DNA of 37,874 nt, taken from sequence record SRR22947727_1660; one strand, written 5' to 3'. The translations under genes were made by a program, and so were the position numbers. The notes below the pieces were generated by a model that was not told where the DNA came from, did not search any database, and saw nothing but the letters and a program-made list of their open reading frames with translations. The stretch's first letter is position 1, and each line of letters starts with the position of its first letter. Below are positions 1 through 37,874 of the stretch, one piece after another.

Positions 1-180
1 CGAGGAGGGCCTGCTCATTACTCTGAAGTGTTAGCCTCTTATTTATATTATTATTCTTTTGCTGCTGGTGGTCCTAATAAAATGGGAGTTGGTGCTTCAG
101 TTGCTTTTGTAATTTTTGCCTGTATCTTAACTATTGCAATAGCAAGAGTAATTATACAAAAAAGGATTGAAAAAAATTAA
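1..180 (+). CDS. Carbohydrate ABC transporter permease (MalF/UgpA-like), 3' part only
   Basis: Frame 1 reads RGGPAHYSEVLASYLYYYSF...MGVGASVAFVIF...KRIEKN*, the typical GGP...Y/G.ASA C-terminus of CUT1 permeases; followed 2 nt later by the partner permease. Confidence 0.85.
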   Translation, partial: RGGPAHYSEVLASYLYYYSFAAGGPNKMGVGASVAFVIFACILTIAIARVIIQKRIEKN

Positions 181-182
181 TA

Positions 183-1070
183 ATGGCAACTTCATTAAAA
201 AATAATTATGGAGCAACTTTTAAGACAAGTCCTATTTTTTTTATCTTAACTCGAGTAGTGATTTTATTTTTTTTAATAATTATAATCTTTCCTTTGTTAT
301 ACACTTTTTCACTATCTGTGCGTTCACCTGAAACTGTTTATAGTGCTAAATATTTTTTAATACCATATGAATTTTCTCTACAAAATTACTATGATGCATT
401 TTTTTATGCTGAAGAAAGATTAAAAGTATCTTTCCCAAGAATGTTTTTAAATAGCATAATTGTTACAACATCATCCGTTATATTAATTATTACATTATCA
501 ATATTTGCAGCTTTTAGTTTTAGTCATTTACGCTTTCCTATGAAAGAGAGTCTGTATAATGTTATGATAGCGAGTGTTGCAATGCCAGCACAAGTATTAT
601 TAATTCCATTATTTTATTTATTAATATATTTTGGAATTATAAATACCTATACTGCTGTAATACTTGCATATGCTGGGTTTTTAATACCAATAGGTATTTT
701 AATTTTAAGAATGTTTTTTGAACAAATACCTAAAGAAATGACAGAAGCAGGGATTGTAGATGGCGCCAGTGACTTTCAACTTCTATTAAGAATATTATTA
801 CCACTTGCTAAACCTGCAATTGCTACATGTGTTATCTTATTATTTTTAGATACATGGAATGAATTTATTTATGCAATGATATTTATGCAAGATCCAACTA
901 TTCATACTGTGCCTGTAGGCTTGGCTAAAATTGGAAGTAGTAGATATCATATTAATATTGGAACCTATAGTGCTTCTGTAATGATAACGATAATTCCTGT
1001 AATGCTAATATTTGCTATTTTTCAAAGATGGTTTATCGCAGGTATGACAATGGGAGCTTTAAAACACTAA
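183..1070 (+). CDS. Carbohydrate ABC transporter permease (MalG/UgpE-like)
   Basis: EAA-type loop (EMTEAGIVDGAS), LPLAKP, WNEF motif, C-terminal QRWFIAGMTMGALK. Confidence 0.92.
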   Translation: MATSLKNNYGATFKTSPIFFILTRVVILFFLIIIIFPLLYTFSLSVRSPETVYSAKYFLIPYEFSLQNYYDAFFYAEERLKVSFPRMFLNSIIVTTSSVILIITLSIFAAFSFSHLRFPMKESLYNVMIASVAMPAQVLLIPLFYLLIYFGIINTYTAVILAYAGFLIPIGILILRMFFEQIPKEMTEAGIVDGASDFQLLLRILLPLAKPAIATCVILLFLDTWNEFIYAMIFMQDPTIHTVPVGLAKIGSSRYHINIGTYSASVMITIIPVMLIFAIFQRWFIAGMTMGALKH

Positions 1071-1077
1071 GTATTTT

Positions 1078-1929
1078 TTACAGGTTTACTTTATAAATTT
1101 TTTGAGCATTACCATTTGCGATTGCTAAAGCTTCATCTTCAGAAAGAGTAGCGAGTATATTTCTTGTAACAGAAATCCATTCTTGAATTCCTTTGCCAAG
1201 ATTTACAACAGGCCAATCACTTCCCCAAACCATTCTGTTGGGACCGAAACACTCCAACACATGATCAACGTATGGTTGAATTGTTTCTTGAGAAGAAGTT
1301 CCTGGGGCACAATAGGCCATTAGTCCAGACAGCTTACAAATCACGTTAGGTAATTCTGATAATTTTTTTATATCCTTGCCCCACTGATCTATTTCACCAG
1401 CAGCTATGGAAGGAACACCACAATGGTTTAAAACTAAATTCATTTCATCACAATTTTTGGCAAAATCATAAGCCACTGATAGTTGTGTTGGAAGATAACA
1501 AATATCAAATGGCTTTCCAGCTTTACCAATTTTTTTTACATTATTGATAAATGTTTGAACCTGAGAAGTTTCATCCGGCATAACATGCAAAATACGTCTA
1601 TAGCCCGCAGCATTCATCTCTAGAGTTTTTTCAAACCAACTATTAAATTCATTATCATCCTCAGGTCTAATAGAAACAATTAATCCTTTGATATTATTAT
1701 TAGCATCTTTAGCTAAGCCATGAACGTGTTCAGCTTCACTTTGATAATCAGGATCATCAACTCCTGTTTCCATAAATAGTGTTCCACCTACTCCAAGTCC
1801 CCCTGTAAGATTTAAATAATCTCCAACAGTAAAATTATCTTCTGCCAGTGGTGGTATATTTTTTGCCCAGCTGTAGCCAGCGACATCACGGTAAACTAAA
1901 TGTTGATGCGTATCTAATAATTTGATCAT
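1078..1929 (-). CDS. Amidohydrolase_2 family protein, probable sugar lactonase (COG3618, L-fucono-/L-rhamnono-lactonase-like)
   Basis: DTHQH, NHCGVP, KLSGL and WGSDWP motifs; next to sugar ABC genes. Confidence 0.8.
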   Translation of the reverse strand: MIKLLDTHQHLVYRDVAGYSWAKNIPPLAEDNFTVGDYLNLTGGLGVGGTLFMETGVDDPDYQSEAEHVHGLAKDANNNIKGLIVSIRPEDDNEFNSWFEKTLEMNAAGYRRILHVMPDETSQVQTFINNVKKIGKAGKPFDICYLPTQLSVAYDFAKNCDEMNLVLNHCGVPSIAAGEIDQWGKDIKKLSELPNVICKLSGLMAYCAPGTSSQETIQPYVDHVLECFGPNRMVWGSDWPVVNLGKGIQEWISVTRNILATLSEDEALAIANGNAQKIYKVNL

Positions 1930-1935
1930 ATAATT

Positions 1936-1963
1936 ATCTTAACATAAATTTTTTTTCTGTAAA
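1936..1963 (-). promoter_or_regulatory. Candidate sigma70 promoter for a leaderless amidohydrolase mRNA
   Basis: Minus strand reads TTTACA-N16-TAAGAT (extended TGn)-N6-ATG. Confidence 0.45.
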
Positions 1964-2016
1964 GATTATCTATAAGAGGTAATGTTGTGCTTTAATTAAT
2001 TAATAATATTTATTTT

Positions 2017-3000
2017 ATGAAAATTCTTTTAACAGGAGGTGCTGGATATATAGGAAGTCATGTTTTGCTCTCTATTTTAGATAATAAACATGAGGTAATT
2101 GTCATTGATGACCTTTCTACGGGAAATAAAAACCTTATTCCTGAAAATATCAAATTAATTAATGTAAATATTAATGATTCAGAGAAAATCTCTAATTTAT
2201 TATTAGAGGAAAATTTTGATCTCCTTCTTCATTTTGCTGGATTTATCAAAGTAGAAGAATCAGTTCAAAACCCTGATAAATATTTTAAAAATAACACTGA
2301 TAACGCCATTAAACTTTTTGAAACGTGCTACAAACATAATTTAAAAAATATTATATTTTCTTCAACAGCAGCAGCTTATGGAAATCCTAACAACAATGAA
2401 TCAATAACCGAAGATGAAATTCTTAACCCCCTCAACCCCTATGGAGAATCAAAAGTTAAAACAGAAGAATATTTATTAAACAATAAAGATAAATATAATT
2501 CAATTATATTAAGGTACTTTAATGTTGCTGGTGCTGATCCTGAATTACGATCAGGTCTTATTTCAGATACGCCGACACACTTAATTAAAATTCTTAGTGA
2601 AGTTGCTGTTGGAAAAAGAGAAAAAATCTCAATATTTGGCAATGATTATAACACTAAAGATGGAACAGCAATTAGGGATTATATTCATGTGAGTGATTTA
2701 GCTAGTATTCATTTAGAGGCAGCAAAATATTTATTAGAAAAAAAAATTAGTAATATTTTTAATTGTGGATACGGAAAAGGATATTCAGTTTTAGAAGTAA
2801 TTAATACCGCTAATGAAATATATAATAATAAAATAATGTTTGAATATGATAAAAGGAGGGCTGGAGATTCTGAAAAATTAATTTCTAATGTTGATAAACT
2901 ACATGAGCATATAGATTGGAAACCAAAATTTGATGATTTAAAACTGATTATTAAAACAGCTGTTGATTGGGAAAAAAAAATAAATGAAAAAAATTTATAA
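2017..3000 (+). CDS. galE: UDP-glucose 4-epimerase
   Basis: TGGAGYIGSH, HFAG..KVEESV, FSSTAA, YGESK (YxxxK), LRYFNVAGA, DGTAIRDYIHV. Confidence 0.95.
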   Translation: MKILLTGGAGYIGSHVLLSILDNKHEVIVIDDLSTGNKNLIPENIKLINVNINDSEKISNLLLEENFDLLLHFAGFIKVEESVQNPDKYFKNNTDNAIKLFETCYKHNLKNIIFSSTAAAYGNPNNNESITEDEILNPLNPYGESKVKTEEYLLNNKDKYNSIILRYFNVAGADPELRSGLISDTPTHLIKILSEVAVGKREKISIFGNDYNTKDGTAIRDYIHVSDLASIHLEAAKYLLEKKISNIFNCGYGKGYSVLEVINTANEIYNNKIMFEYDKRRAGDSEKLISNVDKLHEHIDWKPKFDDLKLIIKTAVDWEKKINEKNL

Positions 3001-4033
3001 AAGAGAGTTTGAAAGAAATGATAAAAGACATTTGCTTCTCTTTGGATATGAAGAACATAATGAAAAAGCTGCTAAAGAACTTGAAATAACACCATCACCT
3101 AGTCCACACATGCGATGGAATCCTTCTCGACAAGAATGGGTAACTTATTCTGCTACGCGACAAGTAAGAACTGCTTTTCCCCCAAAAGAATATTGTCCTC
3201 TATGTCCTGGAGCGGAATTAAATTTTCCAACTGAAATTCCTTTTAAAAATTTTGAGGTTGCCATCTTTCCAAATAGATGGGCGAGTTTTAATACAAATGA
3301 AGATCAGACCTTAATTGATGGATTAAGTGTTAAACCCTCGAACGGAGACTGTGAAGTAGTAGTATATTCTTCTAATCATTTAGATACTATAGCTCAAATG
3401 CCCATAGAAAGAATTGAGCTTCTTTTTAATGCATGGTCAGATCGCTATGAACAATTACTTAAAAGAGATGATATTTTATATGTTATGCCATTTGAAAATA
3501 GAGGGGAAGAGTGTGGCGTTACACTTCATCATCCTCATGGTCAAATCTATGCCTTTCCTTTTATCCCACCAGTTATTCAAAAAGAAGTTGATGCTTTTAA
3601 TAAAGAAAATTTTATTTTGAAATTAATGAATGATCTAGAAACAAAATATTTTGTTTATCAGGATGATAACGTTATTGCGGCCGTTCCTCCTTTTGCAAGA
3701 TACGCCTATGAAATATGGATTATTCCAAAAAGACAACTTGCAGGCCCTTGGCAATTTACAGATGAAGAATATAATTCTTTTGCTATGGCTCTTCAAAAAG
3801 TAGTTAAGGGATATGATGATTTTCTAGGAAGAAGGTGTCCTTATATTATGGGCTTACATGCAGCACCTAAACTTGATGATAAAAATTTTCATTTTCATAT
3901 AGAATTTTATCCACCCTTAAGACACGGTGATAAACCAAAAGTTTTAGCAGGTTCTGAGTCTATGGCAGGAGTATTTATAATGGATGTTTTACCCGAAGAA
4001 ACTGCTATAGAACTTAGAAAGTATATGTCATGA
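2984..4033 (+). CDS. galT: Galactose-1-phosphate uridylyltransferase (GalT/HIT family)
   Basis: RWNP..EWV, CPLCPG, FENRG..GVTLHHPHGQ active site, HFHIEFYPP; overlaps galE. Confidence 0.9.
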   Translation: MKKIYKREFERNDKRHLLLFGYEEHNEKAAKELEITPSPSPHMRWNPSRQEWVTYSATRQVRTAFPPKEYCPLCPGAELNFPTEIPFKNFEVAIFPNRWASFNTNEDQTLIDGLSVKPSNGDCEVVVYSSNHLDTIAQMPIERIELLFNAWSDRYEQLLKRDDILYVMPFENRGEECGVTLHHPHGQIYAFPFIPPVIQKEVDAFNKENFILKLMNDLETKYFVYQDDNVIAAVPPFARYAYEIWIIPKRQLAGPWQFTDEEYNSFAMALQKVVKGYDDFLGRRCPYIMGLHAAPKLDDKNFHFHIEFYPPLRHGDKPKVLAGSESMAGVFIMDVLPEETAIELRKYMS

Positions 4034-4452
4034 CATTAATTGTAGAAAAAATAAATTTTTTTAAGGAAAATTTAGAATTATTTGATGATGATATGGACAA
4101 ATATAAATATTTACTTGATCAAGCTAAGAACGCTAAAACATTTCCTGAGGAATTTAGGCAAGAAAGTTTTAAAGTAGATGGATGCCAAGCACAAGTTTGG
4201 CTTGTTCCCTTCACTGAAGAAGAAAAACTATATTTTCACTCTGATTCAGATGCGTTTATTTCCAAAGGAATGGTCACAATATTATGTGAAATCTACGGAG
4301 GAAGAAAGCCAGATGAAATAGCCAATGCAAATTTTGAGCTTTTATCAGCTTTAAGCTTAGATACATTATTGACGCCTGGTAGAAGGAATGGTGTTTATTC
4401 AATGTTAATGAAAATTAAAGAATATGGAACTGTTTACAGTAAATCAAAATAA
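4030..4452 (+). CDS. sufE: SufE family Fe-S sulfur-acceptor protein
   Basis: KVDGCQAQVW, SDSDAFISKG, LTPGRRNG. Confidence 0.9.
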   Translation: MTLIVEKINFFKENLELFDDDMDKYKYLLDQAKNAKTFPEEFRQESFKVDGCQAQVWLVPFTEEEKLYFHSDSDAFISKGMVTILCEIYGGRKPDEIANANFELLSALSLDTLLTPGRRNGVYSMLMKIKEYGTVYSKSK

Positions 4453-4512
4453 TACTTTCAGCTAAATATTTATTCTCTTTTATAATTTTTTCTATATCAG
4501 TTTTTTTATTAT

Positions 4513-6678
4513 ATGATTGAACATAAAAATATAAAAATCAATTCAAACTTATTTAATTTTATTAACGAAAAAGTTTTAAATGGCTTGAGTATTAGCAGTG
4601 AACATTTCTGGAATGGCTTTTCTAATATTGTTGATATTTATTATAAAAAAAATAATGATCTCTTAGATCATCGTAAAAGTTTACAATCCAAAATAAATGA
4701 TTGGCATGTTGCGCATAGGTCAAAAGATATTAATCTAGAAGAATATAAAAAATTTTTAAAAGAAATAAAATATATTGTTAACGAAGGACCAGAATTTAAA
4801 ATAACAACTTCAAATGTTGATAAGGAAATATCAACTATATGTGGACCACAACTTGTGGTGCCCATTACAAATGCTAGATTCGCCCTAAATGCTGTAAATG
4901 CAAGATGGGGAAGTTTTTATGATTCATTATATGGAACTGATGCATTAGGAGATATGCCTGAGGGTAATAGCTATGACTCTGAAAGAGGTGCAAGAGTTGT
5001 GACATTTGCAAAATCTCATTTAGATAAATTTGCACCCCTTTTAAATACATCGTGGAAAGAAATTAATAAAATTCAATTAATTGATAATAAAATTATTTTA
5101 AGTAGCCCAAATAATTCTAACATAAATTTTAAAAATAATGATCAGATTATTGGATGGAGACTTAATCAAGAGTCAGCACTTTCAGAATTAATTTTATCAA
5201 AAAATAATCTTCATTGTAGAATTTTAATAAACGCTAATGATGCCATTGGAAAAAACGATCCTGCTAATATAGCTGATGTTTTAGTTGAATCAGCAATCTC
5301 TACTATTCTTGATTGTGAAGATAGTGTCGCAACTGTAGATGCTGATGATAAAATTTTAGCTTATAGAAATTGGCTAGGTCTAGTCAAAGGAGATCTGCAA
5401 GCAGAGTTTAAGAAAAATAATCAAGTTTTTACAAGAACATTAAATGAAGATGTAAAATTTATGACAAATAAAGGATCTGAAGAATTTTTAAAAACACGCT
5501 CCTTAATGTTAATCAGAAATGTGGGTCATCTAATGACTACACCAGCAATATTGACAAAAGATAACCAAGAAATTGGCGAGGGTATTATGGATGCAATTAT
5601 TACTACTTTAATTGCAACTTACGATTTTAAAAAACTGGCAAATAAAAACTCAGAACACCAATCTATTTATATTGTGAAACCAAAAATGCATGGTCCTGAA
5701 GAAGTTAGCTTTACAAACGATCTCTTTTCAGCAGTTGAAAATTTATTAGACCTGCCAAATAGTACAATAAAAATTGGTATTATGGATGAGGAAAGAAGGA
5801 CAAGTATTAATTTAAAAGAATGTATACGTGCAGCAAAATCAAGGGTGGCATTTATTAATACAGGATTTTTAGATAGAACGGGTGATGAAATACATACCGC
5901 GATGCAAGCTGGTTCCTTTTTAAAAAAAGCTGATATGAAAAATGCACCGTGGATTTCATCGTATGAGAATAGAAATGTCAAAATTGGTTTGGATTGCGGT
6001 TTGCAAGGTAGGGCGCAAATAGGCAAAGGGATGTGGGCAATGCCAGACTTAATGGGTGAAATGATGAAACAAAAAATTAGTCACCCCAAATCTGGTGCTA
6101 ACTGTGCGTGGGTGCCAAGTCCAACTGCCGCTACCTTACATGCACTTCATTATCATGAAGTAGATGTTAAAGAAATTCAAAAGAATATTCTTGAAAATGA
6201 ATTAACTGGATCATTGGATGACTTACTGACCTTACCTTTACTTAAGGGACAAAATTTATCAGAAGAAGAAATAATGCGTGAAGTTGAAAATAATACACAA
6301 GGTATTTTAGGATATGTTGTTCGTTGGGTTGATCAAGGAATAGGTTGTTCAAAAGTGTTAGACATAAATAACATTGGTTTAATGGAAGATAGAGCAACTT
6401 GTAGAATTTCATCTCAAGCTCTAGCAAACTGGATTGAGCATGAAATAGTTTCTAAAGATCAAATATTGAAAGCATTTAATAAGATGGCAAAAGTAGTAGA
6501 TGAGCAAAATGCCAATGATGCAAACTATATTCCTATGACTAATAATGATGATTCTATTGCATTTAAGGCTGCAAAAGATCTTGTTTTTGATGGTGTAAAT
6601 CAACCATCTGGTTATACAGAGCCTATTTTACATCGTAGAAGATTAGAATTTAAATCTATAAATGGACTAAAAGAATAA
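4513..6678 (+). CDS. glcB: Malate synthase G
   Basis: GPQLVVP, NARWGS.YD, DCEDSVA, RNVGHLM, KPKMHGP, MDEERRT, MEDRAT, C-terminal GYTEPILH. Confidence 0.97.
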   Translation: MIEHKNIKINSNLFNFINEKVLNGLSISSEHFWNGFSNIVDIYYKKNNDLLDHRKSLQSKINDWHVAHRSKDINLEEYKKFLKEIKYIVNEGPEFKITTSNVDKEISTICGPQLVVPITNARFALNAVNARWGSFYDSLYGTDALGDMPEGNSYDSERGARVVTFAKSHLDKFAPLLNTSWKEINKIQLIDNKIILSSPNNSNINFKNNDQIIGWRLNQESALSELILSKNNLHCRILINANDAIGKNDPANIADVLVESAISTILDCEDSVATVDADDKILAYRNWLGLVKGDLQAEFKKNNQVFTRTLNEDVKFMTNKGSEEFLKTRSLMLIRNVGHLMTTPAILTKDNQEIGEGIMDAIITTLIATYDFKKLANKNSEHQSIYIVKPKMHGPEEVSFTNDLFSAVENLLDLPNSTIKIGIMDEERRTSINLKECIRAAKSRVAFINTGFLDRTGDEIHTAMQAGSFLKKADMKNAPWISSYENRNVKIGLDCGLQGRAQIGKGMWAMPDLMGEMMKQKISHPKSGANCAWVPSPTAATLHALHYHEVDVKEIQKNILENELTGSLDDLLTLPLLKGQNLSEEEIMREVENNTQGILGYVVRWVDQGIGCSKVLDINNIGLMEDRATCRISSQALANWIEHEIVSKDQILKAFNKMAKVVDEQNANDANYIPMTNNDDSIAFKAAKDLVFDGVNQPSGYTEPILHRRRLEFKSINGLKE

Positions 6679-6683
6679 ATCAA

Positions 6684-7523
6684 TTGTCCAATTTTGAAGT
6701 TAAAAAAATTACACCTTCAATAGGAGCTGAAATTATTGGTGAAAATATTTTTGATGACTTAAATTCATCTTTGTGTAATCAAATTTATGATACCTTAATT
6801 AAAAACAAAGTTATTTTTTTTCGAAATCAAAATTTATCAAATGATCAACATATTAAATTTGCAAAAAGTTTTGGTGAGATTGAGCCTCCTCATCCAGTCT
6901 ATCCTCATGTAGATAATTATCCTGAAATAGTCTTATTAGAAAATGATGAAAAGCGACCTCCAGACACAGATGTATGGCACACGGATGTTACTTTTAGAGC
7001 AAATCCTCCTTTTGCATCAATTTTGTATAGTAAAATAATTCCAACCAGTGGTGGTGATACTTTATGGTCATGTTTATCTTCAATCTTTGAGGCATTACCA
7101 ATAGAAATAAAAAGTTATTTAGAAACTTTAAATGCCGTTCATGATATGGGGGATTTTAGAAATACTTTTGTAAATAATGAACCTATTGGATCTGCTGATA
7201 AACTTAATGAAGGATTTAAAAAATTTGGTAGCTCGATTCATCCAATTGTTAAAACGCATCCTGTAACAAAGAAAAAATTTATTTATGTTAATCCTGGATT
7301 CACCAATCACATAGTGGGATTAAATTCATCGGATTCAAATAATTTATTAAATTATCTTTTTACATTTATGAATAAACCAGAATTTCAAATTCGTTTTAAA
7401 TGGACGAAAAATACAATCGCAATGTGGGATAATAGATGTACGATGCATTATGCAGTCGGTGATTATATTCCACAACACAGAAAAATGCATCGAATTACAG
7501 TATTGAACGATAAGAGAGAATAA
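6684..7523 (+). CDS. tauD: TauD-like 2-oxoglutarate/Fe(II) dioxygenase (TTG start)
   Basis: HPVYPH, WHTDVTF (HxD), GGDTLW, WDNRCTMH, MHRITV; closely follows the E. coli TauD pattern. Confidence 0.85.
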   Translation: MSNFEVKKITPSIGAEIIGENIFDDLNSSLCNQIYDTLIKNKVIFFRNQNLSNDQHIKFAKSFGEIEPPHPVYPHVDNYPEIVLLENDEKRPPDTDVWHTDVTFRANPPFASILYSKIIPTSGGDTLWSCLSSIFEALPIEIKSYLETLNAVHDMGDFRNTFVNNEPIGSADKLNEGFKKFGSSIHPIVKTHPVTKKKFIYVNPGFTNHIVGLNSSDSNNLLNYLFTFMNKPEFQIRFKWTKNTIAMWDNRCTMHYAVGDYIPQHRKMHRITVLNDKRE

Positions 7524-7649
7524 TCTCAATTAATAAAAATTGTTAAAAAATAAAAATTAAAAATACTACAATCTACTTGATAAAATAAGGAAAGTATTAC
7601 TTTTGACTAAAAAAGAAGTATCATCAATTTAATACCAAAGGAGGTTTGT

Positions 7650-7721
7650 ATGAATAATAAATGGACTTGGATTATAGCAGCAGTTGTCGTAATTGTAGTA
7701 CTTTATTTTGTATTGTCTTAA
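7650..7721 (+). CDS. 23-aa single-transmembrane small protein MNNKWTWIIAAVVVIVVLYFVLS
   Basis: SD AAAGGAGGT at 7637-7645, ATG at 7650, hydrophobic helix, downstream hairpin; fills an otherwise empty 260-nt gap. Confidence 0.7.
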   Translation: MNNKWTWIIAAVVVIVVLYFVLS

Positions 7722-7743
7722 TATTCAAAACAAACACATTAAC

Positions 7744-7771
7744 ACCTCTCTTTTATTATATAAGGAGAGGT
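7744..7771. terminator. Stem-loop between the small ORF and the convergent CIA30 gene (possible terminator or stabiliser)
   Basis: ACCTCTCTTT ... AAGGAGAGGT, a 10-bp stem with one G-U pair; no clear U tail. Confidence 0.5.
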
Positions 7772-7783
7772 TGATTACAAATT

Positions 7784-8335
7784 CTAATCGTAAAAACTTA
7801 TTTCTGAAACAGAAACATCAGAATAAAAATCTCTTCCATAAGCAACAATCCCAAATGTTCTAATATCATTGCCGTCTAATGATTTATTTAAATATCTGTG
7901 TTTAAATTTAGTAAAAGGCAAATCAACTATTTCCCAATTATTATTTGCAGTAAACGTAGCTGAGTAAAAATCTCTATAAGATCTGTCTTCACTTGTTCTA
8001 ATGAATATATGATAAGTTTCCCCATTTCCTTTAGCATTAAGACGAACACCTAAGAGATTTTTATCACTTTTAATTAAATCAACAAAAGAAAAGGTTGTAC
8101 GAATTTGTATGAAGCCTCCATTATTAGCAGTACTTACATTACCCGTGAGTCTAGCAAATAACATATCTCCATCTTTATCAAGAATAGCTTGACCATTGGA
8201 TATGCCGCCCATTGTTTGATCACTTATATATTGCCAATATCTTGCATTTTCCTCAGTAAAAGGAATGCTTATGTCATCTTTAGCAAAAGCTATTGATGAG
8301 AAGATTACTGACATAGTAACTAAAAGTTTAATCAT
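7784..8335 (-). CDS. CIA30 family protein (complex I intermediate-associated protein 30-like) with signal peptide
   Basis: W..ISDQTMGGIS.G, L.GNVSTANNGGFIQ, KGNG..Y, W..V.LPF..F; N-terminal signal ending AFA. Confidence 0.85.
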   Translation of the reverse strand: MIKLLVTMSVIFSSIAFAKDDISIPFTEENARYWQYISDQTMGGISNGQAILDKDGDMLFARLTGNVSTANNGGFIQIRTTFSFVDLIKSDKNLLGVRLNAKGNGETYHIFIRTSEDRSYRDFYSATFTANNNWEIVDLPFTKFKHRYLNKSLDGNDIRTFGIVAYGRDFYSDVSVSEISFYD

Positions 8336-8388
8336 ATAAAATAAATAAGTTTAAAATCAAAAAACATAAAGTAAAAATTTATTTAGCC

Positions 8389-9588
8389 TTATATTAACTC
8401 TATTTTTGTATTCCTATCCTTCTCACTATTTTGCATTATTAAAAGCATTAATATAGAAATTGCAAACATAATAATGCCAAGCAAGTACATATTAAACGTT
8501 AACCCAAATGTTTCAGCTGAAAGACCAACTAAAGCGGGCCCAAATATAACCCCTGTAAAAGCAATGCTTGATACATGAGATATAGTAACTGGTATTGGAA
8601 GTTGGGAATGTTTTACTGATTGTCGATATACAATTGGCATAACATTAGAAATTAAAAATCCAAAAGTAAAGACTGCTAAATAAATGATATATATATTTTG
8701 AGACACAATACTTATGAATAGTATTATTGAACCAAGCATAGCAAAATAAGGTCCAACTATTTTTTCGTTAAATCTTTTTATTAATTTAGAACCTAGAAGA
8801 TTGCTCGCTATTTCACCAACGTTAAATAGAATTACTATGGAGCCCACCATATAAAGTGGCGCAAATAAATCTCTTACTAACCAAAGAGGAGACCACTGAA
8901 CTATGATTCCCATACAAGCAAAAATAAACATATTAATAGAAGCAAATGTGATAATTTTTAAATTAGGCAGCAAAAAACGAGGATTGTCATTTTTAATGTC
9001 ATATTTTTTTTTGAGACCATAAAAAAACATTGTTACAGTTGAAATAAACACAAAGAATCCAGTGAAAAATGTTGTGTAAATAGGAGAAATTTCTAACCCC
9101 ATACAAATACTGCTTATTCCTCCTCCAATAATAAAACCAATTGAAAATGAAGATTTGAAAACTGGGTTAAGAATCTTTTTGGTATTTTCTTCGATAATAG
9201 CAACTTGTGTAAAAATATTTGGTGCCTGTATTCCTATAGCAACCCCCCAACACATTGATAACAAAATATAAATATTATAAGAAGAAAAATAAAAAATTAA
9301 AAAAGGAATAAATGAGTACATTAATCTTGCTAAAATTAAACAATTTGTACTACCTAGTTTTGGTAATAAATAACGTGTTGTTAATTGATTAGTTAATACA
9401 TTTAATAATCCAAAAAGCACAAAGCCTATTGAAAATTCTATTTCAGACATTTGAATTAATTCAAATAGAATCGGCGTGTGCACTAAATAGGTACTAAATG
9501 TTAATGTCGCAAACAATCCCTGGGAAAAAGTAGCAATGAATGAAATATTCAATTCCTTTAAATTAATTTCATTCATTTCATTTTGCAT
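8389..9588 (-). CDS. MFS transporter
   Basis: About 12 hydrophobic segments, QWSPLWL, G...GPALVG; substrate unknown. Confidence 0.8.
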   Translation of the reverse strand: MQNEMNEINLKELNISFIATFSQGLFATLTFSTYLVHTPILFELIQMSEIEFSIGFVLFGLLNVLTNQLTTRYLLPKLGSTNCLILARLMYSFIPFLIFYFSSYNIYILLSMCWGVAIGIQAPNIFTQVAIIEENTKKILNPVFKSSFSIGFIIGGGISSICMGLEISPIYTTFFTGFFVFISTVTMFFYGLKKKYDIKNDNPRFLLPNLKIITFASINMFIFACMGIIVQWSPLWLVRDLFAPLYMVGSIVILFNVGEIASNLLGSKLIKRFNEKIVGPYFAMLGSIILFISIVSQNIYIIYLAVFTFGFLISNVMPIVYRQSVKHSQLPIPVTISHVSSIAFTGVIFGPALVGLSAETFGLTFNMYLLGIIMFAISILMLLIMQNSEKDRNTKIELI

Positions 9589-9719
9589 TTTTAATATGTA
9601 GTGTTTTATAATTGTTAAATATTTTTAGCGGCGCATAATTGTTACATCTAAAAAATATTTCTTAGATTTACATTATAGACTTCGGTTTAAATACAGAGTA
9701 ATACTTTAAAAAACAATAA

Positions 9720-9804
9720 GGGAGTATGGCGGAACTGGTAGACGCGCCGGATTCAAAATCCGGTCACTTCGGTGGTGTGGGTTCGATTCCCTCTACTCCT
9801 ACCA
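9720..9804 (+). tRNA. tRNA-Leu (anticodon CAA)
   Basis: Acceptor GGGAGTA/TACTCCT-A-CCA, D-loop GGTAGAC, anticodon arm CCGGA-TTCAAAA-TCCGG, variable arm CAC-TTCG-GTG, T-loop TTCGATT. Confidence 0.97.
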
Positions 9805-9809
9805 AATAA

Positions 9810-10394
9810 ATGAAACTTTTAAGATCTTTATACAAATGGACGCTTAATAAAGCTGAGCATAAATATTCTTCATGGATACTAAGTATAGTTTCTTTTGCTG
9901 AAAGTTCATTTTTTCCTATTCCACCAGACATACTTCTTATTCCAATGATAATTGCTAAAAGAGTTAATGCATGGTTGTATGCATTTATTTGCACATTTTC
10001 TTCTGTCCTTGGAGGTATTGCTGGATATGCTATAGGGTACTTTTTTTTCAACAGTATTGGTATTTTAATAATTGATGCATATCATTTATCAAATTCTTTT
10101 AATGTATTTGAGAGTTACTATAATGAGTACGGAATATTAATAGTATTGGGAGCAGGCTTTACTCCTTTTCCTTTTAAATTTATTACAATTGCAAGTGGTG
10201 TATTTAACCTTAATATATTTTTATTTATAATAACTGCCTTTATTGCAAGAGGACTAAGATTTTATTTACTTGCAGGATTACTTTTTATTTTTGGTGAAAA
10301 AATAAAAGTTTTTATTGATAAATATTTTAACATGCTTGCTATCTTATTTTTTATTCTTCTAATCGGAAGTATGTTACTAATTAAATTTATTTAA
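9810..10394 (+). CDS. YqaA/DedA (VTT domain) membrane protein
   Basis: SFAESSFFPIPPD, SVLGG..GY.IG, AGFTPFPFK, ARGLRF. Confidence 0.9.
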   Translation: MKLLRSLYKWTLNKAEHKYSSWILSIVSFAESSFFPIPPDILLIPMIIAKRVNAWLYAFICTFSSVLGGIAGYAIGYFFFNSIGILIIDAYHLSNSFNVFESYYNEYGILIVLGAGFTPFPFKFITIASGVFNLNIFLFIITAFIARGLRFYLLAGLLFIFGEKIKVFIDKYFNMLAILFFILLIGSMLLIKFI

Positions 10395-10888
10395 TGTTAC
10401 AAAAGTATTGGTTTTATATTGTTACTCTCTTTAGTGCTGTTGCTTTAACATCAGCGCTTATTGCAGAATTCTATTTTAATTTAGCACCGTGTGAAATGTG
10501 CTTAAAACAAAGAGAACCTTATTATATTATTATTTTAGGATTTGTATTTATTGCAATATTAAGGTGGCAAACACGTATTTGGTTCTACCTTGGTATTCAA
10601 CTCATTAGTATTTATGGATTATTTTATTCTGTTTGGCACGTAGGCATAGAAAATCAATTACTTCCTGGTCCTGCAGGTTGCTCCAGTGGGTTAAATAACA
10701 CAGATAATATCTTAAGCCTAAAAGAACAAATTTTATCAAAACCAGTCATTAATTGTGAAGATATTGCTTGGAGTATTTTTGGGTTATCAGCAGCGACAAT
10801 TAATAGTATGCTTTTATTTTTGATTTTTATTCTAAATGCCATATATCTCTGGAGAAACTATGGCACAGAAAAAGAAAACAATAATTAA
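10394..10888 (+). CDS. dsbB: Disulfide bond formation protein B family
   Basis: PCEMCLKQR (CxxC), H.G.E, second Cys pair (GCS...INC), FGLS.A. Confidence 0.88.
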   Translation: MLQKYWFYIVTLFSAVALTSALIAEFYFNLAPCEMCLKQREPYYIIILGFVFIAILRWQTRIWFYLGIQLISIYGLFYSVWHVGIENQLLPGPAGCSSGLNNTDNILSLKEQILSKPVINCEDIAWSIFGLSAATINSMLLFLIFILNAIYLWRNYGTEKENNN

Positions 10889-11453
10889 AAAAAAATCTGT
10901 AAAAAAATCGAAGTATGCTTCAAATAATAAGCCTTCAACTGATAAAAATATTTTAGATGAAATAATAAGAGTTGATCATGCAGGTGAGTACGGTGCAACT
11001 CGTATTTATGATGGGCAAATTGCCATTTTTGGTAAAGATTCCAAAATTGGCAAAACAATTCAACACATGGCTGATCAAGAGCAAGAGCATATAGAAAAGT
11101 TCAATGAACTTTTAGTCGAAAAACGTGTTCGTCCTACTGCACTGTTACCCTTATGGAATGTTGCTGGGTTTGCTTTAGGGGCTGGAACAGCCCTGATGGG
11201 AGAGAAGGCAGCAATGGCTTGTACAGTAGCAGTCGAGAAAGTTATTGGTGAGCATTACAGAGAACAACAAGATTTATTAGAAGAAGATGAGAAAGAATTA
11301 AAGAAAACAATCGCAAGGTTTGAGAAAGATGAACTGGAGCATCACGATATAGGTCTAGAACATGACGCAGAAAGTGCGCCCGGATACAAGATCATGACAA
11401 AAGTAATTGAAATTGGATGCAAAACAGCAATTGCAATATCAAAAAAAATTTAA
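10860..11453 (+). CDS. coq7: Demethoxyubiquinone hydroxylase (Coq7, di-iron)
   Basis: IRVDHAGEYGA.RIY.GQ, EQEH, RPTALLPLW, AMACTVAVE, DELEH; start chosen at ATG 10860 behind GGAG. Confidence 0.93.
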   Translation: MAQKKKTIIKKKSVKKSKYASNNKPSTDKNILDEIIRVDHAGEYGATRIYDGQIAIFGKDSKIGKTIQHMADQEQEHIEKFNELLVEKRVRPTALLPLWNVAGFALGAGTALMGEKAAMACTVAVEKVIGEHYREQQDLLEEDEKELKKTIARFEKDELEHHDIGLEHDAESAPGYKIMTKVIEIGCKTAIAISKKI

Positions 11454-12004
11454 TTTTCTAATTCAGTATCCCAATATAAGTAGTCTCGCCAACTATCATG
11501 CAAATAATTTGGAGGAAAATTACGACCATTATTCTGTAATTGCATAGAATGAGGTTGAGCAGGTGTTTTTAGTAATTTCATATCAGTATTTTGAATTAAT
11601 TTTCTTCCTTTTTTTAAGTTACATGTCGTACATGCTGATACTACATTTTTCCATGTTGTTTTTCCATGTAAACATCGAGGAACCAAATGATCAAAAGTTA
11701 AATCATTAGCAGCAAATTTTTTTGCACAATATTGACAAGTAAAATTATCACGAAGAAAAACATTAAACCTAGTAAAGGCAGGTTTTCGTTGAGGCATTAC
11801 ATAATCTTTTAGAGCTATTACACTAGGTAACTTAAAAGATATTGTAGGCGAACTAACTGACTGGTCATATTTTTCTATAACAGAAACACGGTCTAAGAAG
11901 ACTGACTTAACAGCATCTTGCCAAGAGCACAAAGAAAGTGGGTAATAAGAGAGTGGTCGAAAATCTGCGTTTAATACCAATGCTGGATTTCCACTTGCGT
12001 TCAT
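11450..12004 (-). CDS. Stand-alone HNH endonuclease (McrA-like, HNH_5)
   Basis: LVLNADFRPLSYYPLS, FTRFNVFLRD.F.CQYC, TFDHLVP, W.NVV.AC..CN..K; a widespread alphaproteobacterial core type. Confidence 0.92.
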   Translation of the reverse strand: MNASGNPALVLNADFRPLSYYPLSLCSWQDAVKSVFLDRVSVIEKYDQSVSSPTISFKLPSVIALKDYVMPQRKPAFTRFNVFLRDNFTCQYCAKKFAANDLTFDHLVPRCLHGKTTWKNVVSACTTCNLKKGRKLIQNTDMKLLKTPAQPHSMQLQNNGRNFPPNYLHDSWRDYLYWDTELEN

Positions 12005-12065
12005 TTTTATCTACTCACCCAGGTCATAAATTATAATAATACTATAATATGATGATTCGGTTACA

Positions 12066-12740
12066 TCATAGAATTTTTTTAATAAATTTTTGCAATAAAG
12101 TTATTGCTTCAGGAGATATATTATGTTCATCTTTATCTAAAACATGTGACTCAAAGTTACATTTGTTTATTTTTAAATATTCTATAGCTTTATGATAATT
12201 TTTTATAGGAAGAACTTCATCTCGCTCGCCATGGGAAATAAAAATGGGTGTTTGTAATAAAGTTTCATTATTAATTTGTTCATGAGACATTATTCGACCT
12301 GAAAGGATAGCTAAGCCAGCCAGTTTTTTTTGAAGAAAATTCCCAACTTCAAAGGTCATCATTCCCCCTTGTGAGAATCCCATTAAAATACAATCTTGAT
12401 AGGTAAGTTTTAATGATTCACAATATTGATCAATAGTTTTGATAATTTTTTTAACAGATTCATTAACTTCTTTGTTAATTTGATCAAATTCTTTAGGTCC
12501 AGCATCCGCAATGTAAACACCATTTGGATATAAGTCGAACCATTGATACCCCATATAATTACCCGAAATAACTCCTGGTGCGTTAAGCGCTATATAAGCC
12601 GCTTGCCATTCTTCTTGATCAATCGGGTGAGCTAAATGCATAAAATTAGCTGCATTATCACCATATCCATGAAGCATAAAAATTAATTTTTTGGGATTAT
12701 CATGTCTTGAAAATGAGGGCCCGTTTAATATTTCAGTCAT
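12066..12740 (-). CDS. Phospholipase/carboxylesterase (alpha/beta hydrolase)
   Basis: LHGYG, QWF, GFSQG nucleophile, HGERDEVLP. Confidence 0.9.
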   Translation of the reverse strand: MTEILNGPSFSRHDNPKKLIFMLHGYGDNAANFMHLAHPIDQEEWQAAYIALNAPGVISGNYMGYQWFDLYPNGVYIADAGPKEFDQINKEVNESVKKIIKTIDQYCESLKLTYQDCILMGFSQGGMMTFEVGNFLQKKLAGLAILSGRIMSHEQINNETLLQTPIFISHGERDEVLPIKNYHKAIEYLKINKCNFESHVLDKDEHNISPEAITLLQKFIKKIL

Positions 12741-12801
12741 AAATTATTATATGCGACATTTCATAGTTCGTTCAAGAGAAGAATTGCACTATATGGTAAA
12801 T

Positions 12802-12996
12802 ATGGATGTATTGCAGATTATTATGGTCGTATTTATGATTGGAGCTCTTGGTGCTGTCGTAGTTGGGGTCATTGCTATGGCGGTAAATGGTAAACTCAAT
12901 AAAAACCATAGTAATAAATTGATGCGTCTTCGTGTTTTATTTCAGGCAATTGCTGTCTTAGTTTTTGTTATTATTATCTGGGCATCAAGGAATTAA
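12802..12996 (+). CDS. Twin transmembrane helix small protein (HIG1 family)
   Basis: Two TM helices with SNKLMRLRVLFQ; start reassigned to ATG 12802 (TATATG-N6-ATG), because the longer ORF overlaps the divergent gene. Confidence 0.85.
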   Translation: MDVLQIIMVVFMIGALGAVVVGVIAMAVNGKLNKNHSNKLMRLRVLFQAIAVLVFVIIIWASRN

Positions 12997-13056
12997 GCCA
13001 AATTTACCCTCTAGAAAAAATTTTATTTTTTTAGTATAAGGCAAATAGAGGTTGTC

Positions 13057-13227
13057 ATGGGAATTCATTTTAATCATAAATCTAAAGCGGGAGACCGTAA
13101 GATGCAAAAAGAGTTGAAGCTTAAACAAAAATCTGATGAACGTAAAAGAAAACGTGAAGAACAAGAGCGTCTTAAATTAGAAGAAGAAATGAGAGAGTTA
13201 GAAGAGCTCACAAAGCCTGACAAGTAA
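13057..13227 (+). CDS. 56-aa highly charged helical small protein (MGIHFNHKSKAGDRKMQKELKLKQKSDERKRKREEQERLKLEEEMRELEELTKPDK)
   Basis: SD AGAGGT at 13047-13052, open frame filling the gap, purine-rich coding-like composition. Confidence 0.72.
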   Translation: MGIHFNHKSKAGDRKMQKELKLKQKSDERKRKREEQERLKLEEEMRELEELTKPDK

Positions 13228-13257
13228 AATCAATGTATTTCTTTAAATTATAATTTT

Positions 13258-14070
13258 TTAGCTAATGGGATACTTATCTAATATAAATTTTCTGAGTATC
13301 GCGAGTGTTTGATCAGCCTCTTCAAGTAACATCATGTGTCCACAATTTTTAATCACATGTACTTCACTACCTTTGATGTGATCTGCTAATTTTTGTCCAT
13401 CCTTCAATCTGCACATCCTATCTTTATCAGCTAAAATAGATAATGTTGGTAGGTCTAATTTTTTTGCTGCTTCAAAACCATTAGTATAATTTTCACATGC
13501 TCTAAAATCAACTCCAAGGGTATCTTTAATTTCCTTACTCTGAACAAGCATCGATCCAGTATTTAAATGATATAAACCTGGAACAGGGTGACCTCCAAAA
13601 TGTCCAGATGGTCCGTGAGCAAAATCCATCATTAAGTCAACTGCTTTAGGATCACTATTTTCTGCAAGTGCTAACAAATCCGGATTCATAGGTATCGCTC
13701 CTGCTCCACCCATTAAACTTAGTGTTTTAATTTTATTTGGATAGCGAGATGCACACTCTACAGCAACAAGACATCCTTGCGAGTGACCTACTAAAGAAGC
13801 CTGATTAAATCCAACAGCATCAATAACATCATTAATCCAGTCAGCCATTTCTTCAACTGAAGTTAAACTTTTACCTCCAGATAATCCATGACCCGGTAAA
13901 TCAAGAGCTAAAACACTATAACCATGAAAAGCAAAATATCTGGTTTGCAAAACCCAACACATGTGGGTGAGACCACTTCCATGGATAAAAACTATCAATG
14001 GTTTATTTTTATCAAAAGGCCTTCCTCCCGTAGAAGCAAAGACCTCCTCATTATTTACATTAAATTTCAT
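13258..14070 (-). CDS. Alpha/beta fold hydrolase
   Basis: FIHGSG, DLPGHG, GHSQG, D.M, CGHMM catalytic triad pattern; ATGA-type/4-nt overlap with the upstream MetY-like gene. Confidence 0.9.
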   Translation of the reverse strand: MKFNVNNEEVFASTGGRPFDKNKPLIVFIHGSGLTHMCWVLQTRYFAFHGYSVLALDLPGHGLSGGKSLTSVEEMADWINDVIDAVGFNQASLVGHSQGCLVAVECASRYPNKIKTLSLMGGAGAIPMNPDLLALAENSDPKAVDLMMDFAHGPSGHFGGHPVPGLYHLNTGSMLVQSKEIKDTLGVDFRACENYTNGFEAAKKLDLPTLSILADKDRMCRLKDGQKLADHIKGSEVHVIKNCGHMMLLEEADQTLAILRKFILDKYPIS

Positions 14071-15377
14071 TTATTTGCGACTAGCTTTGGTTTTTTTGCC
14101 GCTCTAAAGCCATCTTCAAAATCATTTTTAATATCATCAATATCTTCAATCCCAACTGAGAGCCTAATCATATCTTGTGATAAGCCAGCAAATTTTAGTG
14201 TAGCTTCATCCATTTGTGAATGAGTGGCAGATGCAGGATGAATAACCAAAGTTCGAGTATCGCCAACATTAGCTAAATGAGATGCAAGTTTAACATTATT
14301 AATAAAAGCTGTACCCGCTTCCTTTCCTCCTTTGATGCCAAAAGCAATCATCGACCCTCTTCCTTTTGGAAGAATTTTTTTAGCTAGTTCATAATCAGGA
14401 TGATTAGGAGCGCTCGGGTGTGAAACCCATGCAACGCTCTCGTGAGCAAGTAAATATTCGACCATTTTTTCAGCGTTGGCACAATGTTTTTCCATTCTTA
14501 CAGATAATGTTTCAATTCCCTGCATAACATTCCATGCATTCTGTGGACTTAAGCAGGGGCCAAAGTCCCTCATGCCTTCAGCACGTGCTTTCATAGTAAA
14601 AGCAACAGGTCCAAATTCTTCAGCAAAAGATAAACCATGGTAACCCTCGTATTCTTTTGTGAGAGAAGGAAATTTATCATTTTGCATCCAGTTAAATTTT
14701 CCTCCTTCAACAATAACACCCGCCATTGATGAACCATGTCCTGCCATCCACTTTGTTAAAGAATGAACAACTATATCCGCACCAAAATCAAAAGGTTTGC
14801 ATAGATAAGGTGTTTGATATGTACTATCAATCATTAAGGGGATACCTGCGTTATGAGCAATATCAGCAATCTCAGGCATATTCATTAATTCATTTCCAGG
14901 ATTACCTAATAATTCACCAAATATACATTTGGTATTCTCTTTTATAGCTTTTTGAAAACCTTCAGTATCACGCGGTTTCACAAAAGTAGTATTGATGCCA
15001 AACTTCGGCAACGTCAAACGAAGCAGATTAGCGGTTCCTCCGTATACTTGTGAGGAAGCCACTATATGATCCCCTGACTCACATAAAGTCATGATTGCGA
15101 GAAAAATTGCAGCCATTCCAGAAGAAGTTGCAATCGCTGCAGTTCCACCCTCTAAAGCTGCAACTCTTTCTTCAAGCACTCCAACAGTTGGATTGGAAAT
15201 TCTACTATATATATGTCCACCTCGCTCTAAATTAAATAGTGCTGCCGCATGATCAACATCATCGAAAAGATAGGATGTTGTTTGGTAAATAGGTACTTGA
15301 CGAGAGCCACGGTTTTTATCTGGTTGATAACCAGCATGCAAACTAAGGGTGTCAAATTTATAAGTTTTTGGATCCAT
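14067..15377 (-). CDS. metY: O-acetylhomoserine aminocarboxypropyltransferase / sulfhydrylase (MetY-like, PLP)
   Basis: PIYQTTSY, YSRISNPT, HSLTKW (PLP Lys), RD.G..LSP, HLANVGD.RTLVIHPASATHSQ, RLSVGIE. Confidence 0.88.
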   Translation of the reverse strand: MDPKTYKFDTLSLHAGYQPDKNRGSRQVPIYQTTSYLFDDVDHAAALFNLERGGHIYSRISNPTVGVLEERVAALEGGTAAIATSSGMAAIFLAIMTLCESGDHIVASSQVYGGTANLLRLTLPKFGINTTFVKPRDTEGFQKAIKENTKCIFGELLGNPGNELMNMPEIADIAHNAGIPLMIDSTYQTPYLCKPFDFGADIVVHSLTKWMAGHGSSMAGVIVEGGKFNWMQNDKFPSLTKEYEGYHGLSFAEEFGPVAFTMKARAEGMRDFGPCLSPQNAWNVMQGIETLSVRMEKHCANAEKMVEYLLAHESVAWVSHPSAPNHPDYELAKKILPKGRGSMIAFGIKGGKEAGTAFINNVKLASHLANVGDTRTLVIHPASATHSQMDEATLKFAGLSQDMIRLSVGIEDIDDIKNDFEDGFRAAKKPKLVANK

Positions 15378-17008
15378 TAAATCTCCTTTGCTTTCAATCG
15401 TAGTTCAAACTTTTGTATTTTGCCTGTAGAAGTTTTTGGCAATTCACCAAAGACTACATTTTTTGGTCTTTTAAATCCAGCCATATTTTCCTTACAAAAC
15501 TGAATAATTTCATCTTCTGTTGCATTTTTTCCAGGCATTAACTCAACAAATGCACATGGTGTTTCACCCCATTTTTCATCTGGCTTAGCAACAACAGCTA
15601 CTAATGAAACAGATGGATGTTTTGCCACAACGTTTTCAACCTCCACAGAAGAAATATTTTCTCCTCCAGATATTATAATATCTTTGGAGCGGTCCTTAAT
15701 TTGAATATATCCATCTGGATACACAACAGCTAAATCACCTGAATGAAACCAGCCATTACGCATAGATGTTTCAGTGGCTTCTTTATTCTTGTAATAGCCT
15801 TTCATAACTACATTCCCACGCATTAAAATTTCGCCCATTGTTTTTCCATCTTTTGGAACAGGCGTATATGTTTCTGGATCTGCAACCATTGCTTCTTCTA
15901 AATTAGGATAGCGTACTCCCTGTCTTGAATTTAAATCAGCTTTTTCACTATTCGATCGATCATTCCATTCATCATTCCATGCACATTGCAAAACATGACC
16001 ATATGTTTCTGTTAGTCCATACACATGCATTACCTCAAATCCTAAGTTATCCATTTTTTCTAAAATGGCACTTGTTGGAGGAGCTCCTGCTGTTAGGACG
16101 TAGATTTTATGATTAATTTCTTTCTTGTCTTTTTCTTCAGCATTAGCGATTAAATTTAACACGATAGGCGCACCACCAAAATGAGTTACATTATGCTGAT
16201 CAATAAGATTGTAAATATCTTTAGCTGTTATGTATCGACAACAAACTACTTTTGCATGAATTAATGCCGCTGTCCATGGATAGCCCCATCCATTACAGTG
16301 GAACATTGGCACCGTTGCAAGAAAAGTAAGTTTATTCGTCATGTTCCATGCAGTCACACTACCTGTTGACATTAGATAAGATCCGCGGTGATGATAGACA
16401 ACGCCTTTTGGCTTTCCTGTTGTCCCAGAAGTATAACTTAAAGATATTGCTTGCCATTCATCTTCTGGTAAAGACCAATTAAAATCATTGTCTCCTGTTT
16501 CTAAGAATTCTTCATAAGTCCAATCACCTATTTTTTCACCTTCACCCTCTTTAAATATTGCTTGATCATCATGGATATCGATGATGGGAATTTTTTTTCC
16601 ATAGATATCTAAAGCTTTTTTTATTGTAGGAGAAAACTGAGTATCAGTAATTAACATCTTGGCATCACTATGCTCTAAAATATACGCAATTGTCTCAGCA
16701 TCTAAGCGAGTATTAATTGTGTTAACAACGCCACCAGTCATTGGTATAGAATAATGAGCCTCCAATAATTCTGGAGTATTTGCCGCAATAATTGATACAG
16801 TATTACCAAGGCCAATACCTTGCTTTGTCAAAGCACTCGCAAACTTCGTACAGCGATTATATGTTTGAAGCCAAGTATAATTTCTATTTCCATAAACTAC
16901 AGACTCATAGTTTGGATAAATATCTTTCGCTCGCGTAATAAAACTTAAGGGTGTAAGAGGAACATAATTGGCTTTATTTTTATCAAGATCTTTAGAAAAT
17001 TGATTCAT
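15377..17008 (-). CDS. Acyl-CoA synthetase (AMP-binding), DmdB1-like 3-(methylthio)propionyl-CoA ligase candidate
   Basis: N-terminal LDKN.ANYVPLTPLSF, YTSGTTGKPKG, PMFHCNGW, YGLTE, WFHSGD, KTSTGKIQK; substrate is inferred. Confidence 0.85.
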   Translation of the reverse strand: MNQFSKDLDKNKANYVPLTPLSFITRAKDIYPNYESVVYGNRNYTWLQTYNRCTKFASALTKQGIGLGNTVSIIAANTPELLEAHYSIPMTGGVVNTINTRLDAETIAYILEHSDAKMLITDTQFSPTIKKALDIYGKKIPIIDIHDDQAIFKEGEGEKIGDWTYEEFLETGDNDFNWSLPEDEWQAISLSYTSGTTGKPKGVVYHHRGSYLMSTGSVTAWNMTNKLTFLATVPMFHCNGWGYPWTAALIHAKVVCCRYITAKDIYNLIDQHNVTHFGGAPIVLNLIANAEEKDKKEINHKIYVLTAGAPPTSAILEKMDNLGFEVMHVYGLTETYGHVLQCAWNDEWNDRSNSEKADLNSRQGVRYPNLEEAMVADPETYTPVPKDGKTMGEILMRGNVVMKGYYKNKEATETSMRNGWFHSGDLAVVYPDGYIQIKDRSKDIIISGGENISSVEVENVVAKHPSVSLVAVVAKPDEKWGETPCAFVELMPGKNATEDEIIQFCKENMAGFKRPKNVVFGELPKTSTGKIQKFELRLKAKEI

Positions 17009-17063
17009 CGATTTTGTTATAGCATTAAAAAAAATAATTAAAATGCCTAGTGAAAAGGATCAA

Positions 17064-19367
17064 TTAATTAAATAGAGGTTTTCCTGTATCAAGCGTATGT
17101 CTTATTCTCTCTTGAGTTGGTTTTTGACTAATTAAATCAATAAAAATTTCTCTTTCAAGATCATATAGTTTTTGCTCTGTTAATACGGTTGAGGCCTTTG
17201 TATCACCGCCACTCAGCATATAACCTAGTTTTTTACCAACTTCGATACCATGTTCTCCAATTACTTTTTTATCTTTTAACTCATATAAAATATTCATCAT
17301 ATCTGACATAACTGTTGAGCCTGGCAAAGAAAAAGTGGCGCTATCAAGTGGTTGATAGTTTTCTCTATTTGAAAAAATAAGTTTATCAGCCTCTTCAATT
17401 AAGCGGTCTTTACTCATAACCATAACATCTTTATCTCCTAAAAACTGTTGGGCCTTAGCTTTAATAGGCGAGTCAGCAGTAGTTGCATATCCTATTAAAT
17501 TAAAAACTTTTAAAGATAATAGTTTAGGATCATTTTTAATATCAGAATGATTTGCCCATCGTCTTAACATTTCTTTGCACCCACCTCCTGCAGGTATGAG
17601 ACCTACAAGTGATTCTACTAAACCAAGAACAGAGTTTGAATGTGCTGCAATAAAACTAGTTTGTGAAATAACTTCATACCCTCCTCCTATAGCTAATCCT
17701 GATGGACAAGATACAACAGGAAATTTTGCATGTTGGAGTTGATAAAGTGATTGCTGAAAATTATTCAGAAAAACATCAATATCTTTAAATTCTTTATTCA
17801 CTGCTCTATCATAAAAATAGTTTAAATTGACACCTGCAGAGAATTGCATGGCATCATTAGCTATAACTATTCCATCATACTTATCATTACACAAATCATA
17901 TGCTTTCATTAAACAGTCATTAGTTAGTCCATCGAGAGCATTTGCCTTGGTATGAAACTCAACACATATAAATTTTGATTTACCAGACATTTCCCAAATA
18001 GAAGCAGAGGCATTAGTATAAATAGGTTTTGAGGACTTTTTGCTATCTGATAAAGAAATTATGCCATCAGGTCTTTTCATTGGCATATAAGAGTGTTGAG
18101 GATGAAAATATTCTAATGCATTATCAGCAGTCTTAAATAATGAATTTTTTTGATCGATGAGTTGTTTGATCAAAGAAGGAATTTCTTCATCTTTATTAAG
18201 TTTTGAAACAAAATTTTCAATTCCAATTTCATCAAGTATTTCAAATGGTCCTTTTGACCAGTTAAATCCACATTTCATTGCATCATCAATATCATTGAAG
18301 TTGTTAGTGACATCTGGAACTAAACTTGAGGCATATAAAATTGTTTTTTTCATAATTGACCAAGCGTATTTTCCATACACATCATCTCTTTCTATTACAT
18401 TCACGACATCCATTACATCAGGTAACCCCAGATCAACTTTTTTAGATTCGTGATATGTATTGTTTTTATAATTGAGTGACTCTAAAATTTTTACATCAGA
18501 AGATTTATTCATTCGGAAAAAACCACCTTTTCCTTTTCTTCCTGTATAACCATCTTCAATAAGTTGATTAATAATTGGCAGTTCTTTACCCACAATATGG
18601 AAAGGGTCACTGACTGGTAGTTCTGTAATAAAACTTTTTAATACATCAGCCATCAAGTCAATACCAATTAAGTCATACAAACCAAATATTCCTGTTTTAG
18701 GAATACCAAGAGGTCTCCCAAAAACAGCATCAGCTTCTTCAACAGTAAGTCCAAGATTAAATGCTTCAGTCATTGCCACTTGCATAGCATACACACCAAC
18801 ACGATTGCCTAAAAATCCTGGTGAGTCATTGCAAACAACAACAGTCTTACCTAAAATCTTATCACCAAAATTAACGAGGTCATTTATTTTTTCTTTATCA
18901 TTTTGTGGCCCAATCACTAATTCGAGTAATCGCATATAACGAACTGGATTGAAAAAATGTGTAATACAAAAAACTTCCTTCATTTCTTTTGACATATCTT
19001 CAGTTAATACTTTCAGAGGGATAGAAGATGTATTGGATGAGACCAAAGCACCAGATTTTCGAAGTGTATCAATTTGTGAATAAAGTGTTTTTTTAATATC
19101 AATTCTTTCGACTACAGCTTCCACTACCCAATCTGCATCTTTTAATGATTCCATATCATTTTCTATACTTCCAGGAATGATATGATTGAGATTATTTTCC
19201 TCCATTAATAGAGGTGGTCTTGATTTTTTTATTCGCTCACATGCTTTAGTGGCAATCTCAATGGTTAGATCAAGTAGGTGAACCTGCAAACCTGCATTTG
19301 CTACCTGAGCCGCAATTCCACTACCCATAGTTCCTGATCCTATAACGACAACTTTTGATATTTTCAT
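17064..19367 (-). CDS. 3-hydroxyacyl-CoA dehydrogenase / enoyl-CoA hydratase bifunctional protein (FadN-like)
   Basis: GSGTMGSGIA, EAVVE, SSNTS, HFFNPVRY, followed by a crotonase domain (FSAGVNL, GGG.E, VGLIPAGGG); C-terminal TGKPL.N. Confidence 0.9.
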   Translation of the reverse strand: MKISKVVVIGSGTMGSGIAAQVANAGLQVHLLDLTIEIATKACERIKKSRPPLLMEENNLNHIIPGSIENDMESLKDADWVVEAVVERIDIKKTLYSQIDTLRKSGALVSSNTSSIPLKVLTEDMSKEMKEVFCITHFFNPVRYMRLLELVIGPQNDKEKINDLVNFGDKILGKTVVVCNDSPGFLGNRVGVYAMQVAMTEAFNLGLTVEEADAVFGRPLGIPKTGIFGLYDLIGIDLMADVLKSFITELPVSDPFHIVGKELPIINQLIEDGYTGRKGKGGFFRMNKSSDVKILESLNYKNNTYHESKKVDLGLPDVMDVVNVIERDDVYGKYAWSIMKKTILYASSLVPDVTNNFNDIDDAMKCGFNWSKGPFEILDEIGIENFVSKLNKDEEIPSLIKQLIDQKNSLFKTADNALEYFHPQHSYMPMKRPDGIISLSDSKKSSKPIYTNASASIWEMSGKSKFICVEFHTKANALDGLTNDCLMKAYDLCNDKYDGIVIANDAMQFSAGVNLNYFYDRAVNKEFKDIDVFLNNFQQSLYQLQHAKFPVVSCPSGLAIGGGYEVISQTSFIAAHSNSVLGLVESLVGLIPAGGGCKEMLRRWANHSDIKNDPKLLSLKVFNLIGYATTADSPIKAKAQQFLGDKDVMVMSKDRLIEEADKLIFSNRENYQPLDSATFSLPGSTVMSDMMNILYELKDKKVIGEHGIEVGKKLGYMLSGGDTKASTVLTEQKLYDLEREIFIDLISQKPTQERIRHTLDTGKPLFN

Positions 19368-19473
19368 TTTTTAAGCGGTTATATAGATAATTTAACAAAT
19401 CTCACCAAAAGAAATACAAAAAAATAACGTATTTGAGTGAAAAATATTGTAAATACCTCTATAGGCGCACGCG

Positions 19474-20856
19474 ATGAAAAAAAATCCGTCAAGAAATACA
19501 CACTTAAAAAATGGTCCTTCGAAGTTATTACAATCTATTAATAACTCTATAGATATTGATCAAAGAATGTACAAAGAAGACATTGATGGCTCAATCGCAC
19601 ATGCTACAATGCTTGGTAAACAAAAAATTATATCAAAAAAAGATCAAACAAAAATTGTTAATGGCCTGAAAGCTATTTTACAAAATATTAATTCTGGTAA
19701 AATTCAATTCAAAAGTGAGCTTGAGGATATTCATATGAATATTGAGTCTTTGCTCTTCAAACAAATTGGAAAAACTGCTGGAAAATTACATACTGCTAGA
19801 TCACGTAACGATCAGGTTGTTACTGACTTTAAACTTTGGATAAGAAATAATAGTATCAATCTTGATAAGCACGTTCAAAACTTACAAAAAAGCCTTATTG
19901 ATGTTGCTAAGAAAAATACTGTTACTGTAATGCCTGGCTATACACATCTTCAGGTTGCACAACCAATTTCTTTAGCTCATCACTGTCTCGCATATGTTGA
20001 AATGATGGGTAGAGATAGATCAAGACTAAAAGATTGCATAGAAAGGCTAAATGAAAACCCCTTAGGCTCTGGAGCCTTAGCAGGAACATCATTCCCTATT
20101 GACAGAAATTTAACATCAAAATTATTGAAATTTTCTAAACCAACAGCTAATGCACTTGATAGTGTATCTGATAGAGATTTTGCCGTTGAATTTTTATTTG
20201 TTATATCACTTATAAGCACTCATTTATCAAGAATGGCTGATGAAATTATTCTTTGGTCTAATCAACAATTTAGTTTTATCAACTTGCCAGATGAATTAGC
20301 AACTGGTAGCTCAATTATGCCTCAGAAAAAAAATCCTGATGGAGCTGAGTTAGTACGAGGAAAAGCAAGTAGTATAATTAGTAATTTAAATGGGTTACTA
20401 GTTATTCTAAAAGGCCTTCCATTAGCTTATAGTAAAGATCTTCAGGATGATAAAAAAATAGTTTTTTCAGCATTTGATGATGTTTGCCTGACATTAGAAG
20501 TGATGACAGAAACGTGGTCTAAGGTTAATTTTAATAAAGATATTATGGCTGATGCTGTTTATAATTCTAATGCTACAGCAACAGATTTTGCGAATTGGTT
20601 AGTACAACATCTAGAATTATCTTTTAGAGAAGCTTATCAATTGACTGGCAGAATTGTAGCTCATGCTAATAAAAATAATAAAAAACTAGATCAATTGACT
20701 TTAGAAGAACTTCAAAAATTTAATAAAAAAATTAGCAAAGATGCTCAAAAAACTCTTTCTGTGCATGAAAGTATAAAAAATAAAAAAAGTTTTGGTGGAA
20801 CATCACCACAAAGGGTTAAACAATCGATTAAATATGCTATAAAAAAATATCTGTGA
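19474..20856 (+). CDS. argH: Argininosuccinate lyase
   Basis: EDIHMNIE, LHTARSRNDQ, PGYTHLQ, GSSIMPQKKNPD. Confidence 0.97.
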   Translation: MKKNPSRNTHLKNGPSKLLQSINNSIDIDQRMYKEDIDGSIAHATMLGKQKIISKKDQTKIVNGLKAILQNINSGKIQFKSELEDIHMNIESLLFKQIGKTAGKLHTARSRNDQVVTDFKLWIRNNSINLDKHVQNLQKSLIDVAKKNTVTVMPGYTHLQVAQPISLAHHCLAYVEMMGRDRSRLKDCIERLNENPLGSGALAGTSFPIDRNLTSKLLKFSKPTANALDSVSDRDFAVEFLFVISLISTHLSRMADEIILWSNQQFSFINLPDELATGSSIMPQKKNPDGAELVRGKASSIISNLNGLLVILKGLPLAYSKDLQDDKKIVFSAFDDVCLTLEVMTETWSKVNFNKDIMADAVYNSNATATDFANWLVQHLELSFREAYQLTGRIVAHANKNNKKLDQLTLEELQKFNKKISKDAQKTLSVHESIKNKKSFGGTSPQRVKQSIKYAIKKYL

Positions 20857-21044
20857 TGAAAAATTTTTTATATATTTTATTTATTTCGTTTTTTCTCTTT
20901 AGTTGTGGAAAGGTAGGCCCCTTAAGTCTTCCTGAAGATCAATTGGATAAATCAGTTATTAGCTATCCCTGTGATGAAGCTTGTATGGAACGATTTGAAG
21001 CTGAGAAAGAAAGACAGCAATCAGTCATTATTCAAACAGAATAA
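20856..21044 (+). CDS. Small lipoprotein, LptM (YifL/LppL) family
   Basis: Lipobox LFSC followed by GKVGPLSLP (cf. CGxKGPLYLP); canonical argH-lipoprotein-lysA position; ATG overlaps the argH TGA. Confidence 0.8.
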   Translation: MKNFLYILFISFFLFSCGKVGPLSLPEDQLDKSVISYPCDEACMERFEAEKERQQSVIIQTE

Positions 21045-21045
21045 A

Positions 21046-22290
21046 ATGATTCATCACAATAATAACAGACCCTTTGTAGAGGGTGTATCGTTAGAAGATA
21101 TAGCTAAAGTTCAGACAACGCCTTTTTATGTTTATTCTCAAACTAAAATTACCAATACATTTGAACAATTAAAAAATAGTTTAGATTCTGAAATATTTTA
21201 TGCTGTTAAAGCAAATTCTAATCAGTCTATCATCAAACTCATGGCTTCTTTAGGAGCGGGTGCTGACGTTGTATCAGTTGGTGAGTTAGAAAGAGCAATA
21301 CTAGCTGGTGTAGAACCTCAGAAAATAATCTTTGAAGGGATAGGTAAAACCAAACAAGATATAGCCTTTGCCATAGAAAAAAATATTCGTCTCATAAACA
21401 TTGAGTCAATAGATGAATTAGAGAGAGTGAATGAAGTGGCTCTTAATCAAAATAAACAAATTAATATTGGCGTAAGATTAAACCCTAACATTGATGGTCT
21501 AACACTTGATAAAATATCTACAGGGAAAAAAACAGATAAGTTTGGGATTGATACAGACATACTAAGTAAATTATTTCAAGTTCTAGGTGTCTCTAAAAAT
21601 GTTAATCTTATTGGTATCAGTTGTCATGTTGGCAGTCAGATGTTTAAAATAAATGTATTTGCTGAAATTTTTCAGAAAATGAAAGCTAATGCCCAATTAT
21701 TTTTAGATAAAGGATATTCCATTAGGCATGTTGATTTAGGTGGAGGTTTTGGAGTGAACTATTCCCAAGATCAAGAAATACTTAGCTTAGAACTTGTTAA
21801 AAACGAAATGAATAAATGTTTTGTTGATGTACCTTATAAATTATCTTTTGAGCCCGGAAGATACCTTGTTGCAAATGCAGGTATTCTAGTAACAGCTGTA
21901 ATCACTATTAAAAATAATGGTGGAATAAATTATTTAATAACAGATGCTGGCATGCATACATTAATACGCCCTGCTCTATATAAAGCACATCACGAAATTG
22001 AGTCAGTAAGTGGGAACGCAGAGAAATTAATTAATTATACTATTGCAGGACCAATATGTGAGAGTTCAGATATTTTTGGTAAAAATATTAGTTTACCGCA
22101 GCAACAAATTGGCAATCTAATTATTATAAAAGATACTGGTGCGTATGGAAAAGTCATGGCTTCTAATTATAATTCAAGAGGTTTGCCAAAAGAAATACTT
22201 GTGAAGGATAATAATTTTTTTGTTATTCATAAACCTTTGAGCACAAAAGAATTTATTGATCAGGATCATATTCCTAATTGGCTGGTTTAA
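21046..22290 (+). CDS. lysA: Diaminopimelate decarboxylase
   Basis: TPFYVYS, YAVKANSN, KFG, HVGSQ, DLGGG, EPGRY, GPICES, GAYG..MASNYN; start at ATG 21046. Confidence 0.96.
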   Translation: MIHHNNNRPFVEGVSLEDIAKVQTTPFYVYSQTKITNTFEQLKNSLDSEIFYAVKANSNQSIIKLMASLGAGADVVSVGELERAILAGVEPQKIIFEGIGKTKQDIAFAIEKNIRLINIESIDELERVNEVALNQNKQINIGVRLNPNIDGLTLDKISTGKKTDKFGIDTDILSKLFQVLGVSKNVNLIGISCHVGSQMFKINVFAEIFQKMKANAQLFLDKGYSIRHVDLGGGFGVNYSQDQEILSLELVKNEMNKCFVDVPYKLSFEPGRYLVANAGILVTAVITIKNNGGINYLITDAGMHTLIRPALYKAHHEIESVSGNAEKLINYTIAGPICESSDIFGKNISLPQQQIGNLIIIKDTGAYGKVMASNYNSRGLPKEILVKDNNFFVIHKPLSTKEFIDQDHIPNWLV

Positions 22291-22739
22291 TTTACAATTT
22301 GATAAATAATTTTTGCTAAATCATTGATAATTAATTTTAAATTGAAAAAAAATTCATTAATATAAAAACTTATTAAAACAAAAATATTTGTTCCATAAGA
22401 TCTTAAAGTCCAAAATAAAAAAATAATCAGCACCAGAAAAAAAATAACTAAAAAGGTATTTATAAAACTCACCTTTTGTTCTCTGACTACTGTACTTGGT
22501 AAATTTTTTATCTCTTTAGGTGATACATCAGTTCCATTATTTTGACTTTCTTCTTCTTTTTCCAGAGGTTTTTCTTGGGAGGTTTTTGGCACTGAGGAAG
22601 ATAGTAAATCTTCCCCTTTTAATGGTTCTTGAAACCAGCGATGATTACAGTTTGCGCACTCAACCATTCTTCCATCAGGTTTTAAATCTGCAGAATTTAC
22701 AATATATTTATAGTCACAATCTGAGCATTGAATGAACAT
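22287..22739 (-). CDS. MJ0042-type zinc-ribbon domain membrane protein
   Basis: N-terminal CxxC...GR.V.CxxC.H.W, low-complexity linker, one TM helix. Confidence 0.85.
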   Translation of the reverse strand: MFIQCSDCDYKYIVNSADLKPDGRMVECANCNHRWFQEPLKGEDLLSSSVPKTSQEKPLEKEEESQNNGTDVSPKEIKNLPSTVVREQKVSFINTFLVIFFLVLIIFLFWTLRSYGTNIFVLISFYINEFFFNLKLIINDLAKIIYQIVN

Positions 22740-22788
22740 AATCTATATATAGAGTAGACAGGTTAGTATATAAAACAAAATTTATAGT

Positions 22789-23490
22789 ATGTTATTATTA
22801 ACTATTATCTTTTATGTTGCTTTAGCATCGTGGACAATTTTAATGGGGTTTTTAAGCCTTCCATTTTTATTCTTACCAAGTAAATCTATCGTTTTACCTG
22901 CTAAAATTTGGATTAGGGGCATATTTATTTGTTTAAAATATATATGTGGAGTCACTCATGAAATGAGAGGGCTTGATAACCTATCAGATGAACCAGTAAT
23001 TATTGTTTCAAAGCATCAATCTGCTTTTGAAACGTTTGCTCTTTATTATTATCTTAAAAAAAGTTTTTTTATTCATAAAAAACAACTTTTTTATATTCCT
23101 ATATTTGGTCAATATTTAATGAAGCATAATATGGTGTCTATTGATCGAGCGGGTCACGCATCTACAATGCGCAAAATGATTACTGACGTTAAAAAAAAAT
23201 TAGATAGTGGCTCTACAATTATTATTTTTCCTGAAGGAACAAGAACAAAGCCTGGTGCAAAAGCTGATTACAAAACTGGGTTTATAGGAATTTATAATAC
23301 TTCAAAAAGAAAACTTCAACCAGTAGCGCTTAATTCAGGATTATTTTGGCAAAAAGGATTAAAGGTCATAAAGCGAGGTCACATCATTATAGAATTTTTG
23401 CCTCAAATAGATATTGGTCTTGATAAAAATGAAGTTCTAAATAAGGTAGAAAACTCTATTGAGTCAGCAACCAATAAATTATTGAATTAA
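22789..23490 (+). CDS. plsC: 1-acyl-sn-glycerol-3-phosphate acyltransferase
   Basis: SKHQSAFET, IDR, IFPEGTR, PVALNSG. Confidence 0.92.
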   Translation: MLLLTIIFYVALASWTILMGFLSLPFLFLPSKSIVLPAKIWIRGIFICLKYICGVTHEMRGLDNLSDEPVIIVSKHQSAFETFALYYYLKKSFFIHKKQLFYIPIFGQYLMKHNMVSIDRAGHASTMRKMITDVKKKLDSGSTIIIFPEGTRTKPGAKADYKTGFIGIYNTSKRKLQPVALNSGLFWQKGLKVIKRGHIIIEFLPQIDIGLDKNEVLNKVENSIESATNKLLN

Positions 23491-24398
23491 TTTTTTTTCT
23501 CTGTTGGATCAAAACTTCCTGCTTGACCAATATCTTCAATTTCTTTTCGAATTTTTTTCGATTGATTAAATTTATTTTCTAAAAATTCTAAATCACCGTT
23601 TCTAATTGCTTTTTGATATGTCGATAAATCTTCACTAAATCTTCCAAGCATTTCTAAAACTGCGTCTTTATTTTTATTATACACATCTCTCCACATAATA
23701 GGATCACTCCCAGCCAATCGTGTAAAATCTCTAAAGCCTGCAGCAGAATATTTGATAACTTCATCGCGCATATGAGACTCTAACTCAGTTGCAGTTCCAA
23801 CAACAGAAAAAGCAATGAGCTGTGGAATATGTGATGTCATTGCCAAAACACGGTCATGCCTATCAGCCTCCATAAGCTCAACAGTCATCCCAATTGATTT
23901 CCACATTTCACTGATAGAAAAAGTAGCAGCATCATTTGTTTCATAGGGAGTTAAAATACAATATCTATTGTCAAATAATTTACTGAAACCATATTCTGGA
24001 CCACTTTTTTCTAGTCCTGCTATTGGATGTGAGGGTACAAAAGTGATATTGTTATTTGTTACAGCATTTTTAAAATCACTTATAGTGCTCATTTTTGTTG
24101 AGCCAACATCCGTTATTAAAGTCGGTTGAGAAATAAAGTCTGACAGAGAAGAAAAAATATTTTTATATGCACTTAAGGGTGTACATATAATTATAAGATC
24201 AAATTGCACATCAAAATTATTTAAGTTTGTTCCTCCTTGAACTAAAAGATTTAAATCATGGCATTTTTTTATAATCTTATCATTAGTATCTAGTCCATAT
24301 ACGCTGTTTGCAACATGGTTTTCAACTAACGCGCGTGAGATTGATGAGCCAATTAAACCCATTCCTATTATTAAAACTGAATTATATTTTTTTGTCAT
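23487..24398 (-). CDS. tyrC: Prephenate/arogenate (cyclohexadienyl) dehydrogenase
   Basis: IGMGLIGSS, TDVGSTK, HPIAG.E.SG, HD.VLA.TSH.P, SAAGFRDFTR.A.SDP.MW. Confidence 0.93.
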   Translation of the reverse strand: MTKKYNSVLIIGMGLIGSSISRALVENHVANSVYGLDTNDKIIKKCHDLNLLVQGGTNLNNFDVQFDLIIICTPLSAYKNIFSSLSDFISQPTLITDVGSTKMSTISDFKNAVTNNNITFVPSHPIAGLEKSGPEYGFSKLFDNRYCILTPYETNDAATFSISEMWKSIGMTVELMEADRHDRVLAMTSHIPQLIAFSVVGTATELESHMRDEVIKYSAAGFRDFTRLAGSDPIMWRDVYNKNKDAVLEMLGRFSEDLSTYQKAIRNGDLEFLENKFNQSKKIRKEIEDIGQAGSFDPTEKKN

Positions 24399-25747
24399 TT
24401 TGTTATTTTTTTAAGTGATTCTATTGTAGAAATCATTTCATCTTGTGTTCCAATTGTTATTCGAAGACAATTAGGTAATCCGTAACTATTTAATTGACGA
24501 ACAATTATTCCTTCATTTGTTAAATGTGCAGATATTTCTTTAGCTTTTTTTTCAGATGATTGAATAAAAGAAAAATTTCCCTCAGAAGGCCCGCATTTTA
24601 TATCTATCTTTTTTAACTCATCCTCAAACCATTTTTTTACTTTGTGATTATTATCAACAACCTCTTGTAAATATTCTTTATCTTCTAGGGCAAGCATAGC
24701 AATTTCCTGGGATATAGTTTGTGTATTAAAAGGCCCTTTAACTTTATTTAAAATATTTGCGACCTTTTCACTTGAGTAACACCAACCGATTCTCAAAGCT
24801 GCAAGGCCATAAACTTTTGAAAAAGTTCTTGTCATAATAATGTTTTCAAACTCTTCTATTAGAGAAAATCCACTATCATAATCATCTTTTATTACATACT
24901 CTGCATAGGCGCCATCAAGAACAACTAAAATATGTTTAGGTAGTTTATTTAAAAGATTAACTATTTCTGTCCGTGATAAATAAGTACCAGTTGGATTGTT
25001 TGGGTTAGCTAAATAAATAATTTTTGTAGAAGGTGTGACTTGTTGTAAAATAGAATTTACATCAATTTTATAGTTTGCGTTTTCTTCTATAAGTTTTGAT
25101 GTTGCTCCAACTATTTTTGTTATAATTGAATACATCTCAAATCCATGTTTTGCGTGAATGATTTCATCTCCATCTTGACAAAATGCTAAAGCTGCAAAAA
25201 GTAATGTTTCATCCGATCCACAACCAAGAATTATTCGGTTAACATCTAAATTGTGAGTGATTGCAATTTTTTCTCTCAGGTCAATTCCATCAATACTGGG
25301 ATAACGATGTGAGTTAAGAAGAGTTTTAGATTTATTTATATGATCTAAAACCTTAGGTGATGGGCCGTACGAATTCTCATTAGAAGATAATTTAATAATA
25401 TTATCTTTACCTGCTAATGAAGATTTTCCACCTTTGTAGATATTTATAGAATTTATAGATCTCTTCGTGGTTATTAGTGAACTATTGTTTTCTTGTAATT
25501 TTGTTGAAGCTTGAAATATTTCTCGCCAAATTCTAACTATTGAGTCCTTAGAATATTTTGTTTTTGAATTTTGTAACAACCTATCAAGTACTTTCTGCTC
25601 TCTTTGAATGTCAACTATATCAGTCTTTGATTTCTTTTGTTCACCAATCTCTGTAACAATTTCAGCTCTTTGTTTAAGCAGATCCAATATTTTATCGTCT
25701 AGTGAATTAATATTGTCTCTTAATGAGTCTAGTTTTTTATTATCCAT
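24395..25747 (-). CDS. hisC: Chorismate mutase (AroQ) fused to histidinol-phosphate/aromatic aminotransferase
   Basis: Residues ~1-88: L..LR..I..LD..IL.LL..R...IG..K...RE..; then Y.GGKS, KLSSNEN, RYP, GSDE, ANPNNPTG, DGAY, RTFSK.YGLA.LR.G, LRITIG. Confidence 0.9.
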   Translation of the reverse strand: MDNKKLDSLRDNINSLDDKILDLLKQRAEIVTEIGEQKKSKTDIVDIQREQKVLDRLLQNSKTKYSKDSIVRIWREIFQASTKLQENNSSLITTKRSINSINIYKGGKSSLAGKDNIIKLSSNENSYGPSPKVLDHINKSKTLLNSHRYPSIDGIDLREKIAITHNLDVNRIILGCGSDETLLFAALAFCQDGDEIIHAKHGFEMYSIITKIVGATSKLIEENANYKIDVNSILQQVTPSTKIIYLANPNNPTGTYLSRTEIVNLLNKLPKHILVVLDGAYAEYVIKDDYDSGFSLIEEFENIIMTRTFSKVYGLAALRIGWCYSSEKVANILNKVKGPFNTQTISQEIAMLALEDKEYLQEVVDNNHKVKKWFEDELKKIDIKCGPSEGNFSFIQSSEKKAKEISAHLTNEGIIVRQLNSYGLPNCLRITIGTQDEMISTIESLKKITK

Positions 25748-25824
25748 ATTGTGAGGGTGTCTTTACAAACTATACGGCAATAAATCAAAATAAACAGTAG
25801 TTTCTTGATCAAAATTAAGAAATA

Positions 25825-25852
25825 TTGACAAAAAACTTATATAAATTAAATA
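25825..25852 (+). promoter_or_regulatory. Candidate sigma70 promoter for the metX-metW-gloB leader
   Basis: TTGACA at 25825-25830 and TAAATA 16 nt later, ending just before the riboswitch. Confidence 0.55.
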
Positions 25853-25859
25853 CGATTAA

Positions 25860-25909
25860 ACACCGATTTGTAACTGCTTGCGGGTGTGTATCTGAACAGC
25901 TAAAGCGTG
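25860..25909 (+). ncRNA. SAM-II (SAM-alpha) riboswitch
   Basis: ACACC-GATTTG-TAACT-GCTTGCG-GGTGT...CAGCTAAAG: P1 ACACC/GGTGT plus the conserved GAUUU, UUGC and GCUAAA elements; located upstream of metX. Confidence 0.8.
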
Positions 25910-25952
25910 ATACTCTCCTTAACCAGTAAAATATCAAATTGGCAAAAAGATT

Positions 25953-27104
25953 ATGAGTGATATTGAAATAAATAAAAATAAAGAACTAGATTGCAGCATT
26001 GCAGAATTTACAAATGCCAATCTTAAACTCGCATCAGGATCAGTATTAGAAAATTTTAAATTAGCTTTTAAAACATTTGGTTCACTTAATAAAAATAAAT
26101 CAAATGCTATTTTAATATGTCATGCGTTAACAGGTGATCAATATGTCAGTGGTCATAATCCAATTACTGAAAGAGATGGTTGGTGGTCAAGAATGGTTGG
26201 TCCTGATAAACCTATCGATACAAATAAATTTTTTGTGATCTGCTCAAATGTACTTGGTGGATGCTCAGGCTCCACAGGTCCAAAACAAAAAAAAGATAAT
26301 GAAGATGTTATTTATGGAGGAAGTTTTCCATCTATCACTATTAAAGATATGGTGGGTGCTCAAGTAAAACTAATTGATGCATTAAAAATAGATAAATTAT
26401 TTAGTGTAGTTGGTGGTTCAATGGGAGCAATGCAAGCGTTACAATGGTCAACTGATTTTCCAAATAGAATACAATCCATTGTTCATATCGCAGGCGCTCT
26501 CAAACACTCTGCGCAAAATATTGCGTTTCATGAAGTTGGTAGACAAGCTATAATGAATGACCCTAACTGGCATGAAGGTAATTATTTTGAAAAAGAATCT
26601 ATCCCAGAAAGGGGATTGTCAGTTGCAAGAATGATAGCACACATTACATACTTATCAGAAGATGCAATGCATAGAAAATTTGGAAGAAAACTTCAATCAA
26701 GAGATATTATATCTTTTGGCTTTGATGCAGATTTTCAAATTGAAAGTTATTTACGTTACCAAGGTAGATCTTTTGTTGAGAGATTTGATGCAAATTCATA
26801 TTTATATCTAACCAGAGCTATGGATTATTTTGATCATTATGAAACCTATCGCAAAACACTGGAATTTATAAATAATGAAGATGATAACATTAAGTATCTA
26901 ATTATATCATTCACTTCTGATTGGTTATTTCCTACAAGAGAAAATAAAGAAATAGTTGAAACATTAAATAGTTTATCACGTAACGTTAGCTTTCTTGAAA
27001 TAGATACGGATAAAGGTCATGATAGTTTTCTATTAGACGAACCCGATCTTGATATTGCTATGAAAGGTTTTTTAGAGAGCAATTATGGAAAAACCAATGA
27101 ATAG
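25953..27104 (+). CDS. metX: Homoserine O-acetyltransferase
   Basis: CHALTGD, GWW..VGP, NVLGGC.GSTGP, GGSMG, RFDANSY, SDWLFP, GHDSFLL. Confidence 0.95.
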   Translation: MSDIEINKNKELDCSIAEFTNANLKLASGSVLENFKLAFKTFGSLNKNKSNAILICHALTGDQYVSGHNPITERDGWWSRMVGPDKPIDTNKFFVICSNVLGGCSGSTGPKQKKDNEDVIYGGSFPSITIKDMVGAQVKLIDALKIDKLFSVVGGSMGAMQALQWSTDFPNRIQSIVHIAGALKHSAQNIAFHEVGRQAIMNDPNWHEGNYFEKESIPERGLSVARMIAHITYLSEDAMHRKFGRKLQSRDIISFGFDADFQIESYLRYQGRSFVERFDANSYLYLTRAMDYFDHYETYRKTLEFINNEDDNIKYLIISFTSDWLFPTRENKEIVETLNSLSRNVSFLEIDTDKGHDSFLLDEPDLDIAMKGFLESNYGKTNE

Positions 27105-27780
27105 TATTCAAAGCATAAGGAAAGACTGGGATTTAATTGAGTCTTTAATTAATAAAAGATCAAGGGTTTTAGATGTAGGTTGTGGAGAGGGAGAGCTCAT
27201 TCAGCAACTCGAGAAAAATTTACAAGCGAATGTTCATGGAGTTGAAAAAGATCAAGAGATGGCTCTAAAAGGTATTGCTAAAGGGTTAAATATTACACAC
27301 GGGGATGCAGAAAAAGATTTATTTCAATACGCAAATCAAAGCTTTGATTACGTGATCCTTAGTCAAACTTTGCAGGCAATGATTGAACCAAAAAAAATAT
27401 TAACAGAATTACTGAGAGTTGGATCCAAAGCAATTGTATCTTTTCCTAATTTTGGACATTGGAAAATTAGATTACAGTTATTATTACTTGGCAAAATGCC
27501 AATAACAGAAGGCCTTCCCTACTCATGGTATGATACTCCTAATATTCATTTTTTTACTTTAAAAGATTTTGAAAATTTATGCAGAGATATGAATATAGTT
27601 ATAGAGAGCGGTATAGGTCTGACTAGTAAGGGTAAACAGTTTTCACTTAATAACACATTACTTCCAACAAATATCATAACTCATGAAGCAATTTTTTTAC
27701 TTAGTTATAAAAATTTTGAACCTATAAAAATAAAAACCACAAATAAAATTTTTACAAAAAACTCAGCAATCATCAATTAA
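27097..27780 (+). CDS. metW: Methionine biosynthesis protein MetW (SAM-dependent methyltransferase fold)
   Basis: VLDVGCG.G.L, FDYVILSQTLQ, VSFPNFGHW, WYDTPNIH; alternative start at 27085. Confidence 0.93.
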   Translation: MNSIQSIRKDWDLIESLINKRSRVLDVGCGEGELIQQLEKNLQANVHGVEKDQEMALKGIAKGLNITHGDAEKDLFQYANQSFDYVILSQTLQAMIEPKKILTELLRVGSKAIVSFPNFGHWKIRLQLLLLGKMPITEGLPYSWYDTPNIHFFTLKDFENLCRDMNIVIESGIGLTSKGKQFSLNNTLLPTNIITHEAIFLLSYKNFEPIKIKTTNKIFTKNSAIIN

Positions 27781-28541
27781 TGACTATATCAGTTGTAATA
27801 ATTAATCAACTTAGTGATAATTACTCCTACTTGATTTCTGACAATAAAGATAATTCAAGTATCATTATAGATCCAGCAGAGTCAGATAAAATATTGAACG
27901 TATTAAAAGAGAAGAAACTTAACCTTAACTATATCTTTATTACCCATCATCATAGCGACCATACATCAGGAGTAGCTGATTTAGTTGAAGCATATCCAGA
28001 AGTAAAAGTATTTTCACCTTCAGAATTGAATTCAATTTCAGTTAATTTAATTTCTGATGGTAATAAAATAACAACAAACTTAAATGAGTTTGAGATTATA
28101 CACACGCCTGGACATACTCTTGATCATATGGTTTTATGTGATCTGAAAAATAATTTGCTATTTGTTGGCGATGTTCTTTTTCGATTAGGCTGCGGACGAG
28201 TGTTTGAAGGTACTTTAGAGCAAATGCATAGCTCACTAATTAAGCTTTTGGATTTATCAGATAGAATGTTGGTTTATTGTGGCCATGAATATACTTTAAA
28301 CAATTTAAAATTTTTGGAGCATATATTTAAAAAAAATAACATTTTAGAGAGTGTAAAAAAGGATATCATTGATGATCTTAATTCAAAGACAAGATCTATT
28401 CCTTTTTATTTAGGGGATGAAAAAAAATATAACCCTTTTTTAAATCAGAATTGTGAAATGGCATTAGAATTAAGAAATAAAAATAATTATTCTGATTTCG
28501 AGTTTTTTAAATATCTAAGACAAGAAAAGGACAGTTTTTAG
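27780..28541 (+). CDS. gloB: Hydroxyacylglutathione hydrolase (glyoxalase II)
   Basis: DNY.Y, THHHSDH, TPGHT, GD.LF..GCGR.FEG, CGHEYT..N, NPFL. Confidence 0.93.
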   Translation: MTISVVIINQLSDNYSYLISDNKDNSSIIIDPAESDKILNVLKEKKLNLNYIFITHHHSDHTSGVADLVEAYPEVKVFSPSELNSISVNLISDGNKITTNLNEFEIIHTPGHTLDHMVLCDLKNNLLFVGDVLFRLGCGRVFEGTLEQMHSSLIKLLDLSDRMLVYCGHEYTLNNLKFLEHIFKKNNILESVKKDIIDDLNSKTRSIPFYLGDEKKYNPFLNQNCEMALELRNKNNYSDFEFFKYLRQEKDSF

Positions 28542-28581
28542 CTATTTATCTTAAAAAAAGCCTAATTCTCGGTATTTTTAT

Positions 28582-28610
28582 TTGACTATTAAAGACCTTA
28601 GATATAAACG
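28582..28610 (+). promoter_or_regulatory. Candidate promoter of the rplU-rpmA operon
   Basis: TTGACT at 28582-28587, TATAAACG region 15-17 nt later, followed by a GC-rich discriminator-like CCC. Confidence 0.5.
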
Positions 28611-28630
28611 CCCTTCAATCGAAAGAACTT

Positions 28631-29101
28631 ATGTTAGCAGTATTTAAAACAGGTGGTAAACAATACTCTGTTAAAGCAGGGCAAATCCTTAAAGTTGAAA
28701 AGCTGGAAGGAGAAAAAGGGGATAGTATCTCTTTTAAAGATGTTCTTGCTATTTCAGAAAGTACACAAAATACTATTGGATCACCTTTAGTAGAAGGTGC
28801 GGTTGTTGAAGCTAAAATTTTAGATCAGATTAGAGATAAAAAAATTATTGTTTTTAAAAAAAGAAAAAGACAAAATTATCGTTCAACTCAAGGTCATAGA
28901 CAATATTTAACTGTATTAAAAATTGAAACTATTTCAATGGGTGGAAAGAAATCTCAATCTGAAAAAAAAGAAGCAAAAACTAACACCCCTGAGAAAAAAG
29001 CTGCTCCAAAGAAAGCTGCTCCAAAGAAAGCAGCACCAAAAGAAACTGCTGTAAAAAAAACAGCTAAGAAAAAAACTACAACACCAAAGGAAGATAAATA
29101 A
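28631..29101 (+). CDS. rplU: 50S ribosomal protein L21 with a Lys/Ala/Pro-rich C-terminal tail
   Basis: [16 protein letters not shown]...FKK.KR..Y...GHRQ..T. Confidence 0.97.
28994..29038 (+). repeat. 3 x 15-bp in-frame tandem repeat encoding (KKAAP)3
   Basis: aaaaaagctgctcca aagaaagctgctcca aagaaagcagcacca. Confidence 0.9.
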
Positions 29102-29352
29102 TGGCTACAAAAAAAGCAGGTGGTAGTTCACGTAACGGTCGCGACTCGGCAGGTCGTCGTTTAGGTGTGAAAAAATTTGGTGGTGAAAAAGTTATTTCAG
29201 GAAACATCATTGTTCGCCAAAGAGGCACAAAATTTCATCCTGGTGATAATGTAGGTATAGGCAAAGATCATACTATTTTCGCTACAAGTGAAGGTAAAGT
29301 CACATTTAAAAAGACACGAGTTAGAACATACGTTTCTGTAGTACCCGCATAA
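29101..29352 (+). CDS. rpmA: 50S ribosomal protein L27
   Basis: [40 protein letters not shown]. Confidence 0.98.
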
Positions 29353-29367
29353 TTAGTAGAATACTAA

Positions 29368-31467
<2,100 letters not shown>

Positions 31468-31468
<1 letters not shown>

Positions 31469-32721
31469 TGAATATTTTTAAAACAATTAACGAATTAGGT
31501 AAAAAAGCCAAAGATGCATCTATTAAAATTAGAGTATTACAAAAAGAAAAAAAAATGGCGGCTTATCAATGCTTAGAAAAAAATATTGAAAATAATGCAG
31601 AACAAATATTAAGTGCAAATAAATTGGATATTGAAAATGCTTTTACAAATGATTTATCAAAACCCCTAATCAATCGATTAAAAGTTACAGAAGAATCCAT
31701 TGCTGGTATAATTAAAAGTATATCTGAAATTAAAGATCAACCAGATCCAATTGGAACAGTTTTAGAAAACTGGGAACAACCAAACGGACTTAAATTTTCA
31801 AAAATATCAGTACCTCTGGGCGTATTAGGAGTGATTTATGAATCAAGGCCAAATGTAACTGTAGATGCATCTTGTCTTGCATTAAAATCTAATAACGCAT
31901 TAATTCTAAGAGGTGGAAGTGATAGCTATCACACCTCAAAGCAATTAGTGAATATCATAACGAAATCTTTTGTGGAAGCTAATCTGCCAGAAAATATAAT
32001 TCAAATGATACCAACAACTGACAGAGAGGCTGTTGATCACCTATTAGAAATGAAAGACTATGTTAATGTTATAATTCCTAGAGGAGGAAAAAGTTTAATT
32101 AAAAAAATTAATGAAAAAAGTAAAATACCTGTAATTAAACACTTAGAAGGCTTGTGTCATGTGTATGTTGATAAAGAGGCTGACATTGAAATTGCTAAGA
32201 ATATTATTTTTAATAGTAAATTAAGAAGACCAGAAATTTGTGGAGCAGCTGAAACATTATTAATAGACTCATCACTAAAAGAAAAAGCACTCGAATTAAT
32301 AGAACCTATATACAAAGCAGGATGTGTAATAAGGGGTGATGATTTTATTACAAATTTAGATAAAAATTTTGAGAGAGCAAATGATGAAGACTGGTCTACT
32401 GAATATTTAGATAAAATAATTTCTGTAAAAATTGTTGATGGTGTTATGGGAGCCACTGATCATATAAATCGTTATTCTTCTAATCACACAGAATCTATAA
32501 TTACTGAAAACGAAGAATCATTTATGAATTTTTATAATAATATTGATAGTGCCATAATTCTTAAAAATGCTTCAACTCAATTTGCTGATGGTGGGGAATT
32601 TGGTTTTGGTGCAGAAATTGGAATATCTACCGATAAACTTCATGTTCGTGGACCAGTAGGGGCAAAACACCTAACAACTTTCAAGTATATTGTTCATGGA
32701 AATGGACAAGCTAGACCATAA
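31468..32721 (+). CDS. proA: Glutamate-5-semialdehyde dehydrogenase
   Basis: VPLGV.GVIYESRPNVT, IPRGG, G.CH.YVD, NASTQFADGGEFG.GAEIGIST.KLH.RGPVG. Confidence 0.97.
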
Positions 32722-33303
32722 ATGAAAAATATTGGTCTACTTGGAGGATCATTTGATCCACCACATAAAGGTCATCTATATATATCATTAGAAGCAAAGA
32801 AAATTTTGAAACTTGATGAAATATGGTGGCTTGTTACCCCACAAAATCCTCTAAAAATAAATAAGCCGGCTTCTTATTCTGAGAGATTACGAAACTGTAA
32901 ATCAATTGTTAGAAACCAACCAATAAAAGTTAAAGAAATAGAAAAAAAAATAAACTCTAAATATTCATATCAAACAATTAAATACATAAACAAGCATTAC
33001 AAAAATCTTAATTTTTTTTGGTTAATGGGAGCTGATAATTTAATCAATTTTCACAAGTGGCAAAATGCCCATAGAATATTTAATGAAATCCCTATTGTAG
33101 TATTTAGGAGATATGGATATAATGAAAAAGCATTGAAGAGTAACATAGCAAATTTTTATAAGAATTTTAAAATTAACAGTAAAAATATACACGCAAATCA
33201 TTTAAATCACACACCGGCTTGGACCATTATCCAAAATAAAGAAATTAAAATATCTTCTACTGAAATTAGAAAACAACGAGAACAATTGAGGTCCAAAGAT
33301 TAG
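32722..33303 (+). CDS. nadD: Nicotinate-nucleotide adenylyltransferase
   Basis: GGSFDPPHKGH, WWLVTPQNPLK, WLMGADNL..FHKW, ISSTEIR. Confidence 0.95.
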   Translation: MKNIGLLGGSFDPPHKGHLYISLEAKKILKLDEIWWLVTPQNPLKINKPASYSERLRNCKSIVRNQPIKVKEIEKKINSKYSYQTIKYINKHYKNLNFFWLMGADNLINFHKWQNAHRIFNEIPIVVFRRYGYNEKALKSNIANFYKNFKINSKNIHANHLNHTPAWTIIQNKEIKISSTEIRKQREQLRSKD

Positions 33304-33655
33304 CTCTTCATCATCATTAACCGATAAAATATTCAGCATCTTAGATGATGCAAAAGCTGAGGATATAAAAATTATTGATTTAAGAAATAAATCTTCCGTT
33401 GCAGATTATTTTGTAATTTCAACATGCCGATCAAGTCGACACGCTGATGCAACAGCTGACGACCTTGCAAGAAAATTAAAAAAATTAGGATTTAAAAACC
33501 CTTCCCCTGAAGGAAGACCTAAATGTGATTGGGTTATAGTTGATGCGGGGTCAGTTATTGTTCATTTATTTAAAAAAGAAATAAGAGAACTCTATAATTT
33601 AGAACAGTTGTGGGAAGTAAACTTTGAATCTGAGAAAAGTAAACTAGCTAATTAG
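33299..33655 (+). CDS. rsfS: Ribosome silencing factor RsfS (iojap), predicted non-canonical ATT start
   Basis: Frame reads ...LDDAKAEDIKIIDL..KSSVADYFVISTCRSSRH...EG...DWVIVDAGSVIVHLF..EIRELYNLEQLW...*; canonical position after nadD; in-frame TGA at 33287; SD GAGGT 6 nt before ATT 33299. Confidence 0.92.
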   Translation: MSSSSSLTDKIFSILDDAKAEDIKIIDLRNKSSVADYFVISTCRSSRHADATADDLARKLKKLGFKNPSPEGRPKCDWVIVDAGSVIVHLFKKEIRELYNLEQLWEVNFESEKSKLAN

Positions 33656-33676
33656 AAGGTAACATAAGGTGATAAA

Positions 33677-34966
33677 ATGAAGTTTTTTGTTAAATATTTT
33701 GCGGCTTTTCTAATATTTTTATGTTCTTTCTCAGCACAAAGTGCCTCCAAAAATAAAGAAACATATGAATATCTTGATTTATTTGGACAAATCTTTGACA
33801 GAGTTAGATCAGAATACGTTGAAGAAGTAACCGATCAAGAACTAATTGAAAAAGCAATCGATGGAATGTTAACGGGTCTTGATCCGCATTCGGGCTATAT
33901 GAATGAAGAAGTATGGCAGGAAATGCAAATGGACACCCAAGGAAAATTTGGTGGGCTAGGAATAGAAATCACTATGGAAGAAGGTTTTGTAAAAGTTATC
34001 TCTCCTATAGAAGATAGTCCCGCATATGAAGCTGGAATATTGGCTGGGGACTTTATTATTCAAATTGATGACACCCCTGTTTTTGGTTTAACACTTAATG
34101 AAGCTGTAGAGTTAATGAGAGGAGAAAAAGGACAATCAATTACCATAACGGTATCTCGGGATGGAACAGAGCCATTTGAAGTAAAAATAGTAAGAGATAT
34201 AATTAAAATTCAATCAGTAAAATCAGAAGTGTATGATGATATTGGGTATTTAAGAATAACTTCTTTTACTGAACAAACAGAAGATGGTTTATTAAAATCT
34301 ATTAAAACAATCCAAAAAGAAAATGAAAATATAAAAGGTTATGTTCTTGATGTTCGATCAAACCCTGGCGGGCTATTAAGTCAAGCAGTAAAGGTATCGG
34401 ATATATTTTTAACAAGAGGAGAAATAGTTTCCACTAGAGGAAGAGAAAAAAAAGATATTAGAAGATACAGAGCTAAAAATAAAGATCATACAAACGGTAA
34501 ACCTATTGTTGTTCTTATAAATGGTGGATCAGCATCTGCCTCAGAAATTGTAGCTGGAGCTCTTCAAGATCATCGACGTGCAATTATAGTAGGTACTCAA
34601 TCTTTTGGTAAAGGTTCTGTTCAAACCATTATGCCTTTTCAACGATCTAACGCTGAAAATGTATCTGGCATCAGATTAACTACCGCGAGATATTATACTC
34701 CTTCCGGTGAGTCTATTCAGGGAAAAGGAATAAGTCCTGACATCATTGTTGAGCAAGGAGAATTTGAATCTTATGATTTTAAAAGATATTCAGAGTCGGA
34801 TCTAAAAGACTCATTAGATAAAGATAATGAAAATGCTAAAAATGATAACGCTGATGATACAGAATTAAGTGAAAAAGAAAAACGCTTAGCTAAAGATTAT
34901 CAACTTCAAAGAGCACTTGATTTATTAAAAGGACTAAGTATTTTTGAAGAGTCTTTTGAAGAATAA
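33677..34966 (+). CDS. ctpA: Carboxyl-terminal processing protease (S41)
   Basis: Signal peptide, LDPHS.Y, FGGLGIE (PDZ), D.R.NPGGLL, SASASEIVAGALQD, FGKGSVQ, TTARYYTP. Confidence 0.95.
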   Translation: MKFFVKYFAAFLIFLCSFSAQSASKNKETYEYLDLFGQIFDRVRSEYVEEVTDQELIEKAIDGMLTGLDPHSGYMNEEVWQEMQMDTQGKFGGLGIEITMEEGFVKVISPIEDSPAYEAGILAGDFIIQIDDTPVFGLTLNEAVELMRGEKGQSITITVSRDGTEPFEVKIVRDIIKIQSVKSEVYDDIGYLRITSFTEQTEDGLLKSIKTIQKENENIKGYVLDVRSNPGGLLSQAVKVSDIFLTRGEIVSTRGREKKDIRRYRAKNKDHTNGKPIVVLINGGSASASEIVAGALQDHRRAIIVGTQSFGKGSVQTIMPFQRSNAENVSGIRLTTARYYTPSGESIQGKGISPDIIVEQGEFESYDFKRYSESDLKDSLDKDNENAKNDNADDTELSEKEKRLAKDYQLQRALDLLKGLSIFEESFEE

Positions 34967-34967
34967 A

Positions 34968-35429
34968 ATGTCTGATCAATATCGAAGATGTGTTGGTATG
35001 ATGATTTTAAATACCAACAATGAAATACTTGTTGGAAGACGTCTTGATCATCCAAGTGGATATTGGCAGATGCCACAAGGTGGCATAGATGAAGATGAAA
35101 ATCCTGAAGAAGCAGTTTGGCGAGAAATGATGGAAGAAATAGGCACTAATAATGCACAGCTTTTTAAGACATCTAATCAATGGGTAAAATACGATATACC
35201 TCAAGAGACTCTTGATAAACTTCCTTGGGGCAAAACATATATTGGACAGAAACAAAAATGGTTCATTTTTAAATTTTCAGGACAAGAGAGTGATATCAAT
35301 GTTGAAACTGAAAACCCAGAATTTAGCGAATGGAAATGGATAAATTCAAGTGATTTAATAGAGAATGCGGTTCCATTTAAACGTATAGTTTATAAAGCTA
35401 TCCTTGATGAATTCTCTAATATATTTTAA
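34968..35429 (+). CDS. rppH: RNA pyrophosphohydrolase (Nudix)
   Basis: YR..VG, WQMPQGGID..E......REM.EEIG, GQKQKWF, PEFS.W.W, PFKR.VY. Confidence 0.93.
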   Translation: MSDQYRRCVGMMILNTNNEILVGRRLDHPSGYWQMPQGGIDEDENPEEAVWREMMEEIGTNNAQLFKTSNQWVKYDIPQETLDKLPWGKTYIGQKQKWFIFKFSGQESDINVETENPEFSEWKWINSSDLIENAVPFKRIVYKAILDEFSNIF

Positions 35430-35482
35430 TTTATTCTTAATAAGACTTTTATTTTTTAAAAATATAACTACTATTTTTTGAA

Positions 35483-36505
35483 ATGTTTAATCTTGAGATA
35501 AATGATTTAGATAAAAAAATATGGGATGAAGAACTGAACGATTTTGTTCCAAAAAAAGTTTACGATGTACATACTCACATTTATCAATGGCAATCAAATC
35601 TAGATAAAAATAAAAATACAGGTCCTTATAAATATCAAGGAGAAAATTTTCAAAATGTCTCGTTTGATTTATTAGACAAAGTTGATAACAAATTAATACC
35701 AGGAAGAATTGTGGAGAGATTATCTTTCCCCTTCCCCTATAATTATCCATGTGATTTTGATAATTCTAATCACTATGTAAGTTCACAAACAAATAATCAT
35801 CAAGAGTCTGATAATTTAATCTTAATCAATCCTATGATGAGTAAAGAAGAAATTACAAAAAATTTACAATCATCACAAGCTGTAGGATTTAAACCATATA
35901 GAGCTTATTCAAAAACTGGTGATATTACAAATTGTGGAATTACTGACTTTATGTCGGAAGAACATATAAAAATTGCGGATGAAAAAAGTTTGATCATAAT
36001 GATGCATTTATCAAAAAAATACGGTGTTGCTGATGATGAGAATATAAATGATCTAATTTTTCTTAGCGAAAAATACCCTAATGTAAAATGGATATTAGCT
36101 CACTGCGCAAGAAGTTACTCAGCCTGGGGAATAGAAAAAGCTGCTAAAAAATTAAGAGACTTAAAAAACATTTGGTATGATTGCTCAACCGTGTGTGAAT
36201 CTGATGCTCTTGATGCTCTATATACTGGAGTTGGAGTAGATAGAGTTATGTATGGCTCAGATGATATGATTGGACCAATGCGAGGAAAGTACATCTCATT
36301 TGGTATGGCATGGTCAAACATTAATGAGAATAACCATTCATTAAAACTTGATCACTGCGATTCAAGAATGACTTTTATTCGATATGAACAATTAAGGGCA
36401 ATGAAAAGAGGAGCTAGACAAATCGGTCTATCAGTAAAACAAAAAAATGCTTTGTTTTACAATACTGCAAAAAATTTAGTGAATAGTGTTAAATCTTTAG
36501 ATTAG
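35483..36505 (+). CDS. Amidohydrolase_2 family metal-dependent hydrolase, substrate unknown
   Basis: DVHTH, GFKPY, MMH, ILAHC, WYDCS, MYGSD metal-ligand pattern. Confidence 0.82.
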   Translation: MFNLEINDLDKKIWDEELNDFVPKKVYDVHTHIYQWQSNLDKNKNTGPYKYQGENFQNVSFDLLDKVDNKLIPGRIVERLSFPFPYNYPCDFDNSNHYVSSQTNNHQESDNLILINPMMSKEEITKNLQSSQAVGFKPYRAYSKTGDITNCGITDFMSEEHIKIADEKSLIIMMHLSKKYGVADDENINDLIFLSEKYPNVKWILAHCARSYSAWGIEKAAKKLRDLKNIWYDCSTVCESDALDALYTGVGVDRVMYGSDDMIGPMRGKYISFGMAWSNINENNHSLKLDHCDSRMTFIRYEQLRAMKRGARQIGLSVKQKNALFYNTAKNLVNSVKSLD

Positions 36506-36899
36506 ATTTTTTGATAAAAATCAGAGCTCAAAGCATCAATTTTTGCCTTTGATATATTTAACTGCTCTTTTGTAGTATCTGATTCTTGTCCTTCTAGTTC
36601 TTGAATTTCTTTTTCAATTGTAGCTTTTTCAAGTTCATTAATTTCATCAACGCTCTCTGCAAGTACAATACACTTTTCAGGATTAACCTCTGCAAAACCA
36701 CCAGATACAAAAAATGCTTTTAGTAAGTTTTTACCTTCACCATAAACCATAACTCTTCCAGGTCTCAACGATGACATGACTTTGCTGTGTCCAGGAAGAA
36801 CGCCAAAATCGCCGTCCTTTCCTGGTACAATAATCATTCCTACCTCATCATTAAAAATGAGGTTTTCAGGTGAAACTAAATCAAAAGAAATTGTTGCCA

Positions 36900-36900
<1 letters not shown>
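36502..36900 (-). CDS. atpC: ATP synthase epsilon subunit
   Basis: FDLVSPE, VPG..GDFGVLPGH, FVSGGFAEV, LAE. Confidence 0.96.

Positions 36901-37874
<974 letters not shown>

Follow-up and report, generated by a model that had tools for sequence, protein, structure and literature searches.

Conserved AUU start codons are, to our knowledge, very rare in bacteria. The cases named in the portions of the literature drawn upon here are infC, pcnB, IS911, ebpA and cvfC1, every one of which is a translational control point. In Escherichia coli the chromosomal AUU starts of infC, the gene for IF3, and of pcnB limit output, according to passages of three papers (PMC3592434, PMC5499595, PMC2830850), and in Staphylococcus aureus conserved AUU and AUA starts with strong Shine–Dalgarno (SD) sequences yield ~10% of the AUG output, as stated in a part of PMC13009471. 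Where stop and start codons overlap, E. coli reporters described in a section of PMC3592434 indicate that re-initiation and de novo initiation contribute about equally.

The locus described here lies in a SAR11-type stretch of DNA of 37,874 nucleotides, referred to below as the window. Comparison with its relatives indicates that in the window, and in nearly all of its family, rsfS lacks a normal start codon and very probably begins at a strictly conserved ATT, which would make the rsfS AUU a new conserved example beside infC and pcnB. SAR11 bacteria, which count among the most numerous in the ocean, grow slowly and have few classical regulators; the rsfS AUU offers a concrete and testable handle on how they set the level of a hibernation or assembly factor. 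A literature search that reached few subscription journals found no report linking either rsfS (ybeB) or SAR11/Pelagibacter to an ATT or AUU start.

Anatomy of the nadD–rsfS junction

The upstream gene of the pair, nadD, encodes nicotinate-nucleotide adenylyltransferase in 193 codons on the plus strand (32,722–33,303) and scores 135.7 bits with TIGR00482, whose cut-off is 112.45. The rsfS frame lies on the same strand and is closed by a TGA at 33,287–33,289, exactly three codons upstream of the ATT that we propose as its start codon (33,299–33,301). An SD sequence, GAGGT (33,288–33,292), which is complementary to ACCUC in the 16S 3' tail, is contained in the 3' end of nadD and is separated from the ATT by the six-nucleotide spacer CCAAAG (33,293–33,298). 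The nadD stop codon TAG (33,301–33,303) begins with the last T of the ATT, and the two genes thus overlap by a single base in the motif ATTAG, which among relatives is either ATTAG or ATTAA. As proposed, rsfS comprises 118 codons and a TAG stop (33,299–33,655); it is followed by a gene for a C-terminal processing peptidase, and rlmH is absent there. This anatomy was the starting point of the initial annotation, and each of its elements, including the SD six nucleotides before an ATT that overlaps the nadD stop, can be read directly from the window.

The identity of the gene product is clear. Translated without regard to starts, the frame at 33,290–33,655 gives 121 residues uninterrupted by a stop, which match PF02410 over positions 2–98 of 98 (E 8.2e-32, 109.8 bits versus a cut-off of 21.6) and TIGR00090 over positions 2–99 of 99 (E 5.4e-33, 113.1 bits versus 56.9), and the solved RsfS chains match it with E-values down to 6e-24. 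Residues 4–104 of E. coli RsfS align with residues 8–108 of the query, which places E. coli Met1 one residue after the ATT codon, and the N-terminus predicted from the ATT is within one residue of that of E. coli RsfS. The frame is nevertheless missing from an open reading frame list of the window that is restricted to ATG, GTG and TTG, as the initial annotation had noticed, and appears once all starts of translation table 11 are allowed, as an ORF of 118 aa with an ATT start (33,299–33,655). The earliest and indeed the sole ATG, GTG or TTG in the stop-to-stop frame is the TTG at 33,608–33,610, which is codon 107 of 121 and lies 15 codons before the stop. A functional RsfS could not arise from it. 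In a screen confined to the 37.9-kb window, three of the 47 frames of at least 90 codons have no canonical start in their first 20 codons, namely that of rsfS and two others (2,709–3,071 on the minus strand and 18,568–18,939 on the plus strand). Each of the latter lies within a longer listed frame and is read as its shadow.

A gene that is overlooked by standard ORF callers could in principle reflect an assembly error, the recent loss of a start codon or a pseudogene. Contigs from four public runs belonging to four studies (one DNA and three RNA libraries) cover 33,232–33,396 and show no difference from the window, and two other assemblies (L081 and L086) have a junction identical to it, which provides the support at the ATT that the initial annotation had called for. 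The ATT is moreover kept in 114 of 117 usable sequences, and rsfS is under purifying selection, its dN/dS being 0.04–0.11 at a dS of 0.6–1.4 within the clade that carries only ATT. Artefact or decay thus has a negligible probability and is already refuted. Contigs of the three RNA libraries (X14, X15 and X17) span the junction; DNA carry-over may contribute to them, spanning two genes does not by itself imply one transcript, and being contigs they do not convey expression level or ends. Run X14 has no cover at 33,456–33,491. A scan for terminator-like sites on the plus strand between nadD and rsfS found none, and promoter-like sites were no more common than in shuffled sequences (8 versus 5.7 ± 2.4). 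The predicted fold of 33,240–33,360 is indistinguishable from shuffles (z = -0.01) and gives no support to a structure that masks the SD or the start, while a search of 32,000–34,500 against Rfam with E up to 1 returned just three sub-threshold chance matches of the snoRNA type.

Conservation of the ATT and its surroundings

Among species genomes of the same SAR11 family, 87 of 90 rsfS places have the ATT on the nadD stop, and the same is true of all 27 usable metagenome contigs. The three exceptions (L223, L229 and L232) are more divergent, with 34–63% identity. The initial annotation had regarded relatives with a canonical codon at this position as a sign of assembly error or recent mutation. 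In the aligned junctions no codon other than ATT occurs at the site in any of the 114 relatives, a set that was chosen for having ATT on the stop, or in any contig of the public runs. The three family places that failed this filter lack an ATT on a stop; L223 has an ATG, and so does L232, a second copy with 34% identity. On a tree of the 114 sequences (FastTree, midpoint-rooted, without support analysis) all three bases of the ATT show zero parsimony changes. The first base of the last nadD codon has changed 14 times (Asp, Asn, Tyr, His), and matched wobble sites within rsfS have changed 6 and 7 times in two GAT codons and 12 and 14 times in two Ile codons. The tallies lean heavily on a single clade of ~55 species with near-identical junctions, and the 114 sequences comprise 79 distinct junction haplotypes. 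Because the nadD stop by itself constrains the third base of the ATT, independent evidence comes only from the A and the middle T. Taken together, the comparison indicates that ATT is selected as a triplet. It is not indispensable, as an ATG nine bases downstream has taken over from this arrangement in one lineage (G037/L162). In sister families of the same order the nadD–rsfS junctions are of the classical type, ATGA (L233) or TTGA (L235–L237), and rsfS starts are TTG or GTG.

The sequence around the ATT behaves as expected of the 5' end of a gene. An in-frame stop occurs exactly three codons upstream in 96 of the 114 relatives, and over the 9–10 codons after the ATT the rsfS frame is open in 113 of 114. 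Between the ATT and the codon for Ile14 stops interrupt the rsfS frame in one sequence, as against 103 and 92 of the 114 sequences in the other two frames, and the single sequence with a stop in this interval has an ATG immediately after it. Leu10 is retained while its codon varies between TTA, TTG, CTA, CTG and CTC, and for Thr11 each of the four ACN codons occurs. This pattern argues that the codons between the ATT and Ile14 are coding.

The obvious competing view is that translation starts downstream of the ATT, at the ATA of Ile14 (33,329–33,331) or at Leu10 where this is a TTG, the ATT being conserved for other reasons. Protein P0028, which is marked as the window's own, and the NCBI models P0061, P0125 and P0126 are indeed 108 aa long and begin at Ile14; a TTG at Leu10, six codons after the ATT, is present in 41 of 114 relatives and is where the 112-aa models in ENA start (P0023). 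However, the ATA at 33,329 is not preceded by an SD. The Ile14 codon varies between ATT, ATA and ATC with 12 wobble changes, like that of an ordinary isoleucine, and four sequences have a Val, Ala or Thr codon in its place. Codons 5–13, which are open and keep Leu10 and Thr11 through synonymous changes, can be aligned both with the start of E. coli RsfS and with TIGR00090 from position 2 onward. Neither the window nor 26 of the 27 metagenome relatives have the TTG at Leu10, and its ~12 switches with TTA across the tree are what a synonymous site would show. A downstream start therefore has little probability, and we reject Ile14 as the main start in favour of the ATT.

These conflicting models have a bearing on public annotation. 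The initial annotation suspected that genomes of this lineage are mis-annotated as lacking rsfS. The suspicion is right in part. NCBI records of relatives do name the gene, giving it either 118 aa from the ATT or 108 aa from Ile14, and in ENA the rsfS calls either read the TGA as tryptophan (150 aa) or are truncated. Gene callers restricted to ATG, GTG and TTG miss or truncate the rsfS of this family and table 4 reads through the TGA, hence the coexistence of models of 118, 108, 112 and 150 aa. Pangenome and metaproteome analyses can thus score rsfS as absent or variable.

The SD is conserved along with the ATT. A GAGG is found 5–8 nt upstream of the ATT in 84 of 87 family places, and the 16S 3' tail was read as GGATCACCTCCTTTCT in three relatives. 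In the window 30 of 36 first canonical gene starts have no SD. Clades differ by 2 nt in the register of the rsfS SD within nadD (TTG AGG TCC versus TTA AGA GGC), and since it is kept despite this move the SD does not simply follow from the NadD residues encoded there. The SD of rsfS is thus retained where SDs are otherwise rare.

An SD-like element, a stop after the last nadD codon and an rsfS frame that is +1 relative to nadD are also reminiscent of prfB, and a programmed +1 frameshift at the nadD stop would produce a NadD–RsfS fusion without separate initiation. One relative, G010 (L147), even has both genes fused in one open frame of 310 aa. That fusion, however, stems from an A5-to-A4 homopolymer difference from the near-identical L084 and L085 in a contig of very low coverage. 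The prfB site has an SD ~3 nt upstream of a P-site codon. Here neither a re-pairing P-site codon nor this spacing is found: the last nadD codon varies (GAT, AAT, TAT, CAT) and would re-pair poorly with AUU after a +1 shift, and in the window the SD lies 6 nt, not 3 nt, before this codon. No NadD–RsfS fusion occurs among 464 candidate longer proteins, a search that amounts to weak evidence. We consider the frameshift very improbable, and separate initiation at the ATT remains the preferred reading. The only longer protein with a match in that search, of 273 aa and from a single ENA contig, combines IF2-type Pfam domains with RsfS.

Probable initiation at the AUU, probable coupling and a possible role of IF3

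It is likely, in our judgement, that rsfS is functional and starts at the AUU at 33,299–33,301, where the SD would place the ribosome, probably in part by re-initiation after nadD; its output may be low and IF3-sensitive. The start proposed by the initial annotation has strong comparative support in the conservation of the ATT, its behaviour on the tree, the open codons that follow and the dN/dS. No other start is at hand: stops close the frame upstream in 96 of 114 relatives, and the first canonical codon in the window lies 106 codons in. Mechanistically, the GAGGU within the last codons of nadD would set the 30S subunit on the AUU, where we infer that initiation occurs with fMet-tRNA. Some of these events may be re-initiation by ribosomes that are just finishing nadD, with the remainder de novo; a share of re-initiation is probable because the U of the AUU is the first base of the nadD stop, and the AUU start is accordingly described here as probably coupled to nadD translation. 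By analogy with E. coli and S. aureus, RsfS output would be expected to be low and to be sensitive to IF3, which discriminates against AUU.

What this start codon is for is less clear. The initial annotation proposed that RsfS output is inversely tied to the IF3 level, as the E. coli infC and pcnB systems would suggest, or else simply held very low. IF3 discriminates against AUU starts, and IF3 control of rsfS would follow from this textbook behaviour. In the stronger version the AUU is selected so that RsfS synthesis answers inversely to IF3, and the two anti-association factors, acting on the 30S and 50S subunits, would compensate for each other. Conservation of the AUU greatly exceeds what neutrality would predict, and infC was found in four of five relatives searched. 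Passages of the literature report that excess IF3 inhibits non-canonical starts and re-initiation, less so with an SD (PMC2268962), that IF3 regulates its own synthesis through the infC AUU (PMC5499595), and that homologues of RsfS bind uL14 and prevent subunit association (PMC7125091, PMC3400551).

Several observations nevertheless count against IF3 as the selective agent. In the infC genes of four relatives an in-frame TTG is conserved and the N-terminal region has neither ATT nor ATG, so that this lineage gives no sign of IF3 controlling itself through an AUU as in E. coli. According to a part of PMC5499595, non-AUG mRNAs fare worse in vitro when nutrients are limiting and ppGpp is present, which is the wrong direction for a factor that silences ribosomes in starvation. 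Finally, E. coli rsfS itself has a weak UUG start, as given in a portion of PMC10917681, and this fits, together with the TTG or GTG of the sister families, a simpler rule of keeping RsfS low. We therefore regard selection for an inverse response to IF3 as possible but doubtful, and an output that is simply held very low as at least as likely as one tied to IF3. A broader proposition concerns SAR11 as a family with very few regulators and hardly any SDs, in which RsfS synthesis would be wired to the initiation machinery by combining an AUU read only at low IF3 stringency, a rare SD that requires a free anti-SD tail and coupling to nadD. If true, this would constitute a protein-free feedback loop balancing IF3 and RsfS, the two subunit-separating factors; it is speculative and strikes us as distinctly unlikely.

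Comparison with known systems

The rsfS junction shares with infC and pcnB a conserved AUU start that is accompanied by an SD in a gene related to the translation machinery, but it concerns another gene in another lineage, and its AUU start is proposed from sequence comparison. It also differs in layout from infC, whose modelled junction is UAA GGU AUU in a passage of PMC3592434 rather than a one-base overlap of AUU and stop, and the infC genes of SAR11 relatives themselves apparently use TTG. The S. aureus genes cvfC1 (AUU), ccpN (AUA) and infC (AUA) resemble rsfS in that a non-AUG start is offset by a good and well-spaced SD. Those starts were mapped by ribosome profiling, whereas that of rsfS is comparative, and the use of SDs is general in S. 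aureus but rare in the SAR11 window. A closer relative in terms of content is E. coli rsfS (ybeB), which belongs to the same protein family, shares the nadD neighbourhood and has a minor start codon, UUG, as recorded in a part of PMC10917681; unlike AUU, UUG is canonical for IF3. The retention of an SD on a ribosome-related gene where SDs are rare recalls rpsU (bS21) of the Flavobacteriales, where bS21 sequesters the anti-SD according to a portion of PMC9976891; the SAR11 parallel is one of analogy only. Lastly, the coupled AUGA and UAAUG junctions likewise have a start codon that overlaps the upstream stop, but in the AUUAG and AUUAA of rsfS the start precedes the stop and has one base in common with it, an arrangement that is impossible with AUG, GUG or UUG.

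The nadD–rsfS junction and its neighbourhood

Between positions 29368 and 35429 the window carries, all on the plus strand, obgE, proB, proA, nadD, rsfS, a gene for an S41 C-terminal processing peptidase and rppH; rlmH is absent directly after rsfS in this gene order. The proA stop (TAA, 32719-32721) adjoins the ATG of nadD (32722-33303, +; TIGR00482, 135.7 bits; PF01467). The stop-free rsfS frame (33290-33655, +) comprises 121 residues and encodes a full-length RsfS (PF02410, E 8.2e-32; TIGR00090, 113 bits, cut-off 56.9). It is closed upstream by a TGA (33287-33289, +), and its sole ATG, GTG or TTG is a TTG at 33608-33610 (+), 15 codons from the end, which is why rsfS is missing from the standard ORF list. 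When table-11 starts are admitted, the ORF spans 33299-33655 (+; 118 aa) and begins at an ATT, 6 nt downstream of the Shine-Dalgarno (SD) sequence GAGGT (33288-33292, +). Read directly, the junction is ...CAA TTG AGG TCC AAA GAT TAG in the nadD frame and TGA GGT CCA AAG ATT AGC TCT... in that of rsfS, the last T of the ATT being the first base of the nadD stop TAG. The initial annotation had described an intact, overlooked RsfS frame with this upstream TGA, the late TTG, the SD and the ATT overlapping the nadD stop, and all of them are borne out.

The window has a G+C content of 0.29-0.38 along its length, and since its closest loci belong to single-cell genomes and MAGs of the Pelagibacterales/Pelagibacteraceae it is assigned to a SAR11-type genome. 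Further downstream, no NCBIfam family matches a 340-aa ORF (35483-36505, +) at E <=1e-10.

Four public runs, each from a different study, supplied contigs for comparison with the window over 32700-33750: one run is of DNA (X1) and three are RNA libraries (X14, X15 and X17). No difference is listed at 33232-33396. The junction is crossed by X1 record 4 (32749-33396), X14 record 9 (32700-33441), X15 record 21 (32891-33750) and X17 record 25 (33145-33546), so that the read support at the ATT for which the initial annotation had called is found at the level of contigs. Two contigs of other assemblies (L081 and L086) have an identical junction, and together with the four runs they exclude an assembly error. 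The bridging contigs from RNA libraries, which carry neither RNA level nor ends, are compatible with one nadD–rsfS transcript, though no proof of it. A metagenome contig at 98% identity (L082) has TCAGG in place of TGAGG, which removes the in-frame stop upstream and weakens the SD; its ATT is kept.

Conservation of the ATT and of the SD element

Relatives were sampled by a species-genome scan (131 relatives, best 80 kept), a metagenome-contig scan (61 loci) and searches of the GTDB family to which a close relative belongs and of its order. The metagenome tally covers the 30 loci at >=67% identity, the other 31 (<=43% identity) being from other phyla; three of the 30 are cut at the 5' end, leaving 27 usable. 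The family search matched 88 of 116 genomes and gave 90 rsfS places, all of which were fetched; the other 28 are incomplete assemblies, whose lack of a match says nothing about absence. The order-level search hit 144 of 187 genomes, and 20 of the 56 out-of-family matches were fetched.

Alignment of the nadD–rsfS junctions, which the initial annotation had suggested as a check, recovers an in-frame ATT on the stop of the upstream ORF (ATTAG or ATTAA) in 87 of the 90 family places and in all 27 usable metagenome contigs, 26 of them without a canonical start. The three exceptions are divergent (L223, 63% identity, ATG; L229, 53%; L232, 34%, a second copy in genome G112). Numbering residues along the 121-residue frame, in which the ATT is codon 4, no ATG, GTG or TTG occurs anywhere from the ATT to Ile14 in 42 of the 87 places; 40 have a TTG at Leu10 (six codons on) and five, L162 among them, another canonical codon.

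Changes were counted by parsimony, column by column, on a FastTree tree (without support analysis) of the window, family places and metagenome contigs, built on flanking nadD and rsfS with the junction excluded; one ATT-bearing sequence with <150 nt upstream was dropped. Among these 114 sequences, which were pre-selected for the ATT (114 of 117 usable ones passed) and hold 79 distinct haplotypes, about 55 species having a nearly identical junction, there is no change at any of the three ATT bases or at the A directly after, the third base being additionally fixed by the nadD stop codon. The base before the ATT, with which the last codon of nadD opens, has 14 changes; the C-terminal NadD residue is Asp, Asn, Tyr or His and thus not conserved. 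In that NAT codon the middle T of the ATT occupies the wobble position, at which a C would leave the residue unaltered. Two GAT codons of rsfS change their wobble T 6 and 7 times on this tree, two Ile codons change their wobble base 12 and 14 times, and wobble positions over the preceding 45 nt of nadD have between 1 and 24 changes, most of them 8-21. Within its own clade the window has pairwise dS values of 0.6-1.4, so synonymous sites are near saturation while the ATT is unchanged.

The SD is conserved alongside. GAGG stands 5-8 nt upstream of the ATT in 84 of the 87 places, with AAGG or GGGG in the other three. The window's clade builds it from TTG AGG (Leu-Arg), 7 nt before the ATT from the last G, whereas a large clade at ~70% identity uses AGA GGC (Arg-Gly), 5 nt before; the motif is therefore kept while the nadD register and the encoded residues shift. 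In three relatives GGATCACCTCCTTTCT forms the 3' end of the 16S rRNA, and its ACCUC pairs with GAGGU. SDs are uncommon in this genome, as seen in the window, where 30 of 36 first canonical starts lack any >=3-nt match to the anti-SD complement at 3-12 nt; matches of >=5 nt occur at only 4 of the 36 and at 4.3% of all positions; the rsfS match is unremarkable as a single case, but it is conserved among relatives. The few strong SDs in the window include those of the peptidase gene after rsfS (AGGTGAT, 3 nt before the ATG at 33677) and rppH (AAAGGA).

The N-terminus of RsfS and its public annotation

The stretch from the ATT to Ile14 behaves as coding sequence. A stop in the rsfS frame occurs in one of the 114 sequences (L162, ATG next), as against 103 and 92 of 114 in the other two frames, and the six length changes are all frame-preserving, partly through ascertainment. 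Leu10 is retained via TTA, TTG, CTA, CTG and CTC, and Thr11 via ACA, ACG, ACT and ACC. Residues 4-104 of E. coli RsfS align with query residues 8-108, which places E. coli Met1 one residue past the ATT codon; the TIGR00090 match begins at query residue 11. In 96 of 114 sequences the frame is closed by a stop three codons ahead of the ATT. With the following stretch coding and this stop so close, the start must fall within a few codons, where the ATT is the only invariant near-cognate codon; the Leu10 TTG switches to or from TTA about 12 times over the tree and so behaves as a synonymous site. A dN/dS of 0.04-0.11 (window against eight relatives of the ATT-only clade) implies strong purifying selection on rsfS. 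The alignments thus show selection acting on the ATT, the SD and the N-terminal codons, and the comparative case for a putative AUU start is clean.

Such a start is not a habit of the genome, judged from the window: ATG accounts for 31 of 36 tabulated starts, in agreement with the near-exclusive use of ATG reported for very low-GC bacteria (PMC5499595), and rsfS is the sole frame of >=90 codons without a canonical start in its first 20 codons, aside from two nested in longer frames and read as shadows.

The initial annotation had suspected that genomes of this lineage are mis-annotated as lacking rsfS. The gene is not in general recorded as absent, NCBI models of relatives being named ribosome silencing factor; what holds is that its start is inconsistent and that callers restricted to ATG, GTG and TTG fail. 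Of the NCBI models, P0043 and P0122 (118 aa) begin at the ATT, and P0061, P0125, P0126 and P0028 (108 aa; the last marked by the collection as the window's own) begin at Ile14. Further public models begin at the Leu10 TTG (112 aa) or are fragments. ENA models of 150-154 aa (P0002-P0022 and others) read the upstream TGA as W (…NNWGPKISSSS…) and are genetic-code-4 miscalls on AT-rich SAR11 contigs. A single longer ENA model (P0152, 273 aa) joins IF2-type PF11987 and PF03144 to an RsfS domain 69% identical to the query, and could represent either a chimeric call or a genuine fusion. Locus L147 (G010:C41; the same place as L001, junction at ~2001 there) has nadD and rsfS fused in an open frame of 310 aa, with four A before the ATT against five in the near-identical L084 and L085; as very low coverage is given in the contig's title, the fusion could be either a sequencing error or a real variant. 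L162 (G037:C29) retains both the SD and the ATT on the stop, and its rsfS frame ends after three codons at a TAA that an ATG adjoins (ATT AAT ACT TAA ATG AAT TTA); proteins of this type (P0109, MNLTNQIF...) occur on 85 contigs, which indicates a common marine lineage that reverted to ATG.

Probable initiation at AUU, IF3 and related lineages

In E. coli reporters AUU and UUG are reported to give 6-8 times lower output, and re-initiation and de novo initiation contribute about equally at overlapping junctions (PMC3592434). In S. aureus non-canonical starts reach ~10% of AUG output and are paired with extended SDs (PMC13009471), while IF3 is described as disfavouring non-canonical starts and SD-less re-initiation (PMC2268962). 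By analogy, rsfS would be initiated at AUU by initiator tRNA, several-fold to ten-fold less efficiently than at AUG, and given these behaviours one would expect a low output of RsfS that is coupled to nadD translation and responds to IF3.

Whether IF3 sensitivity is itself the selected function is another matter, and we consider it unlikely. The ATT is kept far more strictly than a mere weak start needs, as TTG or GTG, which sister families use, would do for low output. However, infC in four relatives (L253-L256, from G002, G010, G005 and G001) has neither ATG nor ATT at its N-terminus; its start is likely a conserved TTG (TTG GCA GTA/ATA AAT...) with no evident SD and an ATA 2-3 codons upstream. 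The query used found no infC match in G003. Non-AUG mRNAs are moreover reported to do worse under nutrient limitation and ppGpp (PMC5499595), and the weak UUG start described for E. coli rsfS (PMC10917681) suggests a general rule of keeping RsfS low. The AUU start of rsfS, which we regard as probable, is directly testable; its regulatory reading is putative.

More distant rsfS loci, 122 in number, were drawn from the species, metagenome and order searches and represent other families of the order, Firmicutes, Bacteroidota and further groups; a canonical codon precedes the domain in 119 of them, two have none and one runs off its contig. Across the order, rsfS and the upstream ORF meet in a tight junction throughout the loci compared (L233, ATGA; L235-L237, TTGA and an AGGA SD), so nadD–rsfS coupling looks ancestral and has AUU in the window's family. 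The 15 loci of one sister family (L238-L252) have a GTG 17-20 nt before the stop and, four codons after this GTG, an ATT (ATC in L249); the upstream stop follows 3 nt after this codon in 13 and overlaps it in L243, and no upstream ORF was found at L239. In L238 and L241 GCG replaces the GTG, leaving the ATT as the only near-cognate codon, and it may serve as the start there too. A literature search, with most subscription journals outside its scope, returned no paper tying rsfS/ybeB or SAR11 to an ATT start. AUU starts under IF3 discrimination are already known, and rsfS would add a new, family-wide case.
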